Under the pieces are notes generated by a model. That model worked only from the letters and a program-made list of their open reading frames with translations, made no database searches and was not told where the DNA came from. From Caldivirga maquilingensis IC-167 (GTDB taxonomy: Archaea > Thermoproteota > Thermoprotei > Thermoproteales > Thermocladiaceae), in contig NC_009954.1 of NCBI RefSeq assembly GCF_000018305.1, forward strand, positions 540,001 through 572,000: DNA of 32,000 nucleotides, given 5' to 3'. Positions 1 to 32,000 of this stretch are shown here, one piece after another. The translations under genes were made by a program, and so were the position numbers. Positions within the stretch are counted from its first letter, which is position 1. Every line of letters starts with the position of its first letter.

Positions 1-891
1 CGAACCCCCGAAAATACCTGTAATTACTGTTGAGGCCATGTAAGCTATGGGTGAGTGAATAAGCAGAGTGAGCATTGAGACCGTTAAGGCGACACCAGTT
101 ACGAGAATAGTCTTCCTCCTACTTAACTTATCTGATATTGAACCCATTATTGGCCTACCAATACCACTGAATAGGGGAAGTAGTGACGCCGCAGTGGCAA
201 CTATAATGTAACCGTAACCCTCACCCAGTATTGAGAGACTGGAGGAGAGTAATTGAAGTGGAATACCCATTAGTGAGAATGATGCGAAGACAAGCCAGAA
301 GCCTGGGGGTATTTTAGTAAGCCTCATAGCCTTAACCTGGCTTGGAGGGTACTTGGCCGTCGCCATTAAGGGTATGACTACGGCCAGTATTAATGCGCCT
401 ATAAGCATCATCGGGTACCTGTACTCACCCTTAATAATTAATAGCGATATTAACGGGTTGAAGAATGTCGCCCCAAGTCCAAAGCCCATGTTTATTATAC
501 CTGTGGCTAAGCCCCTAGTCCTACTAAACCACTTAACCCCCAGGTTTATTGATACACCGTAGATTAAGCCAACGCCAATGCTCCCCATTGACCACAGGGC
601 GTAGAATTGATTAACCCCATTAACAAGTGGTGAAGCCACCATACCTAAGCCAGCCAATACACCACCGGTTACGCCAACTAATCTAGGCCCTCTCCTATCA
701 GCAATGTAACCCCCAAGTACCTGTGAAATAGTGGAGAATAGGACGAATAATGAGTAGGCTACTTGAATTGCAGGTAAATCAACGTTGAGACTCCTCATTA
801 ATGGTGTTATGAGTAGGTTCCAGCTGTATTGGTAGGCTGATATAAGCATCATTGGTAATAGTCCTTGGATTATTATGAACCAGTTCCTCAT
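1..891 (-). CDS. MFS transporter (oxalate/formate antiporter-like), C-terminal part cut by window edge
   Basis: Absent from the ORF track because it runs off the edge. My minus-strand translation from ATG (complement of 889-891) gives MRNWFIIIQGLLPMMLISAYQYSWN...VLGGYIADRRGPRLVGV...GINMGFGLGATFFNP... It has repeated hydrophobic helices and the MFS loop signature G-x-x-x-D-R-x-G-x-R. Confidence 0.75.
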   Translation of the reverse strand, partial: MRNWFIIIQGLLPMMLISAYQYSWNLLITPLMRSLNVDLPAIQVAYSLFVLFSTISQVLGGYIADRRGPRLVGVTGGVLAGLGMVASPLVNGVNQFYALWSMGSIGVGLIYGVSINLGVKWFSRTRGLATGIINMGFGLGATFFNPLISLLIIKGEYRYPMMLIGALILAVVIPLMATAKYPPSQVKAMRLTKIPPGFWLVFASFSLMGIPLQLLSSSLSILGEGYGYIIVATAASLLPLFSGIGRPIMGSISDKLSRRKTILVTGVALTVSMLTLLIHSPIAYMASTVITGIFGGS

Positions 892-926
892 TGTTAAAAC
901 CCCAGCCTAACCCTATTAAACAGTAT

Positions 927-1964
927 TCACTCAACAGCCGGTATTAGGTGAATCAGGTTGGGTGGTATGGTTAGGGTAAGGGAATCACCCTTACTGGGCT
1001 TTGATTGAGTAATAGCAGTGAAGAGTACTCCATCAGCGTTAATCATTACCCTAAAGCCCACGCTAGTCCTCTCAACCTCAATCACTGTGCCCTTAATCAC
1101 ATTACCCTCATCCCCATTATCCTCCCTAAACCACTCAGGCCTAATGCAGACGTAAACCTTACCCTCGACACTCTCCGTTGAGTATAGGGTGTGATTCCCA
1201 ACACGCACCATTGAGCCTTGAGGAGCCTTAACTGCTGTTGCAGGTATTATATTGCTGAAGCCCACGAATTGAGCTGTGAAGAGCCTACTGGGTCTTGTGA
1301 ATATTACCTCAGGTTCATTCTCCTCAATTAACTGTCCATTATTAAGCACAAGTATCTTATCGGCTAGGGCGTAGGCCTCATTCCTATCATGAGTCACATG
1401 CACAACCACAGTGTTGAACTTACTCGGTATACTTCTTAGGAGTGGTATTAGGCTCTCCCTGGTGCTGACATCCATCATTGACATTGGTTCATCAAGTAGG
1501 AGAACCTTAGGCTTAATTATGAGCGCCCTTGCTAAGGCAACCTTCTGGCTCTCACCACCACTTAATCCCCTAACCCTCCTGTTAAGTAGGTTAAGAATAC
1601 CTAAATCCTCGGCAATCCTACGCACCTCAATAACCCTAATCCTCCTAGGCACACCCCTAACCTTAAGCCCATACTCAATATTCTCGTAAACAGTCATGTG
1701 ATCGAAGAGGGCGTAACCCTGGGGAACGTAGGCTATCCCCCTTAATTCAGGGGGCTTACCTGTAACATCCTCCCCATTAATGATCACTGAACCTGAATTA
1801 GGCCTATAGGCTCCAGCAATCACTTTAATTAAAGTTGATTTACCACTACCCGTCGGTCCCATAATCACATTGTATGTTCCATTATTCATTGATGTTGTTA
1901 TTGGGCCCAGTTTAAAGGAACCAAGCATCAACTCAACGTTAATTAGCTTAAGGGCAACCCCCAC
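927..1964 (-). CDS. ABC transporter ATP-binding protein, ModC/WtpC/CysA-like with C-terminal TOBE-like domain
   Basis: Walker A GPTGSGKST, ABC signature LSGGESQKVALARAL, Walker B VLLLDEP. About 110 aa of beta-rich C-terminal extension. The GTG start (1962-1964) abuts the permease stop (1965-1967). Confidence 0.85.
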   Translation of the reverse strand: MGVALKLINVELMLGSFKLGPITTSMNNGTYNVIMGPTGSGKSTLIKVIAGAYRPNSGSVIINGEDVTGKPPELRGIAYVPQGYALFDHMTVYENIEYGLKVRGVPRRIRVIEVRRIAEDLGILNLLNRRVRGLSGGESQKVALARALIIKPKVLLLDEPMSMMDVSTRESLIPLLRSIPSKFNTVVVHVTHDRNEAYALADKILVLNNGQLIEENEPEVIFTRPSRLFTAQFVGFSNIIPATAVKAPQGSMVRVGNHTLYSTESVEGKVYVCIRPEWFREDNGDEGNVIKGTVIEVERTSVGFRVMINADGVLFTAITQSKPSKGDSLTLTIPPNLIHLIPAVE

Positions 1965-2882
1965 TTAATCACCCCTCCTTATGTTTAAAATAACCCTGTA
2001 GACTATGAATATCACTAGTACAACCACCAGTAGGGCTGCTGAGTACTTGACTGCATTACTTAACCCAATTCCAACGTAACTCTCATAAATGTAGACTGAG
2101 GCTGGGTAAATGTACTTACCGTTGAAGTATATGCTGTACGCCACTATGAATAATGCGCCCGCCTCTGATACTGAACGGGCCCATGATAATAAGGCGCCAT
2201 TAGCCATTGCCCTCCACACCTTAGGTAACGTTATTGATATGAATACTCTACTTGGACTAGCCCCAAGGGTCCTGGCAACTATCTCCATTTCAGGATTAAC
2301 CATGGATACTGCAGCCTCAGTAACCCTAATGTAGTATGTTGATGATAGGAAAGCCACAGCCGCCACCGCACCCCAAAGCGTATTAATGAATTTAATACCC
2401 ACCACTGTTGATAAGGCGTATATTAACGCATCAACCATAGGTGATAGGAGGACGTGGAGGAGACCATAATGGAGTAGTGTTGAATTAAAGGCCCTTAGGT
2501 GCAGGATCACTGTGTTAAGTGAATTAAATAATGCACTATACTTAGATGCAAAGGCTAGGACTATCATTATGCCGACTATCACGTGAGGTATCATTATTGG
2601 TATGTCTATTATTGAGTCAAGCAACTGCTTAAAGCGGAACCTATACCTAGCCAGTAGGTAGGCTAGGGGAGTGCCCATTATTATTGCCACTAGTGCTGAT
2701 AACGTTGACATGATTACTGTGATCTCAATGGACTCTAAGAAACTACCCACTGATAGGGCTGAGGTAACTTGAGTTGATCCTAATGCTATGATTAGTATTA
2801 ATGGGTAGATTATTAGAATGGTTAATATAAGTAGTGAGACTGCTAAGGCTACTTTAAGGGGAAGCTCACCCATGTAAACCAT
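1965..2882 (-). CDS. ABC transporter permease, ModB/WtpB/CysTW-like
   Basis: 305 aa, about 6 hydrophobic helices. The cytoplasmic loop ARSVSEAGALFIVAY resembles the EAA loop of oxyanion-importer permeases. It sits in an operon between the binding protein and the ATPase. Confidence 0.8.
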   Translation of the reverse strand: MVYMGELPLKVALAVSLLILTILIIYPLILIIALGSTQVTSALSVGSFLESIEITVIMSTLSALVAIIMGTPLAYLLARYRFRFKQLLDSIIDIPIMIPHVIVGIMIVLAFASKYSALFNSLNTVILHLRAFNSTLLHYGLLHVLLSPMVDALIYALSTVVGIKFINTLWGAVAAVAFLSSTYYIRVTEAAVSMVNPEMEIVARTLGASPSRVFISITLPKVWRAMANGALLSWARSVSEAGALFIVAYSIYFNGKYIYPASVYIYESYVGIGLSNAVKYSAALLVVVLVIFIVYRVILNIRRGD

Positions 2883-2944
2883 ATTAAAGGCACCTAAAAG
2901 TCATTATTTTAATAGGGGTTTAAAGTTAACTAAGCAGCTCAGGC

Positions 2945-4126
2945 TTATGGGAATATTGGAGCATACTGCGGGTACTGGCTGACTGGTGCCGTGAATGGTC
3001 TTAAGATGGCTGGTACATTACTGTAGTTACCGTACACTATACCCGGCACTATTGGTTGAATACCATTCTCCTCAAGTATCTTCTGCCCTATTGGACTGTA
3101 GAGTAGTGTTAGGAAGTATAATGCGGCTGTTGGATTAGGTGCATTATTGGGTATAGTTATCGTGTAAACCACTGGGTTGCATTTGAAGGTTTTAGTGACA
3201 CCTACCTCAGTCCAGGTTGTATTAACCTGGTGGTAGTAGGGTACGTAGCTTAAGTTACCTAGGTTAATCATGAAGGGTAATGTAATGTAGGCTGTCCCCT
3301 TATACTCCTGGGTCTGCGGTATTGCATTACTTAAGTAAGCTGATAGTATGAATTGAACCTGGCCGGCATCCATTAACGTGAATAAATCCACCTCAGTATT
3401 CCTCATGAAGTACTTGCTTGGATTACTGTAAATAGCGTCATATAGATATGAGGCATTGTTGAAGAATGTTAAGCCAGCTAACTTAATCATGCACTGCGCT
3501 TGGTAACCTGACGGATCAGTGAATGGGTTTGAGACACCCACCACGGTGCTTGAGTTTAAGGCTATTATAGTGAATATCTCCCTCCAAGTGTTGTTCCACT
3601 GAGTTGATAAAGGTGGGTAACTCTGCGCCTCCTGCCAAAGCCTATAAACCTCCTGTCCAGCTGTTGTATTTAAATCAACTATAATAACCATTTGAGTTAC
3701 ACCGAAGGCAATCTCATAATCAGTGTAATTATGAGCGAAGAGCACTGATGGTATTGTTGTGGTGTCCGCTGAGGCCATTATGCTGAGTTGATTCGTATCA
3801 AGCTCATACTGAGCCACGTCGCCACTACCCTTGAAGTATGGTTGACCTATGTTTAAGTTAGGGTACATGCTCTTCATTATGTTTAGTAAATCAGTGAAGG
3901 CGAACTTCAATGTTCCAGCGGCACCAACTACGAAGGGTTGGCTAAGTGATGAAGCATAGGTTGCAGTAACCGTTACTGGTGAAGTGGTCGTTGTTGTAAC
4001 TGTTATTGTTGAGGTTAACGTCGTGGTTACTTTACTTACATGTGTTGAGGCGACTCCATATCCAGCGGCAATACCCACTATTAAAGCCACAACTACGGCT
4101 GTGGCTAGTATTGAGTTTGATGCCAT
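2945..4126 (-). CDS. Membrane-anchored substrate-binding protein, WtpA/ModA-like (tungstate/molybdate-type; substrate not decidable)
   Basis: N-terminal TM anchor and a Thr-rich linker TTTLTSTITVTTTTTSPVTVT. The core MASADTTTIPSVLFAHNYTDYEIAFGVTQMVIIV resembles the SAD...IP...FA.N..V motif region of WtpA/ModA proteins. Confidence 0.65.
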   Translation of the reverse strand: MASNSILATAVVVALIVGIAAGYGVASTHVSKVTTTLTSTITVTTTTTSPVTVTATYASSLSQPFVVGAAGTLKFAFTDLLNIMKSMYPNLNIGQPYFKGSGDVAQYELDTNQLSIMASADTTTIPSVLFAHNYTDYEIAFGVTQMVIIVDLNTTAGQEVYRLWQEAQSYPPLSTQWNNTWREIFTIIALNSSTVVGVSNPFTDPSGYQAQCMIKLAGLTFFNNASYLYDAIYSNPSKYFMRNTEVDLFTLMDAGQVQFILSAYLSNAIPQTQEYKGTAYITLPFMINLGNLSYVPYYHQVNTTWTEVGVTKTFKCNPVVYTITIPNNAPNPTAALYFLTLLYSPIGQKILEENGIQPIVPGIVYGNYSNVPAILRPFTAPVSQYPQYAPIFP

Positions 4127-4164
4127 GCGTTATCCGTAAAATAATAATGCTTAAAAATTTTACC

Positions 4165-5220
4165 CTATGAAATCAACAGCAAATACATCTTCTCCCTAAT
4201 ACTCCTCGGTGCATTACTCCAAACAATGTTATATATTGATGATAGTACCTGCGCCTCAAGGTCCCTTAAGTGAACCATAGCCAATGCCGAGGCTGGGGAA
4301 AACTCAGTACCCATGTTAAGTATGGTTGAGGCGAATCTCCTATATGTTGTGAAGTAGGATACGTGAAGATACCTTACCACGTCGCTTAACTCATTGAATC
4401 CACTAGACAGTATACGCGACACTATTGGGTCACCTGCAAGGTACTCAAGTATCCTAGGTGTATCCTCCTGAAGCCTTCTCTCTAACTCAACCCCAATCCC
4501 ACTCGATATCATTAAGGCCCTACTCACCTGTACCGGTAGGTTCCAGAGCTTGCTCCTTAAGGCTACATTAATGTTGAAGAAATCAACCATGAAGCTGGAC
4601 ACTTGCGGTATTGGATCAGCAGCCTTCAGGAGGGGTTCAAGCCAGGACCTGTCCAGCATCGTCTCAAAGATAACCTCATCGAAGCCTGGGTTATTCCTAG
4701 CTATGTCCATTGCCTTAAGCAAGTATTCATGAGACTGATGCCTCAATGCGGCTAGGCGACTGGCTAATTCATCCACGTTACTTGCATTCAATAGATCCAC
4801 TAGGATGAATCTCCGACCTAATGCATCCTCAAAATACCACCTAATCACCTTTTCAGCCCTCTCGCGGCTGAATTGGCCAGATACCATTAACCTAACCACA
4901 GCCTTAATGTTCTCTATCTCGTACTTGAGTAGGTAAGTCTTCAAGGCATCCTTAACCTCAACAGGCATTGTGGATGCCATACCCCATAACTCATTAACGA
5001 CTAATCCCTGTATTAATTCAGAAGCCACCTCAGGTGGTGTTTCCCTAGTTATCTTATCGGCAATACCCCTGTATGATGTTTGAGCCAGTAGGGATAGGAA
5101 ATCATCCACACTGGTTGAGAAAATCATGTTCCTTAATTGATCCATTGAAATTAACCTAGCCTTAACACCCCTAACCCTGGGTCCAATGTAAGGGTTCCTT
5201 ACAACCCACATCACGTACAC
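4165..5220 (-). CDS. atpC: A-type (A1A0) ATP synthase subunit C (V-ATPase d homolog)
   Basis: 351 aa, all-alpha. The N-terminus NPYIGPRVRGVKARLIS resembles the Y..ARVR..K..L start typical of archaeal subunit C. The length fits. Confidence 0.7.
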   Translation of the reverse strand: MYVMWVVRNPYIGPRVRGVKARLISMDQLRNMIFSTSVDDFLSLLAQTSYRGIADKITRETPPEVASELIQGLVVNELWGMASTMPVEVKDALKTYLLKYEIENIKAVVRLMVSGQFSRERAEKVIRWYFEDALGRRFILVDLLNASNVDELASRLAALRHQSHEYLLKAMDIARNNPGFDEVIFETMLDRSWLEPLLKAADPIPQVSSFMVDFFNINVALRSKLWNLPVQVSRALMISSGIGVELERRLQEDTPRILEYLAGDPIVSRILSSGFNELSDVVRYLHVSYFTTYRRFASTILNMGTEFSPASALAMVHLRDLEAQVLSSIYNIVWSNAPRSIREKMYLLLIS

Positions 5221-5345
5221 TACGCTTTATCGTTTATTAAGCATTAGCACTTAATCGAAACATTAACCCAAGCCTTAAACCTACTTAAGGCTGATGCCGC
5301 TTAACTTAAAGTTATCTACTCATTGATTAACTGGAGTAGACTGAA

Positions 5346-5906
5346 TCATGATGCCGCCACTTTCCTCCTAAAGACAAAGCCGCAGACTGGGCACGTTATT
5401 TTACTTGATGTTGATGGTACTATCACTGCCCTGCATTGAGGACACCTAGTTTCAACAACACCGAGTAATGGGCCCCTTAGGCTTATGTGGTATGGTGGCT
5501 TACTTGATAAAACCCTCGCCTTAATTAAGTCCCCTAAACCCACCGCATCATAAATAGTGCTTAACCTCTCCTCGGAGGCATAAGTTACGTAAAGTATACC
5601 CGTCTCAGCTTGAATCCTCCTAACCCCATCCTGATGTTGAACAGCGAAGATCCTAACCATGGCGACCTTATCGTTTGGGAAGTAGTACACCTTACCGTAC
5701 ACTATTTGCCCAGGCCTAATTAGGCTTAATTTAAGTGGCTTAACGTTAACCACGTGGTTAACTCTATCCCACTCAGCAATGCCAAGAACCATTGATTTAA
5801 CGTAGCCTGAATCAACGTACGCATTATCGCCTGGAAGATACTCCTCCTCAACACCCAATTCCTCACCAGGTGTGACTAAGGCTTTACTTACTGAAGACCC
5901 CTGCAT
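5346..5906 (-). CDS. csl4: Exosome complex RNA-binding protein Csl4
   Basis: 186 aa. N-terminal domain, then an S1/OB-like core (GQIVYGKVYYFPNDKVAMVRI), then a C-terminal zinc ribbon CPQC...CPVC. This is the characteristic Csl4 three-domain order. Confidence 0.75.
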   Translation of the reverse strand: MQGSSVSKALVTPGEELGVEEEYLPGDNAYVDSGYVKSMVLGIAEWDRVNHVVNVKPLKLSLIRPGQIVYGKVYYFPNDKVAMVRIFAVQHQDGVRRIQAETGILYVTYASEERLSTIYDAVGLGDLIKARVLSSKPPYHISLRGPLLGVVETRCPQCRAVIVPSTSSKITCPVCGFVFRRKVAAS

Positions 5907-5979
5907 CGTTCTGCTAAACTAAGCACTATTAATAACACTAACCCTAATATGAATGCGCCGTGGATTAAGGATCCAGTAC

Positions 5980-6990
5980 TCATCTTCTACCTGACCTTGT
6001 AGTTATGGTTACTGCTTCATCGAACTTCCTGGCTATGTAATCCCTCTTCTCCCCCTCACTTGAGAAACTCCCCCTAACCACGTGGGCCATGTTGGCTAAA
6101 ACCTCCTTCTTAAGGTCACTTAAGGCAGGCTCCCTCCTCTCTATCCATGCCTTAGCCATGGTGTTGGCTAAGGCGTATATTGAAGCCCTTATGCTTGGTG
6201 AAACCTCAATTATCCCGTCCTGATTCATCAACGTTATGAAGTTTGTTAAAACCTCAGTCAACATGCTTGGAGTCTTAACACCAATGTGGCTTAAGGTTAA
6301 GTTAGCCTTCCACTCCAGTATTGCCTTAAGCAACTCCCTGTCAGGGTACTGAATCTCAACAACCTTCATTCTATCGGCCAAGGCTTCACTAAGCTCATAA
6401 ACACCAGAGTACTCAGCTGGGTTTGATGTTGCTATCATCAGGAAGTCACTCCTAATCCTGAAACCTCTAATGTAGACGTAGTGCTCTTGAAGAACCTGGA
6501 GTAATGATGCTTGACTATATGGGTTAAGCCTATTTATCTCATCCATTATAAGCACCTTACCATGGGAGAGAACAAGGGGACCAGGTATGTAGGCTAGGGG
6601 GTGGTCTAGGCCTGCTTGAAGAGCCACAGCTATATCAATATCCCCAGTGAGCTCGGTAGCCGTCATGTGGCTGTGGCAAGCCACCTCAATGTAAGGTGGG
6701 TTGTCTAGGGCTAGGATACTGGCTATCTCCTCAGCTAGGGTTGTCTTACCAACACCCACGGGGCCCATTATCATCACATGCCTACCCACTGATAAACCGC
6801 TTAAAACATCAAGAGTAGCCTCACCAAGACCCCTAAGGCTGGATTCAAGTGACTTAAGTATATTATTAACACCCTTCTCCCTAATCGCCTTAACCACCTT
6901 AGTCTCCATGCTTATTGGATCACGCTTAAGCAGACTGGATAATGTCGGTAATGATCCAAGTAAATCCTTGGAATTACTTTGCATCAGCAT
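5980..6990 (-). CDS. AAA+ ATPase, MoxR/AAA_5-like, orphan (no VWA partner adjacent)
   Basis: Walker A GPVGVGKTT, Walker B VLIMDEINR, sensor-1-like ATSNP, C-terminal helical lid. Confidence 0.7.
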   Translation of the reverse strand: MLMQSNSKDLLGSLPTLSSLLKRDPISMETKVVKAIREKGVNNILKSLESSLRGLGEATLDVLSGLSVGRHVMIMGPVGVGKTTLAEEIASILALDNPPYIEVACHSHMTATELTGDIDIAVALQAGLDHPLAYIPGPLVLSHGKVLIMDEINRLNPYSQASLLQVLQEHYVYIRGFRIRSDFLMIATSNPAEYSGVYELSEALADRMKVVEIQYPDRELLKAILEWKANLTLSHIGVKTPSMLTEVLTNFITLMNQDGIIEVSPSIRASIYALANTMAKAWIERREPALSDLKKEVLANMAHVVRGSFSSEGEKRDYIARKFDEAVTITTRSGRR

Positions 6991-7176
6991 TCTCCTAAAA
7001 CCACGGAATATAAACCTCTCTCAGTACGTGTATTACCCCCTTCCCTCACTCCTTAGAGATGAGGAATCATACTGAGGAGTCTTCTTTAATGGCTCACTTA
7101 AGTGTGGGAACAAGGGGAAGTACCTAAATTAAACCCAACAACCATTAATAACGAGGCTTCAAGTACATCACTGTAA

Positions 7177-7187
7177 GTTTATATTTT
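7177..7187 (+). promoter_or_regulatory. TATA box for cobD (leaderless)
   Basis: GTTTATATTTT is centred about 26 nt upstream of the GTG start at 7208. Confidence 0.5.
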
Positions 7188-7207
7188 CAAGGAGGGATGG
7201 GGAACGT

Positions 7208-8248
7208 GTGGTTAAGTACCATGGTGGATTAGCTAAGCAGGGTGAATTAGACTTCAGCTCCAACATTAACCCCCTAGCACCCCCGGGCTTCGTCATTAAG
7301 TTGATTAAGGGGTGTGAGTACTCAATGTACCCGGACTACACCTACGCCAACTTAAGGAGGACTGTGGCTGCTTTTAATGGGGTAAGTGATGAAGAGGTTA
7401 CTCCAGTTAACGGAGCCTCTGAGGGCCTTTACGCATCACTAATGGTTGCTAGGTTACTTGGGATGAGGAGGTGCCTGATTGTTTCACCAAATTACGGTGA
7501 CCTTGAGTTTGAGGAGTATTGCAGGTTGATTGGGCTTAGGGTTAATCACCACTTAATGCCTCACAGCGACTCATCATACATGCTTGGTGATGTTAAGGCA
7601 GAGGGAAGTGATGTTGTCCTCCTCAGTAACCCAAGTAACCCAACGGGTATCCTGCATAGTAGGGGGGAGTTAATTGACGTGATTAATAATGCAGGCCTGG
7701 TGATTGTTGATGAAGCCTACATTAACTTATCCGTAAACCCATCAATGAGCCTAATGGGTAGTGGGTACGGTAACCTAATTGTGGTTAGGTCCTTAACTAA
7801 GGAGATTGGGTTACCTGGATTAAGGATAGGCTACGTCTATACGCCTAATGCCCAAGTAATGAGGTTAATGCGGACGGTACTGCCTTCATGGAACGTCAAT
7901 AGTTGCGCAGATGAAGTGGCTAGGGGGGTTTACGGTAGGTATAGTAGTGAGTACGTCTCGTTTCTTGAGGAATCTAGGAGGGAGGTGGCTAGGTTGAGGG
8001 ATTACTTGGTTAATGGTCTTATTGAATTAGGGTTTAGGGTTTATGAATCAGCAGTCAACTTCATACTGGTTGAGGCACCTATTGAGGCTAATAGGCTTTA
8101 CGAGGCCTTACTTAATAAAGGCATAGTGGTGAGGGTGCCTAAGGGCTTTGTGGGACTTGGGGGTAAACACGTTAGAATAGCAGTGAGGGGGATTAATGAT
8201 GAGGAGAGGCTTATTGAGGAGATTAAGAGAATTCTCAATGGGGTTTAG
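7208..8248 (+). CDS. cobD: L-threonine-O-3-phosphate decarboxylase (class I/II aminotransferase fold), cobalamin biosynthesis
   Basis: The PLP-lysine region VVRSLTKEIGLPGLRIGYV matches the CobD/HisC SLTK..G.PGLR.GY motif. The gene overlaps the downstream cobS by 11 nt, which favours CobD over HisC. Confidence 0.7.
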   Translation: MVKYHGGLAKQGELDFSSNINPLAPPGFVIKLIKGCEYSMYPDYTYANLRRTVAAFNGVSDEEVTPVNGASEGLYASLMVARLLGMRRCLIVSPNYGDLEFEEYCRLIGLRVNHHLMPHSDSSYMLGDVKAEGSDVVLLSNPSNPTGILHSRGELIDVINNAGLVIVDEAYINLSVNPSMSLMGSGYGNLIVVRSLTKEIGLPGLRIGYVYTPNAQVMRLMRTVLPSWNVNSCADEVARGVYGRYSSEYVSFLEESRREVARLRDYLVNGLIELGFRVYESAVNFILVEAPIEANRLYEALLNKGIVVRVPKGFVGLGGKHVRIAVRGINDEERLIEEIKRILNGV

Positions 8249-8987
8249 GGGGTTAATCTCCTTCCTAACAATAATACCTGCAGGGGGTAAGTTTGAGTAC
8301 GCACCCAGGTACTTCTACCTAGTCCCCTTAATTGGCTTAATTGAAGGGCTCATAGCGGCGTCACCACTACTCATCAGTAAGCCCATTGGGGCTGCCTTAT
8401 CCACTGCATTAACCTACTTAATTAACGGGTTCCAGCACATGGATGGATTCCTAGACTTCGGTGAGGCATTACTAACAGGTAGGAGGGGTGAGGAGGCTGT
8501 GAGGGTTCTTAAGGATCCTCATAGGGGGTCCTTCGCATTAACCCTAGGCCTAATTGATGTCCTGCTCGTCTACTCATCATTACTATCAATGGGTAAGGAG
8601 ACGTTAATTACTCTACCCATTACTGAAGCTGCGGCAGCCTACGTAATGTTCACCACAGCCTACTTAGGTAAGCCAAGTGAGGGTGGGTTGGGGCGATTAT
8701 TCATAATTGAGGCTAAGGGGAATGTTAAATTAACCTCATCCACTCTACTGTATGCAGCCATTATAGTGGCGGTACCGTTGCTTTACCATTGGGGTGCATT
8801 AATCATCCTCATCACTATTACCGTTAACGCACTGATAAGTGAACTAGTAGCCCTTCTTACAGTTAAGCTAAGTCACTCTAGGTTAGGGTTTGTTAATGGT
8901 GATGTGTTAGGCTTCTCCTTTGAGTTAAGTAAGGTTACTTTACTCACAATTTACTCCGCACTGGGTTACCTACTTACTGTGCATTAA
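8238..8987 (+). CDS. cobS: Adenosylcobinamide-GDP ribazoletransferase (cobalamin synthase)
   Basis: Polytopic membrane protein starting MGFRGLISFLTIIPAGG, the typical CobS F.TI.P N-terminus. I prefer ATG 8238 over the track start at 8196, which would add an Arg-rich non-homologous leader. Confidence 0.75.
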   Translation: MGFRGLISFLTIIPAGGKFEYAPRYFYLVPLIGLIEGLIAASPLLISKPIGAALSTALTYLINGFQHMDGFLDFGEALLTGRRGEEAVRVLKDPHRGSFALTLGLIDVLLVYSSLLSMGKETLITLPITEAAAAYVMFTTAYLGKPSEGGLGRLFIIEAKGNVKLTSSTLLYAAIIVAVPLLYHWGALIILITITVNALISELVALLTVKLSHSRLGFVNGDVLGFSFELSKVTLLTIYSALGYLLTVH

Positions 8988-9201
8988 CCCTCCTAACAAG
9001 TCTCCTAAGCCCCCTGGGAGTCACTAGTATTATGCAGTTGTTTAACCAAACGTAGTACCTGCATGACTTAACCGGTATAATCAACACCCTCCCAGTCTCA
9101 GTGAGGAGCCTAATGGTGCCTTCAGTTTGCCCAATCACTAAACCCCTTAACCCATTCATGTTACTGTTCCTGCAGTCAACCAACTCAACCCTAAGGGGCA
9201 T
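8974..9201 (-). CDS. rnp1: RNase P protein component 1 (Rpp29/Pop4), short form
   Basis: 75 aa. LRVELVDCRNSNMNGLRGLVIGQTEGTIRLLTETGRVLIIPVKSCRYYVW fits the Rpp29 Sm-like pattern v.V..s.n..l.G..G.Vv.ET..T..i.t..g....iPK....f. A TATA-like TTTAATAT (9226-9233) lies about 27 nt upstream. Confidence 0.7.
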   Translation of the reverse strand: MPLRVELVDCRNSNMNGLRGLVIGQTEGTIRLLTETGRVLIIPVKSCRYYVWLNNCIILVTPRGLRRLVRRVNAQ

Positions 9202-9251
9202 GTTAACTTAAGCCACTTACCCTTTAATATGCGTTAACTTACCTCAAGGAA

Positions 9252-9327
9252 TGTACCCCGCCCGGAGGGGCTGGGATCATGGGTGGGGTTAAATCCCCAT
9301 CTCACCCTTACCCACACCTACGGGGCA
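9252..9327 (-). ncRNA. K-turn hairpin sRNA with 3' ACA (H/ACA-like guide RNA candidate)
   Basis: Minus-strand RNA: U-GCCCCG-UAGGUGU-GGG-UAA-GGG-U-GA-GAUGGGG-AUUUAA-CCCCACC-CAU-GA-U-CCC-AG-CCC-CUCCGGG-CGGGGU-ACA.
- Lower stem: GCCCCG/CGGGGU.
- Two 7-nt unpaired strands form a possible pocket.
- Upper stem carries a K-turn: 3-nt bulge CAU, tandem G.A/A.G, then a U.U pair.
- ACA directly follows the stem, 13 nt from the upper-stem base.
- It is a GC island in AT-rich spacer, with a TATA about 27 nt upstream.
- The K-turn exists only on this strand. Confidence 0.45.
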
Positions 9328-9349
9328 TTTTAAATTAATAAACTTAACC

Positions 9350-9356
9350 TTATAAA
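9350..9356 (-). promoter_or_regulatory. TATA box for the H/ACA-like sRNA
   Basis: On the minus strand CTTTATAAGG lies 24-30 nt upstream of the first stem nucleotide (9326). Confidence 0.45.
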
Positions 9357-9438
9357 GATTCCCAGTAATGGCATCCATAATGAGTCAGCCTCGATACGTG
9401 GATACGTGGTTTAAGTAAGCTAAGACCTTAGGTAAAGG

Positions 9439-9446
9439 TTATAAAG
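9439..9446 (+). promoter_or_regulatory. TATA box for rps19-rps17 operon
   Basis: TTATAAAG lies 23-30 nt upstream of ATG 9469. Confidence 0.55.
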
Positions 9447-9468
9447 GTGAACCTATATTGGGTTAGTA

Positions 9469-10032
9469 ATGTCTAAGAAGCCTGAGGGCAAGGTTGAGGC
9501 TAAGCCAACTGCTAAGGCAACTGAAGCCGCCGCGGCAGCTGCGCCTGCGGCTGCTGGTGCGGAGGAGGAGAGTAGTGCTGAGGCTGGTAGGAGAGGCTGG
9601 ATAATGCCTACTCCAATCCCCCAGGAGGAGTGGAAGAACTTTAAGTACAGGGGGTTTACCTTCGATGAATTAATGAAGATGCCTATGAATGAGTTCATTA
9701 AGCTCCTCCCAGCCAGGCAGAGGCGAACCCTTAAGAGGGGGTTGAGGCCATGTCACAGGCAGTTGCTTGAGAAGATTAGGAAGGCTAAGGCCTTCGCGGC
9801 TAAGGGTAAGAGTATACCAGTTAGGACTCATTGCAGGGACATGATTATACTGCCTGAGATGGTTGGTTTAACCATATTTGTTTACAATGGTATAACCTAC
9901 ATTCCAGTACCAATATCACCATGGCATATTGGGCATTACCTAGGTGAATTCGCAATAACCACTAAGATAGTGCAGCATGGTGAACCAGGTTTGAAGGCAA
10001 CTAAGTCAACACTACACATAGCTGCTAAGTGA
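9469..10032 (+). CDS. rps19: 30S ribosomal protein uS19 (S19p/S15e) with about 45-aa low-complexity N-terminal extension
   Basis: The core from residue 46 (…[19 protein letters not shown]…[13 protein letters not shown]…[26 protein letters not shown]…[21 protein letters not shown]) is unmistakably uS19/eS15-like. TATA position favours the long form. The alternative start is ATG 9604. Confidence 0.9.
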
Positions 10033-10043
10033 GGTGAGTGCCC

Positions 10044-10502
10044 ATGGCTCAATCCAGTAGACTCGTGGTTGAACTTCAGGAGAGACCGAGACCAGGGGAG
10101 GTTATTATGCTGCCCAATGGTGAACGGGTTAGGGTTAGGCACATTGGGGTGCCGTGGCTTCTCCCGCCCAAGGCGGTTTGTAATGATGATAAGTGTCCAT
10201 GGCATGGTCACGTTAAGGTGAGGGGAACAATACTTGAGGGTAGGGTTGTGAGTGTTTACATGGGGCAGGTGGTTATTCAGCATGAGTGGCTGCATTACTC
10301 ACCCAAGTATAAGAGGTATATTAGGAAGAGGAGGAATATTCATGCTCACCTACCGTCATGCATTAAGGTTAACGTTGGCGACTACGTTGTAATAGGGGAG
10401 ACTAGGCCACTGGCTAAGTTCATATCCTTCGTTGTACTTGGTAAGAGACCTGATGACGTAACCTCAGTTAACCCAGAGGTTAAGGAGATCCAGCAGCAGT
10501 AA
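10044..10502 (+). CDS. rps17: 30S ribosomal protein uS17
   Basis: CNDDKCPWHGHVKVRGTILEGRVVSVYMGQVVIQHEWLHYSPKYKRYIRKRRNIHAHLP...GDYVVIGETRPLAKFISFVVLG matches archaeal uS17. ATG 10044 is preceded by a Shine-Dalgarno-like GAGGTGA (10031-10037), so I prefer it to the track GTG at 10038. Confidence 0.9.
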   Translation: MAQSSRLVVELQERPRPGEVIMLPNGERVRVRHIGVPWLLPPKAVCNDDKCPWHGHVKVRGTILEGRVVSVYMGQVVIQHEWLHYSPKYKRYIRKRRNIHAHLPSCIKVNVGDYVVIGETRPLAKFISFVVLGKRPDDVTSVNPEVKEIQQQ

Positions 10503-10516
10503 TGTTAAACCTTAAT

Positions 10517-11392
10517 TCAACCGGCTAATCTCCTCAACTCCTCGGTGTAATCAGGTAGAGGCTTCATACCCTCGCCGCTAACCCCCTTAGCCAACTCCCT
10601 AATTGCCTTATTTAACCCAGGTATGACTAAGTCTGGTTCAAGCTCAAGTAAAGGTAGGGTTAGGAAGGGCCTACTACCTATCTCCGGGTCAGGTAAGGTT
10701 AATTCATTACTCTTAATTATTAAATTACCGTAAAGTATTAGGTCTAGGTCAATGACCCTTGGGGCATACTTATCACTCACCCTAACCCTACCCATCTCAC
10801 TCTCAATCCCCCTTAACGCGCTCTTAACCGATACTGGGCTTAGGGCTGTTTCAGCCTCTAATACGCAATTGTAATAGGGGGGTTGGTTATCTGGTATTGG
10901 TTTAGTTAAGTAAACCGTGGATACCCTTAATGGACCGAGAATCCTCCTAACCCTAATAACAGCTTCCCTAACATTGTACTCGGGATTAATGTTTGAGCCA
11001 ACGGCTATGAATACCTTAGCCAATTTACTCATCCTCCTCCTAAAAACCTCCACTGCAGCCGCCTCGGCACCGGTTAATGCACCCGGTTTCTCAACCCTAA
11101 CCTTAACCATCCTAACCCTATGATCCTGCAGGCAAACCTTAGCCAACCTATCAGCAAGGGTTTCAATTAATTTAAAATCACTACTACTAACGTATGAGAT
11201 TAACTCATCCTTAAGAACCTTATAATCAACCGTGCATTCAATGGAATCCTTAGCAGCCCCCTCACTTAAGTCAGCCCAAGCCTCAACATTAATAACCACA
11301 GGCTGGGGCCTTGCCCTCTCACTGGGCTTCACCCCAATGATTGTATTAACCTTAAGCCCCCTAATCTCTATCTTGAATAAACCCATGCTCAT
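10517..11392 (-). CDS. folB/folK: Bifunctional dihydroneopterin aldolase / 6-hydroxymethyl-7,8-dihydropterin pyrophosphokinase (FolB-FolK fusion)
   Basis: The N-terminal half IEIRGLKVNTIIGVKPSERARPQPVVINVEAW...TVDYKVL...LIETLADRL is FolB-like. The C-terminal half VFIAVGSNINPEYNVREAV...YYNCVLEAET...LRGIESEMGRVR...RVIDLDLILYG...LTLPDPEIGSRPF is HPPK-like. Confidence 0.8.
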   Translation of the reverse strand: MSMGLFKIEIRGLKVNTIIGVKPSERARPQPVVINVEAWADLSEGAAKDSIECTVDYKVLKDELISYVSSSDFKLIETLADRLAKVCLQDHRVRMVKVRVEKPGALTGAEAAAVEVFRRRMSKLAKVFIAVGSNINPEYNVREAVIRVRRILGPLRVSTVYLTKPIPDNQPPYYNCVLEAETALSPVSVKSALRGIESEMGRVRVSDKYAPRVIDLDLILYGNLIIKSNELTLPDPEIGSRPFLTLPLLELEPDLVIPGLNKAIRELAKGVSGEGMKPLPDYTEELRRLAG

Positions 11393-12135
11393 TCATAAAC
11401 CACCCTGGGCTTAAGATGCTCCCCACCGTCAACATATATTACTTGACCAGTTACGTAACTACTCTTAAGCAGAAACACTACGGCGTGGGCGACATCATCA
11501 GGTGATCCACGTCTCCTTAAGGGGACTTGATTAACCATAGCCTCTATGCGTTCAGTATTCTCATCCTTAGCTGGAAGTATAATGCCGGGGGCGACGGCGT
11601 TAACGGTTATCCTTGGGGCTAATTTAAGGGCCAGGGATCTTGTTACTGCATTAAGCATGATCTTGCTTAGGTAGTAGGCGTACCTCTCGAAATTATACCC
11701 ATCCACTATTGAGTCCAGTACATTAACTACCTTACCTTCATTAACCATACTAGCGAACCTCAGGGTAAGCATTAATGGTGCCCAGGCATTCACCTGCATG
11801 ATCCGATTTAAGTCACTAATGCTTAAGTCGCTTAACCCTATCTTAGGGAATACTGAGGCATTATTAATTAGGAAGTTAACCTCACCGGCCTGCTTAAAGG
11901 ATTCATTAATTAATTCATTAACCTCACTGGGCTTGGATAAATCCGCTTTAATAATCCATGATTCAACCCCTAAACCATTAATCTCCTCCTTAACCTTAAG
12001 GGCCTCCTCCATGGATGAATTATAGTGAACCACCACATTAACCCCCTCCCTAGCCAGGTAATTACAAATCACCCTACCTATTCTACTTGAGCCACCAGTC
12101 ACTAGGGCTGTCTTACCTTTAATTGAATCCACCAT
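11389..12135 (-). CDS. Short-chain dehydrogenase/reductase (possible pteridine reductase)
   Basis: TGGSSRIG cofactor motif, NNAS, and the catalytic YYLSK (Y-x-x-x-K). Its stop overlaps the folB/folK start by 4 nt. ATG 12135 is preferred over the track TTG at 12141 because a TATA-like AATAAATAT is centred about 25 nt upstream. Confidence 0.8.
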   Translation of the reverse strand: MVDSIKGKTALVTGGSSRIGRVICNYLAREGVNVVVHYNSSMEEALKVKEEINGLGVESWIIKADLSKPSEVNELINESFKQAGEVNFLINNASVFPKIGLSDLSISDLNRIMQVNAWAPLMLTLRFASMVNEGKVVNVLDSIVDGYNFERYAYYLSKIMLNAVTRSLALKLAPRITVNAVAPGIILPAKDENTERIEAMVNQVPLRRRGSPDDVAHAVVFLLKSSYVTGQVIYVDGGEHLKPRVVYE

Positions 12136-12323
12136 AACCAAGCCTACTAGGTGTACTCATATTTATTCCGCTACTAGTAATGCAGTAACTAGATGCTGCT
12201 TCACAATGAGTTAATTCATCATTCAAATATACCCCTTGACAATGCATTGAATAATGGGAATAGAAGGGAAATGTAATGAGGCATTTAGCTATTGTGAGAA
12301 AGGTTTTTAATCCCTAACATTAC

Positions 12324-13328
12324 ATGAAGCATATGGATTGGGAGTTGGTTAAGCTTAGGTTATCCATGGCTGGTGTAGCAGTAGTCATAATAGGACTTGG
12401 ATTAGCAATAGCCCTGGGAGTATTGGCATCAGTCACCAGGTCTTTTGCAGCCACAGTATATACAATAACCGGTATACTGATATTCATAATGTTCATAAAT
12501 ATCATACAGTGGCTCTTCGGCCCATACATTATAAACGCCATGTACCATGCCAAGGAGGTTAGCCCAGATGACCCCAAGTACGGTTGGTTAGTTGACATAG
12601 TTAATGAGGTTGCTGAGGCTAATGGCATTAAGACACCTAAGGTCTACATTGCTGAGGCACCCTTCCCAAACGCCTTCGCCTATAGTAGCCCAATAGCAGG
12701 TAAGAGGGTTGCTATAACCGCTCCATTGCTTAAGATACTGAATAAGGATGAGATTAAGGCTGTCCTAGGCCATGAGTTAGGTCACCTGAAGCATAGGGAT
12801 GTGGAGTTCCTAATGTTCATAGGCCTAATACCAGCGTTAATATACTGGCTTGGCTACAGCCTGTGGTTTAGTGGAATATGGGGCTCATGGTGGGGTGGCG
12901 GACGCAACTCTGAATCACCATTCATATTAATGTTAATCGGCCTAGGCCTATTAGCAGTAAGCTTCGTCTTCAACCTCTTCCTACTAGCCCTCAACAGGAT
13001 GAGGGAAGCCTACGCTGACGTAAATTCAGCGATAACAATACCAGGCGCCGCTAGGAACCTGCAGAGGGCTTTAGCTAAAATATACTTAAGCGTTGACCCA
13101 AGGGTTAGTAAGGTTATTAGGAGTAATGCTGGATCTAACCTAAGCCACATGCTATTCTTCTCACCATTACCGAAGGATTGGAAGGAGATTCCTGAATCAG
13201 ATGTTGATGAGTTAATCGAGTACTGGAGGAATTATAAACCATCGGTGCTTGAGGAGTTATTCTCAGATCACCCGCATCCAGCTAAGAGAATTAGACTCCT
13301 TGATAAGTACGCTACTGAGGGTTACTGA
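12324..13328 (+). CDS. htpX: M48-family zinc metalloprotease HtpX homolog
   Basis: Four TM segments, the HELGHLKHRD zinc motif (HExxH), and a downstream E in REAYAD. Confidence 0.85.
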   Translation: MKHMDWELVKLRLSMAGVAVVIIGLGLAIALGVLASVTRSFAATVYTITGILIFIMFINIIQWLFGPYIINAMYHAKEVSPDDPKYGWLVDIVNEVAEANGIKTPKVYIAEAPFPNAFAYSSPIAGKRVAITAPLLKILNKDEIKAVLGHELGHLKHRDVEFLMFIGLIPALIYWLGYSLWFSGIWGSWWGGGRNSESPFILMLIGLGLLAVSFVFNLFLLALNRMREAYADVNSAITIPGAARNLQRALAKIYLSVDPRVSKVIRSNAGSNLSHMLFFSPLPKDWKEIPESDVDELIEYWRNYKPSVLEELFSDHPHPAKRIRLLDKYATEGY

Positions 13329-13339
13329 GTTTAAATTCA

Positions 13340-13345
13340 TTTTTT
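13340..13345 (+). terminator. Oligo-T tract between convergent htpX and ctaB
   Basis: TTTTTT begins 12 nt after the htpX stop. Archaeal termination commonly uses oligo-T. Confidence 0.4.
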
Positions 13346-13360
13346 AAAATCCACGTTTCC

Positions 13361-14221
13361 TCAAATCCTTGATATTATTACGGCTAGTAGGAATAGTAGT
13401 AGGATTGGGCTCGTGGCCTTGAACATTGTCCTGAAGGATTCATTACTCGGCTTAATAAGGGCCTTAATGGTTACTATGATTCCTGCAAGTGTAGCCGGTA
13501 TAACTAGGATATAGCCTATTAACTTAGCCATGTATAATTGGTAAAGCACCAGCATGTATATTATAGATACTAGGTTAAGTATGGATATTATTCTTACGCT
13601 TGCCTTCTCATTAACCATGGTGGGTAGCATGGGTACGTTAACCCTCTTGTAATCATCCCTAGCGTAGTAGGCTAGTGACCAAATATGGGCTGGGATCCAA
13701 ACATATATCACCATTGATAGTAATATAGACTCCAGGTCAATGGGCTTAGCCATAATCCACCCTGAGAGTAATGCGGCATTCCCCGCGAAGCCGCCGATCA
13801 CTATGTTTAACCATGTCCTCCTCTTAAGCATTATGGTGTATAGAACTGCGTAGAAGAACCAACCTAGTGCAATCATTAAGGTTACCCATGATCCAAGCCA
13901 AAGGTAAGATAAGGTAAAGCCGCTGAGGCTTACGGCTATTGAGAACGTTAAGGCGTTTAATGGAGTCACTTTACCACTGGGTATTGGACGCTTCATTGTC
14001 CTAACCATTAGGCTATCGATATCTCTCTCATAATACATGTTGAAGGCTGCTGAACCACCCGTGGATAGGAAACCCACCACAGTTAATTCAATTAACTTAA
14101 TGGGGTTCACCAATGGGCCTGCAGCAGCAATGTAACCAACTAATGCCGAGAGCACCAGTAGCCATATTACGTGGGGTTTCATTAGCTTCAGGTACTCGTT
14201 AATCATACGTCTAACACTCAT
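13361..14221 (-). CDS. ctaB: Protoheme IX farnesyltransferase (heme O synthase), UbiA family
   Basis: The N-terminus YLKLMKPHVIWLLVLSALVGY is typical of CtaB/CyoE. There are 8-9 TM helices and an Asp-rich loop YYERDIDSLM. Confidence 0.85.
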   Translation of the reverse strand: MSVRRMINEYLKLMKPHVIWLLVLSALVGYIAAAGPLVNPIKLIELTVVGFLSTGGSAAFNMYYERDIDSLMVRTMKRPIPSGKVTPLNALTFSIAVSLSGFTLSYLWLGSWVTLMIALGWFFYAVLYTIMLKRRTWLNIVIGGFAGNAALLSGWIMAKPIDLESILLSMVIYVWIPAHIWSLAYYARDDYKRVNVPMLPTMVNEKASVRIISILNLVSIIYMLVLYQLYMAKLIGYILVIPATLAGIIVTIKALIKPSNESFRTMFKATSPILLLFLLAVIISRI

Positions 14222-14270
14222 GCGGGTTATTAAAATACCTTACTCGATTGAAATAGGTGAATTAGATTAC

Positions 14271-14837
14271 TCATGTGAGGAATTTATTAAGCCTAAATGG
14301 CCTAATGTACTCCAGGAACTCTAGTCTAAGTGAGGAATCATTGAACTTACCCTTATAGGCCATTGAAACAAGGGGTGATGCACTCCTAACACCTCTAATC
14401 ATCATGCAGGTATGGTATGCCTCGGTGAGAACCATGACATCCCCAGAACCTGTGGCTGAGGAAACCTCATTCATTATCTGCCTAGTCAACCTCTCCTGTA
14501 GTTGAAGCATCCTGGAGTACTTAACCACTATTCTAGGTATTTTACTCACTCCAATAACCTTATCACTAGGTATGTATGCTACGTGAGTCACCCCAAGCAT
14601 TGGCAGTAGGTGATGCTCACAGAGTGTTGAGAACCTTATACCAGCCACAATAACCATGTTACTAGACCCCTCAAAGAGAGTGTACTGGACATTTTCCTCA
14701 CGGCCGTTAGTCAACTCCTCAAGCATGTTGGCAACCCTATCAGGCGTCCTCCTCAACCCCTCTCTCTCAGGGTCCTCACCAATGGCTACAAGTATCTGCT
14801 TAACTGCCTGCTTAATCAAGGCCTTATTAACACCCAT
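14271..14837 (-). CDS. folE: GTP cyclohydrolase I (FolE type IA)
   Basis: STLCEHHLLPMLGVTHVAYIPSDKVIGVSKIPRIV...LQLQERLTRQI matches the FolE active-site region CEHH...H..Y.P...v.GlSK..R.v......rlQ.QErLt.qi. The TATA-like TTTAAAAAA (14862-14870) is centred about 27 nt upstream. Confidence 0.9.
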   Translation of the reverse strand: MGVNKALIKQAVKQILVAIGEDPEREGLRRTPDRVANMLEELTNGREENVQYTLFEGSSNMVIVAGIRFSTLCEHHLLPMLGVTHVAYIPSDKVIGVSKIPRIVVKYSRMLQLQERLTRQIMNEVSSATGSGDVMVLTEAYHTCMMIRGVRSASPLVSMAYKGKFNDSSLRLEFLEYIRPFRLNKFLT

Positions 14838-14896
14838 AGAATCAAGCCTTCACAGTATTTCTTTAAAAAACTCACCAGCAAATGAATTTCAATCTA

Positions 14897-15049
14897 TTAC
14901 TGCTCAGCGAGTTTAAGTAATTCCCTCCTCTTAGCCTCAATGTACTCAATAATCCTACCCTTAGCGTCCTGAACCCTTACGCTAACCTGCTTCTTAGCCT
15001 CCTCAAGCCTACTATTAGCCAACTCCTTAACCTTACTTGAAACACTCAT
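14897..15049 (-). CDS. Small coiled-coil protein, 50 aa, hypothetical (below ORF-track cutoff)
   Basis: My translation is MSVSSKVKELANSRLEEAKKQVSVRVQDAKGRIIEYIEAKRRELLKLAEQ*. A TATA (AATTTATATAAG, 15071-15082) lies 22-33 nt upstream. An oligo-T tract (complement of 14865-14870) lies downstream. Confidence 0.4.
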   Translation of the reverse strand: MSVSSKVKELANSRLEEAKKQVSVRVQDAKGRIIEYIEAKRRELLKLAEQ

Positions 15050-15169
15050 AGGTGGCTCCTAAATGGGATGCTTATATAAATTACCTTAATTAAGCTAACA
15101 TTAGAGTTAACCTAAGCCCCATTACCCCAGTGCTAATAGTTATAATGTATTCTAAATTAACTTAAACCC

Positions 15170-16378
15170 ATGGATCCCTGCATGATTAGTAGGGGTGTAA
15201 GCCTCGTTGACTTAGCGGATAAGTACGATACCCCATTAATAGTCTATGACCTTAACTTAATTGAGGGAAACTACAGGTCCATTAAGGATTCCCTCAACGC
15301 TAAGGTCCTCTACTCCATTAAGGCTAACCCAAATCTAGCCATACTTGCATTCCTCAGGAGGCTTGGTTCAGGGGCTGATGCAGCATCACCAGGTGAAGTA
15401 TTTTTAGCGCTTAAGGCTGGTTTTAAGCCAAGTGAAGTACTCTACACTGGTGCATACTTATCGAACAATGATATTAAGTACGGTATAGACTCAAGGGTGG
15501 TACTTAACTTCGACTCGGTGAGGGCTTTTGAGAGGGCTATGGCTTTAGGCTATAGGCCTAGGTTAGTTTTCTTTAGGATTGACTTAGGCTATGGGGAAGG
15601 CTTCACACCCGGTGTCACATTGGCTGGTGAGGAGAGTAAATTCGGCATGTTCCTTAATGACGCCATTAAGGCCTATAGGCTAGCTAAGTCAAATGGCGTT
15701 AAGGAATTCGGCATACACGCAATGATGGGTAGTAATGTGCTTAACCCAGACTACTTCCTTAAGATAGCTGAATTACTTAAGGAGCAGGCCAAGGTAATAG
15801 AGGGGGAGGTTGGCATTAAGATAAGTTACTTCGACATGGGCGGCGGCTTCGGTATACCTTATAAGCCTGGTGAGAAGCCCCTTGACCTTAATAGGTTAAG
15901 TGCACTTAGGGGCTTCTTCCCCGGTGAACTATGGGTTGAGCCTGGTAGGTTCATTGTGGGTAACGCCGGTTACTTATTAACAAGGGTTACTGAAGTTAAG
16001 AAGAAGGGGAATCGGACGTATATTGGTGTTGACGTAGGCATGAATGTTTTAATTAGGCCAATGCTCTACAATGCATACCACCACATAATTACATGCAATG
16101 AGGGTGAGGGCAGTGAGATTGTTGATGTGGTTGGGCCAATATGCGAGAACACTGATAAACTAGCCATTAATAGGGAGTTACCTAGGGTTAAGGAGGGGGA
16201 CTTACTGGTGATACTTAATGCTGGAGCCTACGTGTACTCAATGAGCAGTAACTACAATGGTAGGTTAAGGCCGGCGGAAGTAGTGGTCTATAATAATGAA
16301 CACGCAGTGAGCAGGTTTAGGGAGACCTTGGATTCATTAACCATGCTTCAAGTCATCCCAAGCTTCATTCAGCAGTAG
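15170..16378 (+). CDS. lysA: PLP-dependent Orn/DAP/Arg decarboxylase family 2, diaminopimelate decarboxylase-like
   Basis: PLP-lysine motif YSIKANP, glycine loop DMGGGFGIPY, EPGRFIVGNAG, and GPICENTD...GAYVYSMSSNYNGRLRPAEVVV (LysA-like CE..D rather than the ODC-like CD). TATA-like TAGTTATAAT is centred about 27 nt upstream. Confidence 0.65.
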   Translation: MDPCMISRGVSLVDLADKYDTPLIVYDLNLIEGNYRSIKDSLNAKVLYSIKANPNLAILAFLRRLGSGADAASPGEVFLALKAGFKPSEVLYTGAYLSNNDIKYGIDSRVVLNFDSVRAFERAMALGYRPRLVFFRIDLGYGEGFTPGVTLAGEESKFGMFLNDAIKAYRLAKSNGVKEFGIHAMMGSNVLNPDYFLKIAELLKEQAKVIEGEVGIKISYFDMGGGFGIPYKPGEKPLDLNRLSALRGFFPGELWVEPGRFIVGNAGYLLTRVTEVKKKGNRTYIGVDVGMNVLIRPMLYNAYHHIITCNEGEGSEIVDVVGPICENTDKLAINRELPRVKEGDLLVILNAGAYVYSMSSNYNGRLRPAEVVVYNNEHAVSRFRETLDSLTMLQVIPSFIQQ

Positions 16379-16638
16379 AAACGAACCCCCTTTAAACCCT
16401 GTATTCTTCATATAGATAGGGGAGACCCATTAAATAGCCTACTAAGCATTCTTAAAGTGCAACCAATGACGATGGAACAGATAATGAGAATAATTGAGAG
16501 GAACAAGTTAGACGCAGAGATCCTGGATTCTTTAAAGGGAATGACTAAGGAAGTGGTCTTCCATGATATTAAATACCTCGTCTACTCCGGTGATCAATAA
16601 CTTCAAGGCATGATCGCAAGCAATATATTAGACCATGA

Positions 16639-16661
16639 ATTAAGTTAATCATTAACTTAAT
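16639..16661. repeat. Perfect 23-bp AT-rich palindrome
   Basis: ATTAAGTTAAT-C-ATTAACTTAAT. The arms are exact reverse complements. Confidence 0.8.
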
Positions 16662-16692
16662 CCATAACAATAGTAATGACACTTGTGATACT

Positions 16693-16747
16693 TATCAGCG
16701 TGAGACAAGGCTCCTCACTACTCAGTTGCTGCCACGCATCATCACTC
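16693..16747 (-). ncRNA. C/D box sRNA (2'-O-methylation guide)
   Basis: The minus strand reads:
- C box GUGAUGA (16745-16739)
- 13-nt guide UGCGUGGCAGCAA
- D' box CUGA (16725-16722)
- GUA loop
- C' box GUGAGGA (16718-16712)
- 13-nt guide GCCUUGUCUCACG
- D box CUGA (16698-16695)
The architecture is symmetric, the guides are GC-rich within AT-rich spacer, and a TATA lies about 27 nt upstream. Confidence 0.8.
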
Positions 16748-16770
16748 ATCAACTTACTAACCCTTAATGC

Positions 16771-16777
16771 TTATAAG
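16771..16777 (-). promoter_or_regulatory. TATA box for C/D box sRNA
   Basis: The minus strand reads GACTTATAAGC, centred about 27 nt upstream of the nucleotide preceding the C box. Confidence 0.55.
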
Positions 16778-17159
16778 TCTTTAGTGTATTAAATATGATT
16801 ATTCATTCCTAGAGAGCCCTTCCCTTACTCCTCCAATCACTGCAAACCCATAAGGAAGCAATGAGCCCTACCCCTCTAGGGAGGTTTTAAGGAGTCGCTG
16901 TTCATTATGTTGATTATCCTTTCAACATACTAGTGTTAATCCATCATTCATTAACTCAACCCCTCATGCCTAAGCAACTAGTAATCCCATGTCCATTAGG
17001 CAGCACACTACAGGACATTAGTAATGACTGACTCATATACACTATTACTACAATCCATACCATTACTAAGGGTAATTAGTCAAATAGACTCCTCCTTGAT
17101 ATTGGCTAGTGTTCAATTCCTTAATAATTAAGTATTAATGTGGGAGGAGGATGGTTTAT

Positions 17160-17235
17160 TGGTAGCCGGGCCCGGATTCGAACCGGGGTCAGTGGGTCCA
17201 AAGCCCACCATCCTTGGCCGCTAGACGACCCGGCT
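17160..17235 (-). tRNA. tRNA-Gln (anticodon UUG), 73 nt plus genomically encoded CCA
   Basis: The minus strand folds as AGCCGGG-UC-GUCU-AGCGGCCAA-GGAU-G-GUGGG-CUUUGGA-CCCAC-UGAC-CCCGG-UUCGAAU-CCGGG-CCCGGCU-A-CCA. This is a full cloverleaf: 7-bp acceptor stem, canonical T loop, U33, and anticodon UUG. Confidence 0.93.
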
Positions 17236-17257
17236 CACTGAAGACAATGAGCAAGCC

Positions 17258-17265
17258 TTTATAAA
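17258..17265. promoter_or_regulatory. Palindromic TATA box TTTATAAA between divergent tRNA-Gln and methyltransferase gene
   Basis: It lies 23-30 nt upstream of the tRNA 5' end (17235) and 33-40 nt upstream of ATG 17298 on the other strand. Confidence 0.55.
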
Positions 17266-17297
17266 CACTACCCAATGAAAACAATGGTTTTAATTGA

Positions 17298-17948
17298 ATG
17301 ATGAAGACAACCATGAGCAGGCATATTCATTCAGTGCGGGTTAGCGGCAAATCCTTTTTAAGTAGGCGCCTTAATGAAGTTGAATACATGGGGATTGGTC
17401 AGGATTACGGTTACTTTGAGCAGTTCGACGAGAATGTGGCTAAGTTCTACAAGTACTTTGATTTCATCTTCTATTGGGCATATAGGAGGGTGTTTAAGTT
17501 ACTTAGGGAGACTGTTAAGAGTCCGGCTAGGGTGCTTGAGATTGGTCCTGGTACAGGTAGGTTAGCCAACATGGTTAGTGGCCTAGGTTACCATGTTGTG
17601 GGTGTTGATGTGAGCTTACCTATGGTTAAGCAGGCTAGGAGGTTTTGGAGACCAGACTTCATTAATGGAGGTAGCTGGAGGTTACCGTTACGGGGTGGTT
17701 CCTTTGATGCTGCCGTGGCGGTCTTCACAATGCATCATTGGGGTAATAATGAATTATCAGTGGTTGGTTTACGTGATTCCCTTAAGCCGGATGGAGTATT
17801 CATTGTTGCTGAGGTTGATGGGGATAGAATAAGCGCCCATGGTCATTCATGCACCGTTAAATGCATTAACAACACCCTATCACCGTACTTCACGCTTAAT
17901 ATTAAGAAATCCTTCCCACTAGTACTGGCTGTAGCTAAGAGGAGGTAG
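17298..17948 (+). CDS. Class I SAM-dependent methyltransferase
   Basis: Motif I VLEIGPGTGRLA, post-I acidic residue VGVDVS, and FDAAVAVFTMHHW. The true start may be the internal ATG at 17388 (MGIGQDYGYF). Confidence 0.75.
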   Translation: MMKTTMSRHIHSVRVSGKSFLSRRLNEVEYMGIGQDYGYFEQFDENVAKFYKYFDFIFYWAYRRVFKLLRETVKSPARVLEIGPGTGRLANMVSGLGYHVVGVDVSLPMVKQARRFWRPDFINGGSWRLPLRGGSFDAAVAVFTMHHWGNNELSVVGLRDSLKPDGVFIVAEVDGDRISAHGHSCTVKCINNTLSPYFTLNIKKSFPLVLAVAKRR

Positions 17949-17952
17949 GTAC

Positions 17953-18492
17953 TTAACTGCATTCACCCTTAAGCCCCTTAGGTGGTGTTACGCCTCTTTG
18001 CCCAAGGTACTTGCCCTGGTACTTGGCTTCACCTATGGTTTTAGCGAGAACCACGTGGAGGAACCTCATACCTGGTCTAAGAACCACATAGTTTCCACTA
18101 TTGTTAATGACCTCAATGGTTATGTTACCCTCAAACCCAGTATCTATTATTGTGGGTGGTACCCCTAGGCCGTATCTGGCTAGGGTTGAGCGTAGGTTGC
18201 AGAAGCCTATTACATCCCTTGGGAATTTAACGTACTCCATAGTTGTCAGTAAGGCGAAACTCCTGGGTGGTATTATTATTCTACCGTCCTTAGCCTCCAC
18301 AATACTGAATAAGTGCCTAGTGGATTCAAGCTCACATGGATCAATTACCTGGTTCTCGAAGGCGTATATTGCGTACTCGTTACCAACCCTTAAGTCGAGG
18401 CCATTCTCCCTAACAACATCCTCAGTGAAGGGTTCAATACCTAAGGAACCATCCTTAATAAGCTTAAGTATCTCTCCCCTGGCAAGTATCAT
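17953..18492 (-). CDS. dcd: dCTP deaminase (Dcd/dUTPase superfamily)
   Basis: MILARGEILKLIKDGSLGIEP...NGLDLRVGNEY...FALLTTMEYVKFPRDVIGFCNLRSTLARYGL...TIIDTGFEGNITIEV is typical Dcd. Confidence 0.85.
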   Translation of the reverse strand: MILARGEILKLIKDGSLGIEPFTEDVVRENGLDLRVGNEYAIYAFENQVIDPCELESTRHLFSIVEAKDGRIIIPPRSFALLTTMEYVKFPRDVIGFCNLRSTLARYGLGVPPTIIDTGFEGNITIEVINNSGNYVVLRPGMRFLHVVLAKTIGEAKYQGKYLGQRGVTPPKGLKGECS

Positions 18493-18576
18493 TAATGCAC
18501 CTTAACTGGTAGGTTATTAAAAGCTATTACTCAACGTGAGCTTAATGTTAAAAGCACTAAGAGTAATAGATTAATC

Positions 18577-20142
18577 ATGGTTAACTCCACTAATCCTGAG
18601 CGTAGAAAAATCCTAGCCTCATTAGCCCTCGGTGGTGGTGCATTATTACTGGGCGCCGTGAGCGAGTACATGAGTAATAAAGCGTTAATGCAGGTTAATG
18701 AATTGAAGCCTCATTTAAGGCAAGTTGAGTCAACAATCCAGAACTCAGCCTCATACATAATTTACCAAGACCCATATGGTAGGGTTTACGCAAAGAATGG
18801 AAGTAATGGGAATGTAGATTACGAGGGCTTAGATGCCAGTAATGTTATTCAAAGCGCAGTAAACACCATAACCAGTGAAAACACCCAGGGTGTAATATAC
18901 GTGAAGGCCGGGCAATACTCACTCTCCAGACCCTTAACATTAAGCCCAGGGGTTTCTATAATTGGCGTCTACCCAGTGAGGAGCAACGTGTACCCAGCCC
19001 CGCCTGACTGGCCTAATAGCGTTATTTACGGTGGCACAGTATTCACTGGAGACGGCACCTTTGATGCCTTAGTTGGCAATAACGTAATAGGTGCAGCCTT
19101 AATTAACCTGGGTTTCAGGAACTTTAGGAACGCGATTAATTTAGGTTCCCCTGACTCGCTTGGAATTTCCTTCTCAGTCATAAGTAACATATTCATTGAC
19201 TACCCCAATGAGGATGGGTTAAGGATAATGAACTTTGAGCACTTACTAATAAGTAATGTACAAGGTATACTTAACCCAAGCAGTAAGCTACTTCATTTAA
19301 TAAACAATAACAGTAATTGGGACGGAGGCAACTCAGTTATTACCGAGGTTTACGCAGTTGGGAACCCACTGTACACTGAGGGTGTTATTCACCTTGAGGC
19401 CGTGGAGAACGCCCTCGGGTTCATGGTTTTCATAAGGCCTCAGGTTAATATGCTTAATGCCGGTGGTAAGGGTATTGGTATACTTCTTGAGAATAAGACC
19501 AGTAGGAGTGATGGGTTATCTAAAATATCAATGTACAGTATTGATGTTGAAGGACCTGTGGAGGAGGCATTGAGACTTGTGGGTGTTCAGGACAGTTACT
19601 TTAACTTCCACTTCTCCTGGTCTGGTCAAGCCTGGACGGTGCACTTCATGGATAATGATAATGGTGTACCATCAATCTCAAACATAGTTACTGCGCCATT
19701 CGGCAGTATACTAAGTGATAGTGCTTGGGAGAACATAATCATAATGCCTTGGATAACTAGGATAAGCGCAACCCCTCCTAAGACCGCAGGCATTTATGGT
19801 TTAACAATAGTTAAGCACCCTTTAACTGGAGCCACTAGACCAGCCATATACGCTGGCGACGCATACTCTGTTTTCGACAACATGTACTCAATGTATGAGC
19901 CAGGTAGGGGCATTAAGGGCTACGTCACAATACCTCCCGGTCAGGTTAGGGTCACGGTTAACCATGGGTTAAGGTTAAAGCCAGCATACGTGTTATTAAC
20001 CCCCCATGTAGTTAATGGAACAGTACCTAGGGTTGCTGTTGATAATGTTAATGATGAATCATTCGATGTAGTTCTTAGTGAACCACAGGCAAGTGAAGTT
20101 AAGGTATATTACTACGCTGGTACATTCCCGCAATCAACCTAA
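18577..20142 (+). CDS. Secreted right-handed beta-helix (pectate-lyase-fold) protein with twin-arginine signal
   Basis: The N-terminus ERRKILASLALGGGALLLGAVS is Tat-like (RR-x-h-L plus an h-region). DASNVIQSAVNTITSENTQGVIYVKAGQYSLSRPLTL resembles the start of pectate-lyase-fold / tailspike-like beta-helices. Short repetitive beta-strand periodicity follows. Confidence 0.5.
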   Translation: MVNSTNPERRKILASLALGGGALLLGAVSEYMSNKALMQVNELKPHLRQVESTIQNSASYIIYQDPYGRVYAKNGSNGNVDYEGLDASNVIQSAVNTITSENTQGVIYVKAGQYSLSRPLTLSPGVSIIGVYPVRSNVYPAPPDWPNSVIYGGTVFTGDGTFDALVGNNVIGAALINLGFRNFRNAINLGSPDSLGISFSVISNIFIDYPNEDGLRIMNFEHLLISNVQGILNPSSKLLHLINNNSNWDGGNSVITEVYAVGNPLYTEGVIHLEAVENALGFMVFIRPQVNMLNAGGKGIGILLENKTSRSDGLSKISMYSIDVEGPVEEALRLVGVQDSYFNFHFSWSGQAWTVHFMDNDNGVPSISNIVTAPFGSILSDSAWENIIIMPWITRISATPPKTAGIYGLTIVKHPLTGATRPAIYAGDAYSVFDNMYSMYEPGRGIKGYVTIPPGQVRVTVNHGLRLKPAYVLLTPHVVNGTVPRVAVDNVNDESFDVVLSEPQASEVKVYYYAGTFPQST

Positions 20143-20241
20143 CTACATGCAGAAGCCTACTTCCTTAACCTTGATGTTAATAGCCTATTAGCTGTGGCTT
20201 CAATTAATACTTATTGTTACGCATCACGGGTATTGAACCAT

Positions 20242-20943
20242 CTATGGATTACTCATATTAGCTAGTAGTTTAGGTAACTCCGTTAAGTTACCTATAATGT
20301 AGTCTGGCTTAACCGTCAGGTTAATTTTCCTCCTATTCACGAAAACCGTCTTTATTTGACTCAACTTACCTCCTATTATATCCTCAATTAGCCCACTCAC
20401 TATTAATGCATCATCCTTACTAATCTTAGCCCTATATAATGCTGCATTGAATATTCTTGCATTAGGCTTACCGGCTCTCGTTAAGTCTGAGCTTATTACG
20501 CCCTTAAAGAACCTTAGTAGACCATTCTTGAGTAGAATCTTCTTAGCTATGTCATTATCCAGGTTAGTTAATATGTACATCTGAACCCCAAGATTACTTA
20601 ACTCATTTAAGGCTGGCTCAACATCATCATAGATCTTAGCCACGGTAACGAAGGCGTTGGCTAAGGCATCACCCCAGTACTCAAGCTCCCTACCACCTAG
20701 GCCTAGGGAGTATTTTCTAGTGACCGTTAGCATTACGTCCCTGGCAAGGCTTCTAAGCGACCTATAGTTGCCTGAGGTCACTAATTGATTATATCTACTT
20801 GACCACTCATTGGCTATTAGGGCGGCTACCTCATCCTCATTAGCCTTAATATCCACCTCCCTCTTAATTAGTGAGGCCATTTCCTGGGCGAAGCCCTCTA
20901 GGCTTGCTAAAGTGTCCATAACCTCCATGAATAATACTACCAT
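20242..20943 (-). CDS. HAD-superfamily-like protein with degenerate motif I
   Basis: Motif II ILTN, motif III AGKPNARIF, and a motif IV-like VSGLIEDIIGG are present. The N-terminal strand reads VVLFMEVMDTL instead of hhhhDxDGTL. A TATA (TTTTATAAATT) is centred about 27 nt upstream of ATG 20943. Confidence 0.6.
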   Translation of the reverse strand: MVVLFMEVMDTLASLEGFAQEMASLIKREVDIKANEDEVAALIANEWSSRYNQLVTSGNYRSLRSLARDVMLTVTRKYSLGLGGRELEYWGDALANAFVTVAKIYDDVEPALNELSNLGVQMYILTNLDNDIAKKILLKNGLLRFFKGVISSDLTRAGKPNARIFNAALYRAKISKDDALIVSGLIEDIIGGKLSQIKTVFVNRRKINLTVKPDYIIGNLTELPKLLANMSNP

Positions 20944-21003
20944 ATGTTAGATCACTGATGGCTTAATTTATAAAATTATTCCCTCAATAAAACTTAGGAT
21001 AAT

Positions 21004-21058
21004 AATCAGCACTCGGCAAATTCGCCACCAATCCGGCGAGGTCTCCCACTCATCATTC
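21004..21058 (-). ncRNA. C/D box sRNA candidate (canonical C and D, degenerate C'/D')
   Basis: The minus strand reads GA-AUGAUGA (C, 21056-21050), then 40 nt GUGGGAGACCUCGCCGGAUUGGUGGCGAAUUUGCCGAGUG, then CUGA (D, 21009-21006), then UU. A possible D' is CGGA and a possible C' is GUGGCGA. It is a GC island in an AT-rich spacer. A TATA-like TTTATTAAATT (21080-21090) lies about 28 nt upstream. Confidence 0.5.
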
Positions 21059-21113
21059 CTTAGTTAAAGTACCTGGGAGTTTATTAAATTAACTAGCTTT
21101 AACTCAAGGTAAG

Positions 21114-21122
21114 TTTAAATTA
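21114..21122 (+). promoter_or_regulatory. TATA box for glmS
   Basis: TTTAAATTA lies 22-30 nt upstream of GTG 21144. Confidence 0.5.
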
Positions 21123-21143
21123 ATGAGACAAGCAGGGGGACTA

Positions 21144-22970
21144 GTGTGCGGTATTGTAGGTGTAGCCGGTAGTATTGGTGAGAGGCTTGGTTCAGCGCTT
21201 AAGAAGTGCCTTGAGAGACTTGAGTACAGGGGTTATGACTCAGCAGGTATTGCCGTGACTGGGACTGGGGGGATTACTGTTAGGAAGGGTAAGGGGAAGA
21301 TTAATGAGGTTGACGCTAGATTCAACTTCACTGCATTAGATGGCTTAAGCGGCATCGGTCACACTAGGTGGGCAACCCATGGTAAGCCAAGTGACGAGAA
21401 CGCCCACCCCCACGTTGACTGCACCGGTGAGGTTGCGGTTGTACACAATGGCATTATAGCCAATTATAGGGAACTTAAGGAGCAGTTAATGGCAAGGGGA
21501 CATAGGTTCATCAGTGATACTGACACTGAGGTAATAGCACACTTGTTTGAGGATTACGTTAAGGCTGGTTTACCAGCCCTAGTGGCACTGAGGGAGACTA
21601 TTAGGAGACTTAAGGGTTCATACGCCATAGCCCTACTATACTCCCATGAGCCTGATAAGGTTTTCTTCGCTAGGAATGTTTCACCATTAGTAATAGGGGT
21701 GGGTGAGGGCTTCAACTTCCTGGCAAGTGACATACCTGCATTCCTAAACTACACTAATAGGGTCATAACGCTTCACGACGGTGAGTACGGTTACTTAACA
21801 CCAAGCGGCATTTACGTTGAGAGGAATGGTGAACCAGTTAACGTGGAGGATAGGGTTAGGGTGATTAATTGGAGTCCTGAATCAGCGGGTAAGGAGGGTT
21901 ACCCACACTTCATGCTTAAGGAGATTCATGAACAACCCAGGGCCCTCAGGGAGACTTGGGCTGGATTAGACATGGATTACGTTAGTAAGTTGGGTAAGGC
22001 CATTGCTGAGGCTAGGAGGGTTTTCATAACGGCCAGCGGTACATCATACCATGCTGGGTTAATTCTGGATTACCTACTGGTGAGTTTAGCCGGTTTAGAT
22101 GCTCATGCATTCAATTCCTCCGAGTACAGGAAGTACATTAAACTGGTTAAGGAGGGTGACATACTCATAGCCATTTCTCAATCAGGTGAAACAATAGACA
22201 CACTAATGGCTACAAGGGTCTTTAGGGAGCGGGGCGCCAAGGTTCTGGCTGTTTCAAACGTGGTGGATAGTACAATACCCAGGGAGAGTGATTACCAATT
22301 ATACACCAATGCCGGGCCTGAGATAGGCGTCGCAGCCACTAAAACCTTCACTACTCAATTAATGATCCTCACCGCATTAGCCGCTAATGCAGCATTACAC
22401 AGTGGGGGTATGGGTAAGGAGGCTTATAGCCTAGTGTTGAATGAGCTTGAGCAGGCGCCTGATCTCGTTAACACAACGATAATTAATGTTGAGGCCAGGG
22501 TTAGGCACATTGCCGGTAAACTCGCTGTTAAGACCAATGCCTACTACTTGAGTAGGGGAATTGGATTACCCATAGCCATGGAGGGGGCGCTTAAGATGAA
22601 GGAGGTTGCATATGTCCACGCCGAGGCTTACCCAGCGGGTGAAAGTAAACATGGCCCAATAGCCCTAGTTAACCAGGAATTCCCAGTAGTATTCACTGTG
22701 ACTGATGATGATTACCTAGACCCCCTTGAGGGTAATGTAATGGAAATGACCGCTAGGGGGGCTTACACAATAGGTATCTTACCAAGCAGGCACTACGCTA
22801 AGTTGGGTAAGGTTTTCACCGAGGTTATTCAAACACCTGATGCTTCACCTTACCTACTCACCATTATTCAATCCATACCACTCCAATTACTAGCTTACCA
22901 CACTGCAGTATTAAGGGGTTATGACCCTGATAAGCCAAGGAACCTGGCTAAGACAGTTACCGTGGAGTAG
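21144..22970 (+). CDS. glmS: Glutamine--fructose-6-phosphate aminotransferase (isomerizing)
   Basis: CGIVGVAG... is an Ntn glutaminase domain, followed by two SIS domains (SQSGETIDT), ending ...KPRNLAKTVTVE. The enzyme needs Cys as residue 1 after Met removal. The start is therefore GTG 21144 (V-C-G-I-V-G), not the track ATG at 21123. TATA spacing agrees. Confidence 0.92.
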   Translation: MCGIVGVAGSIGERLGSALKKCLERLEYRGYDSAGIAVTGTGGITVRKGKGKINEVDARFNFTALDGLSGIGHTRWATHGKPSDENAHPHVDCTGEVAVVHNGIIANYRELKEQLMARGHRFISDTDTEVIAHLFEDYVKAGLPALVALRETIRRLKGSYAIALLYSHEPDKVFFARNVSPLVIGVGEGFNFLASDIPAFLNYTNRVITLHDGEYGYLTPSGIYVERNGEPVNVEDRVRVINWSPESAGKEGYPHFMLKEIHEQPRALRETWAGLDMDYVSKLGKAIAEARRVFITASGTSYHAGLILDYLLVSLAGLDAHAFNSSEYRKYIKLVKEGDILIAISQSGETIDTLMATRVFRERGAKVLAVSNVVDSTIPRESDYQLYTNAGPEIGVAATKTFTTQLMILTALAANAALHSGGMGKEAYSLVLNELEQAPDLVNTTIINVEARVRHIAGKLAVKTNAYYLSRGIGLPIAMEGALKMKEVAYVHAEAYPAGESKHGPIALVNQEFPVVFTVTDDDYLDPLEGNVMEMTARGAYTIGILPSRHYAKLGKVFTEVIQTPDASPYLLTIIQSIPLQLLAYHTAVLRGYDPDKPRNLAKTVTVE

Positions 22971-23016
22971 CTTAAGGAGGCGTAATATTATTAAGACTTA
23001 AGCAGCTTAATGCGTA

Positions 23017-24090
23017 ATGAAGGGGAGTCTAATAGGAGTGGTCTTTGCACCTAATGGAGGTGAATTAAGAAGCTTAAGTAATGAACCTAAACCCATGGTT
23101 AACGTTATGGGTAAGCCTCTTCTAATCCACGTTGCGGATAATTTAAGGTCAATTGGCGCTCTTAGAGTCATCGCGGCTGTTGAAGATAATGTTAATGTCG
23201 AGGGGGTTGAATTAAGTAGGTTAAGCAATGACTACTGGGGTACATTAAAGCTAATCATTAAGGAGACCCCAAGGGGATCCACTGTAGTATTCTCCTCAAC
23301 GGAGTATTACGTACCAAGGGAAGCCTACGAGGCCCTACTTAACACACACTTATCAATGGGCTATGACGCAACAATGCTTGTTACAGCAGTTGAGGATACC
23401 TCCAGTGGAGTAGTGGTTCACGTTAATAGTGAGGGTAGGGTTACGGGCCTAAGCAGAGGCATGGGGCCTGGTTACCTATTCCTAAACCTAATGGTGATTG
23501 AACGCAACGTATTTGAAGATTATGGTGAGTTAAACTGGGGTAGCATTAAGGCTGGTGTCCACCTGTGGAATGGCTGGTTCACTAGGGTTAACTCACCGTG
23601 GAGTTTACTTGACTTAACCAGGAACCTGCTTTCAGGCTTAAGGGAATCCACAATATCCACTAAGGCTAGGATATCACCGAAGGCATCAATAGAGGGCTTA
23701 GTGGTGATTGATGATGATGCTGTACTTGACCATAACTGCACACTAAGGGGACCAGTGTACGTTGGTAAGGGGGCTTACGTGGGTACTGGGGCCTTACTTA
23801 GGAACCACACCTCCATTGAAGAGGGAGCGGTAATAGGCGCTAACGCTGAGGTAACTGAATCACTGGTGGGGCCTAGGGCAACTGTGGGCAGGGGGTCATT
23901 CATAGGTGCATCATTAATAGGCCCAAGGGCTGTCGTGGAGCCAGGTGTCGTAACTTTAACAACAACAGTGGATAGGAAAATTGGGGCAGTAATAGGTGGA
24001 GGTGCTAGGGTTGGTGCTAATAGCGTCATTAAGCCAGGTAGTGTGGTTAAGCCGAGTGAATTAATTAACCCTCTAACGTACTATGGTTAA
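23017..24090 (+). CDS. Sugar-1-phosphate nucleotidyltransferase / acetyltransferase, GlmU-like (NTP-transferase domain + left-handed beta-helix)
   Basis: The N-terminus VVFAPNGGELRSLSNEPKPMVNVMGKPLLIH is a variant of the G-x-G-x-R-L...PK loop. The C-terminal hexapeptide repeats are VGKGAYVGTGALLRNHTSIEEGAVIGANAEVTESLVGPRATVGRGSFIGASLIGPRAVV. It is adjacent to glmS. A TATA (TAATATTATTAAG) lies about 28 nt upstream. Confidence 0.65.
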   Translation: MKGSLIGVVFAPNGGELRSLSNEPKPMVNVMGKPLLIHVADNLRSIGALRVIAAVEDNVNVEGVELSRLSNDYWGTLKLIIKETPRGSTVVFSSTEYYVPREAYEALLNTHLSMGYDATMLVTAVEDTSSGVVVHVNSEGRVTGLSRGMGPGYLFLNLMVIERNVFEDYGELNWGSIKAGVHLWNGWFTRVNSPWSLLDLTRNLLSGLRESTISTKARISPKASIEGLVVIDDDAVLDHNCTLRGPVYVGKGAYVGTGALLRNHTSIEEGAVIGANAEVTESLVGPRATVGRGSFIGASLIGPRAVVEPGVVTLTTTVDRKIGAVIGGGARVGANSVIKPGSVVKPSELINPLTYYG

Positions 24091-24143
24091 GGAACCCTTA
24101 AGTATACTTCGGTTCACTTAACTACCTCAACGCAGGCACGCAG

Positions 24144-25274
24144 TTGTTAAAATCCCTAAAGCCAAATGCGTTACCCGTGAGCAGTATTGGAGTAGTCTTC
24201 AGGGTAACCACCTTCGGTGAGAGTCATGGACCAGCGGTGGGTGTGGTCATAGATGGTGTCCCTGCGGGTATTCAGTTGAATGAGGATTACATTAGGAGGG
24301 AACTTAATAGGAGGAGGTTCTGCCACATACCTGTCTTAAACCCAAGGTGTGAGGATGAGGATTTTCAAATACTTTCAGGGATTAAGGATGGGTTAACCAC
24401 AGGTACGCCTATAGCAATAGTGGTGTGGAATAAGAGGGCTGTGTCGAATTACTACATGGATATTTGGATGAAGCCAAGGCCAGGTCATGCTGACTTAGCC
24501 TGGTACCTGAAGTTCGGTAAGCTATACGACTTCAGGGGTGGGGGTAGGGCAAGTGGTAGGGAGACTGTTGCAAGGATTGCTGCTGGGGCTGTGGCTAAGG
24601 CGATACTTAAGCAAACTATTGATGTTGATGTTTCAAGTCACTTAATTGAACTTGGGGGTGTATCCATTAGTAGGGATGATTACACGTTCAATGATGTTGC
24701 TAAGTCCTGGGAAAAACCCCTACCAATGATTGATGATGAGGCCATTGAAAAGGCAATCAAGGTATTAATTAATGCCGCCACTGAGGGTGATAGTGTCGGG
24801 GGTATTGGTGAAGTATTAACCACTGAGGTACCTCCTGGACTTGGTGAACCAGTCTTCGATAAGCTTAAGGCTGATTTAGCTAAGGCAGTAATGTCAATAC
24901 CAAGCACCACAGGCATTGAGTTCGGCCTAGGCTTTAAACTAGCTAGAATGAGGGGTAGTGAGGCTAATGACCAAATAGTGCTCAGGAATGGTAAGCCAAG
25001 GCTTGAGACCAATAGGGTTGGCGGTATGCTGGGTGGAATGAGTATTGGGGAACCAATTAGGTTTAGGGTAGCCTTTAAACCAACCCCAAGCATTAGGAGG
25101 CCTCAAAGGACTGTTGACCTTGAGAAAATAACTGAAACAACAATAACCTTCACAGGCAGATACGATATATCCACAGCCCCAAAGGCAATCCTAGCCGCTG
25201 AGGCGATGACGGCAATAATCCTAGTGGATCATGCAATAAGGGCAGGCCTAATACCCAGGATTATAAGGAAGTAA
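24144..25274 (+). CDS. aroC: Chorismate synthase
   Basis: [24 protein letters not shown]...RPGHAD...[10 protein letters not shown]...GGMLGGMS...RYDISTAP is diagnostic for AroC. The start codon is uncertain (track TTG at 24144; GTG 24177 is also possible). Confidence 0.9.
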
Positions 25275-25423
25275 CCCTTAAGACTAAGTACATTATAAAC
25301 TCAGGTTAATTACTTAATTCTTAAATCTCAATGGTTAATCTTAGTTAATTACAGTCACTTAGTTAAGGAACATGAAGCCTCATGTACTTCATTCACGTAT
25401 AATCAATATTTAATCTCACTCAA

Positions 25424-25909
25424 TCAATGGGATGCTGACGCTAGTATTTTCTCAGCTTCCTTAATCATCTTCTCAACCTCACTCATATATACAGCTACAT
25501 CATCCACAGATAACTTAGCTTCATGAAAACCATACACATGAAGAAAATACGCACTACCCCATCCACTCAATACCCAATCGCCTAACGCCTTCAGCTTACT
25601 AACAGCGGAGCCTAATCGGTAAGTGTACCATCTACCCTCCCTCACGGCTGATTGGTGTTCAGGTAAATTATACTTCTCAGCTAATGCTTTCACAGTCTCC
25701 TCAGCAGCCTTATAGGCTTTCTCACTGGCTTGAACAGCATCACCCTTAGCTAAATACTCCCTAGCTTCACTAATGTATTTCCTAGCCAAGTCTAGTCTTA
25801 TCCTCATGCTCTCTGACGGATCACTTTTAGATATTTCACTTAGCACTAAGTCAACTATATTAATACCCTTCTCCTCAGCTATTCTTATTAACTCCTTAGG
25901 TATTTCCAC
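25424..25909 (-). CDS. PaREP1/PaREP8-family protein (archaeal all-alpha, HEPN-related family)
   Basis: 161 aa. ...ARKYISEAREYLAKGDAVQASEKAYKAAEETVKALAEKYNLPEH...WYTYRLGSAVSKL...GSAYFLHVYGFHEAKLSVDDV fits my recollection of the PaREP1 family consensus. Confidence 0.65.
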   Translation of the reverse strand: MEIPKELIRIAEEKGINIVDLVLSEISKSDPSESMRIRLDLARKYISEAREYLAKGDAVQASEKAYKAAEETVKALAEKYNLPEHQSAVREGRWYTYRLGSAVSKLKALGDWVLSGWGSAYFLHVYGFHEAKLSVDDVAVYMSEVEKMIKEAEKILASASH

Positions 25910-26575
25910 GGTTATTAAACACCTTGGGAAGTTATTAAGCTTTCAGTATTAATGTATTAATGATTATTAATTCATATCGCATGAACGCTGAAGAACTCCT
26001 AATTTTCATTTACCTTAAATGCACTATATAATGCATAAGTAGACTTTACTCTGGATTAAGGCTATTGAATATGACTTAATTGATGCTGAGATAAATGCTT
26101 AAGGCGCCGTTCTTCATTATACATGGAGAAACACCGCCTAAGAGACATAATTTTCACACCGCTAGTAAAGTACCATACTATCATGCGTTATCCCGATGTG
26201 GTAAATGGATTACTCAGCGAACCTGTTGATTAGTTTAAGACCGAGGAGTCTTAGAGTTTGGCTAAGAGAATGGTTAAGTATGAAGCAATACACCTGAGGA
26301 GGTTCTTAGAAGACATTGAGGCATTCTTGAGGGAAATTAATTAAGGAGCTGGTTAAGTATGAGCGATTTAGTATAGTTTCCAGGGATTTTGAGGTAATGA
26401 GTTTCTTGAATAGTCTTTTATGTCCCTAATAAGATTCGGTGGAATTTTGGACTTATGTATTTCATTGAGGTAATTCCATTAACGTAACTGGAATTCCTAG
26501 AGAGACTATAGGACTAGTTAGACTGAATCTATTGAAGGCTTAATTATTGATTTATGCACGGTGTTAGGTGTTCAT

Positions 26576-26950
26576 CTACTTAAGTAACTCCTCCTTAGCC
26601 CTAATGATCATTTCCTCAACATCCTTAATATACTCCTTCACTGAATTAACATCGAGTTTACCCTCATGAAAACCCCAGACGTGGAGTAGGTATGTTGAGG
26701 ACTATCCTCTCCTACTCCACTCATATTTTGAAGCAACAGAGGATAAGTGATAAATGTACCATTCACCCTCCTTCACGGCCATTTGATACTCAGGTAGGTT
26801 AAACTTCTCGGCAATAGCCTTGATAACCTCCTCAGCGGCCTTATACGCCTTCTCTGAGGCTTGAATTACGTCACCGGCATTTAACCTTTCTCTAGACTCC
26901 CTAATTGATTCCTCAGTGATACGCATTAACTCCTCTATAGGATTACTCAT
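26576..26950 (-). pseudogene. Frameshifted PaREP1-family paralog
   Basis: Track ORF 26702-26950 (…DVIQASEKAYKAAEEVIKAIAEKFNLPEYQMAVKEGEWYIYHLSSVASKYEWSRRG*) stops early. In another frame just downstream, my translation of 26576-26698 gives STYLLHVWGFHEGKLDVNSVKEYIKDVEEMIIRAKEELLK*. This aligns with the C-terminus of the intact copy (SAYFLHVYGFHEAKLSVDDVAVYMSEVEKMIKEAEKIL). Confidence 0.7.
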
Positions 26951-27029
26951 AAAGGATTCTAATGCCTTTTCTTAAAAATACTTTCCACATGAATCCGTAT
27001 TCACCTAGGCATAGTTTTAAGGCTGTGAG

Positions 27030-27974
27030 TCACATTCTTCTAATCATCTTAATGAGCGCCTTAACAGCCTTATTATACTCCCTGCAGTTTATTGGTTCCC
27101 CAGCATATACGTGTCTCTCGTAGGTTGAAATTACATTAAGCACCAATTCACGGTCACTGGTGTAGTAGGATATGTATTTAAGTAATTCACTTCTCGTTAA
27201 GTCAGGCTTATATATTTGAAGAAACTTGTTCAACCTATTAACCACCCTCCTCATTCCGTTAACGGCGCAGTCCTCATTAGTACTTAATTCACTAATGGTT
27301 AGGACGATTAGGATTATGGAAATTAAAGCTAAGGCAATTAATACTATTAACTCAGGTGAGGCGAATTCATTAACCACACCGCTTACCGTGGTGGTTACTG
27401 TGACTGAGGCATTAAGGTAAGGCTCACCACCATACCTATTTGCGCCAGGTGGTAGAAAGTGACCAATCATTGTTGTGTTACCGAGGTAAGGATTAATAGG
27501 ATTCAGTGGGTTAACTAACTCCTCACTGGTTTCGTTTAATGAACCTGAGGGTAAGGATTGATTAGCCTGGGGACTTGCTGGTTGCTGAGTAGGCTTGAGG
27601 GGTGAGGCTAAGCTAATGTAAACTATGAGTTTAGTTAAGTTAACAGCCTCATGCTCAACCTCTATTACACCATAGGCTAGGTACGGCTTATTATTAAGTA
27701 TCAGGAATCCACTGAATTCCACTGCCTGAGTGAAGTTAATTGTGGAGTAGGCTTGAGCCTCATTAATTAGGCTTGAGGCAGTTGGCTCAGTTAATATGAG
27801 GACCCCCATGGATCCATTATACTTAACGCTCAGGGGAATGAGCTTAATAAGGGAGTAGTTAAGGGGCGTTAACACTACACTGGTCTCATTCTGAGGCATT
27901 AGTAGTGGTGAGGAGGCTACACTGATGGCTAATACCACTGTAATAAAGTATATATAACCTTTCTTAACGTTCAC
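27030..27974 (-). CDS. Bitopic membrane protein: signal anchor, glycosylated ectodomain, TM, cytoplasmic DUF4129-like tail
   Basis: N-terminal hydrophobic YIYFITVVLAISVASSP. About 9 N-x-S/T sequons. TM helix LIVLIALALISIILIVLTI. The C-terminal LTRSELLKYISYYTSDRELVLNVISTYERHVYAGEPIN resembles the DUF4129 T.rE......l..l...YE...Y motif. GTG start, with a TATA (27997-28005) about 27 nt upstream. Confidence 0.55.
   Translation of the reverse strand: MNVKKGYIYFITVVLAISVASSPLLMPQNETSVVLTPLNYSLIKLIPLSVKYNGSMGVLILTEPTASSLINEAQAYSTINFTQAVEFSGFLILNNKPYLAYGVIEVEHEAVNLTKLIVYISLASPLKPTQQPASPQANQSLPSGSLNETSEELVNPLNPINPYLGNTTMIGHFLPPGANRYGGEPYLNASVTVTTTVSGVVNEFASPELIVLIALALISIILIVLTISELSTNEDCAVNGMRRVVNRLNKFLQIYKPDLTRSELLKYISYYTSDRELVLNVISTYERHVYAGEPINCREYNKAVKALIKMIRRM
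27949..27957 (+). promoter_or_regulatory. TATA box for the 27982 operon, embedded in the first codons of the divergent gene
   Basis: TATATATAA is centred about 29 nt upstream of GTG 27982. Confidence 0.4.
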
Positions 27975-27981
27975 ACATTAG

Positions 27982-29523
27982 GTGACTGAAGAGGTGTTAA
28001 TATTACTTTCCCTAAAGCTCATGGCTTACGCCCTATTATCCATCATGGGTAACGCCTCATGCGTAATGGTTCCCAGTATAAATAATACTGTAATTAACCT
28101 AACCCTTAACGGTACAGGCTTTGAATTAACATTAATTAAAAGTAATATTACTGTTACCGGCCTTAATTTAACTTTAAATAATTACTATAACGTATCAATA
28201 ATGGGTAAATACGCTGAGGAGTTCATGAAGCTTGGTGAAGCCTATTGTGAGGGATCCTTCGGTAAAATGTACATTATTGGTAATAATGCTTACTTTATTA
28301 ATTCAACAAGCAGTGGATTAATCGTCGGCGTCACAGGTAACTTAACCATTAATGAGGTGTCGATGACCTGCCCCATGGTACCTGCCTTGAATACTCCATA
28401 TATTAAGGTTATATATATTAATGGAACTGGGTGCCTAATTACTACTAAGTTAGGTGGAGGCGTGCACATGGCGCGTAATATGACTTCAGTTAATTTAATG
28501 CTCAATGGTTTCATGCCAATACCCTTTAAGGTCACCTTCAGTGGAATCTTCAATACATACACCTACGGGGGTGGGTTGGGGCTTGGGAACGCTTTCCCAA
28601 CAAGCGTACTACTGGTAACTAAGTCCGCTGAATTAGTGGCTAGGGTTGAGTCAAGTGCACCGTTTTACCTCAGATTCTATGTTTTCGATAATGTGACTAA
28701 AGGCTATAGCCTTAACTATACATTGAAGCCTATAGTTTCCTTCGAAACCATACCTTACACAGTGGTTATGTTCACTGGTAATGTAACAGACTGCAGGGTG
28801 TATAATGTTACCGTCTACTTAATTCACCCTGAAAACATTATACCTATACCGATACCTGTTAATGAAAATGAGTCATTTGTGGTTGCACGCTATGTTGAAA
28901 TCGAGTACACTAATCCTCCCTCCAGTCTACTTTACTTGATTGAACCCGGTAAGGTACTTATGGTAAGTAACCCAGTAAGTGAAGTAGGGTATAGTGTTGA
29001 GGCTTGTAAAGCAACTAGTGTGGAAGCTGCAGCCATTAATGACCCATATGCACTCCTATATAGGTCCACGGTTAAATTACCCGTAACCATTAACGCTACA
29101 ACACCCATGAAGGGGGCTTTAGCCATATTTAAATTATTCAATAATGATACTGTTAAGGAGTTATTAAGTAATGCCTTAAATTACCCATGGAGCCCACTGG
29201 TGGCTAGTGCCGCAGCCATGTACCTCTATAGGGCCTCAGGGTACCCGGCTAGGGTTATCCTAGGCACTATACCCGTTAAGTATGATGGGGAATACTTAGA
29301 GTACGGTTACTTGCCTTGGGTTGAATTATACTACGGTGGTTGGATTGACTTCAAACCCTACAGGGGCTTACCAGTATCACCCAATGGTGGTGGATTAGGT
29401 GCATTATTCACTAAGTATGGTATAGTTAACTACGTGGGTGTTAGCGTACTTTTAGTGCTACCGGCGTTACTAATTTATTACCTATACCTTTACTTAACAG
29501 CGAGGGGTGTTTACAGTGAGTGA
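27982..29523 (+). CDS. Glycoprotein-like ectodomain protein with catalytically inactive transglutaminase-core-like domain and C-terminal TM anchor
   Basis: 513 aa with at least 17 N-x-S/T sequons by my count. The C-terminal region NYPWSPLVASAAAMYLYRASGYPARVILG...YLPWVELYYGGWIDFKP aligns to the transglutaminase core pattern G.C..FA.....LRA.GIPAR.V.G...HAW.EVY...GW...DP. A TM helix VGVSVLLVLPALLIYYLYLYL follows. An alternative start is ATG 28021. Confidence 0.55.
   Translation: MTEEVLILLSLKLMAYALLSIMGNASCVMVPSINNTVINLTLNGTGFELTLIKSNITVTGLNLTLNNYYNVSIMGKYAEEFMKLGEAYCEGSFGKMYIIGNNAYFINSTSSGLIVGVTGNLTINEVSMTCPMVPALNTPYIKVIYINGTGCLITTKLGGGVHMARNMTSVNLMLNGFMPIPFKVTFSGIFNTYTYGGGLGLGNAFPTSVLLVTKSAELVARVESSAPFYLRFYVFDNVTKGYSLNYTLKPIVSFETIPYTVVMFTGNVTDCRVYNVTVYLIHPENIIPIPIPVNENESFVVARYVEIEYTNPPSSLLYLIEPGKVLMVSNPVSEVGYSVEACKATSVEAAAINDPYALLYRSTVKLPVTINATTPMKGALAIFKLFNNDTVKELLSNALNYPWSPLVASAAAMYLYRASGYPARVILGTIPVKYDGEYLEYGYLPWVELYYGGWIDFKPYRGLPVSPNGGGLGALFTKYGIVNYVGVSVLLVLPALLIYYLYLYLTARGVYSE
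27997..28005 (-). promoter_or_regulatory. TATA box for the 27974 gene, embedded in the first codons of the divergent gene
   Basis: TTAATATTA (palindromic core TAATATTA) is centred about 27 nt upstream of the GTG at 27974 on the minus strand. Confidence 0.4.
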
Positions 29524-30457
29524 TACTCAAGCGGTAGGTACGGTACTTAGTAGGATGTTGACTGAGTTATCTAAGGTTATTGTTGGTTATGAGGAGGAGG
29601 CCACAGTAATGTTCGCCACACTACTGGCAAGTGGCCATGTCCTACTTGAGGGTGTGCCTGGGGTTGGTAAAACAACGCTGGCTAAGGCATTCGCCAAGAC
29701 CCTTAGCCTAAGCTTCAGTAGGATTCAATTCACCCCTGACCTTCTTCCAAGTGATGTTGTTGGTACTGTGGTTTATAACCCTAAGATTAATGACTTCGAG
29801 GTTAAGCTTGGGCCAATATTCGCAAACATAGTGCTTGCCGATGAGATTAATAGGGCTCCACCTAAGACCCAGGCTGGTTTACTTGAGGCAATGCAGGAGG
29901 GGCAGGTAACCATTGGTGGGAAGTCCTTTAAGTTACCTAAACCATTCATGGTTATTGCAACCCAGGACCCAAGGGAATTAAGCGGCACTTACCCACTCCC
30001 TGAGGCTCAATTAGACAGATTCATGACTAGGATTTACTTAACTTACCCAAGCTTTGATGAGGAGGTTCAAATAAGCATAAACACTAACCTAGGTAGGGTT
30101 GAGTTAGTTAGGCAAGTTATCTCAATTGAGGAGTTAAATAAATTGATTGACCAGGTTGATGGAGTTAAGTTAACGCGCCCAGTGGCTAATTATATAGTTA
30201 ACGTGGTTAGGGCAACAAGGGAGTATAAGGGTGTTAGGCTTGGGGCCAGTACTAGGGCTATTCAAATGCTTAGTAGGTTAGCTAGGGCCTGGGCATTGAT
30301 TCATGAGAGGAATTACGTAGTCCCAGAGGATGTAATTAAAGTTGCACCATACGTGCTAGCCCACAGGATCTTCTCCTCATCAGTTGATCCGGAGAAGGTT
30401 ATTGAGGATGTTTTAAAGGGTGTTGAAACCCCTGAGGCTAGTTTAATAAGGAGGTAA
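29507..30457 (+). CDS. MoxR-family AAA+ ATPase (AAA_3 type)
   Basis: VIVGYEEEATVMFATLLASGHVLLEGVPGVGKTTLAKA (Walker A), NIVLADEINRAPPKTQAGLLEAMQE (Walker B), VIATQDP (sensor 1), LDRF, and the C-terminal lid GASTRAIQMLSRLARAWALIHERNYVVPEDV. It overlaps the upstream gene by 17 nt. GTG 29516, with the SD-like GAGGGGTG, is an alternative start. Confidence 0.88.
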   Translation: MFTVSDTQAVGTVLSRMLTELSKVIVGYEEEATVMFATLLASGHVLLEGVPGVGKTTLAKAFAKTLSLSFSRIQFTPDLLPSDVVGTVVYNPKINDFEVKLGPIFANIVLADEINRAPPKTQAGLLEAMQEGQVTIGGKSFKLPKPFMVIATQDPRELSGTYPLPEAQLDRFMTRIYLTYPSFDEEVQISINTNLGRVELVRQVISIEELNKLIDQVDGVKLTRPVANYIVNVVRATREYKGVRLGASTRAIQMLSRLARAWALIHERNYVVPEDVIKVAPYVLAHRIFSSSVDPEKVIEDVLKGVETPEASLIRR

Positions 30458-30472
30458 GGTAGGTAAGTAACC

Positions 30473-31543
30473 GTGGTAAGTGCAGCAAGTAGGGTGAAGG
30501 CAGTATTAAGGACATTAACCAGGCGACAGGTAATTGACCAGATTAGGGCTGTGGCTCAACCGCTGATAATGGTTGTTGTGTCCTACATCGGCTTCATTAA
30601 TGGTTCACCTCAATTAACCATAGTAGCCTCCCTAGCCCTACTCTTCTACACATCCTACGCGCTCTCATGGTATGTGTCGCGTACAGTGGAGTTAAGGAGC
30701 ATTAAGGTTGAGTTACCATCCCATGCAATACATAGGGGTGAGGGTATTAGGGTTAAGGCGCCTATTGGGGTTGAGGTTAAGCCTATTGTATCAAGGCACG
30801 TGGTCGTTAAGGGTGATGAATTAATCTTTAAGTGGAGTGGTGTCGCTAGGCTGCTTGGCTTCCTATTAACCGCTTACGACTCCCTAACTGGGTTAACATT
30901 ATCTAGGTTTCAGCAATTGAAATCAACAGTAATGGTTCTACCAGGGCCGTTGGAGGGGGCTGGGATTGGGGCCTCAAGGCTTCTTGAAACTGGGGCTGAG
31001 GAGTATAGGGGTCTTGTTGAGTATGATTACTCTAAGCCAGCCTCAAGGATTCACTGGCCATCCTCAGCTAAGGTTGATTCACTCATAGCTAAGGATTACA
31101 GTGAGGAGGCGGCTAGGTTAACCGTATCCATACCCGCCTTACCTGAATTATTAACTGGAGGTGATGTTAGGCCTATTGATAGGGTTCTCATGGTTCTTGA
31201 GGAATTGGCTAGGCAACATGGGTTAATTAGGGTTCTTTTAATTGGACCAGGTATATCGGAGAGTATTAACGTGAGCGTTAATGAAGTACCCATTATTGAG
31301 GGCTTACTTGTTGACGCCTACTCATGGGCTAGGGATGAGAATGAGGTTAGGCGGCTAAGTAGGTTAATTAATGCGCCAAGTGAGGAGGCTGCCTGGGTCG
31401 TGTACCCTAACCCTAAACCTAATGAGGAGGGGTGGGATTACTTCATAGTTAATGCCACAGGTCACTTAGCGATAATACCCGGTGAAGAGGCTAAATACGC
31501 TGTTCAATTAAGGAGGAGAGGTATTGAGACCCTGGTGGTTTAA
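30473..31543 (+). CDS. DUF58-family protein (VWA-like partner of MoxR) with N-terminal TM hairpin and degenerate MIDAS
   Basis: Two N-terminal TM helices. The DUF58 core is EYRGLVEYDYSKPASRIHWPSSAKVDSLIAKDYSEE (pattern R.Y..GD....I.W..sAr...l.v..y). The following strand reads ARLTVSIPALP where DUF58/VWA proteins usually have hhhhDxSxS. Confidence 0.7.
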   Translation: MVSAASRVKAVLRTLTRRQVIDQIRAVAQPLIMVVVSYIGFINGSPQLTIVASLALLFYTSYALSWYVSRTVELRSIKVELPSHAIHRGEGIRVKAPIGVEVKPIVSRHVVVKGDELIFKWSGVARLLGFLLTAYDSLTGLTLSRFQQLKSTVMVLPGPLEGAGIGASRLLETGAEEYRGLVEYDYSKPASRIHWPSSAKVDSLIAKDYSEEAARLTVSIPALPELLTGGDVRPIDRVLMVLEELARQHGLIRVLLIGPGISESINVSVNEVPIIEGLLVDAYSWARDENEVRRLSRLINAPSEEAAWVVYPNPKPNEEGWDYFIVNATGHLAIIPGEEAKYAVQLRRRGIETLVV

Positions 31544-31544
31544 C

Positions 31545-32000
31545 ATGGATTATTGTAGACTTACGTTAATTTTAATGATTATTACCGGTATGGCCTTAAT
31601 AATAACCACCGGTTACCTACCGTTAATACCATTAGCGGCATTACTACCGCTCCTACTCCTTATTAAGCCCAAGTACTGTGAATACACCACGCTTAGCCTA
31701 GCTGCATTACTACCCCTTGCCCTACTTCCCTCACAGGGCCCACTGCCCTTAAGCCTAGGCTTAATCGAGGAGTTACTCTACGCTTCACTGCTTATTACTA
31801 GGTTAACTAGGGCTGGTGAATTAACCATGATACTTAACATGGTCTTATCCATAGCCTTATTCACACTATACTACTTTACTGATGCCTGGAAACCGCTTGT
31901 GGATTACGTTGTTAGCCTAATACCCTTAACCAGTGGTCAAATTATAGGCATATCATTGCTAAACTCAATGATGTTAACCGTTGTGAGCATAATCATAATT
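31545..32000 (+). CDS. Polytopic membrane protein, N-terminal 152 aa (continues beyond window)
   Basis: Absent from the ORF track because it is open at the window end. The ATG lies 1 nt after the DUF58 stop. My translation is MDYCRLTLILMIITGMALIITTGYLPLIPLAALLPLLLLIKPKYCEYTTLSLAALLPLALLP...ILNMVLSIALFTLYYF...GISLLNSMMLTVVSIIII, with at least 5 hydrophobic helices. Confidence 0.6.
   Translation, partial: MDYCRLTLILMIITGMALIITTGYLPLIPLAALLPLLLLIKPKYCEYTTLSLAALLPLALLPSQGPLPLSLGLIEELLYASLLITRLTRAGELTMILNMVLSIALFTLYYFTDAWKPLVDYVVSLIPLTSGQIIGISLLNSMMLTVVSIIII

Follow-up and report, generated by a model that had tools for sequence, protein, structure and literature searches.

The window analysed here is a stretch of 32,000 nucleotides from Caldivirga maquilingensis IC-167 (contig NC_009954.1, positions 540,001 to 572,000). 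Within it, a 267-bp gap between the divergent starts of rnp1 (9201) and rps19 (9469) holds a compact, GC-rich element of about 75 nt, which we read as a candidate box H/ACA guide sRNA (Table 1). As a preliminary description of this stretch had it, the element lies directly upstream of the gene for an RNase P protein, on the same strand and 50 nt before the rnp1 ATG. The predicted Rpp29-like product of rnp1 is very short, and its match, which spans positions 11-61 of PF01868, is barely over the cut-off of 27. A reduced RNase P has been described for this lineage.

Table 1. Features of the rnp1-rps19 interval in window coordinates; strand parts of the element are listed from its base towards the apex, followed by the ACA and TATA boxes.
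Feature	Position	Strand	Remarks
rnp1, Rpp29-like, 75 aa	8974-9201	-	Pfam PF01868, 28.8 bits
rps19	9469-10032	+	
Predicted H/ACA guide sRNA gene, ~75 nt	9252-9326	-	assigned as orthologue of Pyrobaculum sR201
Lower stem, 5' strand GCCCCG	9321-9326	-	paired with 9255-9260
Lower stem, 3' strand CGGGGU	9255-9260	-	backed by covariation
Pocket, 5' guide strand UAGGUGU	9314-9320	-	core GGUGU predicted to pair with 16S ACGCC
Pocket, 3' guide strand CUCCGGG	9261-9267	-	CUCCGG predicted to pair with 16S UUGGAG (4 Watson-Crick + 2 G.U)
Upper ('GA') stem, 5' strand GGG-UAA-GGG (UAA in the internal loop)	9305-9313	-	read directly; covariation
Upper stem, 3' strand: CCC, AG, CCC	9268-9275	-	read directly; covariation
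K-turn, non-bulged strand U-G-A	9302-9304	-	read directly
K-turn, bulged strand: 3-nt bulge CAU, G-A, U (U.U with 9304)	9276-9281	-	read directly
K-turn C-stem of 7 layers (second layer an A.C mismatch) with its 6-nt apical loop	9282-9301	-	
ACA box	9252-9254	-	13 nt past the upper stem; same spacing as Pae sR201
TATA box TTTATAA	9350-9356	-	-30 to -24 relative to first paired base G9326

Direct reading of the sequence places every stem, the K-turn, the ACA and the TATA box at the minus-strand positions that had been claimed for them, together with the 3x2 internal loop of the upper stem, the single A.C mismatch of the C-stem and the 13-nt distance from the upper stem's base to the ACA. The GC island is equally real, with a GC content of 0.60 at 9250-9309 vs 0.33-0.45 in the flanks. 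The minimum free-energy fold of the minus strand (-37.9 kcal/mol) includes every stem; its z-score of -1.82 is not significant, 10 of 200 shuffled sequences folding equally well. The plus strand folds too, at -34.6 kcal/mol, and the claim that the element forms on the minus strand only thus holds for the K-turn and ACA features and fails for hairpin formation as such. Taken by themselves, the modest z-score and the nearly equal fold of the opposite strand would also suit a GC-rich hairpin formed by chance or a decayed remnant without function. Folding energy was not used as evidence for the element, which exceeds chance because of its conservation and covariation, not its energy.

A permissive Rfam scan of positions 9100-9500 was led by three H/ACA families (PyrR201, Pab19 and HgcG), all of them full-length minus-strand matches and all sub-threshold. 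The best, to RF02801 (PyrR201), reached 19.1 bits (E 0.78 in this 401-base scan) against a cut-off of 49, and RF02801 gave no match in a whole-genome search of C. maquilingensis (complete, 2,077,567 bp) or in the scan of the Caldivirga genomes. The same model is above its cut-off in 17 of 18 genomes of genus g7, in 8 of 9 of genus g8 and in two genomes of genus g5, which belongs to the same family as Caldivirga; in genus g3 it gives 39-41 bits in four of seven genomes and 26-33 bits in two more.

We searched with two covariance models of our own, R1, for which the six Caldivirga copies alone were used, and R2, built from 38 orthologues. Each finds a single match in the C. maquilingensis genome, at the element itself (E 2.6e-22 for R1, 3.3e-13 for R2). 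Trained on Caldivirga alone, R1 recovers 19 of the 30 RF02801 loci tested, with identical coordinates, and 32 of 43 tested orthologue loci outside the genus, at RF02801 or R2 coordinates, the rest being found by R2; of the family's 31 genomes, 26 have exactly one R1 match each. R2 yields one strong match in 58 of the 61 other Thermoproteales genomes, with a second, weak match in two; its matches include every RF02801 site above cut-off, and none was found in 58 genomes from other orders of the class. In the comparison with the RF02801 sites, R1 and R2 match these and nothing else, g5 sequences pass threshold with both models, and the GGYGU, CUCC and ACA spacing is common to the Caldivirga element and sR201. 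By these model matches the element is assigned as the Caldivirga orthologue of Pyrobaculum sR201, an RNA that, on the same searches, is single-copy across the order Thermoproteales.

A weak BLAST match to the upper-stem region at 626429-626460 of the same genome was considered as a paralogous sRNA and rejected, since it resembles coding sequence. A literature search on Caldivirga H/ACA RNAs returned nothing specific.

Within the genus, the hairpin is kept in all five other Caldivirga genomes at 82-98% identity, while its flanks diverge. The proposed structure was tested on an alignment of the 38 orthologues which, having been fitted to the model, somewhat favours the structure; the margin is nevertheless large. 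Standard pairs fill 87.7% of the alignment cells. Covariation scores 0.482; shuffled alignments give 0.161 (none of 500 shuffles reached 0.482), and slid controls, in which pairing partners were moved by one to three columns, give at most 0.111. Covariance among relatives had been named in the preliminary description as a check on the stems, and it supports them: 15 of the 19 base pairs change on both sides, and all five helices are backed by compensatory changes. In the lower stem (helices 1-2), five of six pairs show changes on both sides and 92-100% of cells are paired; in the C-stem (helix 5), six of seven pairs covary. The second layer of the C-stem (window 9283/9300; alignment columns 33/59) is non-Watson-Crick in 30 of the 38 orthologues, a conserved mismatch that is A.C in Caldivirga and G.G in Pyrobaculum.

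Single-stranded and motif positions are held just as tightly. The bulged K-turn motif NNU-GA occurs in 38 of 38 orthologues, and the non-bulged strand reads GA followed by G in 36, with AA in the other two. The two sides of the pocket, GGYGU-G (5') and CYC-CUCC (3'), are conserved in essentially all 38, and the ACA is invariant in the six Caldivirga copies and present, as such or as an ANA variant, in nearly all orthologues. The box directly follows the lower stem, and its spacing accords with the roughly 14-16 nt that archaeal H/ACA guides have between target position and box. Near-invariance amid diverging flanks, a single copy in nearly every genome of the order, strong covariation and a conserved promoter spacing (described below) leave a chance hairpin or a functionless remnant with a negligible probability. 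The call of an H/ACA-type guide, in turn, draws support from the H/ACA families that head the Rfam scan, from the reach of R1 and R2 to sR201 loci and from the compensatory changes.

The stem that leads from the pocket to the second G.A pair comprises 11 stacked layers in g1 (Caldivirga), g2, g3 and most of g5, and 10 in Pyrobaculum and Thermoproteus. Solved complexes show ten layers, and the published span for motifs of Pyrococcus abyssi is 8-11 (PMC4652768). Nine uninterrupted pairs and two G.A pairs make up the stem in g2 and g3; in Caldivirga the K-turn stands 11 layers from the pocket with one bulged A, and the 3x2 internal loop sits where the g2 and g3 orthologues have two Watson-Crick pairs. 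The suggestion that the element might be one of the atypical Thermoproteales variants is not borne out: it falls into the canonical sR201 family, with an internal loop where its sister genera have ordinary pairs.

All 13 orthologues inspected, from four genera, have an AT-rich TATA-like box at roughly -24 to -30, the end of which is 19-24 nt away from the hairpin, in flanks that are otherwise unrelated between orthologues. This conserved spacing fits an independent gene. The position of the element nonetheless invites another reading, namely that it is a cis-regulatory leader of rnp1, in which the K-turn binds L7Ae, a protein shared by RNase P and the guide RNPs, and tunes rnp1 expression, either instead of or in addition to serving as a guide in trans. 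The short same-strand distance to rnp1 favours such a role, as does the retention of this arrangement in all six Caldivirga genomes. A further point in its favour comes from genome G006 (L008:1500-1575, minus strand), where the ACA ends on the very A that opens the rnp1 ATG (…CACATGGC…); this overlap leaves no room for an rnp1 promoter, and the two must be co-transcribed.

In four other genera the association was not seen. No match to rnp1 lay near the sRNA orthologue at 20 loci of g3, g5, g7 and g8, in about 1.5 kb of downstream sequence, whereas the RNA is conserved across the order with the same guide sequences. Moreover, in five of the six Caldivirga genomes (G000, G002, G003, G004 and G005) a second TATA-like box separates the sRNA from the rnp1 start. 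In C. maquilingensis (G000) this is ATATTAAA at 9230-9223, 22-29 nt upstream of the ATG, which suggests that rnp1 may be transcribed as a leaderless mRNA from a promoter of its own in this interval. A leader role would also leave the invariant guide strands and the ACA box unexplained. We consider it very improbable that the element is an rnp1 leader; owing to the co-transcription in G006, a small probability remains for an added cis role of the K-turn. The ATATTAAA box is itself conserved in G003 and G004.

A separate observation concerns g5, in which four loci (L073, L077, L078 and L069) share a strongly conserved stretch about 20-70 nt downstream of the sRNA (…GTAGTGGTAT…CCTCGG…GTTATTG…). 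This stretch may be another gene or small RNA.

The target implied by the two pocket strands as first described, CCCGGAG-UN-ACACCUA, is absent from the rRNAs, the tRNAs and the whole genome. A scan of 16S, 23S and the two genome strands that tolerated G.U pairs and mismatches did not rescue it: the best matches lie in coding DNA at chance level, and those in rRNA fail to convince. Related guides proved more informative. Three Caldivirga genomes carry GGCGU in place of GGUGU, and Pyrobaculum guides carry GGCGU and CUCCAA; these variants pointed to a target with GGAG and ACGCC. The 16S gene contains AAUUGGAG-UCA-ACGCCGGAA, and the helix-31 target fragment includes UUGGAGUCAACGCCGG. The match, UUGGAG-UCA-ACGCC, amounts to 6+5 bp and is the sole site in 16S and 23S with at least 6+5 contiguous pairs. 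Its uridine lies outside the window, on the minus strand at genome position 129715; the equivalent positions are E. coli 966, yeast 1191 and Methanocaldococcus jannaschii 914.

Among genomes of the order with an assembled 16S, the 20-nt target is identical in 30 of 32 and one base off in the other two. All 38 guides pair with the helix-31 site, through 11-14 bp in total (5-8 bp for the 5' guide and 5-7 bp for the 3' guide; in four g3 rows the 3' guide was taken from a reading of the alignment). The 3' guide has an invariant CUCC, followed by A or G in 38 of 38 and by a second A or G in 35 of 38, both positions facing U; in the 5' guide the third base of GGYGU (U9316 here) is U or C, opposite a target G. 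The g3 5' guide, UCCGGCGU, is a perfect 8-bp complement of ACGCCGGA. For a 14-bp match of this kind the chance expectation in the rRNAs is about 1e-5, estimated as 4^-14 times the number of rRNA uridines. The Caldivirga sequence alone is far less telling: 45 sites genome-wide are equally good, which translates to about 0.05 expected in rRNA by chance, and the assignment of the target depends, for this reason, on the family-wide pattern. None of the 45 falls in the 36 tRNA genes identified by ARAGORN, a set that may miss intron-containing tRNAs.

Pairing at helix 31 leaves three nucleotides (U, C and A) unpaired, vs the canonical two. The pocket is known to tolerate more than two unpaired residues, with the 5'-most unpaired U being modified, according to the account of De Zoysa et al. 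2018 given in PMC7075261. The most likely target is predicted to be the conserved uridine of the 16S helix-31 loop, in the decoding region.

A second possibility is that the RNA does work as an H/ACA guide but that its main targets, or further ones, lie elsewhere, be it at several sites, in an mRNA or in another sRNA. There is precedent in one classic hairpin, sR435, that serves eight sites through imperfect pairing (PMC11077068), and candidates exist: CUCCGGG has a perfect 7-bp partner in 23S, CCCGGAG-U at gene position 413, and pairing over 7+7 and 7+5 bp is seen at two sites outside the rRNAs. The 23S site, however, hardly pairs with the 5' guide and needs a guide extension seen only in Caldivirga, while genome-wide matches are as many as chance would give. 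The match at helix 31 is the only one that all 38 orthologues retain and that g3 lengthens. Other main or extra targets are in our view unlikely, though with an appreciable residual probability. The 23S site reads CCCGGAG-UA-CCAC and could be a second, single-sided target or a product of chance.

Weighing these alternatives, we consider it very probable that we are dealing with a box H/ACA guide sRNA of one hairpin, orthologous to sR201, that targets the helix-31 uridine of 16S rRNA. Points that count against this reading are the sub-threshold RF02801 score, the third unpaired nucleotide in the guide-target duplex, the 11 layers between pocket and K-turn in place of the 10 of solved complexes, and the weak target match of Caldivirga taken singly.

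The 16S and 23S genes of this genome are longer than their models. The former (C1:129150-130828) has 1679 bases and the latter (C1:125848-129088) 3241, vs 1478 and 2987 positions in the Rfam models, which suggests introns or insertions in both.

The predicted target uridine lies in the UCAAC loop, where yeast 18S rRNA carries m1acp3-pseudouridine 1191 and M. jannaschii has pseudouridine 914, the substrate of Nep1, which methylates only pseudouridine at the UCAAC motif (PMC2853112). In Sulfolobus islandicus the equivalent uridine, 16S-U930, is hypermodified, and its pseudouridylation is guided by sR435 through a weak, bulged pairing (PMC11077068). The C. maquilingensis genome encodes Cbf5, Nop10, L7Ae-family proteins and Nep1/EMG1 (170 bits); Gar1 gave a weak match of 20.6 bits, under the cut-off. 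Because Nep1 needs a pseudouridine at this position, a guide for the helix-31 uridine is to be expected. Tsr3 (PF04034) is absent from the C. maquilingensis genome, which is 99.97% complete. Among the genomes of the family, this acp transferase for the helix-31 uridine is absent in all g1, g2 and g4 genomes and present in seven of seven g3 and 13 of 13 g5 genomes. The absence of Tsr3, with Nep1 present in C. maquilingensis, suggests a lineage-specific loss of the last hypermodification step.

That the RNA is transcribed, binds its proteins and acts in catalysis, and which modified base results, are those parts of our reading that we infer, and they may be put together as follows. Transcription of the sRNA would begin at G9326 or immediately before it, driven by a TATA promoter of its own. 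L7Ae would bind the K-turn, with Nop10 and Gar1 completing the particle. The pocket strands would then flank the helix-31 uridine by pairing CUCCGG with UUGGAG and GGUGU with ACGCC, leaving U, C and A free, and Cbf5 would turn the uridine into pseudouridine, which Nep1/Emg1 would methylate at N1. Since a Tsr3 gene is lacking, the end product in Caldivirga is probably m1-pseudouridine, not m1acp3-pseudouridine.

Two further ideas go beyond this scheme. The guide may hold, order-wide, to a fixed non-canonical pocket with three unpaired target nucleotides (U-C-A), combined in the Caldivirga family with the 11-layer stem, and this might be specialised for handing the UCAAC loop over to Nep1. With its gene coupled to rnp1, the Caldivirga K-turn might also act as an L7Ae-responsive leader that links the supply of guide RNPs to that of RNase P. 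We regard this extended picture as unlikely.

In practical terms, the analysis adds a missing annotation, a previously unflagged Caldivirga copy of the known sR201. The Rfam sR201 model misses Caldivirga and most of its family, and the broader model makes the RNA single-copy in essentially all Thermoproteales. It also ties the sR201 family to a concrete predicted target, the uridine of the 16S P-site loop that is m1acp3-pseudouridine in eukaryotes. The presence of guide and Nep1 with Tsr3 absent yields a testable prediction, m1-pseudouridine in Caldivirga, and the predicted pairing supplies a case from nature in which a pocket configuration of three nucleotides is conserved. The general understanding of H/ACA guides is unchanged by it; put plainly, this would be an ordinary guide RNA of a heat-loving archaeon.

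Among known systems the closest is sR201 itself, one of two canonical Pyrobaculum H/ACA sRNAs according to the account of Bernick et al. 2012 in PMC4652768. Like it, the Caldivirga RNA is a single hairpin with a GC-rich lower stem of 5-6 bp, guides GGYGU (5') and CUCC(R)(R) (3'), a GA / NNU-GA K-turn, an ACA 13 nt past the upper stem and one copy per genome, and the two are joined by reciprocal covariance-model matches bridged by the g5 and g3 sequences. Unlike it, the Caldivirga copy stays at 19.1 bits with RF02801 (cut-off 49) and has an upper stem of 11 layers, not 10, with a 3x2 internal loop. Its 3' guide would meet two target U's by G.U rather than A-U pairs, its 5' guide would contribute 5 bp only, because an A faces target G974, and its location upstream of rnp1 is seen only in this genus.

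A probable functional counterpart is sR435 of S. islandicus, which guides 16S-U930 and seven other sites (PMC11077068). Both are, on our reading, classic single-hairpin crenarchaeal H/ACA RNAs for the yeast-1191-equivalent uridine, with weak or irregular pairing at the target and Nep1/Emg1 acting downstream. They show no detected sequence relationship, R2 finding nothing outside the Thermoproteales, and in contrast to the many-target sR435 only one conserved target is supported for the Caldivirga RNA. S. islandicus, moreover, has Tsr3, which Caldivirga does not.

The eukaryotic parallels lie further away. Human SNORA13 (ACA13) is an H/ACA snoRNA that guides 18S pseudouridine 1248. Its yeast equivalent in this comparison, snR35, is the H/ACA snoRNA that guides 18S pseudouridine 1191 (PMC2853112, PMC11077068). 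Both are two-hairpin RNAs without a K-turn and have no detectable sequence homology to the Caldivirga RNA, yet like it, on our reading, they serve the first step at the universal UCAAC loop towards m1(acp3)-pseudouridine, a pathway that in Caldivirga probably stops at m1-pseudouridine.

Follow-up and report, generated by a model that had tools for sequence, protein, structure and literature searches.

Among the guide RNAs described in archaea, sR33 of Ignicoccus hospitalis, which was detected by RNA-seq (Dennis et al., 2015; PMC4644070, supplementary file 1), is, together with sR115 of Pyrobaculum calidifontis, the nearest relative of the RNA reported here. Its D' guide, AGUGGGCAGCCC, targets the A-loop and has been assigned to 23S U2826, the counterpart of E. 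coli U2552, and its D guide was given no predicted target by the authors (PMC4644070). In the same data set, a U2552 guide and a helix-93 guide are carried by separate sRNAs in Sulfolobus acidocaldarius, where the D guide of sR7 (...GUGGGCAGCCA, followed by CUGA) targets U2552 and that of sR3, AACCUGUCUCGG, pairs with the helix-93 strand considered below. Nanoarchaeum equitans sR10 combines U2552 and a helix-93 site, C2606, in one RNA (PMC4644070). Pyrobaculum calidifontis sR115 also directs a D' guide, GUGCGGGCAGCGC, against the A-loop. The text of Lui et al. (2018) mentions neither sR115 nor the A-loop.

The canonical spacer of archaeal C/D sRNAs is 12 nt long, guide position 1 is unpaired, and at most 10 nt of the substrate are read (PMC7229835). 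Most dual guides that target rRNA address sites less than 100 nt apart and probably aid folding, and helices 90-93 are hotspots of archaeal methylation. A search of the literature for C/D sRNAs of Caldivirga found nothing relevant, and one for bulged 13-nt spacers was unproductive.

Here we describe a locus on the minus strand of a 32,000-nt stretch of Caldivirga maquilingensis DNA, which as a whole we call the window (C1:540001-572000 of a single-contig genome of 2,077,567 bp with 43% G+C). To judge from its sequence, the locus belongs to the archaeal C/D sRNA class as a genuine and conserved member that had not been described before. It has the same C-D'-C'-D layout as sR33, and the 13-nt D guide of sR33, GCCUAGUCUCACU, shares 11 of 13 nt with that of Caldivirga, including GUCUCAC beside box D. 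The two RNAs come from different orders (Ignicoccus belongs to the Desulfurococcales) and differ in detail. The sR33 D guide has A instead of U at the extra internal nucleotide, which leaves it with no 16S match, and U instead of G at the unpaired position 1 beside box D; its D' spacer is 12 nt long and pairs contiguously; and its boxes C', D and C read GUGAUGU, CCGA and AUGAGGA. Compared with the helix-93 target predicted for Caldivirga, A2598, the Sulfolobus target lies one nucleotide off (G2599, by our own reading) and the Nanoarchaeum target is shifted by eight. A2598 (alignment position 2872) is absent from the predicted sites of the seven species surveyed by Dennis et al. (PMC4644070).

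Architecture of the locus

Direct reading of the minus strand from 16745 to 16695 gives a full C-D'-C'-D layout with two 13-nt spacers (Table 1). The initial annotation had placed this architecture, with its symmetric spacers, at 16693-16747, and every box and spacer is found as described, the claimed span running 2 nt past the outer boxes on each side. The terminal boxes C (RUGAUGA) and D (CUGA) form a pair capable of a kink-turn, and the internal D' and C' boxes are joined by a short K-loop, D' being degenerate in some orthologues, as is usual. The two spacers, expected at about 12 nt in this class, measure 13 nt each here and 12 or 13 nt in the orthologues.

Table 1. Features of the Caldivirga C/D sRNA locus, in window coordinates
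Feature	Position	Strand	Remarks
TATA-like promoter element CTTATAA	16777-16771	minus	centre ~29 nt upstream of box C; preceded by purine-rich CTAAAGA
Extra C-box-like heptamer UUGAUGA (TTGATGA)	16752-16746	minus	abuts box C; not conserved in 25 orthologues
Box C GUGAUGA	16745-16739	minus	UGAUGA core invariant or nearly invariant in 24 orthologues
D' guide TGCGTGGCAGCAA (RNA: UGCGUGGCAGCAA), 13 nt	16738-16726	minus	GGCAG core invariant in orthologues; predicted target 23S A-loop, N+5 = E. coli U2552 (own LSU 2867)
Box D' CUGA	16725-16722	minus	more variable in orthologues: CGGA, CCGA, CCGU
D'-C' loop GUA (K-loop), 3 nt	16721-16719	minus	3 to ~18 nt in orthologues
Box C' GUGAGGA	16718-16712	minus	UGA-GA pattern invariant in orthologues
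D guide GCCTTGTCTCACG (RNA: GCCUUGUCUCACG), 13 nt	16711-16699	minus	predicted target 23S helix 93, N+5 = E. coli A2598 (own LSU 2913); possible secondary targets 16S A325, 23S A2577
Box D CUGA	16698-16695	minus	invariant in all orthologues, but CTGA is part of the pattern that collected them

The composite box pattern has a single match in the window and none in 100 dinucleotide-shuffled sequences, and a stricter version of it matches seven times in the genome (2.08 Mb) and never in five first-order Markov genomes; since the pattern is absent from both kinds of randomized sequence, we exclude a chance origin. The six other strict C-D'-C'-D loci, at 36704(-), 1032754(-), 1121071(+), 1263477(+), 1908387(-) and 1929274(-), all lie outside the window and are probably additional unannotated C/D sRNAs.

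The sRNA sits in an ORF-poor gap that runs from a 402-aa gene to a tRNA-Gln(UUG) gene. This region had been described as lacking ORFs, and no frame of at least 40 aa overlaps 16400-17189 on the minus strand; on the plus strand the only one of that length is a 47-aa GTG frame at 16457-16600. The TATA box, which had been put about 27 nt upstream at 16771-16777, is present there as CTTATAA, some 29 nt from box C, and a similar block lies at a like distance in most orthologues. The second UUGAUGA noted 5' of box C is likewise present and, given its lack of conservation in the orthologues, is probably incidental and non-functional.

No oligo-T terminator was seen 3' of the sRNA. A perfect 21-nt palindrome, TTAAGTTAATGATTAACTTAA, occupies 16640-16660 on the minus strand, beginning 35 nt downstream of box D, and could be a 3'-end or termination hairpin. 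Folding of the sRNA against shuffles gave no significant secondary structure (z = -0.76) and no convincing terminal stem was found, the candidate halves UGAU (16751-16748) and AUCA (16689-16686) being placed asymmetrically. Within the RNA, the 5' part of the D' guide, GCGUG (16733-16737), complements CACGC (16698-16702, minus strand), a stretch that runs from the 3' end of the D guide into box D by one base. The 5-bp pairing is present in the minimum-free-energy fold, and the two motifs co-occur in orthologues in which both spacers are 13 nt long, with G022 as the exception.

Conservation and class membership

BLAST searches of 40 relatives returned matches that cover the sRNA only (query ~45-97) and leave the flanks unmatched. 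Of 62 genomes of the order, 29 contain the TGTCTCACNCTGA motif, whereas a reversed control gave 3 hits. In 26 of the 29, drawn from several genera and two GTDB families, the box layout is complete. These 26 orthologues were gathered by a pattern of UGUCUCAC plus CTGA, so that the invariance of both, including that of UGUCUCAC in the D guide (26 of 26), is partly built into the search; ten of them were also found independently by BLAST. The GGCAG core of the D' guide is invariant in the 24 sequences from the host's own family, f1. Conservation of the boxes in relatives, to which the initial annotation had pointed as a check, holds in all 26 genomes, and their flanks are unrelated and cannot be aligned apart from a TATA-like A/T block ~30 nt upstream in most of them. 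Only the two closest genomes share synteny with the host at the upstream gene, which makes the RNA itself the conserved unit. With a sequence profile built from the alignment, more relatives were found over their full length, namely in genus g4, families f11 and f12, and Pyrobaculum.

The genome also encodes the proteins with which such an RNA would work: fibrillarin (PF01269, 337 bits), Nop5 (PF01798, 232 bits) and L7Ae (PF01248, 108 bits). At Rfam gathering thresholds the sRNA has no match, a tRNA being the only hit in the region. At relaxed thresholds many archaeal C/D models can be aligned to it over its whole length with scores of 11-26 bits, for example snoPyro_CD (26.4 bits, E = 0.004). 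The alignments to snoPyro_CD (RF00095), sR35, sR3, sR5, sR2 and sR1 run the full length of the box framework, but score 18-26 bits against gathering values of 40-60 bits (for instance 26.4 against 45, 22.1 against 60 and 20.7 against 41), and the guides differ. These families are genus-specific, and the Caldivirga sRNA is not a member of any of them.

The failure to reach gathering thresholds and the absence of significant structure are what a cluster of chance motifs or a decaying relic would also show. We regard it as very improbable that the locus is anything of this kind, because shuffled sequences contain no match to the box pattern, the RNA forms a conserved island in 26 genomes of two GTDB families with full-length hits in other families of the class, and a lack of stable structure is expected of a guide RNA that is scaffolded by proteins.

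The D guide and helix 93

The 23S string given in the initial annotation, CGTGAGACA, is E. coli 23S 2594-2602 (NC_000913 rrlH), and in the host's own 23S rRNA (C1:125848-129088, minus strand) local positions 2909-2921 are occupied by CGUGAGACAGGUC. The D guide pairs with this conserved segment, as had been proposed, through Watson-Crick pairs at positions 1-9, a G.U pair at position 10 and a G-C pair at position 11 (E. coli 2594-2604). The nucleotide selected by the N+5 rule had been named as the A of CGUGA; in the host this is local A2913, which aligns with A2598 of E. coli rrlH in helix 93. The complementarity expected between a guide and a stable RNA of its host, about 8-10 bp or more spanning position 5, is thus present. 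We know of no 2'-O-methylation at the yeast or human equivalent of A2598.

Among all sites in the rRNA operon, helix 93 gives the most favourable duplex at 37 C with each of the seven D-guide variants. Spacer length (12 or 13 nt) does not alter the register and hence leaves the N+5 nucleotide unchanged. Full rRNA sequences were available for three genomes of family f1 (the host, G003 and G012) and the helix 92-93 segment for two of genus g4 (G008, G011); conservation of the targets was assumed in the rest. Among shuffled D guides, 6.6% find an equally good geometry-respecting rRNA match, so that within this one genome the complementarity has only modest significance, and it is conservation that carries the case. 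Read in this way, the D guide is predicted to direct methylation of 23S A2598, as the initial annotation had it. The D guide of I. hospitalis sR33, with its internal A bulged, fits helix 93 in the same manner as that of Caldivirga, which gives it a likely target where none had been assigned.

A search against the host's rRNAs shows that the D guide reaches 9 Watson-Crick pairs in 23S rRNA and 10 in 16S rRNA. The latter are contiguous (guide positions 3-12, with UGAGACAAGG) and put N+5 at own SSU 334, which is E. coli A325. The RNA could then be a genuine C/D sRNA whose 13-nt D guide has 16S A325 as its physiological target, instead of or besides 23S A2598. The duplex energies do not favour helix 93 clearly (-17.8 against -17.1 kcal/mol for 16S at 37 C, and -8.5 against -9.2 at 70 C), and it is the extra U of the 13-nt variant, retained in four genera, that creates the 16S match. 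However, the 12-nt orthologues lose this match (7 bp; -9.9 to -13.6 kcal/mol) and keep helix 93, the I. hospitalis homologue has an A at the extra position that misfits 16S (pairing judged by eye), guide position 2 beside box D is unpaired with 16S, and the seven-species sRNA set holds no guide against GAGACAA (PMC4644070). On balance we consider a 16S target doubtful, though worth keeping in mind, and retain 23S A2598 as the predicted one.

The D guide has one more, weaker match in 23S rRNA, at a second GUGAGA motif (E. coli 2573-2585), where N+5 would fall on A2577, presumably the equivalent of yeast Am2946. In some relatives it is this second site that the D guide fits. The RNA of P. calidifontis and the Pyrobaculum hits (G047, G048) resemble that of Caldivirga in having the A-loop D' guide at the same place in the RNA and a D guide that ends in UCUCAC(G). 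In contrast to Caldivirga, their D guide goes on as ...CAUCUCAC or ...CCGUCUCACG and fits the other GUGAGA (E. coli 2574-2581; N+5 A2577 or G2578) instead of helix 93, which reads CGCGAGACA there; their box C is degenerate. The same combination of a retained A-loop D' guide and a D guide that fits the other 23S GUGAGA (N+5 A2577) is found in genus g4 (L086, L087) and in Pyrobaculum (L089, L090). From the guide sequences, this is a retargeting between two rRNA sites 21 nt apart, and it does not track the identity of nucleotide 2596: g4 has U2596 with a guide of the 2573 type and G089 has C2596 with one of the helix-93 type, so that no clean link emerges. Since helix 93 of Pyrobaculum and Thermoproteus reads CGCGAGACA, covariation of guide and target was looked for through TGTCTCGCNCTGA, which gave only four hits, the level of the control.

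Some of the rRNA genes compared here carry insertions. In G003, of the same genus as the host, the 23S gene (C26:56000-61188) is 4124 nt long, against 3241 nt in the host. An insertion interrupts the D-guide target immediately past CGUGAGACAG (E. coli 2603/2604), and AGGGGGAUGGCC... then follows; it has the appearance of an rRNA intron in helix 93. Compared with E. coli, the host's own rRNA operon (C1:125848-130828) has a 177-nt insertion in 16S (local 877-1053) and insertions of 191 nt (511-701) and 51 nt (759-809) in 23S; these could be introns or expansion segments.

The D' guide and the A-loop

For the D' guide the initial annotation had given a complement and no target; most likely it is U2552 in the 23S A-loop. 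Taken alone, the Caldivirga D' guide looks like an orphan, with no contiguous or geometry-respecting match of at least 9 bp in the host's rRNAs, and it is the orthologue variants that lead to the A-loop. In genus g5, 12-nt variants such as GGCGGGCAGAAU match the A-loop sequence CUGCCCGCC through 8-9 uninterrupted Watson-Crick pairs, which puts N+5 at U2552. All eleven D' variants of family f1 fit in this single register with the same N+5 nucleotide, the 12-nt ones contiguously and the 13-nt ones with one guide bulge at position 9 or 10. In the host, 6 bp are followed by a bulged U at position 9 and a further 3 bp, and N+5 is again U2552.

Additive match scoring fails to set the A-loop apart from the rest of the rRNA, and nearest-neighbour duplex energies are needed for this. 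By mean duplex energy over nine variants the A-loop is the top rRNA site, with -19.8 kcal/mol at 37 C and -10.6 kcal/mol at 70 C, where the runner-up has -15.6 and -8.6 kcal/mol. The host's guide by itself also ranks the A-loop first among rRNA sites at 37 and 70 C. A site at 23S local 1799 (near E. coli 1482) forms 8 bp, including a G.U pair, with the host's guide and is isoenergetic with the A-loop at 80 C, but misfits the other variants. Genus g4 has a compensatory change in the stem of helix 92; it affects two flanking positions and spares those with which the D' guides pair. The UGCCC of the A-loop, at first taken as an oddity beside UGUUC, is usual for crenarchaea (Pca, Tte, Sac and Iho).

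Both marks of the A-loop guide lineage are found in this RNA: a D' guide with GGGCAG or GGCAG that places N+5 at U2552, and a D guide that ends in UCUCAC beside box D and is directed against 23S GUGAGA, the latter in orthologues that were themselves collected by motif. In other families the D' guide changes. In the sister family f3 it has moved 9 nt upstream, with N+5 at G2543, and in f11 and f12 it is replaced by one against CUCUUCCCAUCC, still in domain V.

The 1-nt insertion in the Caldivirga-type D' spacer raises the question of whether this guide still directs methylation, or whether the insertion broke the A-loop duplex and left an orphan, a pairing clamp or chaperone, or a guide retargeted to another RNA. 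Only six contiguous pairs with the A-loop remain, no rRNA offers a geometry-respecting match of at least 9 bp, the site at local 1799 is isoenergetic at 80 C, and orphan guides are common in Pyrobaculum according to the literature. Yet the 5' GCG beyond the bulge is invariant in three genera and still complementary to the A-loop, which argues that the bulged duplex is under selection; the nucleotide in the bulge varies (U or A) and its flanks stay complementary; the A-loop ranks first of all rRNA sites at both 37 and 70 C; and no other A-loop guide was found in the genome.

As for a new target, a perfect 10-nt complement to D' positions 2-11 lies at C1:150338-150350 (minus strand), in a 390-nt gap with no ORF of at least 50 aa and no Rfam match. 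Genome-wide, however, complements of the D' guide comprise only chance-level 10-mers, and this one is at chance frequency (~4 expected per 10-mer). A scan of 43 tRNA loci with 15-nt flanks gave nothing convincing, and a reading of CUGCCAC as the anticodon loop of tRNA-Gly(GCC) was dropped because no stem could form. We therefore think it unlikely that the D' guide has lost its methylation role or moved to another RNA. Its most likely role, from comparison of the orthologues, is to serve U2552, the universally modified uridine of the A-loop. A search of the genome for a full-length FtsJ/RrmJ-type enzyme found only partial hits of at most 27 bits; with no such enzyme and no other A-loop guide found, modification of U2552 appears to depend on this single sRNA.

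A model for the Caldivirga sRNA

We favour, with a probability of roughly 0.7, a model in which a TATA-promoted sRNA guides modification of both 23S A2598 and U2552 and also acts as a folding clamp. The anatomy of the sequence, its conservation, its complementarity to rRNA and the occurrence of the protein genes are shown above; expression, RNP assembly and the methylation itself we infer from what is known of characterised archaeal C/D RNPs. An sRNA of ~55 nt with boxes C and D would be transcribed from the minus strand under its own TATA promoter. L7Ae would bind the C/D kink-turn and the C'/D' K-loop, and a Nop5 dimer with two fibrillarins would position each guide-target duplex. Both guides would pair with pre-23S rRNA, and fibrillarin would 2'-O-methylate the nucleotide opposite guide position 5, which would be A2598 (own 2913) for the D guide on helix 93 and U2552 (own 2867) for the D' guide on the helix-92 A-loop. 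These two nucleotides belong to the peptidyl-transferase centre and are separated by 46 nt, so that the RNA would probably also serve as a local folding clamp in ribosome assembly. A spacing of 46 nt fits the under-100-nt pattern of dual guides, and the location fits the status of helices 90-93 as methylation hotspots.

Only two features of this RNA are even mildly unusual, namely the recurrent 1-nt bulge in 13-nt spacers and the possible bispecificity of the D guide for 23S and 16S rRNA. All 12-nt spacers of the lineage pair contiguously. Bulges are predicted in D' guides (U or A in Caldivirga, g2, g3 and g4; A at position 10 in some g5) and in D guides (U here, A in Ignicoccus sR33 and A in g4). 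As a tentative generalization, which we put forward as a possibility and no more strongly, every 13-nt spacer of this lineage would leave a single guide nucleotide unpaired, at position 9 or 10, after which pairing with the same target resumes for 2-4 bp, and the inserted U would make the Caldivirga D guide bispecific for 23S A2598 and 16S A325. If this is true, over-length spacers would be fitted into the fixed geometry of the archaeal C/D RNP by an internal bulge instead of by looping-out at the 5' end.

The RNA is ordinary for its class, and the understanding of C/D sRNAs is left unchanged by it. It adds an unannotated methylation guide, with both of its predicted sites in the peptidyl-transferase centre, to a genome that had no described C/D sRNAs in the searchable literature, and the comparison supplies a likely target for the published D guide of Ignicoccus sR33. 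The lineage also offers a compact example of guide evolution, in which D' partners appear to have been swapped between families, D guides to have been retargeted between two rRNA sites that share GUGAGA, and 1-nt insertions to have been tolerated as bulges.

Follow-up and report, generated by a model that had tools for sequence, protein, structure and literature searches.

Organisation of the locus

The window, a 32,000-nucleotide stretch of the Caldivirga maquilingensis IC-167 genome (NC_009954.1, positions 540,001–572,000; positions below count from its first letter), ends in five open reading frames, here called g1 to g5.

27030–27974, minus strand: g1, ORF for a 314-residue bitopic membrane protein
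27982–29523, plus strand: g2, ORF for a 513-residue candidate membrane glycoprotein, type-I-like
29507–30457, plus strand: g3, MoxR-type AAA+ ATPase of 316 residues (313 if the GTG at 29516 is the start)
30473–31543, plus strand: g4, divergent DUF58 protein of 356 residues
31545–32000, plus strand: g5, small polytopic membrane protein, the last 13 codons lying beyond the end of the window
27940–28010, no strand: divergent control region, from the sequence and an alignment of seven loci

The second and third reading frames overlap by 17 nt, g3 and g4 are separated by 15 nt and g4 and g5 by 1 nt; the overlap and the 1-nt spacing indicate an operon. The divergent starts of g1 and g2 are 7 bp apart if the longest ORFs are taken, or 19 bp apart if g2 begins at the conserved GTG at 27994. 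A TATA-like TATATATAA at 27949–27957 is positioned approximately 26–29 nt upstream of the g2 start, and TTAATATT at 27997–28004, on the opposite strand, approximately 26 nt upstream of the g1 start. Judged by archaeal TATA-to-TSS spacing both are putative promoter elements. Each is embedded in the first codons of the opposite gene, and their conservation over the seven loci is inseparable from coding constraint.

A preliminary description of this DNA, made from the letters alone, had given the ORF coordinates, the gene spacing, the membrane and sequon architecture and a set of motifs, all of which are real; the strings GVPGVGKT, VLADEINR, ATQDP and LTVSIPALP are found in the sequence. The locus had not gone unrecognised, NCBI already annotating g2 as 'transglutaminase domain-containing' and g4 as 'DUF58 domain-containing'.

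A MoxR ATPase with an unusual sensor-1

The product of g3 is a MoxR protein, matching Pfam AAA_3 at 8.1e-63 (210.6 bits, cut-off 27), AAA_lid_2 in the lid domain at 2.9e-19 (69 bits, cut-off 22.7) and, in the PDB, MoxR 2R44 at 2.4e-74. The match to Pfam bpMoxR, at 27.2, falls just at the threshold of 27. PADLOC defence-system models gave only short P-loop matches in g3 and none in the other four genes. The motifs are positioned as follows.

29651–29674, plus strand: Walker A, GVPGVGKT
29831–29854, plus strand: Walker B, VLADEINR
29957–29971, plus strand: sensor-1, ATQDP
29999–30022, plus strand: PEAQLDRF
30242–30256, plus strand: GASTR

The Walker A (GxxGxGKT) and Walker B (hhhDExxR) consensus, the arginine of PEAQLDRF and the sensor-2 arginine in GASTR are all present. 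The canonical sensor-1 asparagine is not, the segment reading ATQDP rather than ATQNP; an A[TS]QxP motif could be recognised in 75 bacterial reference MoxRs, and in 71 of these it is ATQNP. The aspartate is found in all MoxRs of the Caldivirga clade, locus L094 included, and was seen only there; the substitution may affect hydrolysis by g3. The active site, previously called complete, is so in its Walker and arginine motifs and non-canonical at sensor-1.

A divergent DUF58 protein follows the ATPase

Directly downstream of g3, in a placement identical to that in bacterial loci, g4 encodes a protein with the following features.

30548–30676, plus strand: N-terminal TM hairpin (residues 26–68)
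between the hairpin and the hallmark motif: β-rich middle domain
31001–31108, plus strand: DUF58 hallmark motif EYRGLVEYDYSKPASRIHWPSSAK... (residues 177–212)
31118–31144, plus strand: first VWA-like strand LTVSIPALP, lacking the conserved aspartate

No Pfam or NCBIfam family matches g4, and DUF58 (PF01882) is absent at E ≤ 1 in Pfam searches of g4 and of its homologues in L094 and Vulcanisaeta. Alignment of the g4 family to 24 bacterial MoxR-adjacent proteins, of which 23 are DUF58 by Pfam, gave an hhalign value of 98.2% (E 6.3e-14 over 197 columns; 96.5% in an earlier run), and g4 carries EYDYSKPASRIHWPSSAK, matching the DUF58 motif R-x-Y...R-I-H-W-x-x-S-A-[RK]. This profile–profile evidence, needed where Pfam is silent, bears out g4 as the DUF58 partner of MoxR and identifies it as a predicted membrane-anchored, very divergent member of the family. 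The first-strand aspartate of the reference proteins (Asp in 21/24, Asn in 3/24) is replaced by Ala222 in g4, Ile in L094 and Tyr in Vulcanisaeta. An erased MIDAS had been put forward as an unusual feature of g4; the argument is weak because DxSxS occurs in just two of the 24 reference DUF58 proteins and is not a defining feature.

A transglutaminase core without its triad

The protein encoded by g2 has the following predicted parts.

residues 5–23, plus strand: signal anchor
approximately 375 residues: ectodomain with 18 sequons
29179–29361, plus strand: degenerate transglutaminase core (residues 400–460)
29431–29499, plus strand: C-terminal TM helix (residues 484–506), the protein ending 7 residues later

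Its 18 N-x-S/T sequons, where at least 17 had been noted, compare with a mean of 5.3 ± 2.1 in shuffled sequences, none of 2000 of which reached 18. As in g1, every sequon falls in the stretch bounded by the first and the last hydrophobic helix, and both proteins are putatively N-glycosylated.

Transglut_core (PF01841) scores 17.6 bits in g2 (Pfam E 0.0049) and 18.6 bits in the L094 homologue, below the cut-off of 23, and 43.3 and 42.2 bits in the Vulcanisaeta orthologues, above it. Aligned to the TgpA-like transglutaminase core the g2 family gave hhalign values of 80% and then 93.8% (E 1.7e-7), and a profile search of the PDB returned a sole match, Pseudomonas aeruginosa TgpA (6G49, E 0.0013). 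The predicted structure of g2 has a pLDDT of 33 and that of g1 one of 58, and fold comparison gave no significant match. The profile comparison and the Vulcanisaeta scores favour a transglutaminase fold within 27982–29523. At the triad positions Cys is replaced by Pro405, His by Leu444 and Asp by Lys458; in Vulcanisaeta the replacements are Tyr or Phe, Val and Glu, and the triad is lost in 9/9 archaeal homologues. By comparison, Cys and His are kept in 14/14 bacterial MoxR-linked TgpA-like proteins. The proposal of a TgpA-like core with an erased triad is thus upheld, and the alignments establish g2 as a predicted extracellular, sequon-rich protein with a transglutaminase-fold core minus Cys, His and Asp. 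Within g2 there is a single N-terminal anchor instead of the polytopic TgpA_N (DUF3488) domain, and no DUF4129 follows the core in the same chain, the DUF4129-like tail sitting on g1.

The flanking membrane proteins g1 and g5

The bitopic g1 protein is arranged as follows.

27900–27959, minus strand: N-terminal signal anchor (residues 6–25)
ectodomain: sequon-rich, a small α/β domain and a disordered P/N/S/T linker
27294–27353, minus strand: TM helix (residues 208–227)
27033–27278, minus strand: cytoplasmic helical tail of 82 residues (residues 233–314)

Its nine sequons all fall within residues 29–188 (shuffle mean 3.7, P = 0.005), and the AF2 model, with a pLDDT of 58 overall, reaches 60–86 in the tail. 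The family extends to Vulcanisaeta. In Caldivirga g1 itself DUF4129 (PF13559) was absent from Pfam at E ≤ 1; in divergent relatives it appears at a shared position in the tail, with E values of 0.0034 (P0025), 0.04 (the L104 homologue) and 0.24 (P0024) and a top score of 17.9 bits (cut-off 24.8). Comparison with the TgpA C-terminus gave hhalign values of 52% when five Caldivirga sequences were used, 21% with the family alignment of ten and 8% when the tail was taken by itself. The similarity is under every curated threshold and falls as the alignment broadens. The signal anchor, sequon-rich ectodomain and TM helix previously assigned to g1 are all present, and the cytoplasmic tail is tentatively DUF4129-like.

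As proposed, g5 is polytopic and begins 1 nt after the g4 stop; its full length is 165 residues (from locus L001, 5827–6324) with four to five hydrophobic helices. It belongs to no Pfam, NCBIfam or PADLOC family. A role for g5 as the N-terminal polytopic part of TgpA is not supported, hhalign giving 1.4% and 0.1%, with no detectable similarity. Of a TgpA dispersed over three genes, as first suggested, the core on g2 stands, the tail on g1 is tentative and g5 drops out; overall the earlier parts list is two-thirds supported.

Conservation of the five genes

Seven distinct Caldivirga-like loci, as well as L094, have the complete five-gene order, and every partial contig is consistent with it. 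In Caldivirga and L094 g3 overlaps g2 by 8–17 nt. Two distinct Vulcanisaeta-type loci (L092/L093 and L104/L105) hold g1, g2, g4 and g5 together, with g4 approximately 85 bp after g2 and with aIF5B and L24e as flanks, not chorismate synthase, PBP and radical SAM; no MoxR was found within 7–10 kb of either. Wherever it occurs, Vulcanisaeta included, g5 follows g4. Within this analysis the module was confined to Caldivirga-like archaea and Vulcanisaeta, homologues being detectable in two or three genera only. Reading frames are intact in complete, well-assembled loci, and three 454/JGI contigs have split g3 or g4 ORFs. Values of dN/dS across the five genes range from 0.06 to 0.21: g3 is the most conserved (0.06–0.07), and g1 (about 0.2), g2 (0.16–0.18), g4 (0.17–0.19) and g5 (0.14–0.19) span 0.14–0.21 at dS 0.5–1.7. 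The five genes are conserved together under purifying selection, and the genes flanking the MoxR–DUF58 pair are, as had been supposed, its conserved neighbours.

A proposed membrane complex with an associated ATPase

We consider it probable, at roughly 0.7 for the reading as a whole, that this is a MoxR–DUF58–TgpA-like module, much diverged and specific to its lineage, in which MoxR would remodel a membrane complex. The products of g1, g2, g4 and g5 would form one such complex. Outside the cell g1 and g2, through their putatively glycosylated ectodomains, would bind rather than catalyse, and the pseudo-transglutaminase would serve an envelope protein as scaffold or receptor. In the cytoplasm most of the g4 DUF58 protein, together with the helical tail of g1, may provide a docking surface for the MoxR hexamer, which with ATP would drive assembly or remodelling of the complex or of a client. 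Since in Vulcanisaeta the four membrane genes persist without MoxR at the locus, the membrane complex may be the conserved core and MoxR an accessory or trans-encoded chaperone. The same absence weakens the ATP-driven part of the proposal and speaks against MoxR as the obligatory core motor originally envisaged; ATP-driven envelope remodelling is a plausible proposal.

A rival reading, that the conserved unit is a MoxR-independent complex of g1, g2, g4 and g5 and that the MoxR gene was inserted in the Caldivirga lineage, or lost from the locus in Vulcanisaeta, MoxR being no motor but a regulator or aid to assembly that can be dispensed with, is a real but lesser possibility. The two Vulcanisaeta-type loci, where g4 closely follows g2, speak for it, and in P. 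aeruginosa tgpA is essential and the MoxR gene PA2875 is not (PMC3507681). However, in the bacterial reference loci DUF58 comes right after MoxR, which makes a trans-encoded MoxR likely in Vulcanisaeta, and the overlap of g3 with g2 in Caldivirga and L094 together with its top conservation in the block also tells against it. Alternatively, g1, g2 and g5 might be unremarkable envelope glycoproteins or membrane proteins beside a MoxR–DUF58 pair with other clients, their resemblance to TgpA being coincidental, but this would seem unlikely. In its favour, g1, g4 and g5 lack Pfam matches, the DUF4129 signal is sub-threshold and synteny in one genus is by itself weak evidence. Against it, in Vulcanisaeta the four genes remain neighbours despite both flanks differing, the g2 family shows homology to the transglutaminase core and has TgpA as its sole PDB match, and the gene overlaps and the 1-nt gap point to an operon.

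It is slightly less likely still that g2 remains an enzyme, whether transglutaminase, protease or amidase, acting through non-canonical residues such as Cys271 and Cys342. Both are invariant in the family, Vulcanisaeta included, and no part of g2 is better conserved than the core segment, but in 9/9 homologues the catalytic Cys and His have given way to non-catalytic residues (Pro, Tyr or Phe and Leu or Val), and the invariant cysteines, 60–130 residues upstream of the core, are more simply viewed as probable disulfide partners in an extracellular thermophile protein. The loss of catalytic and metal-site residues, the fast evolution and the restricted range might suggest that the accessory genes are decaying, functionless relics of a once-active MoxR–DUF58–TgpA operon; already disfavoured, this is very improbable given the dN/dS values of the four genes, the intact frames in well-assembled loci and the long invariant stretches.

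The MoxR–DUF58–transglutaminase cluster is common in bacteria and, through TgpA, essential in P. aeruginosa. In the favoured module the transglutaminase core is dead yet conserved, which argues that catalysis is not the sole selected function. More speculatively, the Caldivirga/Vulcanisaeta module could be a natural separation of function, with the transglutaminase chemistry gone, the ATPase gene out of the locus in Vulcanisaeta and four membrane genes linked under selection. If so, the conserved role would be structural or signalling, that of a trans-membrane scaffold binding an envelope component through a pseudo-enzyme, and the cross-linking of proteins would have been added in bacteria. 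With its parts on separate polypeptides and one lineage without the ATPase at the locus, the module offers proteins that are smaller and can be studied separately for their interactions and structure, and it adds a candidate envelope-associated complex for the Thermoproteales. Its practical impact is limited, since the taxonomic range is narrow and genetics are lacking for Caldivirga.

Comparison with known systems

The MoxR–VWA chaperone pairs RavA–ViaA, CbbQ–CbbO and NorQ–NorD, in which a MoxR hexamer works with an adjacently encoded VWA-type adaptor, provide a mechanistic template for DUF58 docking MoxR onto a client. Those adaptors are soluble, with functional MIDAS sites and defined clients, whereas g4 is membrane-anchored and lacks the first MIDAS aspartate. 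Erythrocyte band 4.2 and Rad4/XPC use a transglutaminase/papain-like fold without the Cys-His-Asp triad for binding or scaffolding; being eukaryotic, soluble or peripheral and from a context unrelated to g2, they are an analogy for selection of a dead core and not system-level homologues.

Related systems include the bacterial MoxR–DUF58–TgpA-like clusters, of which those of Chloroflexota, Bacillota and Actinomycetota were sampled, and the PFNA cluster of Bifidobacterium, pkb2-fn3-aaa-atp-duf58-tgm (PMC12067865), which likewise link MoxR, DUF58 and transglutaminase families in one operon-like block. Transglut_core is in the third gene of at least 14 of 80 sampled MoxR loci, joined by DUF4129 in eight of these and TgpA_N in five. 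The bacterial clusters differ in keeping the catalytic Cys and His (14/14), in a DUF58 above the Pfam threshold (23/24), in their order (MoxR–DUF58–transglutaminase, against transglutaminase–MoxR–DUF58 in Caldivirga) and in having no separate g1-like or g5-like genes.

A further close relative is PA2875–PA2874–tgpA of P. aeruginosa, a co-transcribed MoxR–DUF58–tgpA unit (PMC3507681), in which DUF58 also directly follows MoxR and an extracytoplasmic transglutaminase-fold membrane protein is included; TgpA is moreover the only solved protein matched by the g2 family profile. TgpA is a single 668-residue chain with six TM helices, a Cys-His-Asp core active in vitro and a C-terminal region. In Caldivirga, by contrast, the core is catalytically dead and belongs to a single-pass protein whose gene precedes that of MoxR, the putative DUF4129 tail is found on the separate, divergently transcribed g1, and no TgpA_N equivalent is detectable. 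The Caldivirga locus is a variant of the known MoxR–DUF58–transglutaminase module, not a novel type of system.

Organisation of the locus

The five genes, numbered here g1 to g5, are placed by the ORF list as follows.

27030-27974, minus strand: g1, divergent bitopic gene, 314 aa
27982-29523, plus strand: g2, transglutaminase-like, 513 aa
29507-30457, plus strand: g3, MoxR, 316 aa
30473-31543, plus strand: g4, DUF58-like, 356 aa
31545 onward, plus strand: g5, small polytopic membrane protein, interrupted by the window end

These open reading frames and their spacing, with a 17-nt overlap, a 15-nt gap and a 1-nt gap between successive plus-strand genes, are as claimed in the preliminary description. 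L001, a copy of the locus that extends further, shows that the full g5 has only 165 aa; beyond it lie a convergent PEBP gene and a radical-SAM gene. The 7 bp reported between the divergent start codons of g1 and g2 holds for the longest open reading frames, but would become 19 bp if g2 begins at the GTG at 27994, as homologues indicate it may. Each start codon is preceded, at ~26-29 nt, by a TATA-like A/T-rich box, that of g2 (27949-27957) lying within the first codons of g1 and that of g1 (27997-28004) within the first codons of g2. The arrangement suggests back-to-back promoters giving leaderless or near-leaderless transcripts, with conservation of the boxes inseparable from coding constraint.

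The interval separating chorismate synthase from g1 contains two PaREP1-family genes (25424-25909 and 26585-26950), an insert that is missing from L084, L085 and the more distant relative L094. The second is probably truncated, since its similarity to a 158-aa PaREP1 protein runs over ~129 residues and exceeds the 82-aa open reading frame. At 26098-26508 there is fragmentary, multi-frame similarity (45-67% identity) to the intact HEPN and minimal-nucleotidyltransferase pair that another Caldivirga relative carries at the equivalent place (L091, 6009-6720); in C. maquilingensis this looks like a decayed toxin-antitoxin pair. The only RNA gene found in the window by tRNA and Rfam scans, a tRNA-Gln (TTG) at 17160-17235 on the minus strand, is unrelated to the module.

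Conservation of the gene block

When HMMs of the five families were placed on all the archaeal loci gathered, the complete order, g1 divergent from g2-MoxR-g4-g5, was found in seven distinct Caldivirga-like loci, and every partial contig was consistent with it. L094, in which g1 is 31% identical, has the identical order, so that the flanking genes are indeed conserved neighbours of the MoxR-DUF58 pair. The genes inserted between chorismate synthase and g1 vary (PaREP1 genes, HEPN/nucleotidyltransferase) while the five-gene block is invariant. Two distinct Vulcanisaeta-type loci (L092, 6900-10831; L104, 4715-8638) retain g1 divergent from g2-g4-g5 amid entirely different flanking genes (aIF5B, L24e), with no MoxR gene in the ~85-bp spacer between g2 and g4 or within 7-10 kb. 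These loci are the strongest evidence that the four membrane genes form a unit, and they show that the four can occur without a MoxR gene alongside. The constant position of g5 after g4 ties it to the module.

At dS of 0.4-1.7, MoxR has a dN/dS of 0.06-0.07 and the four remaining genes have values of 0.14-0.21, the accessory genes evolving ~3 times faster than MoxR; all five are functional genes. Either g4 or MoxR is split into two or three open reading frames on some metagenome contigs from JGI/454 data (L090/L102, 4262-5333; L103, 799-1867; L099, 1501-2450). Since the same populations have intact contigs, these are probably sequencing frameshifts and not pseudogenes.

The MoxR ATPase and its DUF58 partner

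The g3 product matches Pfam AAA_3 (8.1e-63) and AAA_lid_2 (2.9e-19) and the solved MoxR structure 2R44 (2.4e-74). Its active site had been described as complete, and Walker A, Walker B, the arginine of PEAQLDRF and GASTR are all intact, but sensor-1 reads ATQDP (29957-29971), not ATQNP. Among the bacterial reference MoxRs, 75 have a recognisable motif and 71 of these read ATQNP; the references come from MoxR-containing loci of a contig scan that was dominated by the generic EAQLDRFM pattern and yielded bacterial loci only. The aspartate is fixed in every Caldivirga-clade MoxR examined, L094 included, and absent from the bacterial references.

The g4 product, labelled "DUF58 domain-containing" by NCBI, has no Pfam or NCBIfam match at E <= 1. 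It was compared with an alignment of 24 proteins encoded immediately after bacterial MoxR, 23 of them Pfam DUF58 members. Profile-profile comparison gave a probability of 96.5% for the Caldivirga sequences, rising to 98.2% (E 6.3e-14, 197 columns) with L094 and the Vulcanisaeta homologues included. The aligned region takes in the TM hairpin, the beta-rich domain and the hallmark ...Y....RIHW..SA[RK] motif. The g4 product is therefore a highly diverged DUF58 protein, as had been proposed. The accompanying argument that its MIDAS site has been erased is weak, since DxSxS occurs in only 2 of the 24 references; what is conserved is one Asp (21/24), at the position of which g4 has Ala222.

The transglutaminase-like protein and the flanking membrane proteins

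Between the N-terminal anchor and the C-terminal TM helix of g2 lie all 18 of its sequons (at least 17 had been noted), a number attained in none of 2000 shuffles. With Pfam Transglut_core, just the C-terminal half of the core is matched, and its 17.6 bits fall short of the cut-off of 23. Homology to the transglutaminase core, suspected previously, is nonetheless supported by hhalign against 17 bacterial third-gene proteins (80%, and 93.8% with E 1.7e-7 for the extended family), by a search of 177,635 PDB sequences with the family profile, in which the sole match at E <= 1 was the P. aeruginosa transglutaminase-core membrane protein TgpA (6G49, E 0.0013), and by the Vulcanisaeta orthologues, which exceed the Pfam cut-off (43.3 and 42.2 bits) and align with g2 along the entire C-terminal 300 residues. 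In the core alignment the nucleophilic Cys is replaced by Pro in Caldivirga-type proteins, including L094, and by Tyr or Phe in Vulcanisaeta, the His by Leu (Val in Vulcanisaeta) and the Asp by Lys (Glu in Vulcanisaeta). The triad is thus replaced in 9/9 archaeal sequences, whereas 14/14 bacterial Transglut_core partners retain the Cys and the His, together with Asp or Glu, which bears out the erased active site and indicates that the loss is real, old and distinctive. An AlphaFold2 model of g2 built from six sequences was unusable (pLDDT 33).

The g1 protein has hydrophobic helices at aa 6-25 and 208-227, with all nine sequons between them (P = 0.005). Only seven relatives emerged when 1.84 billion representatives were searched exhaustively with an HMM, those of Vulcanisaeta being the most distant. 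The AF2 model (pLDDT 58) has a small alpha/beta ectodomain, a disordered linker, a TM helix and a tail of 3-4 helices (pLDDT 60-86), and gave no significant Foldseek match in the PDB. The tail had been likened to DUF4129, the C-terminal domain of TgpA. In favour of this, Pfam DUF4129 falls at the same position in three divergent family members (P0025, E 0.0034; L104, 0.04; P0024, 0.24), and hhalign pairs the tail with the DUF4129 region of TgpA-like proteins, showing the expected T..E...YE..Y pattern; however, the hhalign probability is just 52% with the five Caldivirga sequences, 21% when the ten sequences of the family are aligned and 8% when the tail is used by itself. A DUF4129 tail is probable but unproven. 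A reading of the g1 and g2 ectodomains as paralogues was rejected (hhalign 1.5%).

The g5 protein, with 4-5 hydrophobic helices, has no family in Pfam, NCBIfam or PADLOC. Since it shows no similarity to the N-terminal polytopic domain of TgpA (TgpA_N), it was rejected as that domain, and the proposal that g5 supplies the third part of a split TgpA is not supported.

A putative membrane complex

By the positive-inside rule, the N-terminus and bulk of g4 would be cytoplasmic, as would the tail of g1, with the g1 and g2 ectodomains, including the dead transglutaminase core, facing outward and probably N-glycosylated. MoxR-VWA pairing is the paradigm for MoxR docking, and transglutaminase folds that are inactive include band 4.2 and Rad4. 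By analogy with these, g1, g2, g4 and g5 may form a four-protein membrane complex whose outer face would bind an envelope component non-catalytically and whose inner face, comprising the DUF58 domain and the g1 tail, would dock a MoxR hexamer for ATP-dependent assembly or remodelling. A serious alternative is that the membrane proteins form a core complex independent of MoxR, for which the conserved four-gene block of Vulcanisaeta argues. A reading of the locus as a defence system was rejected, PADLOC giving it no support.

Comparison with known systems

Many of 80 bacterial MoxR loci are arranged as MoxR, DUF58 and a protein of 700-830 aa. Among 17 such third genes tested, Transglut_core was found in 14, DUF4129 in eight and TgpA_N in five. 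A Pfam scan found no stand-alone DUF4129 gene upstream of bacterial MoxR; instead, FHA-domain, FtsW/RodA and penicillin-binding protein genes lie ~1-4 kb upstream in L005, L039, L059 and other bacterial loci, a context that hints at cell-envelope growth. The P. aeruginosa genes PA2875-PA2874-tgpA are co-transcribed; TgpA, which is essential, has six TM helices and shows transglutaminase activity in its periplasmic domain, while the MoxR gene is non-essential (PMC3507681). The Bifidobacterium PFNA and mycobacterial moxR operons are other known contexts, with the role of DUF58 given as unknown (PMC12067865). No paper on an archaeal version of the MoxR-DUF58-TgpA module was found, and a literature match to DUF58 in a 2026 preprint concerned DUF5819 and was irrelevant.

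The preliminary description is largely correct as an observation and partly supported in its interpretation. Compared with the bacterial module, the Caldivirga locus has an altered gene order, its parts dispersed on separate genes, a lost catalytic triad, an extremely divergent DUF58 protein and two extra genes, g1 and g5. It is thus a variant of a known, uncharacterised module and not categorically new.
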